From the IMG/VR virus record IMGVR_UViG_3300045988_115844: DNA of 37,931 nt. The stretch is one strand, 5' to 3'. Positions 1 to 37,931 of this stretch are shown piece after piece. The translations under genes and the position numbers were made by a program. The notes under the pieces were generated by a model. It made no database searches, was not told where the DNA came from, and saw only the letters and a program-made list of their open reading frames with translations. This stretch comes from a virus. Numbering within the stretch: position 1 is the first letter of the stretch; every line of letters begins with the position of its first letter.

Positions 1-48
1 CGACCACCGAGATCTACACTCTTTCCCTACACGACGCTCTTCCGATCT
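1..48. other. Illumina TruSeq/P5 universal adapter remnant (technical, not biological)
   Basis: Sequence CGACCACCGAGATCTACACTCTTTCCCTACACGACGCTCTTCCGATCT. Its exact reverse complement closes the window. Confidence 0.95.
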
Positions 49-78
49 GCCCTTAAAGTCAATATACTGTTTTAACCG
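49..78 (-). pseudogene. Host flank: 10 codons (RLKQYIDFKG) continuing the DUF262 ORF that is truncated at 35903
   Basis: The reverse complement reads cgg tta aaa cag tat att gac ttt aag ggc and is the only open frame. Joined to ...gac ggt caa caa at 35903-35914 it restores the DUF262 motif DGQQR(L). Confidence 0.45.
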
Positions 79-97
79 CTCTAAAATCATAATATAA

Positions 98-162
98 TAG
101 GATAAATTGCTACTAAGTAGAAAAAATCCTACGATTTTATTTTATAGTTAGGAAATTTCCTA
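98..162. promoter_or_regulatory. Operator-like palindromes sharing TAGGA half-sites
   Basis: TAGGAT..CTACT a AGTAG..ATCCTA at 98-131, and a perfect 14-bp palindrome TAGGAAATTTCCTA at 149-162 that abuts the -7 box. Confidence 0.5.
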
Positions 163-171
163 TTATCTTTG
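141..171 (+). promoter_or_regulatory. Early promoter, Bacteroides type
   Basis: TAtcTTTG(CA) at 164-171 matches the TAnnTTTG -7 consensus. TTTA lies 19 nt upstream as a weak -33. Confidence 0.5.
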
Positions 172-261
172 CAGCGTGTTACTACCTTAACAACTGCCAA
201 AAGTACAAAAAAATGGGCAGGTGGGCAAGTAAAACACAGATTTATAATAAAGTAAAAGGAT

Positions 262-651
262 ATGGAAACAGCATCAAGACGTTACATCGACGTAACAGCA
301 GCCAACAAGACAAAGTTGGCTAAACTGTTCAAGTGTACAGAAACTTTTGTGTATATGGCGCTAACCTACCGCAAGGATTCGTTGCTGGCGCGTAAAATCC
401 GCTATGTCGCGGTAAGAGACTATAAGGGCAAGCCGATGCACCACTTGCCAGAGTGTGAAACCCTGCACAATGTTACGGCGGACGGCAGAAAACTAATGCT
501 CCAGAACTTTGACAATGGTGTGAAGCTGGAGGCAGATAAGGACACCGGCAATGTGGTGGTGTATAACCGCAAGGGAGAGAGTGTGGGCAAATGGGAAAAT
601 ATCCCCCTTGCACAACTTACTGAAATACAACTGTTCGCTGAAAGCTTGTAA
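262..651 (+). CDS. Putative HTH DNA-binding early regulator (Ner/Cro-position)
   Basis: First ORF after the promoter. Its stop lies 2 nt before the transposase start. The N-terminus (NKTKLAKLFKCTETFVYMAL) looks like an HTH. Confidence 0.5.
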   Translation: METASRRYIDVTAANKTKLAKLFKCTETFVYMALTYRKDSLLARKIRYVAVRDYKGKPMHHLPECETLHNVTADGRKLMLQNFDNGVKLEADKDTGNVVVYNRKGESVGKWENIPLAQLTEIQLFAESL

Positions 652-653
652 AT

Positions 654-2684
654 ATGGAGACGATTAACGGACAAGTTTGTATCAGCCATGCGGAACTGAC
701 CGGGCGCATAATAACGACCTCCAACCTTAATGCGCTTGTGCGTAAGGGACAGGTTCAGCAGGTGCGCAAAGGTGGCAACGGGCGTACAGCCTTGTTTGTC
801 GTGGATAGTTTGCCGCTCAAATGGCGTACAGAGGTTTACAGGCGTTACCCTGATTTGCAGGAACAGGCGGACAGCCGCGAGTTTATGGACACCATAGAGC
901 CGGACGGCGCAGCCCTGTTGTTTTACCAAAGCTATAAACTTTCAGACGGCAGGAACTTGCCGGAGGTCAAGCAGGTGGAACTCGCCAACAACTGCGCCAT
1001 TATGAATGCCTTCCGCCGTTGTATTGAGGACTGCCAGAGTAAACGTAACAAGAGCGGTAACAAACGCGCCCCATTGGGCGAGTTCTGGCGCAAGGCTGCC
1101 AATTCGCTTGAATATCTGGCAGACCGTTTCCCTCATTCCCTGCCACGCAGTCCGCGCCGTCTGCAAATGAAGTTCACTGAATATCTGTCAGACGGTTACG
1201 AGTGCTTTATCAGCGGCAAGTATCAGAACAACAATGCCGGCAAAGTGGTAACTGAGGATCAGGAAAGTTTGCTTGCCACGATACTAAGCCACCATAACAA
1301 TCTTACTGATGTGCGTGTGGCGGATTATTACAACCACGCAGCGCGTGAGATTGGGTGGAAAGAGATAACCCCGGCTGCCGTGGGCGTATGGCGTGAAAAA
1401 CTGGACGTGGTGGTCAGTGCCGGTCGTCTTGGCGTTTCAAACTTCCGAAACAACAAGGAAATGCAGGTTAAGCGCAGCCGTCCGACCGCCCCATTCCTGA
1501 TGTGGACGCTTGACGGTTGGACTGTGGAACTGTTATACCAGGACACAAAGCAGACCAAGCGCGGAAATATAACGACTTACACAAACCGCCTTACCATAGT
1601 TGTGGTGCTTGACCCTTGCATTGATTATCCGATAGGCTACGCAGTCGGCAAGCAGGAATGTCCGGAACTGATAAAAGAAGCTTTGCGCAATGCAGCCGTA
1701 CACAGCCGGGAACTGTTTGGGGAAATGCTCCGATCCAACCAAATACAATGCGACCATTACGCATTTAAGGCTATGTCGCCGCTTTATGCTGTCATGGGTG
1801 ATAAACTGACCCCGGCAAGAGTAAAGAACGCCAAGGCGAAGCCCGTAGAGGCATATTTCAACTATTTGAACACCACATTTTGCAACAGGTTCAACAACTG
1901 GAGTGGCTACGGTGTAACCACGGATCCAAAGAAGCAGCCAAACAGTGAGGCGTTGAACAAACTGCGCCACCAGTTCCCCGATGAGCAGGGCGTGCGCAAG
2001 CAGATAGATGAAATAATGTACCTGGAAAGAATGTGCAAGGTGGACAAAATTCGTGAGCTTATGAGCAACCTGGCGCCTGAACGCCGTTTGCCGTTGAGCC
2101 GTGAACAATACCTCTTGAACTTCGGGCAGGAAACAGGTTTCAAGAACGCATTGGAGGGCTGCGGACTGCGCCCGACCATTTTAGGTGTCAAGCGTGATTA
2201 TGACTGCTTCGACCTGACATTCCGCGAACACGCCGCAGAACGTTGGACGGTGAAATATGACCCTGACGACCTCAGCGAAATTCTGGCTGTGAATGACGAC
2301 GGCACACGCCGCTATATGCTCAAAGAAAAGTATGTGCAGCCTATGGCACTTGCAGACCGCAAGCCAGGCGATTATGAGCAGTTGGAACGTGTGCAGGATT
2401 TCAACAAGCAGCTGGAAAAGCAGACCGCAGAGCGCATGGCACTGAACTACCAGCGGACCGAGCAACTGATAGCGAGTACACCGGCACTGCGTGGCAGCAT
2501 AGAAGACCGTCTGTTGATTACGGACAGCAAAGGACAGCACAAGGACCAGCGCAGTATGAAACGCCTGGCGGCGGCAGATGTTGAAGCCATAGAGGTTAAA
2601 ACAGTGGAAGTCCCAGTTACTCCGCAAGGTGCTGCGGCAACGGACACAAGCGACTACCGCGCTGATGATTATTCGATTTTCTAA
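654..2684 (+). CDS. MuA-like DDE transposase
   Basis: 676 aa. WTLDGW, QCDHY and AKPVEAYF resemble the MuA D269/D336/E392 contexts (MuA has AKPVERAF). It is followed by a MuB-like ATPase. Confidence 0.8.
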   Translation: METINGQVCISHAELTGRIITTSNLNALVRKGQVQQVRKGGNGRTALFVVDSLPLKWRTEVYRRYPDLQEQADSREFMDTIEPDGAALLFYQSYKLSDGRNLPEVKQVELANNCAIMNAFRRCIEDCQSKRNKSGNKRAPLGEFWRKAANSLEYLADRFPHSLPRSPRRLQMKFTEYLSDGYECFISGKYQNNNAGKVVTEDQESLLATILSHHNNLTDVRVADYYNHAAREIGWKEITPAAVGVWREKLDVVVSAGRLGVSNFRNNKEMQVKRSRPTAPFLMWTLDGWTVELLYQDTKQTKRGNITTYTNRLTIVVVLDPCIDYPIGYAVGKQECPELIKEALRNAAVHSRELFGEMLRSNQIQCDHYAFKAMSPLYAVMGDKLTPARVKNAKAKPVEAYFNYLNTTFCNRFNNWSGYGVTTDPKKQPNSEALNKLRHQFPDEQGVRKQIDEIMYLERMCKVDKIRELMSNLAPERRLPLSREQYLLNFGQETGFKNALEGCGLRPTILGVKRDYDCFDLTFREHAAERWTVKYDPDDLSEILAVNDDGTRRYMLKEKYVQPMALADRKPGDYEQLERVQDFNKQLEKQTAERMALNYQRTEQLIASTPALRGSIEDRLLITDSKGQHKDQRSMKRLAAADVEAIEVKTVEVPVTPQGAAATDTSDYRADDYSIF

Positions 2685-2721
2685 AATACTGATTTAACAA
2701 CAACTTAAATACAAATAAACG

Positions 2722-3573
2722 ATGCAAAAGGAACAGAAACAACAGATTTGCGAGCAGCTGCGCTCATATTGCGACCAAAAGGGAAGCCAGAACAAAGCAG
2801 CCAACAGCCTTAACGGTGTGAGCAGTGCCACAATCAGCAAGGTGCTTGCTGGCTCATGGGACACTATCAGCGACGAGATGTGGCGCACGATAGCCGCACA
2901 GACGGGCGGAAAGCCGGAGGGATGGCAGGTCGTTAACACCAAGGCTTACGAGTGCATGACCTTCACGCTGACTAATGCTCAGGCTGATGCACTGGTGCTT
3001 GCCGTTACCGGTGAAGCGGGGTGCGGCAAGACAGAAGCCATTAAGAACTATGCCGCCGGACACGCCAACGCTTACCACCTGACCTGTTCAGAATACTGGA
3101 ATCGCCGCACCTTTATGGGTAAACTCTTAAAGTGCATGGGCGTGAGCATGAGCGGCACGACGGTAAGCGAAATGATGGACGATATAGTGGACACCCTCAA
3201 ACGCAAGGATGCGCCCCTTATAATCCTTGATGAAGCGGACAAACTGACCGACCAGGTGCTTTATTTCTTTATCAGCCTGTATAACCAGCTGGAGGGACAC
3301 TGCGGCATAATCCTGACCGCTACCAGCTTCCTGCAAAAGCGCATTGAACGCGGTGTGAGGCTGAACCGTAAGGGGTATGCTGAAATATACAGCCGTATCG
3401 GGCGCAAGTTCGTAAAGTTGCCAGCATTGAACAGCGAAGACATCGCAGCTGTGTGCGTGGCAAACGGACTGAATGATAATAAAGGTATTAACAGAATTAT
3501 AAACGAAAGTGAGGGCGACCTTCGCCGTGTTAAGCGCAGTGTGTGGGCGACCTTGAAAGGGGGTGCATTATGA
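2722..3573 (+). CDS. MuB-like AAA+ transposition ATPase
   Basis: Walker A GEAGCGKT, Walker B LIILDEAD, and an N-terminal HTH (ANSLNGVSSATISKVL). Confidence 0.8.
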   Translation: MQKEQKQQICEQLRSYCDQKGSQNKAANSLNGVSSATISKVLAGSWDTISDEMWRTIAAQTGGKPEGWQVVNTKAYECMTFTLTNAQADALVLAVTGEAGCGKTEAIKNYAAGHANAYHLTCSEYWNRRTFMGKLLKCMGVSMSGTTVSEMMDDIVDTLKRKDAPLIILDEADKLTDQVLYFFISLYNQLEGHCGIILTATSFLQKRIERGVRLNRKGYAEIYSRIGRKFVKLPALNSEDIAAVCVANGLNDNKGINRIINESEGDLRRVKRSVWATLKGGAL

Positions 3574-3773
3574 GAAACCGAGTATTAAGTAAAGTGCTTG
3601 CTTCAATGGCGTTTGCCGTTGCCGGTATAGCAGTCTGTGCATTGTATGTGATTTATTTGCCGCTGGCCATTGTTCGTGTGGTTGTGAATACGGAGGACTT
3701 CGGGAAATTTTTGGACTGCGTGGGCGACTTCGTGAATAACATAGTCTGCTGGTTTAGAAAAGAAGCAAAATGA
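3570..3773 (+). CDS. Small membrane protein
   Basis: ATGA overlap with the MuB-like stop. Hydrophobic segment ASMAFAVAGIAVCALYVIYLPLAIV. Confidence 0.55.
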   Translation: MRNRVLSKVLASMAFAVAGIAVCALYVIYLPLAIVRVVVNTEDFGKFLDCVGDFVNNIVCWFRKEAK

Positions 3774-4027
3774 TGAACTACAAATTCAGCATAGGGCTTG
3801 AAGCGAAAGCGGTGCCGGAGCCACTGGGGCAATGGCTTGAAAATAACTTACCGGTGGACTTCTCGCTGAAACCGCGTACACGCTTACGCCTTCGGTTCTT
3901 AGAAGTAACTATAACAGGCAATACCACCGAAGATGTAGCAGCAAAACTCATCGCATTCGTCAAGGTCGTGCGTGCCTGTGGCTTCCGTGGCGTCGTGGTA
4001 AAAGATAAGAAAATACAGAGGATTTAA
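3770..4027 (+). CDS. Hypothetical early protein
   Basis: ATGA-coupled ORF, 85 aa. Confidence 0.55.
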   Translation: MMNYKFSIGLEAKAVPEPLGQWLENNLPVDFSLKPRTRLRLRFLEVTITGNTTEDVAAKLIAFVKVVRACGFRGVVVKDKKIQRI

Positions 4028-4033
4028 GGCAAT

Positions 4034-4681
4034 ATGGGCAGAGCAATAAGCAATAAAAATGTGTTGGCGGCACAGTTCGAGACGGCAGATTTTGACGGAC
4101 CATTTCTGGCAAGTTTTGGCCGTCCTGAGCTGCGTGGCGCTTGGCTGATTTTCGGAGGAAGCGGCAGCGGTAAGACCACTTTCCTGCTGATGCTTTGCAA
4201 GTATCTTTGTAAGTTTCGGCGTGTGGCTTATAACTCACTTGAACAGGGTTTGAGCCTGTCCTTGCAAAAGGCTTGGGAACGTGTGGGAATGGAGGAAGTA
4301 GGCAGCCAAATAATTCTGCTCAACAAGGAATGTATGGCAGACCTTCGCTTCAGGCTGCGCAAGCGTAAAAGCCCAGAAGTCGTGGTGATTGACAGTGTGC
4401 AATATCTGCATGGTTGGAAATGGAATGACTACACCAAGTTAAAAGATGAGTTTCCGGACAAACTTTTCATTTTCATAAGTCAAGAAAAGCACGGAGAACC
4501 TAAAGGAAACCTCGCGGTATCAATCCGCTATGACGCTGAAATTAAAATTAGGGTGGAGGGTTACAAGGCATTTGTAACATCGCGCTACGAGGTGCCGGAA
4601 CTTGGGGAGGGCGGCAAGGACTTTATAATCTGGAAAGAGGGCGCTGACGCATACTGGTTAAATCAAATAAAAGAAAAATGA
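4034..4681 (+). CDS. P-loop NTPase (RecA/KaiC-like fold suspected)
   Basis: Walker A GGSGSGKT and Walker B-like VVVIDS. Confidence 0.55.
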   Translation: MGRAISNKNVLAAQFETADFDGPFLASFGRPELRGAWLIFGGSGSGKTTFLLMLCKYLCKFRRVAYNSLEQGLSLSLQKAWERVGMEEVGSQIILLNKECMADLRFRLRKRKSPEVVVIDSVQYLHGWKWNDYTKLKDEFPDKLFIFISQEKHGEPKGNLAVSIRYDAEIKIRVEGYKAFVTSRYEVPELGEGGKDFIIWKEGADAYWLNQIKEK

Positions 4682-5169
4682 TTATGGCAAAAGAAAATAA
4701 GACTATGGACCAGATCCACCGTGGACTGCTTAAAAAGTTCCATACCCTTTGTAGTGTACTTGGTATGTCAGAGGACCAAAAAAGCACGTTGTTGCAAAGT
4801 TGGGGCGTGGAGAGCAGCAGGGACCTCAGCCAGCACCAGCTAATAGACATCTGCGCCAAGCTGAGCGAACAGGTGAACCATAAGGACGGCACCGCTTCGC
4901 TTGACAAAATGAGAAAACAACTGATTGCGGCAATAGGCTGCTGGTTGCGAGAAACGAGCCAAGAACAGAATATAAGCAAGATTAAAGGCATTGCGTGCCG
5001 TGCTTCCGGTTACAGCGACTTCAACAAGATACCGAGGGAACGGCTGCGCAACCTTATAGCGGCATTCAACAACAAGACCAAGGATAAAAAAAGTGTGGAT
5101 GCGCTGGCAAGTACCATGCTTATGCAGGCGTTTTTAGGTGGCAAAGATGTAGAACCAACATATAATTAA
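4678..5169 (+). CDS. GemA/Mu gp16-like (DUF1018-like) protein
   Basis: ATGA overlap. The pattern LGMSEDQKSTLLQSWGVESSRDLSQHQL resembles the GemA family, and the position matches the Mu early region. Confidence 0.5.
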   Translation: MIMAKENKTMDQIHRGLLKKFHTLCSVLGMSEDQKSTLLQSWGVESSRDLSQHQLIDICAKLSEQVNHKDGTASLDKMRKQLIAAIGCWLRETSQEQNISKIKGIACRASGYSDFNKIPRERLRNLIAAFNNKTKDKKSVDALASTMLMQAFLGGKDVEPTYN

Positions 5170-5176
5170 AAGCGAT

Positions 5177-5362
5177 ATGAATAAGAGAATTAAAATTACT
5201 CAATGCAGGGCCTTTGGTCCACAGTTTTCAAATTTAATACCGGACAGCATCCACGATGTAATCAAAACACCTGCTGGAGAAAAAAGAAAAGGCGGTGTTT
5301 GGGTAATGGGTAATGGTGAACCAGTTAAAGTCCTTCAGGGCGAGTACGTATTTGTGGAATAA
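5177..5362 (+). CDS. Hypothetical
   Basis: 61-aa ORF in the co-directional early operon. Confidence 0.45.
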   Translation: MNKRIKITQCRAFGPQFSNLIPDSIHDVIKTPAGEKRKGGVWVMGNGEPVKVLQGEYVFVE

Positions 5363-5382
5363 CACCCCTAAAATAATCAATA

Positions 5383-5613
5383 ATGAGTTGGATAACAGAA
5401 AGCAACAGGCAGAAGCATTTTAAGTATGCCATTTTGTGCGGCTTTGTAGGCACATTCCTTTTTGCCCTTGGTATTGCCATGGGTATGGAGTATAAAGACC
5501 ACGCCTATGGCAATCAATGGGACTGGCTGGATATTGCAGCCACCGTTTTGGGAGGATTGGTCGGACAGGCATTGCAACTATTTGTCCTTGGACTTATTTA
5601 CCTGTGCGTGTGA
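5383..5613 (+). CDS. Small membrane protein
   Basis: Two hydrophobic segments. Confidence 0.5.
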   Translation: MSWITESNRQKHFKYAILCGFVGTFLFALGIAMGMEYKDHAYGNQWDWLDIAATVLGGLVGQALQLFVLGLIYLCV

Positions 5614-5649
5614 TATGGAACCAACGCATAGAATTAAGTAACAAGCAAT

Positions 5650-5814
5650 ATGGACAAAGAACTGCAACGACTGACGGCCACCATTAGAACGGAAACTGCC
5701 GATATGGAGCAAGACGCTTATATTGAATTGCTCAGGGAACTTGCAAACTGGGCGGAGAATGAAGCCGGGAAACTGGAATTTTCCACCCCGGACATCGAAG
5801 ATTACGACGACTGA
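5650..5814 (+). CDS. Hypothetical acidic 54-aa protein (shorter than any ORF in the supplied track)
   Basis: Hand-translated as MDKELQRLTATIRTETADMEQDAYIELLRELANWAENEAGKLEFSTPDIEDYDD. It fills an otherwise empty gap. Confidence 0.4.
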   Translation: MDKELQRLTATIRTETADMEQDAYIELLRELANWAENEAGKLEFSTPDIEDYDD

Positions 5815-5885
5815 CACTGCGCCGGTGTAAAAGGATAAAGGCGAATATAAACAGTATTTAATAATCAATTAAAACCCGTTAAACA

Positions 5886-6599
5886 ATGAGTGAACAGGTA
5901 ACAATGACCGCCAAAGAGCGGGAAGAATGGGAAGCCTACAAGGCCGACAAAGAGAAAAAGGAAGCAGCGGAACGCCGCAAGGCTGCCCGCGTAACGTATC
6001 AGCAACTGGTCGATGAGGAACTGGCACAAGCCGTGCCGGAGCTTCGCAAACTCAGCCAGGACATACGCACGGTAAAGGACACGGTTTTCAGCAATTTCAA
6101 AACCGTTCTTGAAATGAAAGAGGAAGTCGTGGGCTTCAAGGAAGATGGGCAGTACAGCCACACTTTCACAAATTCAGAAAGCAACCTGCGTCTGACCCTT
6201 GGTGTCAATACGGTTGACGGTTGGAGCGATATGGCGGAAACCGGTATCGCAATGGTGCGCAAGTACATTGAAAGTCTTGCCACAGATGAAAAGACCAAGA
6301 CCCTTGTAAATACGGTGCTCCGGCTGTTGAGCAAGGACAAGCAGGGCAACCTCAATGCAAGCCGTGTGCTTCAGCTGGCGAAAATGGCTGAGGAAAGCAG
6401 CGACGACCAGTTCAAGGAGGGCGTTAAAATCATTCAAGAAAGTTATATGCCTACCGCAACGCGCCGATATATCCGTGCGCAGTACCGTGATGAGACAACC
6501 GGCAACGGGTGGCGTAACATTCCACTTGGCATAACTGATGTTGATATGGTGGAAACGGAGCAGGAAACCGAAAAGCCGGAAGCAGAAACAGGCGCATAA
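5886..6599 (+). CDS. Early protein, DUF3164- or Gam-like (uncertain)
   Basis: 237 aa with a charged coiled-coil N-terminus, in a Mu-like early-region position. Confidence 0.4.
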   Translation: MSEQVTMTAKEREEWEAYKADKEKKEAAERRKAARVTYQQLVDEELAQAVPELRKLSQDIRTVKDTVFSNFKTVLEMKEEVVGFKEDGQYSHTFTNSESNLRLTLGVNTVDGWSDMAETGIAMVRKYIESLATDEKTKTLVNTVLRLLSKDKQGNLNASRVLQLAKMAEESSDDQFKEGVKIIQESYMPTATRRYIRAQYRDETTGNGWRNIPLGITDVDMVETEQETEKPEAETGA

Positions 6600-6690
6600 A
6601 AAAAGCAGCGTAGCTCACATTTGCCCGAAGACAGTAAACAGACGCCGCCCGATGTAAAAGGATAGCGCAAAGGTACTAATAATCGGGCAA

Positions 6691-6927
6691 ATGACAATGA
6701 GCAAACGGCATAAAAGTACGATAGCGAGAGCGAAAAAGATTAAAGCGCTCACCGCACTGCATTATGAAGCTGGGAACCAGGCAAAATGTTACAGGGCTGT
6801 TTGGCGGCATTGGATTGAACCAGAGTTTGGTATCTGTTACCGCACTTACCTGAGTTATTTGGGAATATCCCCGGACAATGAACAGCAACCCCGGCAAAAC
6901 AACAACACACCTACACTATTTGATTAG
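6691..6927 (+). CDS. Small basic putative DNA-binding protein
   Basis: 78 aa, last gene of the early operon, with an HTH-like stretch FGICYRTYLSYLG. Confidence 0.4.
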   Translation: MTMSKRHKSTIARAKKIKALTALHYEAGNQAKCYRAVWRHWIEPEFGICYRTYLSYLGISPDNEQQPRQNNNTPTLFD

Positions 6928-6938
6928 GGCATTAAATA

Positions 6939-6972
6939 GCACCCCTGACGGACTTTGAACCGCCAGGGGTGC
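6939..6972. terminator. Bidirectional hairpin between convergent operons
   Basis: GCACCCCTG ... CAGGGGTGC, a 9-bp GC stem extendable by cgg/ccg. Confidence 0.65.
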
Positions 6973-6979
6973 TGCTGTA

Positions 6980-7498
6980 TTACTTTGTGGCTGAAATGTC
7001 CGCGGACAGGCCGACGGCGCGTGTAAACTGACGCATTCCGGTACAGTCCTGGGCAGATGTTACCAACCGCTCCACATTCTCCACAAGTTCAGCGTGGTTG
7101 TGGTTGGTTGCGGAGGTGGTAAGCTGAAAGCCGGCAAAGCCTTCACCGCGCAAACCTTGCATTTTTGCGTTGATTGCATTTATCAGGTCAAACACGGCAA
7201 GAGCTTCCTCCATTCGTTGATCATGAAAGCCGTGTGCAGATACGGCACGAGTTACGATGTGGAGACGCACCGCAACTTCGCCACGGCGTGCCCCTGCGTT
7301 CTGCTGTTTCCAGTCTATTTGTTCAAACTCCACGAACACCGCAGGCGTTTCAAAGGCTGTTCCGCCGCCAAGGAGGTTTACCTGGTCATTCCATAAGTCC
7401 ACATACGGAACTATGTTTTTTGAAGTGTCGGCATTTGGGTCAGACGGATTTGCCGGGCAAAGTGCTTCCGCAATGGCTAAAAAAATTGCTTTTCTCAT
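6980..7498 (-). CDS. Virion (neck/tail-completion?) protein
   Basis: 172 aa with a 4-nt overlap with the upstream gene. Confidence 0.45.
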   Translation of the reverse strand: MRKAIFLAIAEALCPANPSDPNADTSKNIVPYVDLWNDQVNLLGGGTAFETPAVFVEFEQIDWKQQNAGARRGEVAVRLHIVTRAVSAHGFHDQRMEEALAVFDLINAINAKMQGLRGEGFAGFQLTTSATNHNHAELVENVERLVTSAQDCTGMRQFTRAVGLSADISATK

Positions 7499-7953
7499 TT
7501 CTTTATGAAGTTGGTTAATGATAAATTTAACTTTTGTAGATTTGCATCGATTACACCCCTAATAAGCCGCTGTGTGTCCGGACCGTCCCCGATAAACTGG
7601 CGTTTCGGCATTGTGAATTTTCGGGTATGTGCGCGAACCGTGTAAACCTTTCCTTTCCTTGATTTGCGCTGGTGTGACTTGACAGGCTTAAACCCGGTGC
7701 CGCCTTCATTGTGAATGGCTGCGTATGCCAGAGCTGATGAGAACCGCACGCCGTTGCCCTCAACGCGCCCATGCGTGGAGCGGCGCATGGCACCGGTAAC
7801 GAGCAGGAGCGAACCTTTGGGGTAATCGTATGCTCGTGGTTTCCATTTGTCCGAGAAAAAGGCTTTGCGCTCAAAGTTTCGGTCGAACTCTTCTGACAGT
7901 TCCACACGCAGGTCGTTGAGTATGTCCGTTTTTAATTCGTTGGCGTTGAGCAT
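7495..7953 (-). CDS. Mu G-like virion morphogenesis / head-tail adaptor protein
   Basis: AAIHNEGG and MPKRQFIG motifs resemble the Mu gpG / HK97 gp10-like family. Confidence 0.5.
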   Translation of the reverse strand: MLNANELKTDILNDLRVELSEEFDRNFERKAFFSDKWKPRAYDYPKGSLLLVTGAMRRSTHGRVEGNGVRFSSALAYAAIHNEGGTGFKPVKSHQRKSRKGKVYTVRAHTRKFTMPKRQFIGDGPDTQRLIRGVIDANLQKLNLSLTNFIKK

Positions 7954-8005
7954 TTAATTGGCGTTTAATTGTTATTTAATCAAATAAAAATTGTAATTTT
8001 GCGGT

Positions 8006-8245
8006 ATGGCAAAGATTATAGACAAAATAGAGGAATGTCCTTATACGTGTGAGCATTGCAAGCACTTTGTAAAAGGCTTAACTTGTGCGGCGTTTGACAT
8101 TATCCCGATTGAGATAATGCAAGACGGCGCAGAGAGCCACGACCATATATTTGAGGGTCAAAAAGGCAATTATATATTTGAGCCGGCAAGGCCACGCGAT
8201 ACAATGCGCGTTTATGTAGCCGCTGACGTGGAGCCTGAATCTTGA
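8006..8245 (+). CDS. Cys-rich 79-aa protein on the opposite strand (moron-like)
   Basis: CPYTCEHCKHF...C. A TAatTTTG -7 box at 7994-8001 lies only 4 nt before the ATG. Confidence 0.5.
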   Translation: MAKIIDKIEECPYTCEHCKHFVKGLTCAAFDIIPIEIMQDGAESHDHIFEGQKGNYIFEPARPRDTMRVYVAADVEPES

Positions 8246-9795
8246 TACTTTTCTGCATACAATCTTTTTATTATAGTCCCAACCGCAACCGCAATAGGTC
8301 GCGGTTTTTCGTTATTGAGGTATTCAGACCAAGCCTCTGCAATAAATTCAGCCGCATTTTTATAGCCGTATGAGGAAAGGTTATCCATAATATGCTCCTT
8401 GCCTTTTAATCTTTCTTCATTGTACAATTTCAAAAAATCAGAATTATTGCGCAGCCCGATAAGTCGGTCTATTTCGTGGCCGAGTTCATGGTCGAAAACA
8501 GCCTTTAATGTATCTGTTCCGACAGGGTGCCATTTACTCTTTACATCGTTTGCGAGTGATGTGTCTATTTTATCACCTTTCCACATGGTATTAAAAGCAA
8601 TGCCAGCCAGTCCCCATTCGCTGAAAGCCCCATGAGAATAAGCATACGTATTTTTAGAGGGACCGACTTTATAACTTTTAATGAATTTTTTCGCATACTC
8701 CATAAGATAGTCATCCCCGAGGCTTTCGTATCTGGAGTCCTTTTTTAGTTCCTGAAATTTCTTTTGCACAAGCAAATCCACACGTCCCTGAATTGTGCCG
8801 ACATACTGCGTTTTCTTTTTTAGTTCCGGGTAACATTCAAAATGACGTTCAACACTTCGGAAAATAGCCTTAATTTGCTCCATTTGCTTTGACGTAAAGC
8901 CTTTCAGTGAACAGTTTACGCCTAATTTGTCATGGTAGAACTGTTCTGCTTCTGCTATTGTTTTGGGCGTCCATTCAGCAGGAGTGTAGCCGTCAATTGA
9001 TTGTTTTAACTGTTCTGTTTTCGGACCTTTGAAATATGGGTGCTTGGGAGGGAACAGTTGCAGTTCCTTGCCAGGATTGAAGCGGAAAATCTGCTGCTTT
9101 GCGGCTTCGGTGCAGTTGTCGCCCTTCTGCATGGACAATGTAGGGTCAGAAAGCGGATATTTGCCCTTTCTGACCTGTACGGCGGTACAACGGCAATTCC
9201 ACCCATTCGGTGGCATATACTTGCCCCAGAACGGGTCAGACGGCGGCAGCGTCGTGCCGTGCAGAATGGCGTGATCCTCACGCACACGGTCGTCCTGAGC
9301 GGTGCGATATTGCAGGTCGTATTTGTCCCCATCGGCTTCAATTTGCTGCCAGCGTGAAGCCATTAGTGAAGCTCCGACGGCGTGGTTATATTCTGCATAC
9401 AGGTAGTTGTGATTATACCGCTTGTTCACATTCTCAACATCGTGCCGGAATGTCTCAAAAGGCTTTATTTCGCCCTTGTCGGTAAGCAGGGACAAACCAA
9501 CTTCGCGGAGTGTGTGAAACGCCTTGAAGCCGGAGAAAATGAAAGCATTGTTTTCGAGCGCATAGCGCAGGACTTCCGGCACTTCAACCGGCAGCCCTGC
9601 ATCAATTCCTGTTTTGAGGACGCGGAGCGTTTCGGCAATCATTTTGCGTGCTTCGGGAGTGTTCAGCATAGAGGCATCAAACTGCCCCGCCTTATAGACC
9701 ATGCTGGCAGCGTCAAAGAATGCCGTGTCGTCAAAATCGGGGCGTGTGTCGCCTTCTGCGAGGCGCAGGAGGTCATCGCTATACAAGTCGCCCAA
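8212..9795 (-). CDS. MuF/SPP1 gp7-like head morphogenesis protein fused to a C-terminal HExxH domain
   Basis: The MuF core is DDRVREDHAILHG...PPNGWNCRC. HELGH lies at 8476-8490, with a downstream AEFIAEAW. Confidence 0.75.
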   Translation of the reverse strand: MGDLYSDDLLRLAEGDTRPDFDDTAFFDAASMVYKAGQFDASMLNTPEARKMIAETLRVLKTGIDAGLPVEVPEVLRYALENNAFIFSGFKAFHTLREVGLSLLTDKGEIKPFETFRHDVENVNKRYNHNYLYAEYNHAVGASLMASRWQQIEADGDKYDLQYRTAQDDRVREDHAILHGTTLPPSDPFWGKYMPPNGWNCRCTAVQVRKGKYPLSDPTLSMQKGDNCTEAAKQQIFRFNPGKELQLFPPKHPYFKGPKTEQLKQSIDGYTPAEWTPKTIAEAEQFYHDKLGVNCSLKGFTSKQMEQIKAIFRSVERHFECYPELKKKTQYVGTIQGRVDLLVQKKFQELKKDSRYESLGDDYLMEYAKKFIKSYKVGPSKNTYAYSHGAFSEWGLAGIAFNTMWKGDKIDTSLANDVKSKWHPVGTDTLKAVFDHELGHEIDRLIGLRNNSDFLKLYNEERLKGKEHIMDNLSSYGYKNAAEFIAEAWSEYLNNEKPRPIAVAVGTIIKRLYAEKYQDSGSTSAAT

Positions 9796-9848
9796 AGCGC
9801 GGTTAAACGCACGATATGAGCCCCGCAGCCCTGCATCAGGTGCGGGGC

Positions 9849-11096
9849 TTAGTCGAAAAAACGGTCCGGCTGTGTCTTTGCTTCACGGGCACCGGTGATC
9901 TGCACCCCGTATTTGTCCGTGAAGTATTCAGGTGGAATCTCGTAATACTCCAACAGCAGACGTTCAATTTCTCGCTGTTCAGCCGGTGTGTATGAGGCAG
10001 CGTTGTTCCATTGGAAGCGCAAGCCCTGCACAGGGAAGCCGTGGCGCACCATGAGCGGCAACAGACGCCCATTAACGACATTCGCCACCATTGCGGCATC
10101 GCTTTCCGTTACGCGCTCAAAAATTTCAAGGTGCACCTCTGACTGTGAGAGCGAGGAACCCGAATCAATGGTCATTGTCTGCATCAGCACTGCTTTGGAA
10201 AGTTCCGAGTTGCAACGGTCCACACGCTTGTCATAGACATTGTAGGCATCGCCCCTGCTGCTTTCCTTGATTTCTATGTCCGTGCCTTCAGGGAACAGCG
10301 ACCAGAACGCTGCGCCCATATTCTGGAGCGCTTCCTCAATCCGTCTGCGCTCGCTTTCGTCCGGGCTTGAAGTGTGTGCAATACGCATAGGCTGCCCGAA
10401 AATTTCACCGAACATATCCCAGAAAGCCAGCATGTTCTTTTTGGATATGCAGGAGGGGCAGCACTTCAACAGCAGACCAAGATCCCGTCCCTTGCCGACC
10501 GGCACAACCCAGTTGGCGAAGTCTCCGTCAGTGTAAGATATGCCGCTGTGCCAGTCGTCGCCGGGCGACCTTACCACGACCCCATATTCAGGCACAACGT
10601 GCTTGCGCGGTACAAGGTCCACGCCGTCAAAACGCATAATGCCGTCCTCGTCGTGTACAATGTCCCCCAGCTGTATGAGGGTCGGACCCCAAAAGCGGCT
10701 ATCGAGGCAAAGGTCTATGAAGTCCGTGAACCATTCCTGTTGCAACAGAGTGGTGGCTTCGGTATTTTCTTTGCCGTCCTTTCCCACAAGACGGAAGTCC
10801 TTTTGAAGAGTCTTGCCTTTGCGCTGACCGATACAGCCGGACAGGTGGGCGTCCAGAACCGCATCGGCATAAATGTCATAGAGCCGGCAGCGGTTCGGAT
10901 TCTCGTAATCAATAGCCATCTGGTGGGCACTGCGCCAGTCCGCAATGTCCTTTTTGGTAAGGGTGTCGGTCTGCTGGAGCAACTGAGCCGTAACCTTGAG
11001 CCCCTGCTTGCTTGACGCCTTGCGCGCCAATGTCATTATTTCAGAACGTGTAGGGCGGTCGAACCATTCCCGTATGTTTGTAATGAGGTTTGCCAT
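9849..11096 (-). CDS. Portal protein (Mu gp29 / DUF935-like)
   Basis: 415 aa. A FWDMFGEIFGQPMR motif, and a position next to the MuF-like gene. Confidence 0.65.
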   Translation of the reverse strand: MANLITNIREWFDRPTRSEIMTLARKASSKQGLKVTAQLLQQTDTLTKKDIADWRSAHQMAIDYENPNRCRLYDIYADAVLDAHLSGCIGQRKGKTLQKDFRLVGKDGKENTEATTLLQQEWFTDFIDLCLDSRFWGPTLIQLGDIVHDEDGIMRFDGVDLVPRKHVVPEYGVVVRSPGDDWHSGISYTDGDFANWVVPVGKGRDLGLLLKCCPSCISKKNMLAFWDMFGEIFGQPMRIAHTSSPDESERRRIEEALQNMGAAFWSLFPEGTDIEIKESSRGDAYNVYDKRVDRCNSELSKAVLMQTMTIDSGSSLSQSEVHLEIFERVTESDAAMVANVVNGRLLPLMVRHGFPVQGLRFQWNNAASYTPAEQREIERLLLEYYEIPPEYFTDKYGVQITGAREAKTQPDRFFD

Positions 11097-11107
11097 TATT
11101 CAAAATG

Positions 11108-12223
11108 TTAAGTTAAACGTATGTTCCCGGAAGCGTCCAGACGCAGTGCATCGGTTGCGGACAATCGTAGTGCCGGAGCTACAACGGTAAGGGCAACGGT
11201 CTTGTAGTATCGTGTGCCGCCAGTTGGAATGACATGTACCCTTTGCGTTCCCGGTTCTTTGGGCACAATGCGCCCGTCCGGCTCAATCCCGGCAGCCGCC
11301 CCGTCAGTCTGATAAATTATGTTTTGTAGCGCAGAGAGCGGCAGCACCTTTGCCGCAATATATCGTGGCACAGGGTTTCCGATTGTTACATACGCAGGCG
11401 TTTCCACACGCAGACCGGAGGGAATGGGCAACGCCACTTGTTCCGCACGGTCCGCCACACTTTCAATACGCTGGCGTGTCTGTTCAGTCAGCACCCTTTC
11501 CGCCTGTGTCTCAACGGCGGCTGCCTGTGCGTTTCTGGTGGCTGTTTTCGCCTGTTCTGTGACTGTCTTTGCCTTTTGCGTTTCGGCATTGCAGTCCTTG
11601 ACAGCCTTGTCTGAAATGTCGGCAAGTTCCTGCCCTTGTTTCAATAATCTTGTGGTTGCTTCGGTCGCTTTCCGTGCCGCATTGTTGGCTTGCGTCGCTG
11701 CGTCCGTTGCCGGCTTCTGGAGTAACTCTATTTGTGCAGGGGTGAAATCATCATAAATGAATGCGTCCCCCTTGTCGCCTTTGAGCTTCGCCAGCTGTTC
11801 AGGCGTGAAGTCCTCATAAGTGAACGGAAGCCCGCGGGTATAGGCGGCCAATGCGTCGCACTCTATGACCCCCTCCGTGTCGGTGGCGAGGTGCCACAGC
11901 TGCACGTTGATTTTTTCGGGGTAATAGACATTTTGGAGACCGTCCGGCATAAGGTCGTTAATCAGGCACAAATGCAGTTCCCTGTACAGTTCGCCCTCAC
12001 AAAGTCCGTGGTCCTTGAAAATGACGAGCAGGGCATCACCGTCGGGCGTGCAATTCTCATATTTTCCGCCTGTGCGTGATGCGGTGAACTTGCGCCCGTG
12101 CTTGGTCTGATATTCAAGCGTGAAATCAACATCGGGCAATGCTACAATATCCCCGGAAGCATTACGGAAACGCTCACGGAGGACAAAGTCGCTTTTGTAG
12201 TTTATATGTCTTGCCTGTGCCAT
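11108..12223 (-). CDS. Fibre-like protein (coiled-coil plus Ig-like C-terminal module)
   Basis: Ala/Gln/Thr-rich coiled coil. Its C-terminal ~100 aa are paralogous to those of 12223-12876, ending DALRLDASGNIRLT. Confidence 0.5.
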   Translation of the reverse strand: MAQARHINYKSDFVLRERFRNASGDIVALPDVDFTLEYQTKHGRKFTASRTGGKYENCTPDGDALLVIFKDHGLCEGELYRELHLCLINDLMPDGLQNVYYPEKINVQLWHLATDTEGVIECDALAAYTRGLPFTYEDFTPEQLAKLKGDKGDAFIYDDFTPAQIELLQKPATDAATQANNAARKATEATTRLLKQGQELADISDKAVKDCNAETQKAKTVTEQAKTATRNAQAAAVETQAERVLTEQTRQRIESVADRAEQVALPIPSGLRVETPAYVTIGNPVPRYIAAKVLPLSALQNIIYQTDGAAAGIEPDGRIVPKEPGTQRVHVIPTGGTRYYKTVALTVVAPALRLSATDALRLDASGNIRLT

Positions 12224-12876
12224 TATGTGAGTCTTAGATTGCCTTCCGCATCGAGGCGCAGCGCATCACCTGCAATGCGCAGGCGTGGCGGCACTACCTC
12301 AATGCTGATGGATTTATAAACGGAAGTGTTTCCGGTTGCCACCGCATATATGTGGGCGGTTCCCTGTTCCAGAGGGATAATTTCTCCGTCAGGTGTTATT
12401 CTTGCGGCCGAGTTTTCGGCATAAAAGAAAATGGAGCCAAGCCCGAAACGTGGGAACAGGGCGGCATCAATGCGCGGGCGCATCGTGTTGGTCAGTGTAA
12501 CCGAGCCCGGGTATCGCTTTATGTCAATACGGAGCGGTGCGGCAAGGTTCTGGGACGATAGCGAAGCCACCAGCGACTCCACCAAAGCGCGTGAGGCTTC
12601 GGACTTCTGCAACTCCGCTGCGGCTTTCTCCACGGCAGAGTCCACCCCGGCAAGCCTTTGGTCAATGTCCTGCTGAATTTCCGGCAGGTTGGTGTTTATG
12701 AAAAGTTCGAGAGCGTCACGGACATTTCCGCAGCACTGCACCAGGTCGTAAAAGAGAGAGCCTACCTGCGCGGCTGATACCGTCTTGGCCTGTACCGCGT
12801 CACGAATGGCGGCGGCACGTTCTGCCAGGGCTTCGGTGTCAAGCGGCTGCAAGGGTATGGGTGTAAGATTTTCCAT
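12223..12876 (-). CDS. Fibre-like protein, paralogous C-terminus
   Basis: Ends DALRLDAEGNLRLT. TAATG overlap with the next gene. Confidence 0.5.
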   Translation of the reverse strand: MENLTPIPLQPLDTEALAERAAAIRDAVQAKTVSAAQVGSLFYDLVQCCGNVRDALELFINTNLPEIQQDIDQRLAGVDSAVEKAAAELQKSEASRALVESLVASLSSQNLAAPLRIDIKRYPGSVTLTNTMRPRIDAALFPRFGLGSIFFYAENSAARITPDGEIIPLEQGTAHIYAVATGNTSVYKSISIEVVPPRLRIAGDALRLDAEGNLRLT

Positions 12877-12893
12877 TATAATGAGTATTAAAA

Positions 12894-13337
12894 TTATGCG
12901 AATATGTCGTCGAACGGATTTTGAAATATACGTGTGAGGTGTATTTCCGTGTTCTTTTTCGGTGGTCGTCCGGCAATGGCATCGGCAATGGCTTCCTCCA
13001 ACGGGTTCACTTGCAGCGTACCGCCGGGCTGTTCCGTTACTGTGTCCGCCATAGTGTCGTTGTACCGTTTAGCGGATGATCCTGTTGCAATCAGCAGGCT
13101 TTTGTATTCTGTATTGTCAATGTCGGTAGCCGGGGACAAACCGCGCACATCGTATGTGTCGCGTATTGCCGGGGCTATAATGTCGGCGGCATCATAAGCC
13201 AGAACCTGCCCGTCCGTAAGCCTGGCAGTAAGGGATATGCCGTTGCGCCGTACAAACGCGAACACCCCGGCAACAGAGCCGAGGGCTATGATTGCAAGGT
13301 CAAGAAGTGTTTGTCTGTCCTTTACTGTTATTTCCAT
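12894..13337 (-). CDS. Hypothetical tail/baseplate-associated protein
   Basis: 147-aa ORF in the baseplate cluster. Confidence 0.4.
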   Translation of the reverse strand: MEITVKDRQTLLDLAIIALGSVAGVFAFVRRNGISLTARLTDGQVLAYDAADIIAPAIRDTYDVRGLSPATDIDNTEYKSLLIATGSSAKRYNDTMADTVTEQPGGTLQVNPLEEAIADAIAGRPPKKNTEIHLTRIFQNPFDDIFA

Positions 13338-13339
13338 AG

Positions 13340-13624
13340 CTATGAAATTGTAATTACGCCGGTGTCAGCAATGGTTATAGCCGAGACATCAAGCCCAATG
13401 TTACGCAGCATCTTTTTAGTGTTTCCCGGCCAGAACGGGTCGCGGTTGGCGGCCAGCATGGCGGGCGCATCTGCACCGAGCAGGGGCATTTCCTTGAAGT
13501 CCCCCGGCGCAGAAAGGAGGACAATTTCGGCAATGAAGCCGGAAGCCTCTGCAACGACGGCAGCGTGTTGATGAACGAGCAGGTCCGCCGTTTCCGTATC
13601 TGTTTGAAGTCCTAAAATTTTCAT
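13340..13624 (-). CDS. Hypothetical baseplate-associated protein
   Basis: 94 aa with an ATGA overlap with the spike gene. Confidence 0.4.
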   Translation of the reverse strand: MKILGLQTDTETADLLVHQHAAVVAEASGFIAEIVLLSAPGDFKEMPLLGADAPAMLAANRDPFWPGNTKKMLRNIGLDVSAITIADTGVITIS

Positions 13625-14199
13625 TGCTTTATTTTCGTGTTCTCGTAATCGGATTTGTTAAATGGCTTTGCGGAACTGCCTGGGACAATGGTCGTAAACA
13701 GCCCGCCTGGGTGGGAGACAGTAACATTGTGCGTGTGACTGTTAAACGTGTTCACAAGTTCATTGAGCTTGTCAGTGAGTTTCTGGATAACGACCATGCC
13801 GTCAAGTTTGCCGCCGTTGAAAACAATGTCTTCCTTGTTGATGTTTGCCGACATCTTGGACGTGTTCACACGCAAGCCGTCCGCATCAATCACGGCGGAA
13901 GTTTCCCCGATAACCAGTTCCGCGGACTCTATCCTGTCCGTTGCAAGCATGACCCCTGCGGCACCGTCAGCCACGAAGCCCACAACCACATAAGCCCCTT
14001 TTTCAGGGTAAATGACCAGACCGAAGTCCGACCCCTGATTTGCTTGCAGATTGACGCCAAGGAGCGGCGCACCTTCATTTATCGGTGTGCAGTCTATGGT
14101 ACGGGCTTCCTTGTCTATTTCGTCCACGGTACACACAAGGGCGATAGTTTCACCGTCCTGTTGTGCAAGTTGTCTTATAGCGTCTCTTATACTTCCCAT
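13621..14199 (-). CDS. Baseplate central spike (gpV / Mu gp45-like)
   Basis: 192 aa with an OB-like N-terminal pattern and a C-terminal NSHTHNV motif. Confidence 0.5.
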   Translation of the reverse strand: MGSIRDAIRQLAQQDGETIALVCTVDEIDKEARTIDCTPINEGAPLLGVNLQANQGSDFGLVIYPEKGAYVVVGFVADGAAGVMLATDRIESAELVIGETSAVIDADGLRVNTSKMSANINKEDIVFNGGKLDGMVVIQKLTDKLNELVNTFNSHTHNVTVSHPGGLFTTIVPGSSAKPFNKSDYENTKIKQ

Positions 14200-14211
14200 A
14201 ATCCTGATATT

Positions 14212-15165
14212 TTAGCCGGCACGCAGTCCGAGGGTTATTTCCTGACGGAAGCCGCCATCGCCGTATTTAATCACATTTTTTTTGACCTGATACACGCCCA
14301 TTTTCACGCCGTCTATGACAATGCCGACGGCATCGAGACAATCAACGAGAGTATGCCCGAAAGTGGTGAACGAGCCGGTCAGTCCGTCGCGTTTAAGGCG
14401 TTTGATTTCCTGCTGCGCCCATGCTTTAAGTTCGCTTTCCGTCTTATTGTATGTGTGCAGAGTCCTGCGTTCACCGTCCGCGTCGCCCACTTCCACCTTA
14501 ATTTTTTTGTTGTCCGGCATAAGGCTGACCGCCTTAACGTGCAGGCGCATGTTTTCAGCCTTCTGCTGTTGCAGGCTTTGGTCAGAAATGATGTTAAGCC
14601 CGGTTTTGAACACCTGCGAGGGTTTTGTGTCCCTTTCAAAGAGAACACCGCAGTACAGCACCGGCTCGCCGTCCTCATAGCGGAAAAAGGAGCGGACGCC
14701 CTGTTCCGACAACTTGCCGAGCAAGGCGGCCACGGTGTTGGCCGTTACCCTGTAAGCCCCAAGCGCCTGCTCTCCCATGATGTTAAGGCGGTAGTTTATT
14801 CCCTGGTCTTTCAGAAGTGTTTCAAGCGTAACGGAGCGGTACGCCTTTTTCTGTGCCGGCATCTGTTTCAGTTTGAACATATCATCCTCGCAGGTTATCA
14901 CTATGGGCGTTTTGAAGCCCACATCCCTGACATAGCCGGCAAACGCCGTTTGCAGGTTGCCGTCATATCCCAATGAAACAGTAACCGTGTCGCCACGCTT
15001 GACAGGTATTTCGTCCGCGCCGTCCCATTTGACTTTTTTAGGCATGGTGATTTTGGCTTCCGTGGTCAGCTTCTCCATGTCGCGGGTTATCTCCACGGCA
15101 TTGGCGAAGTCAAACGACCATGAGCGGTCGCCCTTAATCTCTATTTTTGCGCATAGTCGAAACAT
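14212..15165 (-). CDS. Baseplate hub (gpD / Mu gp44 / XkdQ-like)
   Basis: 317 aa. The pattern GDTVTVSLGYDGNLQTAFAGYV is typical of late-control-D-type hub proteins. Confidence 0.5.
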   Translation of the reverse strand: MFRLCAKIEIKGDRSWSFDFANAVEITRDMEKLTTEAKITMPKKVKWDGADEIPVKRGDTVTVSLGYDGNLQTAFAGYVRDVGFKTPIVITCEDDMFKLKQMPAQKKAYRSVTLETLLKDQGINYRLNIMGEQALGAYRVTANTVAALLGKLSEQGVRSFFRYEDGEPVLYCGVLFERDTKPSQVFKTGLNIISDQSLQQQKAENMRLHVKAVSLMPDNKKIKVEVGDADGERRTLHTYNKTESELKAWAQQEIKRLKRDGLTGSFTTFGHTLVDCLDAVGIVIDGVKMGVYQVKKNVIKYGDGGFRQEITLGLRAG

Positions 15166-15190
15166 CGGTTAAACAGCGTTTAATTGGTCT

Positions 15191-15610
15191 TTAATAGTCG
15201 TAACGGTTAGGCTTCATGCACCCGGTGCGTATGGGGTTATGTGTGTCGGTGGAGCCGTCCTCCGACACATATACAGGCAGATCCGGGGACGCTTTGGAAG
15301 CCTGGACATCACGCAGCCACTTAATGGCATCGTTGTAGAGGCATTCGCGGCGCTCGTGTCCCATGTTCTGGGGCAGGCGGTGAACCATGAGCCACAGGGA
15401 TATATTAACGGCGCACTGCACGACCATTGGGTTGCGGCATTCCCCGATTGCGGAGAAAATGCGGTCAGTGTCATAGCGGTGGCGCAGGTATGAGGATATC
15501 TGTTCCACCGCGGCGGCTTCCGCGGAAAGCCGTATGTCCTCATTCTGGGTTATCTGCTCAAACTCGTACTGGTCGCAGACAGGGCGGTAATCGTCAACGG
15601 TCAGAAACAT
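15191..15610 (-). CDS. Mu gp36-like (DUF1320-like) connector protein; start uncertain
   Basis: Starts MFLTVDDY..., with ISSYLRHRYD. The ORF is open back to 15685, and alternative ATGs lie at 15640 and 15610. Confidence 0.45.
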   Translation of the reverse strand: MFLTVDDYRPVCDQYEFEQITQNEDIRLSAEAAAVEQISSYLRHRYDTDRIFSAIGECRNPMVVQCAVNISLWLMVHRLPQNMGHERRECLYNDAIKWLRDVQASKASPDLPVYVSEDGSTDTHNPIRTGCMKPNRYDY

Positions 15611-15863
15611 GGGCGGAGGAATTAGAGGGGTTGGCTTCATAAATGGCGATTTGGCGTGCCTTCTCCGCTGTGAAGCCAGGGGCAAACCTATGCTGTTTTA
15701 TCAGTTGCTTAATGCCCTGCATGGAAACGCAGACGGGGCGTCCGTTATGTACGAGCACCAGGAATTTTTTGCGGTAAAGCTCCGCTGATTTTTTGGCTTG
15801 CTTGATAGCCTTTTTCTTGCGCCAGTCAAACAGGCAGGCGCGTAAGTAGTCAATGATTACCAT
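15594..15863 (-). CDS. Small basic hypothetical protein
   Basis: 89 aa. Overlaps the terminase stop by 7 nt. Confidence 0.45.
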   Translation of the reverse strand: MVIIDYLRACLFDWRKKKAIKQAKKSAELYRKKFLVLVHNGRPVCVSMQGIKQLIKQHRFAPGFTAEKARQIAIYEANPSNSSAHVSDR

Positions 15864-17401
15864 GATACATTTTTTGCATTAGTCCTCCTGCCGAAAGAGG
15901 GGTTAAATGATTTTGCGCGGGTGTCCCTCTGTAATAACCAGATTGCGCCCTCGTCGGCATCGGGGGCGTCATCGTGTCCGCGCATTCCTTTTTCAAAAGC
16001 CAGAGTCTGGTCAATGCCGGCAAGCATGTCCGGGTCGTCCTTTTGTGCCTCGTCGTACACTACAAAGCCACGTTCCCACAGCGGGCTTATGGCTTCCACA
16101 CGCTGGAACTTGTCGGGCTTCTTGCGCTTGTCGCCTGTAATTGGCAGCTGGTAGCCACGCAGTTCACCTTCACGGCGGAACTCGTCAAGTATGGTATCCT
16201 GCATGAAATTGGCTTCCATATACCAGCGGACGGAAATGCCCTGCCCCCTGGTCCATTCGTACAGGTCATAACACCACCGCACCATTTCGGCAACGGAGGA
16301 CTGGCGTACAAAGGCGCGGAGGTGGTAAAGTGTTGTGCCAGCTTTCCCCCATAGTTTCGCAGCCTTGTAGTCGTTCTTGATAGAGCCTTTGAAAGAGGGG
16401 TCAATGTACAGGACAATTTCCGAGAACTTGGACCATGCAGGGCGCTTTCCCCAGCGGATCCATTCGTTGCGGAAAATCGCGCCTTCAATTATCGGATTGT
16501 TCATGTATTCCTTTTGAAAGGCACGATAACCCACCACGTTCTCAATGTCCTTGACTTCCTGCGGCATCCATTTGGAAGCCCACGAAATGCCACCCTTGTT
16601 GTCGTATATGTTTACCTTGGTGACATGTACAGACTTGATGTCGCACCACTTTGCCAGCACTGAATTTTTGGCAATGAGGTTGCCTACCATGATGAAGCGT
16701 CCGCGTCCGCCGTCAAGAGTTCCGAACAATGCGGAACGCACCCAGTCAAACAGTTTGGTGACACGTGCCGGGCTTTCTACCAACTCGTCATCGTCGAGGT
16801 CGTCAATGATTACATAATCCGGGCGGTGTGAGCGGTAGCGCAGACCACGGGGCGACTGCCCACGGCCACGGGCGAAAAAGGCTACTTCCGAGCGTGTGAC
16901 AAATTCGCCCTCTTCCCAAGTGCCGACGTTATACTGTTCCCCGAAATCGTGGATATAACGCTGGTTATACTGCAATTCAGCCTGAATGTCGCCCAACAGC
17001 GTCTTTGCGTTGTCCTCACTCTTGCCGACCAGCACCATTACATTTATTTCGCGGTGTTCCTGAGCCATTAGCCACATGGGGACAAATACGTCCATATTGG
17101 TAGATTTGGCAGCGCCACGGTGCCACTGGAAAGCAGCTTTAAGGTTCCGGTCTTTCAAAATTTTGTTGGCTGCTGACACGTGGAACGGTGCGCATGGTGT
17201 TGCTTTCCCTGTTTCCGGGTTTACGGTCCAGTGTGGGAAGTAGTAATCGACAAAAGCGGCATAATCCGTGCGCAGGTGTCTGATACGTGCAAGGCGTTGC
17301 GCCTGTGTCTCGTTTATGTTTACGGCAGTCGCTGCCTGCACGGTCTCACAGTGCTGCTTCCACCGTTCCTGTGCCTTTATTATTTCCGCTTTCGTTGCCA
17401 T
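15857..17401 (-). CDS. Terminase large subunit (Mu gp28-like)
   Basis: Walker A-like HRGAAKST and Walker B VIIDDLDDDE. 514 aa. Confidence 0.85.
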   Translation of the reverse strand: MATKAEIIKAQERWKQHCETVQAATAVNINETQAQRLARIRHLRTDYAAFVDYYFPHWTVNPETGKATPCAPFHVSAANKILKDRNLKAAFQWHRGAAKSTNMDVFVPMWLMAQEHREINVMVLVGKSEDNAKTLLGDIQAELQYNQRYIHDFGEQYNVGTWEEGEFVTRSEVAFFARGRGQSPRGLRYRSHRPDYVIIDDLDDDELVESPARVTKLFDWVRSALFGTLDGGRGRFIMVGNLIAKNSVLAKWCDIKSVHVTKVNIYDNKGGISWASKWMPQEVKDIENVVGYRAFQKEYMNNPIIEGAIFRNEWIRWGKRPAWSKFSEIVLYIDPSFKGSIKNDYKAAKLWGKAGTTLYHLRAFVRQSSVAEMVRWCYDLYEWTRGQGISVRWYMEANFMQDTILDEFRREGELRGYQLPITGDKRKKPDKFQRVEAISPLWERGFVVYDEAQKDDPDMLAGIDQTLAFEKGMRGHDDAPDADEGAIWLLQRDTRAKSFNPSFGRRTNAKNVSW

Positions 17402-17404
17402 GTG

Positions 17405-17875
17405 CTAAAAAGTTTTTTGCAGCTGTTCACTGATGAACAGGTCGTGATATTTGTTAATTGTCTGTATCAGTTCGGGCGTAACATTCGGGTCGAAGCTCAT
17501 GCGGTATTGCAGCCATTCGCTGAAAGCCATGAACACCTCTATAACGTCCACTACGGAAGTCTTTTTGTCAAGCCTTTCAATGGTTGCGGAAAACTTTACA
17601 AGTTTGTCCGCGGCTGCGGCCGTCTTTTCCGGGCTTGGTTCGTTCACGAGGTCCTCTACAAGTACGTCGATACTTTTCAAAATCTTGTTTACGAGCTCTG
17701 GGCGCGTGATATTCGCTGCGGAACGCGCAGCCTGCCAGCCTCCGTCGTTTACCCACTTTGTAATTGTCTGTGCGGACACTCCGACCTTTTCGGCAATGAC
17801 CTTTTGGGGCTCGCCCTGCATAAAGAGCAGACGCGCGTGTTCTCGCATCTTTTCAAGTTCTTTTTTAGTAGCCAT
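17405..17875 (-). CDS. Terminase small subunit / Mu gp27-like HTH protein
   Basis: N-terminal HTH KVIAEKVGVSAQTITKW. Lies directly upstream of the large subunit. Confidence 0.6.
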   Translation of the reverse strand: MATKKELEKMREHARLLFMQGEPQKVIAEKVGVSAQTITKWVNDGGWQAARSAANITRPELVNKILKSIDVLVEDLVNEPSPEKTAAAADKLVKFSATIERLDKKTSVVDVIEVFMAFSEWLQYRMSFDPNVTPELIQTINKYHDLFISEQLQKTF

Positions 17876-17964
17876 TCATATCAAAAACAGTTTTTTAGAT
17901 GTATAGCGCACCCTTTGTGGCGCGCTTTTCAGGTGCAAAATTGGCTCAAAAAAGAGCCGCAGTA

Positions 17965-17995
17965 AAAAAGAGTGTAAAACTTTTACACTCTTTTT
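17965..17995. terminator. Perfect AT-flanked hairpin between the divergent late operons
   Basis: AAAAAGAGTGTAAAA c TTTTACACTCTTTTT. Confidence 0.5.
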
Positions 17996-18040
17996 GTTAG
18001 CGTTGCAGAATGTCCGCAATTTTGCGCTGCTTAAGCACAT

Positions 18041-18115
18041 CGCGGAGTAGAGCAGCCCGGTAGCTCGCGAGGTTCATTCCCCCGAGGTCGTGTGGTTCAA
18101 ATCCCACCTCCGCAA
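18041..18115 (+). tRNA. Initiator-type tRNA-Met(CAT)-like gene, structurally imperfect (possible pseudo-tRNA)
   Basis: Near-collinear with E. coli tRNA-fMet from memory: CGCGGAG/CTCCGCA acceptor with a C1xA72 mismatch, GAGC..GCTC D arm, TTCAAAT T loop. Defects are an anticodon loop TTCATTC (U at position 37), an A:C mismatch in the anticodon stem, a bulged T in the T stem, and no encoded CCA. Confidence 0.5.
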
Positions 18116-18149
18116 CAACAATCAGATAAGGTAAAAAGATTGACTAACG

Positions 18150-18220
18150 AAGCCGGTGCACCGAGCGCACACCACCCTCCACACCATTGCGGCGTTACGC
18201 GTGCCCGGCTTTATTTTTTA
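18150..18220 (+). terminator. Long-loop hairpin plus T-run just upstream of the late + operon
   Basis: AAGCCGG(t)GCAC ... GTGCCCGGCTT followed by TATTTTTT. Confidence 0.4.
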
Positions 18221-18225
18221 GACGA

Positions 18226-19209
18226 ATGAAAGAAGTAATCATATCCACCGAAGCCGTCAATAGTTACGGCACGCGCATACTTACGGCAGGCATAGACCTG
18301 GAGCAGTACAAGCGCAACCCGGTACTGCTCTGGATGCATCGTCGGAGTTATCAGGACACCGCTGGACCCATTGGCCGTATCGAGAACCTGAGGCGTGATG
18401 GGGACAAACTTATCGGTACCCCTGTATTTGACGCAAACGACCCATTTGCCAAGCAGGTAGAGAGTAAATGGGAAAACGGTTTCTTGCGCATGGCTTCCGC
18501 CGGCCTTGAACCTTTGGAGGTAAGCGACGACCCGGCTTTGGTGTTTGACGGGCAGACCCGCGCCACGGTTACGCGCTCCAAGCTTGTAGAGGTCAGCATA
18601 GTGGACATCGGCAGCAATGACGAAGCCCTGCAACTCTATCAGGCTGGCAAGCTGCTGACCCTTGCGGCAGGCGAGGAACACCCGGCACTGCCTATCTTGA
18701 AATCAAACACCGACCCCGAACAGAGCAAGGGCGAGGACAATAACAAACAAATAAAAAACAAAATGAACAAGGAAATTTTAACCCTGCTCGGCCTGCCCGA
18801 AACGGCGACCGAGGAGCAGGCGGTGGCTTCGGTTCGCTTGCTCAAAACCAAAGCCGACAAGGCGGAGTCTATCCAGCTGGCGGCTGTAACTTCGGCGGTT
18901 GATGCTGCCATTGCAGAAAAGCGAATTATGGCGGAGACACGCGACCACTTCATTGCGTTGGGCAAGTCCGCAGGTCTTGAAAGTCTGACGGCGACGCTGA
19001 AACTCATGGCTCCACAGAGGAAGCCCAACGAGGTAATCAACCTTGGCAAGGAGAGCGCCCCCGGAAGCGGTGCCCAGCCCAAGGAGTATGCAAAACTAAG
19101 TGAAGTGCCAGAGAAGGAACTTTTGAACTTGCGTAAGGATGACCCGGCAAAATATGCCGAACTTTTCAAGGCAGAGTATGGGGTCGAGTGTCCGGAACTC
19201 AAAGACTAA
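18226..19209 (+). CDS. Prohead protease (HK97/S78-like) fused to a scaffold-like C-terminus
   Basis: LVEVSIVDIGSNDEA and LLWMH motifs. The C-terminal half is coiled-coil and charged. The ATG at 18226 is preferred over the TTG at 18187. Confidence 0.7.
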   Translation: MKEVIISTEAVNSYGTRILTAGIDLEQYKRNPVLLWMHRRSYQDTAGPIGRIENLRRDGDKLIGTPVFDANDPFAKQVESKWENGFLRMASAGLEPLEVSDDPALVFDGQTRATVTRSKLVEVSIVDIGSNDEALQLYQAGKLLTLAAGEEHPALPILKSNTDPEQSKGEDNNKQIKNKMNKEILTLLGLPETATEEQAVASVRLLKTKADKAESIQLAAVTSAVDAAIAEKRIMAETRDHFIALGKSAGLESLTATLKLMAPQRKPNEVINLGKESAPGSGAQPKEYAKLSEVPEKELLNLRKDDPAKYAELFKAEYGVECPELKD

Positions 19210-19241
19210 CAGAACAAGAACAATTATTAAAACGAGAAACA

Positions 19242-20330
19242 ATGAACGCGAAAAGCAATTTCCTTAAAAAAGTGATGTGCGCCCTGTTTGCGATTGTGGG
19301 CGCGGTAGCTTTCAACAGTGCTTCCGGCGCAGTGCTTGCCACAGCGGCAGGCTTGCCAGCCGGAATCGGAGCTGTGGCGGGCAATGCCGTTGCCCTGGTA
19401 GCCGGACAGCTTGCTCCGGCAGGTGCGATGCGTGCCGGTGTCCTTACAGAAATCTGGACGGCAGAAATGATCAAGACATTCCGCACTGCGCCTGAGGCGT
19501 TGGGCTGGATGCAGCGTATCAGAGCTTATAACCAGTATGTGGAAAATGACGTTATCCACTTTACGGAAATGGGCGGCGACCCTAAAGTGCTTGTGAACAA
19601 TACAAGTTACCCGCTTGCCATTACTGCCCTTACAGATGCGGACAAGCCTATCAGCCTTGACAAATTCGACACCGAGGCAACGCCTGTAACCGATGATGAA
19701 CTCCACGCTATCAGTTATGACAAAATGGCGAGTGTCCAGGAGCGCCACCGCGATGCGCTGCGTGAGAAGATTGCACAGAAAGCAATCCACGCAATCGCCC
19801 CGGACGCAAACAAAGAGGGTGTGCCTGTAATCAAGACCACTGGAGCAAGCGACGGCACACGCCTGAAAATGACATACAACGACCTTCTGACACTCAAACG
19901 TGAGTTTGACAAAATGGGCATACCCCAGAAAGACCGTATTTTGGTGCTTTGCAGCGACCACGTTAATGACCTGCTGGAGACAGAGCAGAAGTTCAAGGAG
20001 CATTACAACATCAACCAGACCGAGGGCAAGATTTGCCGCATGTACGGCTTTGACATCTACGAGTATGACGGCACGCCATATTACACCATGAGCACAGGCA
20101 AAAAGAAAGCCTGGGGTGCAACTGTTGCGACAGGCGACGCCCGCGCTTCCGTGGCATTCTATGCAGGTCGCATGATGAAGGCATACGGTTCAACCAACTT
20201 CTACCACAGCGATGCCAAGAACGACCCGCTCTACCACCGCAACCTCGTGAACTTCCGCCAGTGGGGCATTTGCCTTCCTTTGACTGACACCAAGAGCCGT
20301 GCGGCAATCGTGAGCGCACCGGCCGTCTAA
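19242..20330 (+). CDS. Major capsid protein (positional call)
   Basis: 362 aa, directly after the protease-scaffold gene. ATG at 19242. Confidence 0.55.
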   Translation: MNAKSNFLKKVMCALFAIVGAVAFNSASGAVLATAAGLPAGIGAVAGNAVALVAGQLAPAGAMRAGVLTEIWTAEMIKTFRTAPEALGWMQRIRAYNQYVENDVIHFTEMGGDPKVLVNNTSYPLAITALTDADKPISLDKFDTEATPVTDDELHAISYDKMASVQERHRDALREKIAQKAIHAIAPDANKEGVPVIKTTGASDGTRLKMTYNDLLTLKREFDKMGIPQKDRILVLCSDHVNDLLETEQKFKEHYNINQTEGKICRMYGFDIYEYDGTPYYTMSTGKKKAWGATVATGDARASVAFYAGRMMKAYGSTNFYHSDAKNDPLYHRNLVNFRQWGICLPLTDTKSRAAIVSAPAV

Positions 20331-20342
20331 CCGTAGAACCGC

Positions 20343-20849
20343 ATGGGAAAGCAGAAGTTAAAATATCTGGTAATCCACTGCACCGCCACCCCTGAGGGCA
20401 GGGACGTGAGTGCCGCCGACATCAGGCGTATGCACACAAGCCCGAAGCCACAGGGGCGCGGCTGGCGGCAGGTAGGTTATACGGACTTGTTCCGGCTTGA
20501 CGGTACCCGTGAGCGGCTTGTTGAGAACAACGAGGACGCATTTGTTGACCCTTGGGAAATCACCAATGGCGCAGCAGGCTATAACAGCGTTAGCAGGCAT
20601 ATAGTGTATGCCGGTGGTTGCGACAAGCAGATGAGAACTAAGGACACCAGGACGGCGGCACAGCGCAAGGCAATGGCCGAGTATGTGCTTGACTTCCACA
20701 AGCGCCACCCCGATGTAAAAATCATAGGGCACCGGGACCTTAGCCCGGACAGGAACAATAACGGAAAGATAGAACCCAGCGAGTGGATGAAAGACTGCCC
20801 CAGCTTTGAAGTGTCGGAGTGGTTGCAATCCATAGGCATAAAACAGTAA
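20343..20849 (+). CDS. N-acetylmuramoyl-L-alanine amidase endolysin (Amidase_2/PGRP type)
   Basis: LVIHCTATPEG, GWRQVGY and IVYAGG motifs. Confidence 0.8.
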   Translation: MGKQKLKYLVIHCTATPEGRDVSAADIRRMHTSPKPQGRGWRQVGYTDLFRLDGTRERLVENNEDAFVDPWEITNGAAGYNSVSRHIVYAGGCDKQMRTKDTRTAAQRKAMAEYVLDFHKRHPDVKIIGHRDLSPDRNNNGKIEPSEWMKDCPSFEVSEWLQSIGIKQ

Positions 20850-20857
20850 AAACGTGA

Positions 20858-21301
20858 ATGAGCGGCGAAGTAATCACTATCATAGTATCGGCGCTTGTAG
20901 CGGCGGTAGCCGGCCCTTTGGGGTCGTGGATAGGAAGAAAAGTTGAGCGTGCAAAGTATGAGGTCGAAGTCGGCAAGCTCCGTGCTGAGCTGAAAGACAA
21001 GATCGCAGAAGTGAAAAGCCATGAGCTTGAAAACGTGCGCAAGGCTTCCGACATATTGATGCAGTCAATAGTACCGCCGCTCAGGAGCGAAATAAACAAA
21101 TTAAGGAATGATGTACAACGGCTTAATGCCGCGTTGGAACGTATTTGGGGCTGTCCTCATGTTGAGCGCTGCCCTGTTAAATACGAACTGCTCCTCCCAA
21201 CGTCAAGTGCTGAAAAGCACCAAAGTGGAAACGCAGGTCGAGGAGACGACAACCCGGCAGGAGGGGACGCAGAGCGTACAGGAACAAGAGCAGACCCATG
21301 A
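20858..21301 (+). CDS. Lysis-cassette membrane protein (holin or i-spanin-like)
   Basis: One N-terminal TM (ITIIVSALVAAVAGPLGSWIG) followed by a coiled coil. Confidence 0.45.
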   Translation: MSGEVITIIVSALVAAVAGPLGSWIGRKVERAKYEVEVGKLRAELKDKIAEVKSHELENVRKASDILMQSIVPPLRSEINKLRNDVQRLNAALERIWGCPHVERCPVKYELLLPTSSAEKHQSGNAGRGDDNPAGGDAERTGTRADP

Positions 21302-21635
21302 GGAAGCCGTCGAGGCTGTAACGGTTACGGAGATTGAAATCTACGATACCGAAGCCCCAGCAAATCCTCAGACCGGGGAACACCCTGTAAAGGCCAGAAT
21401 CAGGCAACGCACCGACCGCACCGGCACAAGCCGCGAGGTAACGACATGCCACGCAGAGGAGAAAACCGAAGCCGAGGAAACCAAGGTTTACAGCGGCGGG
21501 GAACTGTCTGAGGCGGTGGTAGTCGCAGAACGGCCGCCGAGCCTTTGGGAACGCATCAAGAAAGGCGTCATGTGGGGTGTGGCGGCAATCATTCTGGCGG
21601 CAGCCGGGTGGATAATTTATAAACTCAAAAAATGA
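21108..21635 (+). CDS. Lipoprotein with C-terminal TM (u-spanin-like); start may be at 21126
   Basis: Signal and lipobox-like AVLMLSAALLNTNC-SSQ, with a C-terminal TM VMWGVAAIILAAAGWIIY. Overlaps the previous ORF in another frame. Confidence 0.45.
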   Translation: MMYNGLMPRWNVFGAVLMLSAALLNTNCSSQRQVLKSTKVETQVEETTTRQEGTQSVQEQEQTHEEAVEAVTVTEIEIYDTEAPANPQTGEHPVKARIRQRTDRTGTSREVTTCHAEEKTEAEETKVYSGGELSEAVVVAERPPSLWERIKKGVMWGVAAIILAAAGWIIYKLKK

Positions 21636-21925
21636 CAAAAGACATGGCAGAAGAAATTAAAAATACAGAGCAACCGAGTGCCGAAGTAAACCCGACGGCA
21701 GAGAGTAAGGAACCCAAGAGCGGAGCGAAGCCCAAGACGAAGAAAACGAGCAAGGAAGATGCCCCGTCAATGCTCAAAGCTGTGGGGCGTGAGGCGTGCA
21801 AGATGCACAAGCTGGAACAGGTATGGGTTACGGACGACGGGCAGTGTTTCCCTATTGAGGGCGACGCAAAGGCGCACGCCGCTAACCTCAAAAACAAGGA
21901 ACTTATAAAAGTAACGGCAGAATGA
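21632..21925 (+). CDS. Hypothetical Lys-rich protein
   Basis: ATGA-coupled on both sides. Confidence 0.5.
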   Translation: MTKDMAEEIKNTEQPSAEVNPTAESKEPKSGAKPKTKKTSKEDAPSMLKAVGREACKMHKLEQVWVTDDGQCFPIEGDAKAHAANLKNKELIKVTAE

Positions 21926-23106
21926 GCACGAAACTAACCATCAACAGAACCAACGGGAATGTCCCCAAGACACTGCAAGGCGAGGACCATATCACAGGCT
22001 TTGTGGCATACTTGCCGGACACTGAAATCCCGGAAAGTTTCAAGACAGAAAGGGTGCAGGCACTTTCCATGATAGACGCAGCCGAAGCGGCCGGCATTAC
22101 CGCCGACGCTGCAAGCTGGGCGGTCAAGGTGCTGCACTTCCACCTTAGCGAGATTTACCGCACCAATCCTGCGGTCAGCCTGTATGTCGGCATTTTCGCC
22201 AAGCCGAGCGGTGCGAGCGATGCCTACACCTTTGCCGAATTGAAGACCGTGCAGAATTTTGCCGGCGGCCGTATAAGGCAGATGGGCGTATGGTGTGGCG
22301 ACCGCAACATGAGCGCCGACGACATCACGACACTGCAAGGCATCGGCGACACGCTTGCAGACCAGGCAGCCGAGTTGTCAATCCTCTACGCCCCAAAGGT
22401 GGCGAACGTGAAGCAGATAACGCAGGGAGCGGCAGGCATAGGCAAGAGCCGTGTAAGCGTGGTAATCGGCCAGGCGGGCAGCGGAACTGGCGCGACACTC
22501 TACAAGGACAAAGGCAACGCCGCCAAGAGCAGCGTCAGCGGACTGGGTACCGTTCTGGGACTTCTGAGCCGTGCCAAGGTTCACCAGTGCATTGCGTGGG
22601 TGCGTGAGTTCCCGACCGGCATAAGTGTCCCGGCATTCGGAGACGGCACACTTTTCAGGGATTTGGACAAGGCGCTTGTGGAACAGCTGGACAAGGCGCG
22701 TTACCTGTTCTTTATCACCCAGCCTGGGCAGACCGGCAGCTATCTGAACGACAGCCACACAATGGACGAAGCCACCAGCGACTATGCGGCCATCGAGAGC
22801 GTGCGCACTATGGACAAGGCCGTGCGTGGTGTCCGTACCTACATTGTCCCTGAACTTGGCGGCAATGTCTATGTGGACGCAGAAAGCGGCAAGCTGGCAA
22901 GTTATAGCGTCAGCCACCTTGAAAACGTCGCCAACCTTGCCCTCGAAGATATGGAGCGAGCCGGGGAACTCAGCGGCTACAAAGCCGAGATAGACCCCGA
23001 GCAGGACGTGGCAAGCACCGGACGCATAGACATAGTAATCAAGAATGTGGCAAGCCCTGTAATCCGCCATATCAATATCAAGATAGGGTTTGCCAAAACC
23101 GTATAA
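21922..23106 (+). CDS. Tail sheath-like protein
   Basis: 394 aa, followed by tube, chaperone and tape-measure genes in the canonical order. Confidence 0.55.
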   Translation: MSTKLTINRTNGNVPKTLQGEDHITGFVAYLPDTEIPESFKTERVQALSMIDAAEAAGITADAASWAVKVLHFHLSEIYRTNPAVSLYVGIFAKPSGASDAYTFAELKTVQNFAGGRIRQMGVWCGDRNMSADDITTLQGIGDTLADQAAELSILYAPKVANVKQITQGAAGIGKSRVSVVIGQAGSGTGATLYKDKGNAAKSSVSGLGTVLGLLSRAKVHQCIAWVREFPTGISVPAFGDGTLFRDLDKALVEQLDKARYLFFITQPGQTGSYLNDSHTMDEATSDYAAIESVRTMDKAVRGVRTYIVPELGGNVYVDAESGKLASYSVSHLENVANLALEDMERAGELSGYKAEIDPEQDVASTGRIDIVIKNVASPVIRHINIKIGFAKTV

Positions 23107-23124
23107 CATCAAAACACAAGACAA

Positions 23125-23568
23125 ATGGCAAGTACAATAAACAACGGCATTCCTTTGGTCAATGGCATGCTATGCGCCTGGGCTGATGTAGTCGTACTTA
23201 TCGGCGGTGTGCCTGTAACTGGCATTGTAGGCGTGGAGTATGGCGATGAGCAGGAAGTCGTGAACAAGTGGGGCGCAGGCCGTCACCCTGTGGGGCGTGC
23301 CAAGGGCCGCATTACCCCAAGCGGCAAGCTCATTCTTTATCAGGAGGAGGTGCAGGCGCTTCAGGCACAGGCACCCAACGGCAGGCTGCAGGACCTTCCG
23401 CCTTTTGATGTAATCGTGCAGTATCTGCCTGACAGCGGTCTGATAGTTACCGACAAAATCCGTAACTGCCAGTTCTCGGGCAACAGCCGTAAATGGAAAG
23501 AGGGCGACACCGGGCAGGAGGTCGAGCTTCCGCTTGTGCCTTCCCATATAGACTGGGGTAGCAAGTAG
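23125..23568 (+). CDS. Tail tube protein
   Basis: 147 aa. Called from position and size. Confidence 0.55.
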   Translation: MASTINNGIPLVNGMLCAWADVVVLIGGVPVTGIVGVEYGDEQEVVNKWGAGRHPVGRAKGRITPSGKLILYQEEVQALQAQAPNGRLQDLPPFDVIVQYLPDSGLIVTDKIRNCQFSGNSRKWKEGDTGQEVELPLVPSHIDWGSK

Positions 23569-23588
23569 TAACCCGAAACTTTGCAGGC

Positions 23589-23618
23589 GGCCGTTAAGAG
23601 CATACGACCTTAACGGCC
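23589..23618 (+). terminator. 10-bp hairpin after the tube gene (attenuator or processing site?)
   Basis: GGCCGTTAAG ... CTTAACGGCC, with no T-run. Confidence 0.4.
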
Positions 23619-23660
23619 ACTTGCAGTCAATAAAAACAGATTAAACAGCAATTAAACGAC

Positions 23661-24002
23661 ATGGAAAAGGAAAAAGTGCAGCAGGCACATACTTTTGACG
23701 GCGGCGTTACCGCAGAACAGGTGGAAGCATGGAAGAATAAGCACCGCAAGGTCTACCGTGTGGACATTGTGGACGGAGAGGATACCCATATAGGCTACTT
23801 CAAGCGTCCGGACTTTGCAACGATCAAGGCTATTACCAAAGTCGCCAAGACCGATGAAGTGGAAGCCGGTAAAATAATGTTCAATAACTGTTGGCTGGGA
23901 GGAAGCGAGGAACTGAAAGATGATGCCGTGCTTTTCATGGCCGTGCAGGTTCAGCTCGGCAAACTGGTTAACGGTTGCATGGGCAGCCTAAAAAACTTGT
24001 AG
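23661..24002 (+). CDS. Tail assembly chaperone, short form
   Basis: 113 aa, immediately upstream of the tape measure gene. Confidence 0.65.
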   Translation: MEKEKVQQAHTFDGGVTAEQVEAWKNKHRKVYRVDIVDGEDTHIGYFKRPDFATIKAITKVAKTDEVEAGKIMFNNCWLGGSEELKDDAVLFMAVQVQLGKLVNGCMGSLKNL

Positions 24003-24211
24003 AGGCGCACACCCTTGCAGATGATAACGACAAGGACACATTTGCCAAGGGTTGCGCCTTGATACGGGCTAACCTTCACAAAGACCCCGACGAGGTGGAG
24101 ACGGAGGAAGAATGGGCGGCACTCTACGCGCAGGCCATTTGGCTTGAACGCTGGCGCAACCAAAACCGTGCAGAACTGATATCGGCGTTATTTGGGAACG
24201 GGAAAAGTTAA
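23661..24211 (+). CDS. Tail assembly chaperone, long form by -1 frameshift
   Basis: ORF 23975-24211 is in the -1 frame relative to 23661-24002. The overlap contains a slippery site. Confidence 0.6.
23990..23996 (+). promoter_or_regulatory. Slippery heptamer A AAA AAC
   Basis: The zero-frame codons cta aaa aac fit X XXY YYZ and lie 2 codons before the stop. Confidence 0.6.
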
Positions 24212-24357
24212 GGTCTCCAGAACACCCACCAAGGGAGCGGGCCAGAGCCTTTCTTTGAAAAAGCATAACGGAACAGGTCAATCATGTAGAGAACCAACCC
24301 CAACATGCCACCAATTAAAATTCCGTAGCCGATTATTTTAAGTAAAAGACTCAACAT
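24208..24357 (-). CDS. 49-aa single-TM protein on the opposite strand (moron-like; shorter than any ORF in the supplied track)
   Basis: Hand-translated as MLSLLLKIIGYGILIGGMLGLVLYMIDLFRYAFSKKGSGPLPWWVFWRP. A TActTTTG -7 box lies upstream on the - strand. It fills a 197-bp gap in a tight operon. Confidence 0.4.
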   Translation of the reverse strand: MLSLLLKIIGYGILIGGMLGLVLYMIDLFRYAFSKKGSGPLPWWVFWRP

Positions 24358-24408
24358 AAAAGAAGTATGTATTTGTAACACATCACAAAAGTAACAAATA
24401 AATCCGAC

Positions 24409-26574
24409 ATGGCTAACGTTTTTGACTATATTTTCAATATCGGGGGCAATTATACTGCCACCATAAACGGCATGAGCACGGCGACCGGGGATTTTTCGGC
24501 CAAGGTTGACGGTGCGCAGAACAGCATCGGGAAACTTACCTCGGTGCTTGCCGGTCTTGATTTGGTCAAAAATGCCATAGACGGCTTGCAGCAGGCGACC
24601 GACGCATTCAGCGTGTCAGGCATAGCACTTGACCGAAATATGCACGACCTCAGCGCAGTTGCGGGCGTTACGGGGGACAGCCTTAGGCAGATTGAGGGCT
24701 TCGCCCGTCAGTCGGCAAAGACCTTCGGGACCGATGCCAGCGTTGCCGTGGAGGGTTACAAACTGCTTTTGTCCCAGTTAAGCCCTGAACTTGGTAAATT
24801 CCCGGAAGCCCTGCGCGATATGGGCGAAAGCATACAAATCACCAGCAAGCTGATGGGCGGTGACGGTGTGGCGGCAGCACAGGTTCTGACAACGGCGATG
24901 AACCAGTATGGCGTAAGTCTGGAGGACCCGACGGCAGCCAGCAAGGAAATGGCGCGTATGATGAACGTAATGGCGGCAGCCGGTCAGGCTGGTTCTGCGG
25001 AGCTTCCGGCCATATCGGCAGCATTGCAGCAGTGCGGAATGGCTGCCAAGGCGGCAAATGTCAGCTTTGAGGAAACCAACGCAGCCATACAGGTGCTTGA
25101 CAAAGCCGGAAAGAAAGCCAGCGAGGGCGGTGTCGCCCTTCGCAATGTGCTTGGTCAGCTTTCAAAAGGCAGGTTCGTGGAGAAACAGGCGTTAGAAGAA
25201 CTGCAAAAAGCCGGCATCGATGTGGTGGCGTTGGGAGACAACAGCAAGAGCCTTAAAGAGCGGCTCGAAATGCTAAAACCCATGCTGAATGACAGTGCCC
25301 TGCTGTCAAAGTTCTTCGGTGTGGAAAATGCCAACGCAGCCCGTGCGTTGATACAGGGCACAGAGGCGTTGGACGGCTTCACGCAAGCAGTAACCGGGAC
25401 AAACAGCGCCACCGACCAGGCGGCAATCATCATGCAGAGCTATGCGGAGCGTCAGGCGGTTGTAAACCAGAAAATAGAGGATATTAAAATATCCCTTTTC
25501 CAAGCTACGGGCGACTTGACATTGTGGGCTGGTGCCGTATTTAATGCCGCTATGCCATTGGCGCAAATATCCCCTTTGATTATGCTGTTGGGCAAATTGA
25601 TGCTGTGGGTTAAGGGGCTTAACTGGGCAGGTATGTGGACATGGATAAAAAACTCCGTATATGTCGCCCGGTTGCAAATGGCGTTTATGAACCGTGAACT
25701 AATCACAGGGCAGTTTGTCTCCAACGGCTTTCTGATAAACATCACACGCGCCACATTGGCGGTGCTTCGTTTCGCCACGGTAGGCATATTCAACGCTCTC
25801 AAAGGTCTTGGCGCACTGGTGTTGTCATTCATAACCGGGGGCACCGCTTCCGCTACGTTCTCCACCGTTGCCTCCACTTCCTTTGCGACCTTTGCCGCAA
25901 CTGCAAAGACCGCTTGCCGTGCCGTGTCGGTAGCCATTATGAACATTCCGATAATTGGCTGGATAGCGGCAGCCATAGCCGCCCTCATTGCCGTAGGCGT
26001 TTATTTCTGGAACACTTCGGCAAAATTCAGGGCGGTGCTGAAAGGTACTTTTGCAGCCTTCAAAGCCTGCTTTACAGGAATAGGGGAACTTGCAAAACAG
26101 ACCTTCGGGGCTATCGGCGACCTGATAAAGGCCGCTTTCAACCTTGATGCCGCAGGAATATCCACGGCACTGAACAAACTGAAAGCAGGATTTTCCGACT
26201 ACGGCAAGCAGATAGGCGCGGCATTCAATGAGGCATACGACGCGGAGATGAGCGAAGCCGCCAAGAAAGAGGCGGCGGAGAAAGCCAAAGGCAAGAAAAC
26301 CGCTCCTAATGGCACAGGCGCAGCAGTTCCGTCCGTGGCTGTTCCAACCGTCGATCCGACAGCCGGGAGCCTGAACACCGCAACCACATCAGGCAGCGGA
26401 ACAGGCGACGGCGGAAGCGGTAAAATCCGCAACGTAACCATTAACATTGAAAAACTTGTCGAGCGCATAGAGTTGCACACGGCAACCATAAGCGAGGGCA
26501 CGGAGCAGATAAAGGAGCGAGTGCTTGAGGCCTTAATGGGTGCGCTCAATGATACCCAACTGGCAACAGAATGA
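24409..26574 (+). CDS. Tape measure protein
   Basis: 721 aa, Ala/Gly-rich, with a central hydrophobic block. Follows the chaperone pair. Confidence 0.8.
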   Translation: MANVFDYIFNIGGNYTATINGMSTATGDFSAKVDGAQNSIGKLTSVLAGLDLVKNAIDGLQQATDAFSVSGIALDRNMHDLSAVAGVTGDSLRQIEGFARQSAKTFGTDASVAVEGYKLLLSQLSPELGKFPEALRDMGESIQITSKLMGGDGVAAAQVLTTAMNQYGVSLEDPTAASKEMARMMNVMAAAGQAGSAELPAISAALQQCGMAAKAANVSFEETNAAIQVLDKAGKKASEGGVALRNVLGQLSKGRFVEKQALEELQKAGIDVVALGDNSKSLKERLEMLKPMLNDSALLSKFFGVENANAARALIQGTEALDGFTQAVTGTNSATDQAAIIMQSYAERQAVVNQKIEDIKISLFQATGDLTLWAGAVFNAAMPLAQISPLIMLLGKLMLWVKGLNWAGMWTWIKNSVYVARLQMAFMNRELITGQFVSNGFLINITRATLAVLRFATVGIFNALKGLGALVLSFITGGTASATFSTVASTSFATFAATAKTACRAVSVAIMNIPIIGWIAAAIAALIAVGVYFWNTSAKFRAVLKGTFAAFKACFTGIGELAKQTFGAIGDLIKAAFNLDAAGISTALNKLKAGFSDYGKQIGAAFNEAYDAEMSEAAKKEAAEKAKGKKTAPNGTGAAVPSVAVPTVDPTAGSLNTATTSGSGTGDGGSGKIRNVTINIEKLVERIELHTATISEGTEQIKERVLEALMGALNDTQLATE

Positions 26575-27176
26575 AATCACCCGTAAGCATATCATTTATG
26601 GCGGTAGGTGCGGCGCAGTTCGCCGCCAAGTCGCTTGTAAGGTTCAAGCCCGGACGCACGGGAGAAGCACCGAGCTGGGAGGGTCGAGGTGCGGACATCA
26701 CCACCCATGAGGTGGGCACTCCGATAACGGACCGCGCATATTGGGAGGGACGTTATGCCTTATGTACGCTGACTTTCCGCAAGGAGGACGGCTCGGAAAT
26801 GGAACTTTCAGACGCTGTGGCCGCGGTGAGCCGTGAAAGGCGCATTGTCTGCACGCCACTGACCGGACGGGACGGCACCGTGAAAGAATACATAAACGAG
26901 GGCGACTGGAACATCAACATCGTTGTGGGCGTTCAGGCGGTGCGTGGCGGTGTCATTACGGACGACTACCCGGACGAGGAACTGCGGCAGCTCCGTGAGT
27001 TCCTGGACGAAAAGAAGCCTTTGGAGGTTTACAGCGCATTCCTTGACATTTTCGACATTACGAAAGTCGTGATCAAGAATTATTCGGCGACACAGGCGAC
27101 GGAAGCCAATTATCAGGCAATCAGCATAAGCGCGGTAAGCGATGAGGATTATGAAATATACAGTAACGAGTATTAA
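26571..27176 (+). CDS. Tail/baseplate protein (unknown family)
   Basis: ATGA overlap with the tape measure gene. Confidence 0.45.
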   Translation: MKSPVSISFMAVGAAQFAAKSLVRFKPGRTGEAPSWEGRGADITTHEVGTPITDRAYWEGRYALCTLTFRKEDGSEMELSDAVAAVSRERRIVCTPLTGRDGTVKEYINEGDWNINIVVGVQAVRGGVITDDYPDEELRQLREFLDEKKPLEVYSAFLDIFDITKVVIKNYSATQATEANYQAISISAVSDEDYEIYSNEY

Positions 27177-27199
27177 ACAACCATTAAATAGCAATTAAA

Positions 27200-28681
27200 A
27201 TGGCATTTACACAAGAACAGGAGGCGAAGCTGGCGCAGTTGCTGGCAGCCTTTGAGAACGGCAAGCGCATCAACGAACTGGACCAGGCAACCGGTGAGCT
27301 TGGCGCTATGCAGATTGAAGTCATGGACGAGACGGGCGAAACCCGGCGCATGGAGCTGGAGCGTGCAGTGTCGGAAGCCGGCAACCCGATAGCGGGCCGC
27401 TGGTGGAACGAGGACAACGCCACGACCAAGGCGGCCGGCTGGTTCGGCTCGCTTGAAGCCCTTAGAAAGTTGCCTGAGACATTGGGGCTTGGTCGCTACC
27501 TTGTGGCTGACGACCACACCATGCGCAAGCTTGACCCGAAAGACAGCACCAAGTTTGAGGACGGCAGCCCTGCGGCACTGGACGGCTCAATGGGTCAGTG
27601 TATGTGGTGCTGGTCACGTCCGTGGTACTTTACCACTTGGCGCGAGGGCTCACGCAGCTATTGGGCAATAACCTTGAAGCCTATCGAGGGGCGCACAAGT
27701 TACCGCATACCTGTTGGCGGCACTTCTTGGCTTGGTGCCGGGGTAATGGACCGCACGGAAAACAAGCTGTGTTCCGTAATCAGCGACAGCGAGCGTTATA
27801 GAGGCGGTAACGGTTCTGCACTGACCCCTGCAAATACGGAAAAACGCCCGGCACTTGATACCCCACAGGCTACAATGCTGGGAATGGCTGCAACTGCTAT
27901 CAGTACAACAGCCTTCGGCACCAACGCACGCAAGCGCGGTGACGGTTGGGAGGCTAACTGGTTCGTGGCACAGGCGGCCGTTGAAATCCTTTTGCTTGTC
28001 ATTATGGGCGACCGTAACACACAGGCTGCATTCAAGGCTGAACGTGATGCCGATGGCTTGTTCCAGGGTGGTTTTGGCGACGGTGTTACAACAATAGGCT
28101 GGCAGGACTGGGCGGACTATAACGGTAATTATCCACTTGTCCCCACGAGTGTCGGTCTGGAAATGGGCGACGGTACGGGCATAGTCTCTTACTCGTTGCC
28201 GGCAAGCGAGAGCGCGGAGAATCAGGAAATCCCATACAAGACATTTAACGTGCCTGTATTCTTTGGCTTGGTACATGCTGGCTATGGCCATTTGTGGCGT
28301 TGGGTGCGCGGCTTGATAATCAGCCAGGAAGCCGGGGTAAAAACGGAGGTGTATGTCGCACAGAGTATGGCGGCGGCCTTTGACCCTAATAGTGTGGCAG
28401 GTCTTAAAAAGGTGGCAGAATGTCCACAGAAAGAGGGCTACATCAAGCGCAAGAGTTTTGAGGGATTGTGCGCCATGCCTACTGAAGTAGGCGGAAGTTC
28501 AGCCACCTATTTTGCCGACTATTTTTATACCAACGGAGCCACTCAGACGGGCCTTCGTGTCCGCGCGGCTGGCGGTTACGCTACCTATGGTGCGACTGCG
28601 GGCGCGTTCTACGTGTCTGCGCACTATGCGGCTTCGTATGCGCTTGCGTACTACTCGTCGCCCCTATACTTGCACGAATAA
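27200..28681 (+). CDS. DGR target (variable) protein, C-type-lectin-like C-terminus; likely receptor-binding tail protein
   Basis: The C-terminus reads GGSSATYFADYFYTNGATQTGLRVRAAGGYATYGATAGAFYVSAHYAASYALAYYSS. The DGR RT lies 160 bp downstream. Confidence 0.7.
   Translation: MAFTQEQEAKLAQLLAAFENGKRINELDQATGELGAMQIEVMDETGETRRMELERAVSEAGNPIAGRWWNEDNATTKAAGWFGSLEALRKLPETLGLGRYLVADDHTMRKLDPKDSTKFEDGSPAALDGSMGQCMWCWSRPWYFTTWREGSRSYWAITLKPIEGRTSYRIPVGGTSWLGAGVMDRTENKLCSVISDSERYRGGNGSALTPANTEKRPALDTPQATMLGMAATAISTTAFGTNARKRGDGWEANWFVAQAAVEILLLVIMGDRNTQAAFKAERDADGLFQGGFGDGVTTIGWQDWADYNGNYPLVPTSVGLEMGDGTGIVSYSLPASESAENQEIPYKTFNVPVFFGLVHAGYGHLWRWVRGLIISQEAGVKTEVYVAQSMAAAFDPNSVAGLKKVAECPQKEGYIKRKSFEGLCAMPTEVGGSSATYFADYFYTNGATQTGLRVRAAGGYATYGATAGAFYVSAHYAASYALAYYSSPLYLHE
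28505..28660 (+). repeat. DGR variable region (VR), approximate limits
   Basis: Between 28574 and 28660, invariant GGT/GCG/GCT/GGC/TCG codons alternate with TAC ACC TAT ACT TAC TCT CAC TAT TAT CTT TAC TAC. Confidence 0.6.
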
Positions 28682-28841
28682 AAATTACATTGCGATAAAG
28701 GGGCTGGACCGTGCCACTTGGCAAAAGATAACATGAATGCAGAGGATGCCGGTAGGACCAAGGCGAAAGCCGTCAGGTGTTGACAGTTTCCGAAGCGTGC
28801 ATAGCAGACCCAAAGACCCGATAAAATGACCCGAAGACCCA

Positions 28842-30200
28842 ATGAAACGATACGGCTATTTGTTCGAGCGCATCTGTTCGCTTGACAATCTGCGTGCCGC
28901 CGCCTGTAATGCGGCACAAGGCAAGCGCCGGCGCGATGAGGTGCAGAAGTTTTTTGCAGACCTTGAAAGCAACCTGCAAGAGATACGCACGGAACTGCTT
29001 TGCCGGACTTACAGGACTTCACCTTATGAAGTCTTTATAAAGTACGAGCCCAAACGGCGCGAGATTTACAAACTGCCTTTTAAGGACAGGGTCGTGCAAT
29101 GGGCCATTATGTTAGTCCTTGAGCCGATATGGACACCGCAGTTTACGGCAGACACGCATGCCTGTATAAAGGGGCGCGGCATTCATTCCCTGCTTAAACA
29201 GCTGCGTAACGACTTGGCGGAAGACCCTGAGGGGACACGATACTGCTTCAAGCTGGACGTGCGCAAGTTTTACCCGAGCATAGACCATGACATCCTTAAA
29301 ATGGTCATACGCCGTAAAATCAAAGACCCTGCGGTTCTTCTGTTGCTTGATGGCATCATAGACAGTGCCCCGGGCGTTCCAATCGGCAACTACATTTCCC
29401 AATACTTCGCCAATCTTTATTTGTCAGAACTTGACCACCGCATCAAAGAGGTGGCCGGGGTGCGTTATTATTACCGCTATGCTGACGATATTGTGGTGCT
29501 GGCAGGAGACAAGGCGACTTTGCACGGTGTCCGCGTGTTCATAAACGACTACCTGAACACCGAGCGCAATTTGTCTATGAAAAGCAATTATCAGATTTTT
29601 CCGGTGGAAAGCCGGGGAATTGATTTTGTGGGCTATGTTACCTACCACACCCACAGCCTTGCACGCAAGCGCAACAAACAAGGACTGTGCAGGGAGGTGG
29701 CGAAGTTGAGAAAAAAGGGAGTCCCCGAACCTGATATCATGTTGCGGACAGCTTCACGCGTCGGCTTCATGGTGCATTGTAACAGCAAACATCTATTAAA
29801 AATTCTTGGTATGAAAAAATTCAGTGAACTTGTGCCGGCAAAGACCGGCAACCTGACAGGTACGAAGTACCACATCGATGCAATCCTGAACCGTGAAATC
29901 CACCTTACAGGTTACACGGTCGCACCGTCAAAGCACAATGCGGAACCTTGCCTCACACTCCAATACGAGATTGAGGAGCCGCTAATGGAAGTAATGGCAG
30001 ACGGAACGAGCCGCCACGTAATCGACGACCAGGGCAACCAGGTCAAAGGCTGGGTGCAGCATATAACCTTCACGGGCAGTCAGGCGCTAATACGTCAGTT
30101 GGACGGTGTGGAGATAACGGAACCGCTCAGGGCTAAAATAATAAAACAACCAATCGAACGGAATCGGTGCTTTTATAAAATCGTCGATCCGGACGATTAA
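28842..30200 (+). CDS. DGR-type reverse transcriptase with a ~120-aa C-terminal extension
   Basis: KLDVRKFYPSIDH, PIGNYISQYFANLYL (the DGR-specific SQ motif), YADD at 29478-29489, and IDFVGY. Confidence 0.85.
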   Translation: MKRYGYLFERICSLDNLRAAACNAAQGKRRRDEVQKFFADLESNLQEIRTELLCRTYRTSPYEVFIKYEPKRREIYKLPFKDRVVQWAIMLVLEPIWTPQFTADTHACIKGRGIHSLLKQLRNDLAEDPEGTRYCFKLDVRKFYPSIDHDILKMVIRRKIKDPAVLLLLDGIIDSAPGVPIGNYISQYFANLYLSELDHRIKEVAGVRYYYRYADDIVVLAGDKATLHGVRVFINDYLNTERNLSMKSNYQIFPVESRGIDFVGYVTYHTHSLARKRNKQGLCREVAKLRKKGVPEPDIMLRTASRVGFMVHCNSKHLLKILGMKKFSELVPAKTGNLTGTKYHIDAILNREIHLTGYTVAPSKHNAEPCLTLQYEIEEPLMEVMADGTSRHVIDDQGNQVKGWVQHITFTGSQALIRQLDGVEITEPLRAKIIKQPIERNRCFYKIVDPDD

Positions 30201-30215
30201 AAAAGCAAATAAACA

Positions 30216-30587
30216 ATGAACACAGCGACCTACACAGAAAGAAAAAAGTTTGTAAAGTATGATGAAAACCACGTGCTGCTTTATCTGAACGAGCAGCCGG
30301 GTGAAGTTACCGACCAGGAGACCGGCAAAAGTGTGCCGGGGTTCTCTTACACTGGCGACCAGCCGGACGGTGGCACATTGATTGAGGCGACCGGCGTAAC
30401 TGATGAGAACCGACGCGACAAGTTTGTAGCTGGGCTTATAGGCTTCCACTACGACATTGACGCGCAGATCGCCACACTTGCCAACGGTGCAGACACACCA
30501 GAACACGCTGCGGAACTGGCGCAGTTCTCTGCCTTGCGTGCGCAGTGTAAGGACGAAGTGGACGAACTTCTGGCACGAACCCTCTAA
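30216..30587 (+). CDS. Hypothetical acidic protein
   Basis: 123-aa ORF directly after the RT. Confidence 0.5.
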   Translation: MNTATYTERKKFVKYDENHVLLYLNEQPGEVTDQETGKSVPGFSYTGDQPDGGTLIEATGVTDENRRDKFVAGLIGFHYDIDAQIATLANGADTPEHAAELAQFSALRAQCKDEVDELLARTL

Positions 30588-30599
30588 CCTGTTCCGGCT

Positions 30600-31472
30600 A
30601 TGGCACGAACGATAGAGGACATAAAAAATGGCATGACCGCTGAGTGGATAAAGCAGCCGGCGGTCATGTCTGCCTACGGGCTTGACGGGAAAAAGACTTT
30701 TAAGGACTGTTTCAGTGCGGCAAGCCTTGAAAATATCCTGTTCTATGTCTTTGCCTTTGCCGTCTGGTCGCTTGAGTCATTGTTTGATATGCACCGCCAG
30801 GAGGTGGAGCAGCTCATTGAGGAGCTGGAGCCCCACACCCTGCGCTGGTATGTGGCAAAGACAAAAGCCTATATGCAGGGCTGCAAGCTTGTGGCCGACA
30901 GCGACTATTACGACACAAGCGCAATGACCCCCACGGACATAGAAGCCGCCAAGGTGGTCAAATATGCCGTTGCCACCGAGAGCAACACGGTGGTATATAT
31001 CAAGGTCGCCAGGCAGGACGCTGACGGCAACCCTGCAAAGCTGACCGACACGCAACTTGCCGGACTTCGTGCCTATCTGGACGAAATCAAGGACGCCGGT
31101 GTCTCCGTGCAGGTGCGAAATGAGCCGGCAGACGACATGCAAATTTCCCTTGTGATTTATTATGACCCTACATTATTGAGCGTGGACGGAAACGGCGCGG
31201 GCATACTTTCCGACGGCTCCGAGCCGGTGCGTGAAGCCGTGCAGTCGGTCATTACCGGTCTGCCGTTTAATGGCGTGTTTCGTAAAAGCGACCTGATGGC
31301 AGCTCTGCAAGCCCTTCCGTGCGTGGAGGTGGCGGACATCAAGAGCGTGCAGGTAAAGCCGCACAGCGCAAAGGAATATGAAACGGTTACAGGCTTCAAC
31401 AGGCCTTACAGCGGCTATTACAGCATCAACAGCCTTACCGTGGACTACCAACCTTATAAAGCCGTTGAATGA
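30600..31472 (+). CDS. Putative baseplate wedge (J-like) protein
   Basis: Called from position and size only. Confidence 0.35.
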   Translation: MARTIEDIKNGMTAEWIKQPAVMSAYGLDGKKTFKDCFSAASLENILFYVFAFAVWSLESLFDMHRQEVEQLIEELEPHTLRWYVAKTKAYMQGCKLVADSDYYDTSAMTPTDIEAAKVVKYAVATESNTVVYIKVARQDADGNPAKLTDTQLAGLRAYLDEIKDAGVSVQVRNEPADDMQISLVIYYDPTLLSVDGNGAGILSDGSEPVREAVQSVITGLPFNGVFRKSDLMAALQALPCVEVADIKSVQVKPHSAKEYETVTGFNRPYSGYYSINSLTVDYQPYKAVE

Positions 31473-32026
31473 TGTTTGAGATAGACTTTAAGCGACTTGT
31501 CGCCCTTCTGCTTCCCATGAGGTTGCGCCGTCCCCTTATCTTCGGGGTATTGCGTGCCGGTGTCAGTGGGGTGGAACGGGTTTACAAGGATTTTATGGCG
31601 GCGCGTAAGGAGCATAACTTCCGCCTGACGCATAACGGGCAAGTCTGTTATTTGCAGGGCGTGTTAAACTACTGTTTCGGTCGGGGCTTCAAAATCGGCA
31701 ACATCAAGAGGGAGGGCGACTGGCTGTATGCCATAACTGAAACAGGGGAAAACATCACATTGGCATCTACTGAGGAGGGAAAGGGGGTGCCGGTGTTATA
31801 TAGCGAGCAGATGCTTAACGCTGCTCAAAATGATTTTGTGGTATTTGTTCCGGGCATCTATTGGACGCGCCTGGAAGAAATAAAGGCAATGGTGGACAGA
31901 TATAAACTCGTGACCAAGCGTGCGCACTACATCAAGACCAACAGCCTGTATTCCGTTATGCAGGATTTGGAGATAGTGACGACCTGGACCCCAGATGTGT
32001 TTAACCAATTAACAGCAACAAAATAA
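31469..32026 (+). CDS. Putative baseplate/tail protein
   Basis: ATGA overlap. Confidence 0.4.
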   Translation: MMFEIDFKRLVALLLPMRLRRPLIFGVLRAGVSGVERVYKDFMAARKEHNFRLTHNGQVCYLQGVLNYCFGRGFKIGNIKREGDWLYAITETGENITLASTEEGKGVPVLYSEQMLNAAQNDFVVFVPGIYWTRLEEIKAMVDRYKLVTKRAHYIKTNSLYSVMQDLEIVTTWTPDVFNQLTATK

Positions 32027-33333
32027 TGAATACCGCAAGTTATACAAGCACGACCACGGCCACCGGTGGGGTCGGCAAATATCCGCTTTCGACCGAAACG
32101 CTGGACTTTATCCAATCACAAATAAAGTTGCTTGAATGTCTGGCAGGCATAGGCGGCAAAAATTACATTTTGCAGACGGGGACGGGCGGCATAGTCGTCA
32201 TTACCCAGAAGAACGGCACCCCTGAGGTGCTGGAGCTGATGCAGAAGCCTGCATTTTCCCAGTCGGTGAAATATGTGACGGTGATAACCGAAACAGAGGA
32301 CATCAAAGCTGATGATGAGACATATCTGGAGGCACGCACATACCGCCGTGCCCAGTTCACGACCGCCAAGGGCGAGGAAAGCTACGACATCAACAGTTTT
32401 GCCAACGTGTCCGGCAAAGCACTTGGAGCCTTCCCGAGCAACACCCTTTTGGCGGAGCAGATTAAGAACCTTCCCGCAACGGTTCTGGAGTACCTCAAAG
32501 ACACATTGGCGCAGAAGCTCACAAGCAAGCAGCTGAAAGGCGTAACCAAGGAGCAGATAAATAACCTACGCACAGCCTGCGTCTTGTCGTGCACCGAAAG
32601 CGTTGCCCTTTTCGGGGCGACAGACTACACCCTTGTAATTACCGAGCAGGGTACCAAGAATGTAAGGCAGGAACTGATACAGGGCGACAATGTGCGTTAT
32701 ATCCGCACAGGAGACCGAACCACCTGGGGCGCATGGGAGCAGCAGACGGAAACGGCAATGCACCTGGAAGTTAAAATCGTTGGCACCACAGTTTACGTGC
32801 GTCATGGAGTTATTGGAACGGACTGCGACCTTGTGCTGCTGCGCAAAAAGAAGCGCAGCGCATGGCGTGCCACGGGAGGCGTCAAGGCATACGCTAAAAA
32901 CAGGGGTGTCCGTAAAAAGAGAGCCGCCAAAATGCAGTATGTGCATTTCAAGGGCATACGGCTGAGCAAGGGAACACCCGGCAAGTGGTATGTGCCCAAG
33001 TGCATAGCCGTGGCGGACAGCAAGGCAGACAACAACCTCATAGGCAAAGAATTGCCGGGCTTGTGCGCGTCATTGTTCTATGTCTCCGCTGATGGCTCTT
33101 TTCGCATTCAGGGTGTCCGCAAAAGAATAGTGCTGAAAAATGCGCCACACAAAAAGGGCGTGCAGCATTCCGGATATGCGCCTATTGGCTTGCAGATAGC
33201 ACGCCTTAACAGTGTCGGCGGCAAGGACAGCGGCGGTGAAATAGTGGGTATGAAATACAGAATAAGACAGCAGAAATTCAAGGTGAAGAACACCATAAAC
33301 TATGTGTTCCGCAGAACTTTCTCCGTTGAATAA
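32026..33333 (+). CDS. Putative tail fibre/distal tail protein with a very basic C-terminal third
   Basis: TAATG overlap. Last gene of the late operon, followed by a terminator. Confidence 0.4.
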   Translation: MNTASYTSTTTATGGVGKYPLSTETLDFIQSQIKLLECLAGIGGKNYILQTGTGGIVVITQKNGTPEVLELMQKPAFSQSVKYVTVITETEDIKADDETYLEARTYRRAQFTTAKGEESYDINSFANVSGKALGAFPSNTLLAEQIKNLPATVLEYLKDTLAQKLTSKQLKGVTKEQINNLRTACVLSCTESVALFGATDYTLVITEQGTKNVRQELIQGDNVRYIRTGDRTTWGAWEQQTETAMHLEVKIVGTTVYVRHGVIGTDCDLVLLRKKKRSAWRATGGVKAYAKNRGVRKKRAAKMQYVHFKGIRLSKGTPGKWYVPKCIAVADSKADNNLIGKELPGLCASLFYVSADGSFRIQGVRKRIVLKNAPHKKGVQHSGYAPIGLQIARLNSVGGKDSGGEIVGMKYRIRQQKFKVKNTINYVFRRTFSVE

Positions 33334-33344
33334 CCAAACGTAAG

Positions 33345-33692
33345 GGCATAAAAAAAGTGGGGCGGTAAACCTCACTTTTAAGTCCCTGCGGCCGAGGCAC
33401 GATGTACGCACGTCAAAGTAGTAATAAAAACTATTGCTACCGGTCTGCTTAACACTTTTTGGAAGCAGTTCGCTTCACGGGATTAAACAGGAAGCAAAGG
33501 GACGGGGTTAAATCTTGCTATTCCCTCATTGCTTTCATGGAAAGGCTGCGGGGAACTCGGATTGAGCATTTTTCAGTTCCCCACGGTTGCGGGGAAACGA
33601 ACGTCGCCGAAGCTAACAAACAGGTTTTTTAACGAAAATTCTAAACGGTGCATATCGGGCTACAAACGGACTTTTACTGGAGTTCTAACAGA
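33345..33692 (-). ncRNA. Candidate ~340-nt structured ncRNA (promoter-to-terminator prediction)
   Basis: A - strand promoter at 33698-33729 and a - strand terminator at 33351-33380. The longest - strand ORFs I found by hand are under 30 aa. Alternative hairpins lie around 33546-33595. Confidence 0.35.
33351..33380. terminator. Bidirectional intrinsic terminator
   Basis: AAAAAAGTGGGG cggtaaa CCTCACTTTT, with an A-run and a T-run on either side. Confidence 0.6.
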
Positions 33693-33697
33693 TGTTG

Positions 33698-33729
33698 CAA
33701 AGGTACGACTAATTTCTTTATACAACAAA
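33698..33729 (-). promoter_or_regulatory. Bacteroides-type promoter on the - strand
   Basis: The reverse complement reads TTTG-N20-TAccTTTGCAAC. Confidence 0.45.
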
Positions 33730-33753
33730 CAAAATACGAGGTAATTATGCTGA

Positions 33754-34578
33754 ATGAGCAGGATTTATAAAAGTGCGCCGCTTCCTTTTATGGGGCAAAA
33801 GCGGTATTTCGTCCGGGCGTTTTCAGAAACGCTTGGAGCGGTGGAGGGAAAGATTGACACGGTGGTCGATTTGTTCGGTGGCAGCGGTCTGCTGAGCCAT
33901 ACAGCCAAAAAGGTGTTGCCAGGTTGCCGGGTCGTTTATAACGACTATGACGGTTACTCGCAGCGTCTCGCACATGTCGAGCAGACGAATGAAATTTTAA
34001 TGCTGATTAAAGAGCGGTTAAAAGGCGTTCAACCGAATGCCAGGTTAAGCGACAGCCAGCGTGCCGATGTGCTGGCCATTGTTGAAAAATATGAAGCCGC
34101 CGGCTACGTGGACGTAATGACAATAGGTCGCTCGGTGCTGTTCAGCGGCAAATGGGTCAAGACCCTGGACGAACTGCGCAAACACACGATGTACAACCGT
34201 GTGAAGCCTGGCGGTTATGACTGTTCCGGTTATCTTGACGGTCTGGAAGTGGTCAGAATGGATTACAGGGAACTGTTTGCCAAGCATAAGGACAACAGCC
34301 GTGCGCTGTTCGTGCTGGATCCGCCATATCTTACTACCGAGGTCGGCCAATATGAGAACTACTGGAGGCTCACCGATTATTTGGACGTGTTGAAGCTTAC
34401 AAAGGGTACGAAATATGTTTATTTCACCTCTGACAAGTCCCAGATAACGGAACTGTGCAACTGGCTGGTCTGCGAGTTCGGCGAAGCTGCGCCACTTTAT
34501 GGGGCAAATAAGCAGGTGCGGACCAATACCCTTAACTACCAGGCGAAATTTAATGATATGATGATAACAAAACTCTAA
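33754..34578 (+). CDS. N6-adenine DNA methyltransferase (Dam/D12 class)
   Basis: PFMGQKRYF, DLFGGSG (motif I) and LDPPY (motif IV). Confidence 0.8.
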   Translation: MSRIYKSAPLPFMGQKRYFVRAFSETLGAVEGKIDTVVDLFGGSGLLSHTAKKVLPGCRVVYNDYDGYSQRLAHVEQTNEILMLIKERLKGVQPNARLSDSQRADVLAIVEKYEAAGYVDVMTIGRSVLFSGKWVKTLDELRKHTMYNRVKPGGYDCSGYLDGLEVVRMDYRELFAKHKDNSRALFVLDPPYLTTEVGQYENYWRLTDYLDVLKLTKGTKYVYFTSDKSQITELCNWLVCEFGEAAPLYGANKQVRTNTLNYQAKFNDMMITKL

Positions 34579-34599
34579 CCTCATTCACAGGCGGAGGCA

Positions 34600-34722
34600 A
34601 TAAAAAAGCCCCCGGCTTGTTTGCAGAATCCTACCTCATACAAACGCAACGCACCAAAGCACGGCAGCCGGGGGCAAAAGCCTTCCGTCCGTGCTTTGGC
34701 GCGTTTATATATTTGAGGTAGG
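34600..34722 (-). ncRNA. Candidate ~120-nt sRNA convergent with the methyltransferase gene
   Basis: A - strand promoter at 34728-34757. Three interleaved complementary pairs lie at 34608-17/34666-75, 34630-38/34714-22 and 34651-64/34689-702. On the - strand a GC stem is followed by TTTTTT. Confidence 0.35.
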
Positions 34723-34727
34723 AGTTG

Positions 34728-34757
34728 CAAAGGTACAAATAAACTGCTGAATGACAA
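34728..34757 (-). promoter_or_regulatory. Bacteroides-type promoter on the - strand
   Basis: The reverse complement reads TTG-N19-TAccTTTGCAAC, with the same 13-mer core as at 33694-33706. Confidence 0.4.
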
Positions 34758-34993
34758 TATATGAGGTCTTGAAATTTATCGGCGAGCCATTGGAAAGGCT
34801 TACAGATGCAGGAATAAAAACAGGTGATTACAAGTATATTGCACTTTATGAGGATTACAGGAAAGCCCTAAAAACAGGCGAAAAGGTAGGTTATATCGTG
34901 GCGGTTCTTGCGGAGCGTTACGGAGTGAGCGAGCGAACTGTTTACGATGTTGTAAAGCGGTTCGGCAAGGACTGCAAATCCTTTTCAGTGTGA
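34751..34993 (+). CDS. Mor/C-family-like small HTH transcription activator (tentative)
   Basis: The C-terminal LAERYGVSERTVYDVVKRF resembles the Mor/C HTH. Confidence 0.4.
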   Translation: MTIYEVLKFIGEPLERLTDAGIKTGDYKYIALYEDYRKALKTGEKVGYIVAVLAERYGVSERTVYDVVKRFGKDCKSFSV

Positions 34994-35006
34994 TATTGCG
35001 CAAAAC

Positions 35007-35038
35007 TTTGCGAGAGGCTCATAAACGGCCTAATTTTG
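35007..35038 (+). promoter_or_regulatory. Consensus Bacteroides promoter for the ThyA-like gene
   Basis: TTTG (35007-35010), N20, then TAatTTTG (35031-35038). The ATG lies 9 nt downstream. Confidence 0.55.
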
Positions 35039-35047
35039 CGCCTACGA

Positions 35048-35689
35048 ATGGAAAACAAGTATTACCACATCTTAGACAAGATATTGCGCTGTGGAAAGAA
35101 ACAGAGCAATAAAAAGGGCGACATTATTTACCTGCTTAATGAGCAGCTCTGTTTGTCGCCTTCTGACCTCTTGAACATCTTTGAGGGTCATAACATAGCA
35201 CGCAAGAAGTTGCGCAGTGAATTGAGCCTGTTTATGCAGGGAGAAAGAGACCTGAGCAAGTACAGAGAAGCCGGGATAAATTGGTGGGATTATTGCGGGC
35301 AAATTCTCATTAACAGTTATCCGACTTACTTTGAGAAGTTGCCGGCTTTAATCGCCCAAATCAACAGGGAGAAGCGCAACAGCAAAAATTATGTGCTGTT
35401 CTTGGGTTCGACAGGTGCTGAAACCAATCAAGCACCTTGTTTAAGCCTTATTCAGTTCCAGATTGAAGACGGTGAATTGGTTTTGTCAGCCTACCAAAGA
35501 AGCAGCGATGCAAACTTAGGTTTGCCTGCTGACATTTACCATTTGTATTTGATAACACGACAAATTGAACTGCCTTTGAAGTCAATAACGCTGAACCTTG
35601 GGAATGTTCACATCTACGCAAACAACGCAGACAAGACGCGCGAACTTCTGGCAGGAAATGAAGTGGTAAAGTTTGAATTGAACGTGTAA
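35048..35689 (+). CDS. Thymidylate synthase superfamily enzyme, predicted cytosine-specific (dCMP methylase/hydroxymethylase-like)
   Basis: APCLSLIQFQIEDGELVLSAYQRSSDANLGLPADIY aligns to ThyA PCH..QF..DGKLS..YQRS.D..LGLPFNI. Catalytic Cys at 35438-35440. Asp at 35531-35533 sits where ThyA has Asn177. Confidence 0.65.
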   Translation: MENKYYHILDKILRCGKKQSNKKGDIIYLLNEQLCLSPSDLLNIFEGHNIARKKLRSELSLFMQGERDLSKYREAGINWWDYCGQILINSYPTYFEKLPALIAQINREKRNSKNYVLFLGSTGAETNQAPCLSLIQFQIEDGELVLSAYQRSSDANLGLPADIYHLYLITRQIELPLKSITLNLGNVHIYANNADKTRELLAGNEVVKFELNV

Positions 35690-35711
35690 ACAGACGCAAG
35701 AGAAAAAGAAA

Positions 35712-35762
35712 CAACGCTGATTAAAGACCTGAAAAAAGTGGCTTTTAATCAGCGTTTATTTT
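35712..35762 (+). terminator. Intrinsic terminator
   Basis: 13-bp stem AACGCTGATTAAA/TTTAATCAGCGTT followed by TATTTTAT. Confidence 0.7.
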
Positions 35763-35775
35763 ATGTTCAGTTTTC

Positions 35776-35833
35776 CAATTCTTTCCAATCTTCTAAACAT
35801 TGGAAAGAATTGCTGTGAATTGCGGAGAATTGC
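35776..35833. repeat. Right-end protein-binding array
   Basis: A perfect inverted repeat CAATTCTTTCCAAT-N9-ATTGGAAAGAATTG, then GAATTGC three times at exactly 10-bp spacing (35807, 35817, 35827). Confidence 0.6.
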
Positions 35834-35850
35834 AGAGCGAAAAAAGAGAA

Positions 35851-35902
35851 GTTTTGCTCGTTTCGTTTTCAGATTTTGCACATTTCGTTTTTGCGATTAT
35901 AG
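35851..35902. repeat. Putative right terminal transposase-binding region
   Basis: TTTCGTTTT at 35861 and 35883. TTTTGC at 35852, 35874 and 35889. Ends at the inferred junction. Confidence 0.4.
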
Positions 35903-36157
35903 TTGTTGACCGTCGACAACAAAATAAGTATCTACATTTTTCGGATGACTTACCACTGCAATGGGCTGAAGACAATAGTACGGTTCACGGCCTTCATTAT
36001 TACGGTTTTTTTTTGACTTCATAGATTTTACAAAATCCAGCAGATCATCGAGAAGTTCCTCTATCTGACGTGATTCCCAACGATATCCACGTTGATACGG
36101 CGGTATAATGAAATGCATTTTTAGCAATTCATGAAACGGTTTTGGTACAAGAGACAT
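35903..36157 (-). pseudogene. DUF262 (GmrSD/ParB-like N-terminal domain) gene truncated after DGQQ by the phage insertion
   Basis: IIPPYQRGYRWESRQIEELLDDL...VVDGQQ, then L-stop read from the phage end. Full-length family members are several hundred aa. Confidence 0.6.
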
Positions 36158-36212
36158 ATAATATAGTTTTTGATAGTTGATTATTTTATCTTATGTCGAA
36201 TTTATTTATATA

Positions 36213-37487
36213 TTAAGACTTAGGATTATATAATCCTATTTGTCGTTCAAAAATTGTATAGAACACATTTTGTTCAGTTTTTATTATCCCTAATCGGTTT
36301 GACAATGACTGCCAATACTTAACTGTATTCAGTACTTCACTAATGATTTGCCGAGCAATATGCTTCTGTAACATATATTCCTCACAAGAATTCAGCAATT
36401 CATTCAAATCCGATTTATTGGTATAGCTGTTAATTAACAGACTCTGATACTCATTTAGCGTTGGATTAATATCGTAAGCCGGAGCCAAAGTCCATCCCTT
36501 AGCTGTCAGAAGGAAACCGTGATTACGGAAATGGTCATCCGTATTACCAATGCAAATATTGAATGCAACTCTGCGATACAGTTCTTGCAGATTATCCTCT
36601 ACGTTAGTACAATTCTGAAGTATGAAATCGACAATATCCAGATAGCCATGGCCGGTATTAGCATTGTCACCATCATTCAAGCCCAATAGAGTCATGGCTG
36701 AAGCAAAATGTATGCGCTTACCGTCTTCCCTTCTATCAAATCGTCGGGAAAGCAAAGTATGGTATTTGTCGCTAGTAGAGATTACTTTTGTTTCTGCAGC
36801 ATTGACACCAGCCTTCTTTGCCAACAGATGTGAGAAATGTTCCCAAAGTCCAACATCATAATCATCTTTGCGGGATGGAAGCTTTGCTATATGCAGGATC
36901 TTGTTCTCATCAATTACGCTTGCCTTTGGACGCGCTCCGCCAAGGGATGAACCAGGTTGGACCAGTTGAGCAATCCAGCGCATTTCAGGCAACCTGTTCT
37001 CATCTTCACTTTTCTCTATTTCGGAACTAGCTGCAATCAACTCACGAATATCTGTCAGTGGTGGTATGCGCAGGATTTCGCTTGCATTGATATAATCTCC
37101 ATTTATAGACTCCTTGAATCGAAAAGCCCCCATGCGAGAAAAGTCCTCAATCCCGATAAGATAGTCGAATGAAGAAAGCCGACGCATTGGACGATTCTCT
37201 TCCTTTGCTAGAATCTGCTCCCGACGATTTATCAATGTACGTCCCCACCTGTCTGGAAGGGCATCAGAAAAACATCCGAAAATATCCTTGCCGGGAGCCG
37301 TGTATTGCTGACCAGGATAGTTGTTCAAGTCATCACTAAGAAACAGACCTCCATAGTCCTTGAGCCATTCATCATTATAGCAAAATCCATAGCTGTCAGA
37401 GCCACGAAGGGATTCGTAATTCAGCTCACCAATTAGCCTTGGTCCTTTCAGCCAATCAAAATCAGCAAATACATAGAGTTTTTTCAT
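36213..37487 (-). CDS. hipA: HipA-family Ser/Thr kinase toxin
   Basis: SSLGGARPKASV and NTDDHFRNHGFLL motifs. 424 aa. Confidence 0.85.
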   Translation of the reverse strand: MKKLYVFADFDWLKGPRLIGELNYESLRGSDSYGFCYNDEWLKDYGGLFLSDDLNNYPGQQYTAPGKDIFGCFSDALPDRWGRTLINRREQILAKEENRPMRRLSSFDYLIGIEDFSRMGAFRFKESINGDYINASEILRIPPLTDIRELIAASSEIEKSEDENRLPEMRWIAQLVQPGSSLGGARPKASVIDENKILHIAKLPSRKDDYDVGLWEHFSHLLAKKAGVNAAETKVISTSDKYHTLLSRRFDRREDGKRIHFASAMTLLGLNDGDNANTGHGYLDIVDFILQNCTNVEDNLQELYRRVAFNICIGNTDDHFRNHGFLLTAKGWTLAPAYDINPTLNEYQSLLINSYTNKSDLNELLNSCEEYMLQKHIARQIISEVLNTVKYWQSLSNRLGIIKTEQNVFYTIFERQIGLYNPKS

Positions 37488-37490
37488 ACC

Positions 37491-37811
37491 TTATTCTTTT
37501 TTGGATGCCCTTTCCCGCTGTTTAAGACTTAAATCCTGTAATGCTTTTCCCATTGCATCTTCTTTTGCAAGCAGAAGAATATCATCATCTAGTTGAAGCG
37601 CATAAAGCACCCTGAGATAAATACCTATTGCCACTGTCGGTACACCTTTCTCTATACGTGAAACCGTAAGAGGTGAACAGGTGGCACGTTCGGCGACTTG
37701 GGCAATGCTGAGATTTCTGCGTAATCTGGCCAGCCTAATCTGTTCTCCTACTATCTGCATCTTCTGCTCCAGCTTTCTTGGCAACTTGGTACCTATCGTA
37801 CTTTTCGTCAT
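37491..37811 (-). CDS. hipB: XRE-family HTH antitoxin (HipB-like)
   Basis: RLRRNLSIAQVAERATCSPLTVSRIEKG. Lies 3 nt upstream of hipA. Confidence 0.8.
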   Translation of the reverse strand: MTKSTIGTKLPRKLEQKMQIVGEQIRLARLRRNLSIAQVAERATCSPLTVSRIEKGVPTVAIGIYLRVLYALQLDDDILLLAKEDAMGKALQDLSLKQRERASKKE

Positions 37812-37883
37812 AGCTCAACATATCATATAATATGCAAATATAGCAGTTTTACTTTATTTTATGATGTGTTACAGAGATAATTT

Positions 37884-37931
37884 AGATCGGAAGAGCGTCG
37901 TGTAGGGAAAGAGTGTAGATCTCGGTGGTCG
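37884..37931. other. Illumina adapter read-through (AGATCGGAAGAGCGTCGTGTAGGGAAAGAGTGT...)
   Basis: Exact reverse complement of 1-48. Confidence 0.95.

Follow-up and report, generated by a model that had tools for sequence, protein, structure and literature searches.

The window analyzed here, a 37.9-kb stretch of viral DNA, carries a genuine DGR of the accessory-gene-less target-TR-RT type in which the VR and the template repeat (TR) now form a single hybrid repeat. We consider it likely that a 402-bp deletion fused the two and left the variable array frozen. The host is a Mu-like Bacteroidales myophage, and the DGR lies within its tail module. As stated in the preliminary description, two open reading frames on the plus strand, 27200-28681 (493 aa) and 28842-30200 (452 aa), stand 160 nt apart, and the gene annotation of the window bears out the placing of the first, the DGR target gene, between the tape measure and the baseplate genes. 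The parts of the cassette are as follows.

27200..28681, plus strand: DGR target gene, a tail protein of 493 aa (phrog_5302 'tail protein', E 6e-73)
28551..28665, plus strand: single hybrid VR/TR repeat, which aligns to both the VR and the TR of relatives
28577..28649, plus strand: span of adenine-site substitutions, 12 substituted positions relative to the TR of relative L126
28650..28665, plus strand: putative deletion junction interval, ACTACTCGTCGCCCCT, the final block common to VR and TR
28666..28706, plus strand: TR-type 3' flank, ATACTTGCACGAATAAAAATTA..., which matches the TR flank of relatives L126 and L122 identically
28707..28811, plus strand: RT-17 RNA motif (Rfam RF03020; cmscan 41.2 bits against a gathering threshold of 40.4, E 1.8e-6)
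28807..28840, plus strand: four GACCC repeats, directly 5' of the RT start codon
28842..30200, plus strand: intact DGR-type reverse transcriptase (RT), 452 aa, with a C-terminal extension of ~130 aa

The RT belongs to the DGR clade, as had been claimed. In a phmmer search of the PDB, its closest solved relative was bRT, the RT of the Bordetella DGR (PDB 8ub7, E 2e-43), and the group II RT GsI-IIC (5e-20) and a chain deposited as a 'retron-type' RT (4e-19) matched less well. All of the motifs attributed to it (KLDVRKFYPSIDH, IGNYISQYFAN, YADD, and IDFVGY) occur in the 452-aa translation, and IGNYISQYFAN aligns with IGSLTSQLFAN of bRT at the (I/L)GxxxSQ signature of motif 4. The protein carries Pfam RVT_1 and matches phrog_1423 (E 1e-123); tblastn matches include the DGR RTs of crAss-like phages, ANMV-1, and Bordetella phages. 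NCBIfam, which includes no DGR model, returned only matches below the cutoff. The C-terminal 112 to 153 aa had zero matches in Pfam or the PDB, and the predicted structure of the RT reached a pLDDT of 54.6 from a shallow alignment (at least 76% identity). The gene 3' of the RT encodes an acidic protein of 123 aa without a family match.

Between the repeat and the RT lies RT-17, a structured spacer RNA whose position matches that of the BPP-1 Sp/RT-10 element (PMC5737381). Covariation was seen in 7 of the 14 predicted pairs of its consensus fold, and the same RNA family occurs 5' of the RT in L126, L043, L095, and L107. The GACCC repeats are also conserved in an alignment of relatives. Over ~1.5 kb of Sp and RT regions, the window and L126 differ only once; the RT gene of L126 carries a nonsense codon. 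We found no Avd-like open reading frame, and no Pfam match to an Avd or HRDC accessory, in or around the cassette. Since the accessory-gene-less target-TR-RT layout (Architecture A) accounts for 29% of DGRs (Wu et al. 2018, PMC5758913), a missing accessory gene is no bar to DGR membership.

In its predicted structure, the target protein resembles a DGR variable protein with a C-type-lectin-like fold, in agreement with the earlier proposal, and the VR sits at the end of the protein. Its AF2 model (pLDDT 79.6, pTM 0.81) had TaqVP (5vf4; E 4.6e-4, prob 0.99) as best Foldseek match and Mtd next. Ranks 1 to 8 among PDB matches were all DGR variable proteins (TaqVP, then Mtd variants), at modest TM-scores of 0.34 to 0.43. 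The gene consists of the native body and the variable array, followed by 4 codons and a stop (28679-28681) that are supplied by the TR-type 3' flank. The window protein ends in SSPLYLHE; the native form, seen in 499-aa relatives with an identical body, ends in SSPLCFFAEDPVIE.

How did the array acquire its sequence? We used as a reference the TR of L126, a relative 99.6% identical to the window (99.5 to 99.6% at the nucleotide level). The array has 12 mismatches to it in 115 nt, and every one coincides with one of the 22 adenines of the template (12/12; hypergeometric P = 1e-10), at 28577, 28584, 28586, 28596, 28600, 28616, 28617, 28622, 28637, 28643, 28644, and 28649. Differences are likewise confined to template adenines in L125 and in the VRs of L126 and L122. 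The preliminary description had read the end of the target, ...GGYATYGATAGAFYVSAHYAASYALAYYSSPLYLHE, as an adenine mutagenesis footprint and had treated twelve codons interleaved with fixed ones as mutated. Its codon series is exact and the footprint stands, but three of the twelve, all Tyr codons, are unchanged from the template (TAC 28610-28612, TAT 28625-28627, and TAC 28652-28654); the substituted ones are the AAY template codons, 9/9 of which are rewritten, and a GCA has become GCG. This pattern indicates that adenine-specific mutagenesis did produce the array. In the wider phage family the DGR appears to be active: relatives with identical bodies and identical TRs carry many distinct VRs, which differ only at A sites.

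The template that such mutagenesis uses is missing here. No separate TR was found on either strand of the 37.9-kb window with mismatches at template A tolerated: generic repeat finding, a 60-mer scan with the VR over both strands that tolerated changes at A, a 50-mer scan of all against all that was tolerant at A/T, and a best-match 40-mer scan all returned only A-rich chance matches. Intact relatives have the order VR, ~290-bp spacer (with a terminator and a TAnnTTTG promoter), TR, RT-17 RNA, and RT. Their TR lies 402 bp downstream of the VR (VR at 4357 and TR at 4759 in both L126 and L122), and in 43/43 intact relatives it adjoins the RT-17 RNA on the upstream side. Hence, the working cassette that had been implied does not hold for the window, whose sole repeat is a VR/TR fusion. 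The suggestion that the cassette probably diversifies receptor binding stands for the phage family; this copy has probably ceased to do so.

The two flanks of the hybrid repeat locate the fusion. When L122 and L126 were compared with the window by BLAST, the VR arm reached 28665 and the TR arm began at 28551. Because the sequence is diversified and VR-like upstream and carries the TR flank downstream, we place the crossover within 28650-28665, a block of VR/TR identity. In L126 and L122 the VR flank reads CTGCTTTTTTGCGGAAGATCCG, unlike the window. The VR-type flank of relatives, CCCCT-CTGCTTTTTTGCGGAAGA..., is missing and the window carries the TR-type CCCCT-ATACTTGCACGAATAA; CCCCTCTGCTTTTTTGCGG is likewise VR-type flank sequence. 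For the window, the blocks of VR/TR identity measure 16 nt (junction) and 26 nt (5' end). TAnnTTTG stands upstream of the TR in 43/43 unfused loci and is missing in fused loci, and the terminator hairpin present in the L126 spacer was not found in the window. In BPP-1, sequence downstream of the VR is required for homing (Guo 2011); the window lacks an element of this type at the 3' side of its target (an IMH with downstream sequence or a hairpin), by which VR is told from TR.

We propose the following course of events. In the intact form, a Bacteroidetes-type promoter in the ~290-bp spacer would drive a TR-RT-17-RT transcript, the RT would make a cDNA of the TR, placing random bases across from adenines, and the cDNA would overwrite the VR at the C terminus of the C-type-lectin-like tail protein. 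The 402-bp deletion, equivalent to L126:4467-4868, would have joined VR to TR in register within ACTACTCGTCGCCCCT, leaving a hybrid repeat with previously selected, diversified VR codons, followed by the TR 3' flank, the RT-17 RNA, and an intact RT. The deletion would have cost the cassette its A-rich master template, the VR's own 3' flank, the terminator of the target gene, and the promoter of the TR; without these, canonical mutagenic retrohoming would stop and the array would be frozen. The window copy has thus probably lost the ability to rediversify its receptor-binding tip, and the element would now be inactive. The deletion probably arose when the two direct repeats recombined homologously or when replication slipped from one to the other. 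An identity block of 12 to 16 nt is short for RecA-type recombination, and an intact RT open reading frame and RT-17 RNA are not assured in a long-dead element.

The fusion is not confined to the window. Fusions with diversified arrays occur independently in at least five relatives. Different diversified arrays joined at the 3' junction are found in L125 (99.6% identical to the window, from a separate SRA run), L004, L123/L124, and L087. In the well-supported fusions (window, L125, L004, L123, and L087), 5/5 junctions fall in a GC-rich block of 12 to 16 nt and 0/5 in the 26-nt 5' block. That all five junctions lie at the 3' block requires that selection favored keeping a VR, or else that some more specific mechanism was at work; we infer that 3'-junction products prevail since they keep a functional VR. 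L111 and L112, which a short 262-nt gap had made look fused, are intact DGRs with a compact ~80-nt spacer. A monophyly check on SNPs across 7.3 kb of flanking sequence had too few sites to work with, and none of them groups the fused genomes together. Exact-sequence lookup of six constructed unfused parents (with the window, L125, and P0007 arrays) found none on record, a result that carries little weight. A pattern scan for fused and normal copies of this species gave 0 matches in IMG/VR and 1 in JGI metagenomes, a 2.8x pure-TR fused contig, too few for a frequency to be drawn from them.

Could the fusion have arisen during assembly, by collapse of the repeats of a normal VR-spacer-TR genome? 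Many IMG/VR contigs of this family stop inside the VR. Among the fused contigs, several are pure TR in content or fall under 5x coverage, their shared blocks measuring at least 21 nt, and such collapses are expected at k = 21. L033, L046, L047, L131 (2.8x), and L128 (4.9x) are of this kind and fit assembler collapse; hence, part of the recurrence may be artefact. In the window, however, identity between VR and TR does not exceed 16 nt at the junction or 26 nt at the 5' end, and neither stretch reaches k = 31. The Logan contig, built only from 31-mers seen at least twice in the reads and without gap closing, passes the junction unbroken. The same fused protein and locus are present in the ENA scaffold, and the JGI/IMG record agrees on the protein. 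L125, L123, and L124 are independent Logan cases. Given a fused junction in a k=31 de Bruijn assembly and only 16 nt shared, the fusion is very probably a real deletion, and we regard an artefact as quite improbable. If the deletion is real, the RT itself could have caused it by aberrant retrohoming. Mutagenized cDNA, or target-primed synthesis begun at the TR's own GC-rich 3' end, would be anchored at the TR 3' end, and resolution on VR 5' homology would loop out 402 bp; the fused array would be a fresh cDNA copy, and self-destruction of the DGR a by-product. This account fits the placing of every well-supported junction in the GC-rich block, where DGR information transfer starts, and of none in the 26-nt block. 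It also fits the window and L125, which are near identical and yet are independent fusions with different arrays, suggesting a high event rate, and the fact that an unfused parent with the same arrays is not on record. The evidence is indirect throughout, however, and selection could explain the junction bias equally: 5' junctions would yield a naive, Asn-rich tip. Up to the junction, L128 has the same array as L129, an unfused sibling, as expected from simple recombination or assembler collapse, although that junction lies in a 22-nt shared block at 4.9x coverage. In BPP-1, the TR 3' end (IMH*) is not known to act as a homing target, which also argues against this route. We consider aberrant retrohoming unlikely.

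Perhaps the fused repeat still works, serving together with the RT-17 RNA and the RT as both template and target? A read-through transcript would then undergo adenine mutagenesis by the RT and be reinstalled on itself. The RT open reading frame and the RT-17 RNA are indeed intact and identical to those of intact relatives, and fused loci with identical bodies carry a pure TR (P0123) and two different arrays (window and P0130). But L125 has a 5' conversion tract, CTAGTGGGC, that can be copied only from a true TR 5' flank. That flank is gone in fused genomes, and therefore the arrays of the window and L125 stem from separate TR-to-VR events. Self-templating is also at odds with the absence of derived SNPs uniting the fused genomes, the identity of arrays across runs (L123 = L124, and the window protein in 5 contigs, with no variation in the fused genotype among contigs that have it), the loss of the TR promoter and VR-type 3' flank, and the retention of 10/22 adenines, which is not below ordinary VRs. 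We hold it to be highly improbable. The preliminary description implied a complete, working DGR, for which a TR would have to lie elsewhere, for instance outside the window. Remote TRs exist in some DGRs, and the window covers only part of its contig, the ENA scaffold being 46 kb long. Every intact relative, however, has its TR just upstream of the RT-17 RNA, and in the window that very position is taken by the hybrid repeat with the TR's own 3' flank, with no second copy in 37.9 kb. A remote TR is exceedingly unlikely.

The deletion-fused DGR can be set beside known systems. The BPP-1 DGR (mtd-avd-TR-brt) supplies the nearest solved homologue of its RT, and the two have in common the (I/L)GxxxSQ motif, a VR at the C terminus of a tail receptor-binding protein of related fold (Mtd is among the top Foldseek matches), and adenine-specific mutagenesis. 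The window copy differs in having no Avd gene, an RT ~125 aa longer, and a fused VR/TR with neither a separate TR nor a counterpart of the homing-required sequence downstream of the VR. Intact relatives, among them L126, L122, and L011, conform to Architecture A (target-VR, spacer, TR, and RT, without avd or HRDC), whereas the TR, a defining part of even so small a cassette, is missing from the window. Hankyphage is likewise a transposable Bacteroidales phage with MuA/MuB-like genes and a DGR that diversifies a tail protein (Benler 2018; PMC12135933), but it has Avd and an intact TR (PMC12135933). A megablast search of 50,697 phage records returned zero matches, which rules out that the window phage is hankyphage, and RT identity was below 60% to every phage record. 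The DGRs of crAss-like phages (such as crAssphage LMMB and cr55_1) gave the best phage-database matches for the RT (43 to 51% identity) and for the target ('tail protein' or 'tail-collar fibre protein', 23 to 29%). These are podovirus-like Crassvirales rather than a Mu-like myophage, however, and their RTs lack the C-terminal extension, the matches stopping at residues 320 to 345. Thermus aquaticus TaqVP (PDB 5VF4), the best structural match of the target model, is only 11 to 12% identical at the modest TM-scores given above, and is a cellular protein rather than a phage tail protein.

An RT and a hypervariable-looking array are thus insufficient to call a working DGR. Standard pipelines would score the window copy as TR-less or incomplete, and the fusion is the reason. 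The family is found in gut and rumen metagenomes, with 124 IMG/VR loci and protein clusters of hundreds to thousands of variants; since it is abundant there, many natural intact/fused pairs are on offer. In the literature searched, we found no description of VR-TR recombination or collapse as DGR decay, and in the reconstituted BPP-1 system TR-VR recombination was stated to be rare. If the 3'-junction bias depends on the RT, it would give new information on where and how DGR cDNA joins DNA, and if aberrant retrohoming is true, DGRs would carry a built-in self-destruction pathway. If the repeat templates itself, it would gradually exhaust its adenines and with them its capacity to diversify. 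The window copy belongs to a known class of system but is decayed and probably frozen. It points to a specific route, apparently taken repeatedly, by which phage DGRs decay: recombination between the repeats removes the master template, and the receptor-binding tip stays as selection last left it.

The preliminary description had proposed a phage-borne diversity-generating retroelement (DGR), with a tail-protein ORF (the target) upstream of a reverse transcriptase (RT). Both ORFs were found at the positions it had assigned. The target C-terminus reads ...GGYATYGATAGAFYVSAHYAASYALAYYSSPLYLHE, with exactly the codon series that had been listed, and the RT translation carries KLDVRKFYPSIDH, IGNYISQYFAN, YADD and IDFVGY as described. 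The features considered here are as follows; VR and TR denote the variable and template repeats.

24409-26574, tape measure gene (profile/annotation of the window)
26571-27176, DUF6046 baseplate-hub-like gene (profile/annotation of the window)
27200-28681, + strand, target ORF, 493 aa
28551-28665, hybrid VR/TR repeat, 115 nt, from alignment to both arms of the relative L126
28650-28665, deletion junction interval, ACTACTCGTCGCCCCT
28707-28811, RT-17 RNA (Rfam), 41.2 bits against a gathering score of 40.4
28807-28840, four GACCC repeats, GCAGACCCAAAGACCCGATAAAATGACCCGAAGACCCAATG, just before the RT start codon
28842-30200, + strand, RT ORF, 452 aa
29800-30197, RT C-terminal extension, RT residues ~320-452, ~130 aa

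The best solved relative of the RT was the Bordetella phage DGR RT (bRT; 8ub7, E 2e-43), far ahead of a group II intron RT (5e-20) and a chain deposited as a 'retron-type' RT (4e-19), which upholds its classification as DGR-type. Its IGNYISQYFAN motif aligned to bRT IGSLTSQLFAN. Pfam returned RVT_1 only, and NCBIfam nothing above cut-off. In the phage collection, the nearest RTs came from crAss-like phages, at 43-51% identity, from the archaeal virus ANMV-1 and from other records. The window RT is ~125 aa longer than bRT, and crAss-like phage RTs lack its C-terminal extension, their matches stopping at residue 320-345. The extension is rich in invariant positions among family members and partly common to the ANMV-1 RT; it had no sequence match in Pfam or the PDB, and its AF2 model consisted mostly of beta strands, at low confidence. 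In a DGR without Avd, the extension might assume an accessory function.

The target is assigned to PHROG 5302 'tail protein'. A C-type-lectin-like fold, anticipated earlier, was sought in its AlphaFold2 model (pLDDT 79.6, pTM 0.81). The eight best PDB structure matches were all DGR variable proteins, led by TaqVP (E 4.6e-4, prob 0.99) and then five Mtd variants. The TM-scores were modest (0.34-0.43), and we therefore read the prediction as a 'DGR variable-protein / C-type-lectin-like fold' and do not claim close homology. The window represents a transposable, Mu-like myophage, with MuA- and MuB-like, terminase, portal, sheath, tape measure and baseplate-hub-like genes, and its relatives occur in Bacteroidales MAGs and isolates. 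We rejected a hankyphage identity, as no nucleotide match was obtained in the phage collection (50,697 records). Five target-protein clusters defined at 90% identity (P0004, P0020, P0024, P0030 and P0117) hold 500 to ~4,000 distinct members each, in line with massive diversification of the VR in natural populations.

Where is the TR, which every DGR requires? Neither generic repeat finding nor three scans of both strands, tolerating any template-adenine mismatch, detected one in the window. The closest intact-layout relative, L126 (a k141 contig in ENA), shares 99.5-99.6% identity with the window; its VR lies at 4357 and its TR at 4759. Its left arm aligns with the window up to 28665 and its right arm from 28551; the arms of L122, a further intact-layout relative, align in the same pattern. 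Since the L126 arms overlap at 28551-28665, these 115 nt represent both repeats, with a loss of 402 bp. The window repeat differs from the L126 TR by 12 mismatches, every one within the 22 template adenines (P = 1e-10), and all nine AAY template codons are rewritten, bearing out the adenine-specific mutagenesis footprint first suspected from the codon array. Judged by its sequence, the content of the repeat is VR-like. From 28666, however, the window is identical to the TR 3' flank and unlike the VR flank, with a single difference from L126 in ~1.5 kb through the RT-17 region and RT. The junction must be located in ACTACTCGTCGCCCCT (28650-28665). The target now ends in SSPLYLHE, replacing SSPLCFFAEDPVIE; the terminator, TR promoter and VR-type 3' flank are lost, and no A-rich master copy is left in the window. 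Hence, of the proposed DGR, the RT and the adenine-specific array stand, but the separate TR and the VR-specific 3' flank are both absent, and the locus is therefore strictly a DGR remnant, not a DGR. At RT codon 68 (L126:5248, window 29045), the TAC of the window is replaced by TAA in L126, whose RT gene is consequently called in two pieces; the pair thus sets an intact TR with a broken RT against an intact RT with a lost TR.

When IMG/VR and GTDB genomes were scanned with the proteins as guides, 119 related loci were recovered. From target stop to RT start they span 410-600 nt in nearly all two-gene loci (~690 nt in a distant clade), against 160 nt in the window. In the alignment of relatives, the intact VR comprises the target end, then ...CCCCT-CTGCTTTTTTGCGGAAGACCCG..AATCGAATAA; a spacer of ~290 nt follows, with a terminator hairpin and a TAnnTTTG box, and then an AAC/AAT-rich TR with the 3' end ...CCCCT-ATACTTGCACGAATAA. 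The box, the Bacteroidetes -7 promoter consensus, was present in 43/43 intact loci (L005-L105), ~50-65 nt upstream of the TR core, and in L126 the terminator-like hairpin (4624-4638) lies upstream of it. The hairpin and invariant box point to a dedicated TR-RT-17-RT transcription unit. The conserved leader of ~160 nt between TR and RT matches Rfam RT-17 in four relatives too, and its consensus fold contains covarying pairs. Just 3' of the RT-17 motif, three or four GACCC copies are kept throughout the family. Avd was found neither in the window cassette nor in the family layout, which corresponds to the accessory-less 'Architecture A', reported for 29% of DGRs (Wu et al. 2018, PMC5758913).

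The DGR is active in the window's phage family. In the pair L005/L006, in the trio L013/L014/L035, and in a dozen proteins of 499 aa whose bodies match the window target exactly, the TR or body is common to all and the VRs vary at A-encoded positions alone. Two contigs of one Bacteroidales MAG (CAXXPC01; L111 and L112) carry copies of a distantly related phage with identical TRs, different VRs and a VR-TR gap of only ~80 nt; this layout is intact but far more compact than that of the window's clade. The contig L001, whose target body is 99.8% identical to the window's, stops within its VR; its array (7357-7463) comes from another TR type, with non-adenine differences (GCG/GGC ACG vs GCT/GGT GCG), and suggests that whole VR-TR-RT modules are exchanged among phages. 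The 5' edge of the converted tract (window 28543-28550) reads QTG, QVS, QVG, LVG or QTS among the window, L125 (a near-identical fused relative), L126 and cluster members, and in some VRs a GTG or AGC of TR origin precedes the 26-nt block. Since this edge varies in otherwise identical genomes, the 5' end of cDNA integration is not fixed.

Could the fusion be an assembly artefact? Assembly is plainly troubled at this locus. Dozens of IMG/VR contigs end within the VR, and a large share of the contigs of this phage family end inside or right at it (L001-L003, L007-L010, L012, L019, L021, L023-L027, L030, L038, L039, L042, L045, L048, L049, L055 and L057). Such breaks are what assembly of a hypervariable, repeated segment should produce, and they are a caution for DGR surveys on short-read contigs. 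Collapse of VR and TR at k=21 could explain the 'fused' contigs L033, L046, L047, L131 and L128, in which the repeat is purely TR in content or the junction is interior, inside a shared block of 22 nt, with coverage of 2.8-4.9x. In the window, however, the stretch common to VR and TR is just 16 nt long at the junction and 26 nt at the 5' end. Its fused locus also occurs in a Logan contig (SRR5091481) and an ENA scaffold, with the same protein in JGI/IMG, and the contig crosses the junction unbranched. Logan assembly uses 31-mers that occur two or more times in a run, with graph simplification only; the reads must therefore contain the hybrid 31-mers that join diversified codons to the ATAC flank. 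We consider the deletion in the window very probably real. Independent fusions of this type, in which the array is fully diversified and the junction lies within the last 12-16 nt, were observed in L125 (Logan SRR8845483; 99.6% identical, different array), L123/L124 (Logan ERR12330500 and ERR12330501), L004 (IMG/VR) and L087 (a MAG).

The simplest route to such fusions would be recombination or replication slippage between the VR and TR direct repeats. If the junction formed at the 5' end, the product would display naive Asn-rich template sequence; those with a 3' junction would retain the already selected VR and would thus be the ones to persist. A less likely alternative is that the DGR itself made the deletion, through cDNA anchored at the GC-rich 3' end of the TR and resolved on VR 5' homology. 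This route would account for the location of the junction in a short GC-rich block in all five solid cases and for the independent fusions in two 99.6%-identical genomes, but selection explains the junction bias equally well. A further question is whether the fused repeat remains a template for its own diversification. Against this, the L125 5' conversion tract (CTAGTGGGC) can derive only from a genuine TR 5' flank, and the window and L125 arrays therefore predate their fusions; moreover, no SNPs unite the fused genomes, arrays are identical across runs with the same fused genotype, and the promoter and VR-type flank are lost. BPP-1 homing requires sequence downstream of the VR. Our best estimate is that the DGR of the window has been disabled and its array frozen, its RT and RT-17 RNA still intact because the fusion is recent.

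The intact family is a known kind of system, a target-TR-RT DGR that lacks Avd and is carried by a Mu-like Bacteroidales phage, related in function to the DGRs of BPP-1, hankyphage and crAss-like phages. None of the papers searched was found to describe VR/TR-fused cassettes; what comes closest is a comment that recombination between TR and VR is rare in a reconstituted BPP-1 system. Recurrent fusion is not a new kind of system; it is a modestly interesting decay pathway of DGRs and a practical caveat for their annotation.

Follow-up and report, generated by a model that had tools for sequence, protein, structure and literature searches.

Judging from its sequence, the gene annotated as thymidylate synthase (TS) in the Hankyphages, a very common group, probably encodes an enzyme that modifies dCMP and makes no thymidylate. 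Here we describe one such gene, ThyL, which is carried by a Mu-like prophage of gut Bacteroidales in a viral DNA stretch of 37,931 nt (IMG/VR record IMGVR_UViG_3300045988_115844; hereafter the window). In our preferred explanation, which we hold with about as much confidence as doubt, ThyL is an active, folate-dependent dCMP C5 one-carbon transferase with 5-hydroxymethyl-dCMP as its likeliest product, serving a partial, anti-restriction modification of cytosine. To our knowledge, the only phages for which pre-replicative modification of pyrimidines (hmC, 5mC, hmU, 5hoC) has been shown are virulent and also encode the kinases and pool-clearing enzymes that replacement requires; ThyL is a cytosine-type ThyA homolog that stands alone in temperate phages of the Mu-like and lambdoid types.

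Gene, prophage context and transcription

ThyL (35048..35689, plus strand) was delimited and characterised by open reading frame, Pfam, AF2, Foldseek and dN/dS analyses, encodes 213 aa plus a stop codon, and is a predicted dCMP C5 one-carbon transferase. The ATG at 35048 was taken as the start codon (stop end at 35689) because the alternative in-frame TTG at 35036 lies within the -7 promoter box and because the N-termini of homologs read MxNKYY. The promoter-like motif of the Bacteroides type, TTTG-N20-TAATTTTG (35007..35038, plus strand), ends 9 nt 5' of the ATG. The window contains 4 occurrences of the loose form of the motif versus 0.88 expected; 3 of 100 shuffles also reach 4, and the statistical support is weak. 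The consensus promoter described in the earlier note is present in this window, but of 84 related loci just 4 have an exact match, and we therefore do not treat it as a family feature. Downstream of the gene, RNA folding revealed a terminator-like hairpin with a U-rich tail (35713..35766, plus strand; hairpin 35713-35756, dG -20.5 kcal/mol, z -2.9), for which inverted-repeat matches also exist in related loci.

Directly upstream of ThyL lies the gene of an 80-aa helix-turn-helix (HTH) protein (34751..34993, plus strand) that is weakly Mor/C-like (Pfam HTH_23, 1.2e-5; Mor, 5e-4, below the cut-off). Of the 80 IMG/VR loci, nearly all have this partner gene immediately before ThyL, and among 80 genome loci it was found in the vicinity of ThyL in 69. 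The third member of the module, a D12-class Dam-like N6-adenine DNA methyltransferase (33754..34578, plus strand; Pfam MethyltransfD12, motifs FGGSG...DPPY), adjoins the HTH-ThyL pair in most loci, in either order, and in the majority of 160 loci the end of the prophage carries ThyL together with a DNA methyltransferase. The right end of the Mu-like prophage was placed at 35897..35906 by blastn, where homology to independent related prophages (L005-L017) stops at 35901-35906. The window begins within the phage, downstream of an adapter, and a search for the left end and a target-site duplication gave no inverted terminal match.

The prophage of this window is inserted in a GmrSD-family gene. 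No GmrSD fragment adjoins the prophage end in any of the other loci examined (the match in L110 is about 4.5 kb away), so recurrent insertion into such genes was rejected and the insertion seen here is an anecdote. In many loci a reverse transcriptase gene is located a few kb upstream of ThyL; in L171 it immediately precedes ThyL. Neither a repeat search nor permissive blastn found template or variable repeats of a diversity-generating retroelement (DGR) near the reverse transcriptase homolog, and a functional link between ThyL and the DGR reverse transcriptase was rejected, since marine and lambdoid clade members have no such gene.

The Hankyphage ortholog of ThyL is transcribed and induced according to published RNA-seq data, with 152-204 normalised reads in the control without induction and 1111-2672 reads 6 h after the repressor was knocked down (S6 Data, PMC12135933). 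Expression in the uninduced control parallels that of early phage genes and may simply reflect spontaneous induction. We found no published discussion of the function of the ortholog in the literature, and the papers on Hankyphage mention no anomaly of its virion DNA in sequencing or restriction.

Fold, active-site residues and conservation

ThyL is a member of the ThyA/Thymidylat_synt superfamily and has the TS fold. It matches Pfam PF00303 (Thymidylat_synt) over residues 4-203 (E 1.3e-19; 70.8 bits, cut-off 24.3), and its AF2 model (pLDDT 94.7) is matched by Foldseek to bacterial TS structures with TM scores of 0.84-0.87. Together with the alignments to E. coli ThyA, these results bear out the relationship to ThyA proposed in the earlier note. 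With hhalign, ThyL aligned to E. coli ThyA with 99.3% over 202 columns and to T4 dCMP hydroxymethylase (dCH) with 89.6% over 82 columns of the C-terminal part only, and in a profile search of the PDB, too, the ThyL clade was nearer to the bacterial TS than T4 dCH was to ThyL's clade profile. A fold search of BFVD yielded no close viral model (identity ≤22%).

These affinities are compatible with a compact TS that boosts the dTMP supply during phage replication: TS is the top match in Pfam, PHROG and structure searches, GenBank and JGI both annotate the gene as TS, and lone TS genes are common in phages. We nevertheless regard this reading as very unlikely. The scores of ThyL against the NCBIfam ThyA equivalogs are all far below the cut-offs (19-57 bits versus 108-576; best score 56.6 bits versus 325-327; TIGR03284, 53 bits versus 108), and the archaeal short TS was rejected as the identity of ThyL on the same grounds (TIGR03283, 34 bits versus 175). 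Moreover, a search of a library of 1.84 billion representatives recovered only 851 proteins at E 1e-3, which places ordinary TS at a distance from ThyL. The residues of the active site also argue against a TS.

Residues were mapped to E. coli ThyA by phmmer, MAFFT and hhalign alignments. The catalytic Cys131 (35438..35440, plus strand), in the motif APC, corresponds to ThyA Cys146 and is found in 108 of 108 relatives. The segment YQRSSD corresponds to Gln165-Arg166-Ser167-x-Asp169, the motif H-I-Y near the C-terminus to His207/Tyr209, and Glu58 is kept, so that the Cys, the YQRS-D segment and the H-x-Y motif are retained as previously noted. At the position of Asn177, which determines pyrimidine specificity, all three methods place Asp162 (LGLPAD; 35531..35533, plus strand), and Asp rather than Asn is present in 108 of 108 relatives, in agreement with the specificity switch claimed earlier. 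The position of His147 is taken by Leu132; the contacts of Asn177 and His147 with O4 and N3 of uracil are thereby replaced in every one of the 108 relatives, and a canonical TS was rejected. Gln128, three residues before the Cys (35429..35431, plus strand), is a signature of the clade (108 of 108) at a position occupied by Leu143 in TS and by Asp145 in T4 dCH. Cys takes the place of Trp83 and Ala161 that of Phe176. As noted before, the protein is much shorter than ThyA, and its 213 residues end about 45 residues before the ThyA C-terminus. Leu143, Trp83, Phe176, Arg127 and the entire C-terminal tail of TS are absent.

The arginines of the phosphate clamp had been thought to be replaced, and this holds in part. 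Lys113-Asn114 (35384..35389, plus strand) replace the pair Arg126'-Arg127' (Lys in 106 and Asn in 107 of the 108 relatives), with NKKGD aligned to DRTGT and NSKN aligned to DSRR of ThyA. Arg166 and Ser167, however, are invariant; the position of Arg126 holds Lys or Arg among the 108 relatives, and that of Arg21 holds an invariant Lys (Lys23), as in T4 dCH. By these alignments, the change of Arg127 to Asn is the only true family-wide loss from the clamp.

The equivalents of Glu58, Cys146, Arg166, Ser167, Asp169, His207 and Tyr209, as well as Asp177 and Leu147, are invariant among the 108 distinct relatives and also in the wider short clade (A3/A4). The clade has the motif N-[ST]-Y-P, with Ser90 and Tyr91 adjacent, and Tyr94 is placed differently by the three alignment methods. 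Relatives of ThyL occur in 397 species-representative genomes across Bacteroidales, and the gene is under strong purifying selection (dN/dS 0.03-0.09). ThyL is 81% identical to its Hankyphage ortholog, with saturated synonymous sites, whereas all other shared proteins are 24-63% identical; no protein is better conserved across the Hankyphage-related Bacteroidales prophages. The wider clade includes members from marine and lambdoid-type phages, and its distant members are located in early, replication or nin-type regions. The most distant relatives lie on contigs of 1.4-2.9 kb with little neighbourhood information; longer contigs were obtained via a second profile search. Four longer relatives with Asp177 (P0227, P0241, P0263, P0264) all have a longer C-terminal extension and keep Leu143, while an aromatic residue at position 176 and the Arg-Arg pair are retained in most of them; the short ThyL clade has lost these four features jointly.

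Predicted substrate, product and role

In MetaGPA, phage contigs with modified cytosine are best discriminated by positions 177 and 147, the two at which cytosine-modifying ThyA homologs of phages differ from true TS, and Asp177 stands for a preference for dCMP (PMC8670742; for the N177D switch also PMC13326640). The modification of cytosine at C5 predicted in the earlier note is accordingly favoured by membership in the ThyA superfamily, by Asp177 and a residue other than His147 in 108 of 108 relatives, and by purifying selection. An identity as a T4-type dCMP hydroxymethylase was not upheld, given Gln128 before the Cys and an alignment of 82 columns versus 202 for ThyA. DNA, RNA or a non-phosphorylated base, considered in the earlier note, are disfavoured as substrates because the relatives show no variation at Arg166, Ser167 or the ligands of the 3'-OH (His207/Tyr209). 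Ser167 points to deoxyribose (PMC5175136), and retention of Asp169 points to folate chemistry rather than a flavin-type 5-hydroxylation (PMC13326640).

In the proposed mechanism, ThyL probably acts as a dimer and would take dCMP in place of dUMP. Cys131 would attack C6 of the base, Asp162 would read and protonate N3 of the cytosine, and methylene-tetrahydrofolate would be activated by Glu58 and Asp154. The 5'-phosphate may be held by Arg151, Ser152, Lys23 and Lys113', and the 3'-OH by His188 and Tyr190. The sugar-phosphate end is less certain than the base, with Asn at Arg127' and, as in the CMP-preferring MilA, Lys at Arg126'. The exocyclic methylene intermediate would most likely be captured by water to give 5-hydroxymethyl-dCMP, with 5-methyl-dCMP as second choice. 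Capture by water is favoured by the loss of Trp83, Leu143, Phe176 and the C-terminal tail, which in TS seal the site and align the pterin for hydride transfer. Points against a hydroxymethylase are a Ser-Tyr that seems to stand in place of the Ser-x-Tyr of dCH, the equivalent of Tyr94 varying with the alignment, and the residue three before the Cys (position 143; for its role see PMC6400193 and PMC13326640), which is Gln and not the Asp or Glu of every characterised hydroxymethylase. Since the D145N mutant of T4 dCH makes no 5-hydroxymethyl-dCMP (PMC6400193), water activation in ThyL may work differently.

Gln128, which lacks the carboxylate required in hydroxymethylases (PMC6400193), and the much closer match of the clade to bacterial TS than to T4 dCH (202 versus 82 columns; PDB profiles) would also suit a dCMP methyltransferase. 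Using the reductive chemistry of TS, such an enzyme would form 5-methyl-dCMP that leads to sequence-independent 5mC, as in Xp12, or is deaminated by the host to dTMP. We consider this rather unlikely, because the elements for hydride transfer (Leu143, Trp83, Phe176) and the site-sealing tail are all missing (PMC6400193), and the longer Asp177 relatives with Leu143 and the extension look like real methylase candidates. A tblastn search for a natural dCMP methylase with a Leu143/Asp177 relative as query found ordinary phage TS only.

The 5-hydroxymethyl-dCMP predicted for ThyL would have to be carried into the dNTP pool by host kinases, since no dNMP kinase, dCTPase or glycosyltransferase was found among the 11 window ORFs scanned against PHROGs. 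Likewise, no dNMP kinase, dCTPase or glucosyltransferase is present in the complete Hankyphage annotation or beside the members of the wider clade. In E. coli, ThyA homologs without their kinase yielded only traces of modified base in DNA (PMC13326640). Incorporation would give a partial, sequence-independent modification of cytosine in the DNA made during transposition-replication, which may be an anti-restriction measure beside the neighbouring Dam-like methyltransferase.

The lack of partner enzymes for dNTP conversion is also in line with a different cytosine compound as substrate, such as CMP (as for MilA and BcmA) or a cyclic or esterified cytidylate, and with a role as an antimetabolite, in interference with nucleotide signals or in the lysogen, and not in DNA modification. 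Lys at Arg126', as in the ribo-preferring MilA and BcmA (PMC5175136), the invariant Asn at Arg127' and transcription of the ortholog in uninduced cultures agree with this joint reading, which we judge to be quite improbable. Ser167, the main bar to ribonucleotides (PMC5175136), is invariant, as are Arg166 and His207/Tyr209; no glycosidase, kinase or other pathway gene was found next to ThyL in the loci examined; and uninduced expression tracks the early genes and may be spontaneous induction.

If ThyL modifies dCMP as we propose, Gln143 and Asn127' would represent a new active-site solution in the product code of the ThyA family, and the modification would partially explain the broad host range of these phages beyond DGRs and methyltransferases. 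The DNA of gut phages, and possibly of lysogens, that sequencing treats as canonical might then hold modified cytosine. A wider proposal, which we consider rather unlikely, is that deoxycytidylate is modified ahead of replication throughout a highly prevalent lineage of transposable, temperate phages of the gut. The lineage includes Hankyvirus, for which a prevalence of 64% among gut samples of industrialised populations is reported (bioRxiv 10.64898/2026.05.08.723808). As Gln replaces the supposedly essential carboxylate, the enzyme may activate water by another route or form a product other than a hydroxymethyl or methyl derivative. Because the ortholog is also transcribed in uninduced lysogen cultures, this proposal would further allow the modified base into the chromosome of the host in addition to the DNA of the phage, and would bring lysogens into conflict with modification-dependent (type IV) restriction. 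ThyL is worth testing because such strong conservation and transcription coincide with annotation everywhere as a plain TS, and the Hankyphage system (B. thetaiotaomicron jmh43, dCas9 induction) makes the question directly testable.

Comparison with known systems

Bacterial ThyA is closest to ThyL by sequence profile and structure and has the same catalytic core. ThyL is about 50 residues shorter and lacks the C-terminal tail, a 14-residue segment after Tyr94, and Trp83, Leu143, His147, Phe176 and Arg127. It shares Asp177 with the engineered variants N177D of ThyA and N229D of L. casei, which methylate dCMP (PMC8670742).

T4 gp42 dCH (PDB 1B49/1B5E/6A9A) resembles ThyL in its ThyA fold, Cys nucleophile, Glu58-type acid, Arg-Ser phosphate pair and Asp169-type residue, in Asp at the specificity position (Asp179, equivalent to ThyL Asp162), and in the absence of Trp83 and the TS C-terminal tail. 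Both also have Lys in place of Arg21 (Lys28 in T4 dCH) and an I-N-S motif just before the region of the catalytic Tyr (PMC6400193). Three residues before the Cys, however, ThyL has Gln and T4-type dCH the water-activating Asp or Glu of its signature (PMC6400193); ThyL has Lys-Asn where T4 dCH has Arg123'-Arg124', and seems to read Ser-Tyr where the dCH signature is Ser/Thr-x-Tyr. Unlike T4 dCH, ThyL occurs in temperate phages of Mu-like and lambdoid types, in which no dCTPase, dNMP kinase or glucosyltransferases were found in the ORFs and annotations scanned.

The CMP hydroxymethylases MilA and BcmA share with ThyL the Asp at the base-specificity position and the Lys at Arg126', whereas ThyL keeps Ser167 (Ser152) where Ala176 of MilA is the main determinant for ribose (PMC5175136). 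They have Asp where ThyL has Gln before the Cys, and the phage context of ThyL lacks genes of a nucleoside-antibiotic pathway. Of the two MilA determinants, ThyL has the Lys (Lys113) but an invariant Ser152 instead of Ala at the Ser167 position, and a MilA-type enzyme was rejected. The 5-hydroxy-dCMP synthases RB69 gp48 and DLP3 gp80 are likewise phage ThyA homologs with Asp177 and act on dCMP, but are marked by the diagnostic D169N, Glu143 and flavin binding, where ThyL has the invariant Asp154 (Asp169) and Gln143, and they are encoded with a dNMP kinase and arabinosyltransferases (PMC13326640). This identity was rejected as well, with Asp154 invariant and no Asn at the Asp169 position.

The mom gene of phage Mu is an accessory DNA modification function at the extreme right end of a transposable phage, beside a small regulatory gene. 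It is linked to adenine methylation, and Mom modifies adenine in DNA after replication. Mom and ThyL are unrelated, and the analogy is functional and positional only, with ThyL predicted to act on a pyrimidine at the nucleotide level.

ThyL and its prophage setting

ThyL, the 213-aa product of a plus-strand gene at 35048-35689 (ATG start, 213 codons), belongs to the ThyA superfamily. Its residues 4-203 match Pfam Thymidylat_synt (PF00303; E 1.3e-19, 70.8 bits vs a cut-off of 24.3), PHROG 160 (thymidylate synthase) is also matched, and scores against the NCBIfam ThyA equivalogs (19-57 bits) are all far under the cut-offs of 108-576. From an alignment of 23 sequences, AlphaFold2 gave a confident model (mean pLDDT 94.7, pTM 0.92), whose top PDB matches are bacterial thymidylate synthases (TS; query-normalised TM 0.84-0.87, 20-23% identity); no close viral model was found in a BFVD fold search.

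The window carries a Mu-like transposable prophage that encodes a transposase (PHROG 310) together with a MuB-like ATPase and is a distant relative of Bacteroides Hankyphage p00/jmh43. In a whole-genome comparison with jmh43 (L085), ThyL is the most conserved protein (81% identity); other shared proteins reach 24-63% (endolysin 63%, HTH 56%, methyltransferase 44%, transposase 24%), and most proteins, including most structural ones, have no detectable match. Directly upstream of ThyL lies an 80-aa HTH gene (34751-34993; weak Mor/C-like match), and a D12-class, Dam-like N6-adenine methyltransferase gene (33754-34578) completes the module. Almost all loci with enough flank have the HTH gene directly 5' of ThyL, and in most the methyltransferase is adjacent; the genes are not always in the same order, and in some loci a stop codon overlaps the next start codon. 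The module sits at the right end of the prophage, with homology to independent relatives ending at 35901-35906. The contig begins inside the phage and the left prophage end is absent; positions 1-49 are the Illumina TruSeq universal adapter (CGACCACCGAGATCTACACTCTTTCCCTACACGACGCTCTTCCGATCT), with 97-100% identity to adapter remnants in unrelated phage records.

A 452-aa ORF (28842-30200, +) with 36% identity to the Hankyphage DGR reverse transcriptase and the 123-aa Avd-sized ORF that follows it (30216-30587) probably represent a diversity-generating retroelement; a repeat search and permissive blastn found no template/variable repeat pair in the window. In another Bacteroidales prophage (L171, 8562-10606), ThyL directly follows a DGR-type reverse transcriptase gene, the HTH and methyltransferase genes are absent, and host genes (ribosomal protein L21, seryl-tRNA synthetase) start ~1.4 kb past the ThyL end.

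Conservation and expression

When 1.84 billion representatives were scanned exhaustively with HMMER, only 851 proteins reached E 1e-3. Relatives of 78-99% identity are encoded by at least 584 IMG/VR stretches and by 397 species-representative genomes, the best 80 genome loci being from Bacteroides, Phocaeicola, Parabacteroides, Prevotella/Segatella, Alistipes, Muribaculaceae, Paraprevotella, Barnesiella and others. Pairwise dN/dS between ThyL and its relatives is 0.03-0.09, and synonymous sites are saturated between ThyL and the Hankyphage ortholog; long-term constraint, not recent transfer, thus accounts for the high protein identity. Several ThyL contigs (among L089, L091, L102, L120, L134 and L135) lie in MAGs labelled Oscillospiraceae, Staphylococcus, Clostridium, Faecalibacterium or Oscillibacter and are probably mis-binned Bacteroidales prophage contigs. 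One 342-aa entry (P0001) is a database artefact, an assembly with the ThyL sequence duplicated internally.

The earlier note had assigned ThyL its own consensus promoter. A Bacteroides-type promoter-like motif, TTTG-N20-TAATTTTG, is indeed present at 35007-35038, 9 nt before the ATG, and the loose pattern occurs four times in the window (0.88 expected), but just 4 of 84 related loci retain the exact motif; the region upstream is different in the Hankyphage group and contains an AGGAGG-like sequence. If the motif is functional, the mRNA would be nearly leaderless. Downstream of the gene lies a hairpin that ends in a U-rich tail (35713-35766; -20.5 kcal/mol, z -2.9). In RNA-seq data of Hankyphage jmh43 at 6 h, the ThyA ortholog had 152-204 normalised reads uninduced and 1111-2672 after repressor knock-down (S6 Data, PMC12135933), the uninduced control giving 111-124 for the repressor, 75-118 for MuA and 2-4 for TerL (PMC12135933). 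With a log2 fold change of 1.5-4.4 over the time course, the ortholog is thus transcribed and induced; its basal signal may stem either from true lysogenic expression or from spontaneously induced cells.

Active site and predicted reaction

ThyL was aligned to E. coli ThyA (whose numbering is used below) by phmmer on PDB sequences, MAFFT and hhalign (99.3%, 202 columns), which gave the same residue mapping around the conserved motifs; the T4 gp42 sequence used for comparison is identical to PDB 1B49. Retained are Glu58, Trp80, Cys146 (ThyL Cys131, 35438-35440), Gln165-Arg166-Ser167 (Gln150-Arg151-Ser152), Asp169 (Asp154), Gly173 (Gly158) and His207/Tyr209 (His188/Tyr190), the first two at unchanged positions. 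Changed are Asn177 (Asp162, 35531-35533), His147 (Leu132), Leu143 (Gln128), Ala142 (Asn127), Trp83 (Cys83) and Phe176 (Ala161). Two ThyA segments are lacking: a stretch of ~14 residues that follows Tyr94, and the final ~45 residues with the C-terminal tail. The invariant Tyr91 of N-[ST]-Y-P, a region where the three methods differ, is the probable counterpart of the catalytic Tyr94. The residues and coordinates given in the earlier note hold in all three alignments, save for the phosphate clamp, whose arginines it took to be replaced: the Arg21 region (DRTG) does read NKKG with an invariant Lys23, as T4 gp42 (T4 dCH) likewise has Lys (Lys28, PMC6400193), and Arg126-Arg127 became Lys113-Asn114, but Arg166 and Ser167 are kept, so that only half of the clamp is gone.

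Among 108 distinct full-length ThyL proteins from the fetched loci (ThyL numbering), Lys23, Glu58, Tyr91, Ser112, Gln128, Cys131, Arg151, Ser152, Asp154, Gly158, Asp162, His188 and Tyr190 are invariant, and Asn114 is present in 107. Full-length relatives with <55% identity make up a short clade (201-266 aa), whose members have in common Lys-Gly in the Arg21 loop, N-[ST]-Y-P, S-[KR]-N, Gln-x-x-Cys, Q-R-S-x-D, G-x-x-x-D and H-I-Y. Three distant relatives, P0144 (L004, 827-1477), P0143 (L086, 249-941) and P0172 (L088, 1219-1887), lie on contigs of ~30% GC and have TGA where Trp is conserved, among other places at the WW of the active-site loop, which indicates that these contigs read TGA as Trp (code-4-like recoding).

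In characterised ThyA homologs, position 177 is Asn for dUMP and Asp for dCMP (PMC8670742, PMC13326640; ThyL Asp), and positions 147 and 177 best separate cytosine-modified from unmodified phage contigs (PMC8670742; ThyL has Leu, a non-His residue, at 147). Position 169 is Asp for folate one-carbon chemistry and Asn for flavin-dependent 5-hydroxylation (PMC13326640; ThyL Asp), and position 167 is Ser for deoxyribose and Ala, with Lys126', for ribose (PMC5175136; ThyL Ser). By this code, derived from a handful of characterised enzymes, ThyL reads as a folate-dependent enzyme acting on cytosine with deoxyribose. DNA, RNA or a non-phosphorylated base, raised earlier as alternative substrates, are disfavoured relative to a free mononucleotide because the 3'-OH ligands are intact.

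As to the product, position 143 is Leu in methyl-forming and Asp/Glu in hydroxymethyl-forming enzymes (PMC6400193, PMC13326640), and the T4 dCH mutant D145N is inactive (PMC6400193). The short clade has lost the TS set that seals the site and orients the pterin for hydride transfer (Trp83, Leu143, Phe176, C-terminal tail). Hydroxymethylation is favoured over methylation, since T4 dCH likewise lacks this set and the next relatives beyond the short clade (251-269 aa, Asp177) have Leu143 and an extended C-terminus without exception, and residue 176 is aromatic in most of them. The majority of these longer relatives also retain the Arg-Arg pair. The invariant Gln where a carboxylate is expected makes the preference for hydroxymethylation tentative.

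Predicted role and relation to known families

Mu-type replication uses the host replisome and the host dNTP pool. No dNMP kinase, dCTPase, deaminase or glycosyltransferase was detected among the window ORFs scanned or is annotated in the complete Hankyphage genome, and such partner genes are likewise absent around distant clade members on a 42.8-kb marine siphovirus-like contig (early or recombination region), on a lambdoid-type contig (just after NinG) and on AT-rich contigs (one beside a PolA-like exonuclease gene). Lacking a kinase or dCTPase of its own, the phage would have to rely on host kinases to process any modified dCMP, and cytosine would be replaced only in part, sequence-independently, in all DNA synthesised at that time. 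We infer that partial cytosine modification and Dam-like adenine methylation might together act as a broad anti-restriction measure, which would fit the wide host range of these phages.

The right prophage end (junction ~35901/35902) adjoins an 85-aa ORF (35897-36157, -), the N-terminal third of a GmrSD/DUF262 type IV restriction protein (Pfam GmrSD_N, 1.2e-14), whose frame ends in ...VVDGQQL*, the gene being cut within the conserved DGQQR motif by the insertion. A phage predicted to modify cytosine has thus disrupted a modification-dependent nuclease gene; the observation is confined to this window, as none of the other fetched loci has a GmrSD fragment at the prophage end. The host flank (38-41% GC; phage ~52%) also encodes a 424-aa HipA-like kinase toxin (36213-37811, -; HipA_C 1.3e-48) with an HTH_31/HTH_3 (HipB-like) gene upstream.

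The Hankyphage papers examined name the gene by label only, and no paper on the short clade was found. ThyL departs from canonical TS at positions 177, 147, 143 and 83, in the C-terminal tail and in the NCBIfam scores. It differs from T4-type dCH in lacking the Asp/Glu before the Cys as well as the Arg-Arg pair, in matching its profile only partially and in having no companion enzymes, from the 5-hydroxy-dCMP synthases in retaining Asp169, and from the MilA/BcmA type in retaining Ser167. By these criteria, ThyL is a ThyA-superfamily member outside the definitions of all four.
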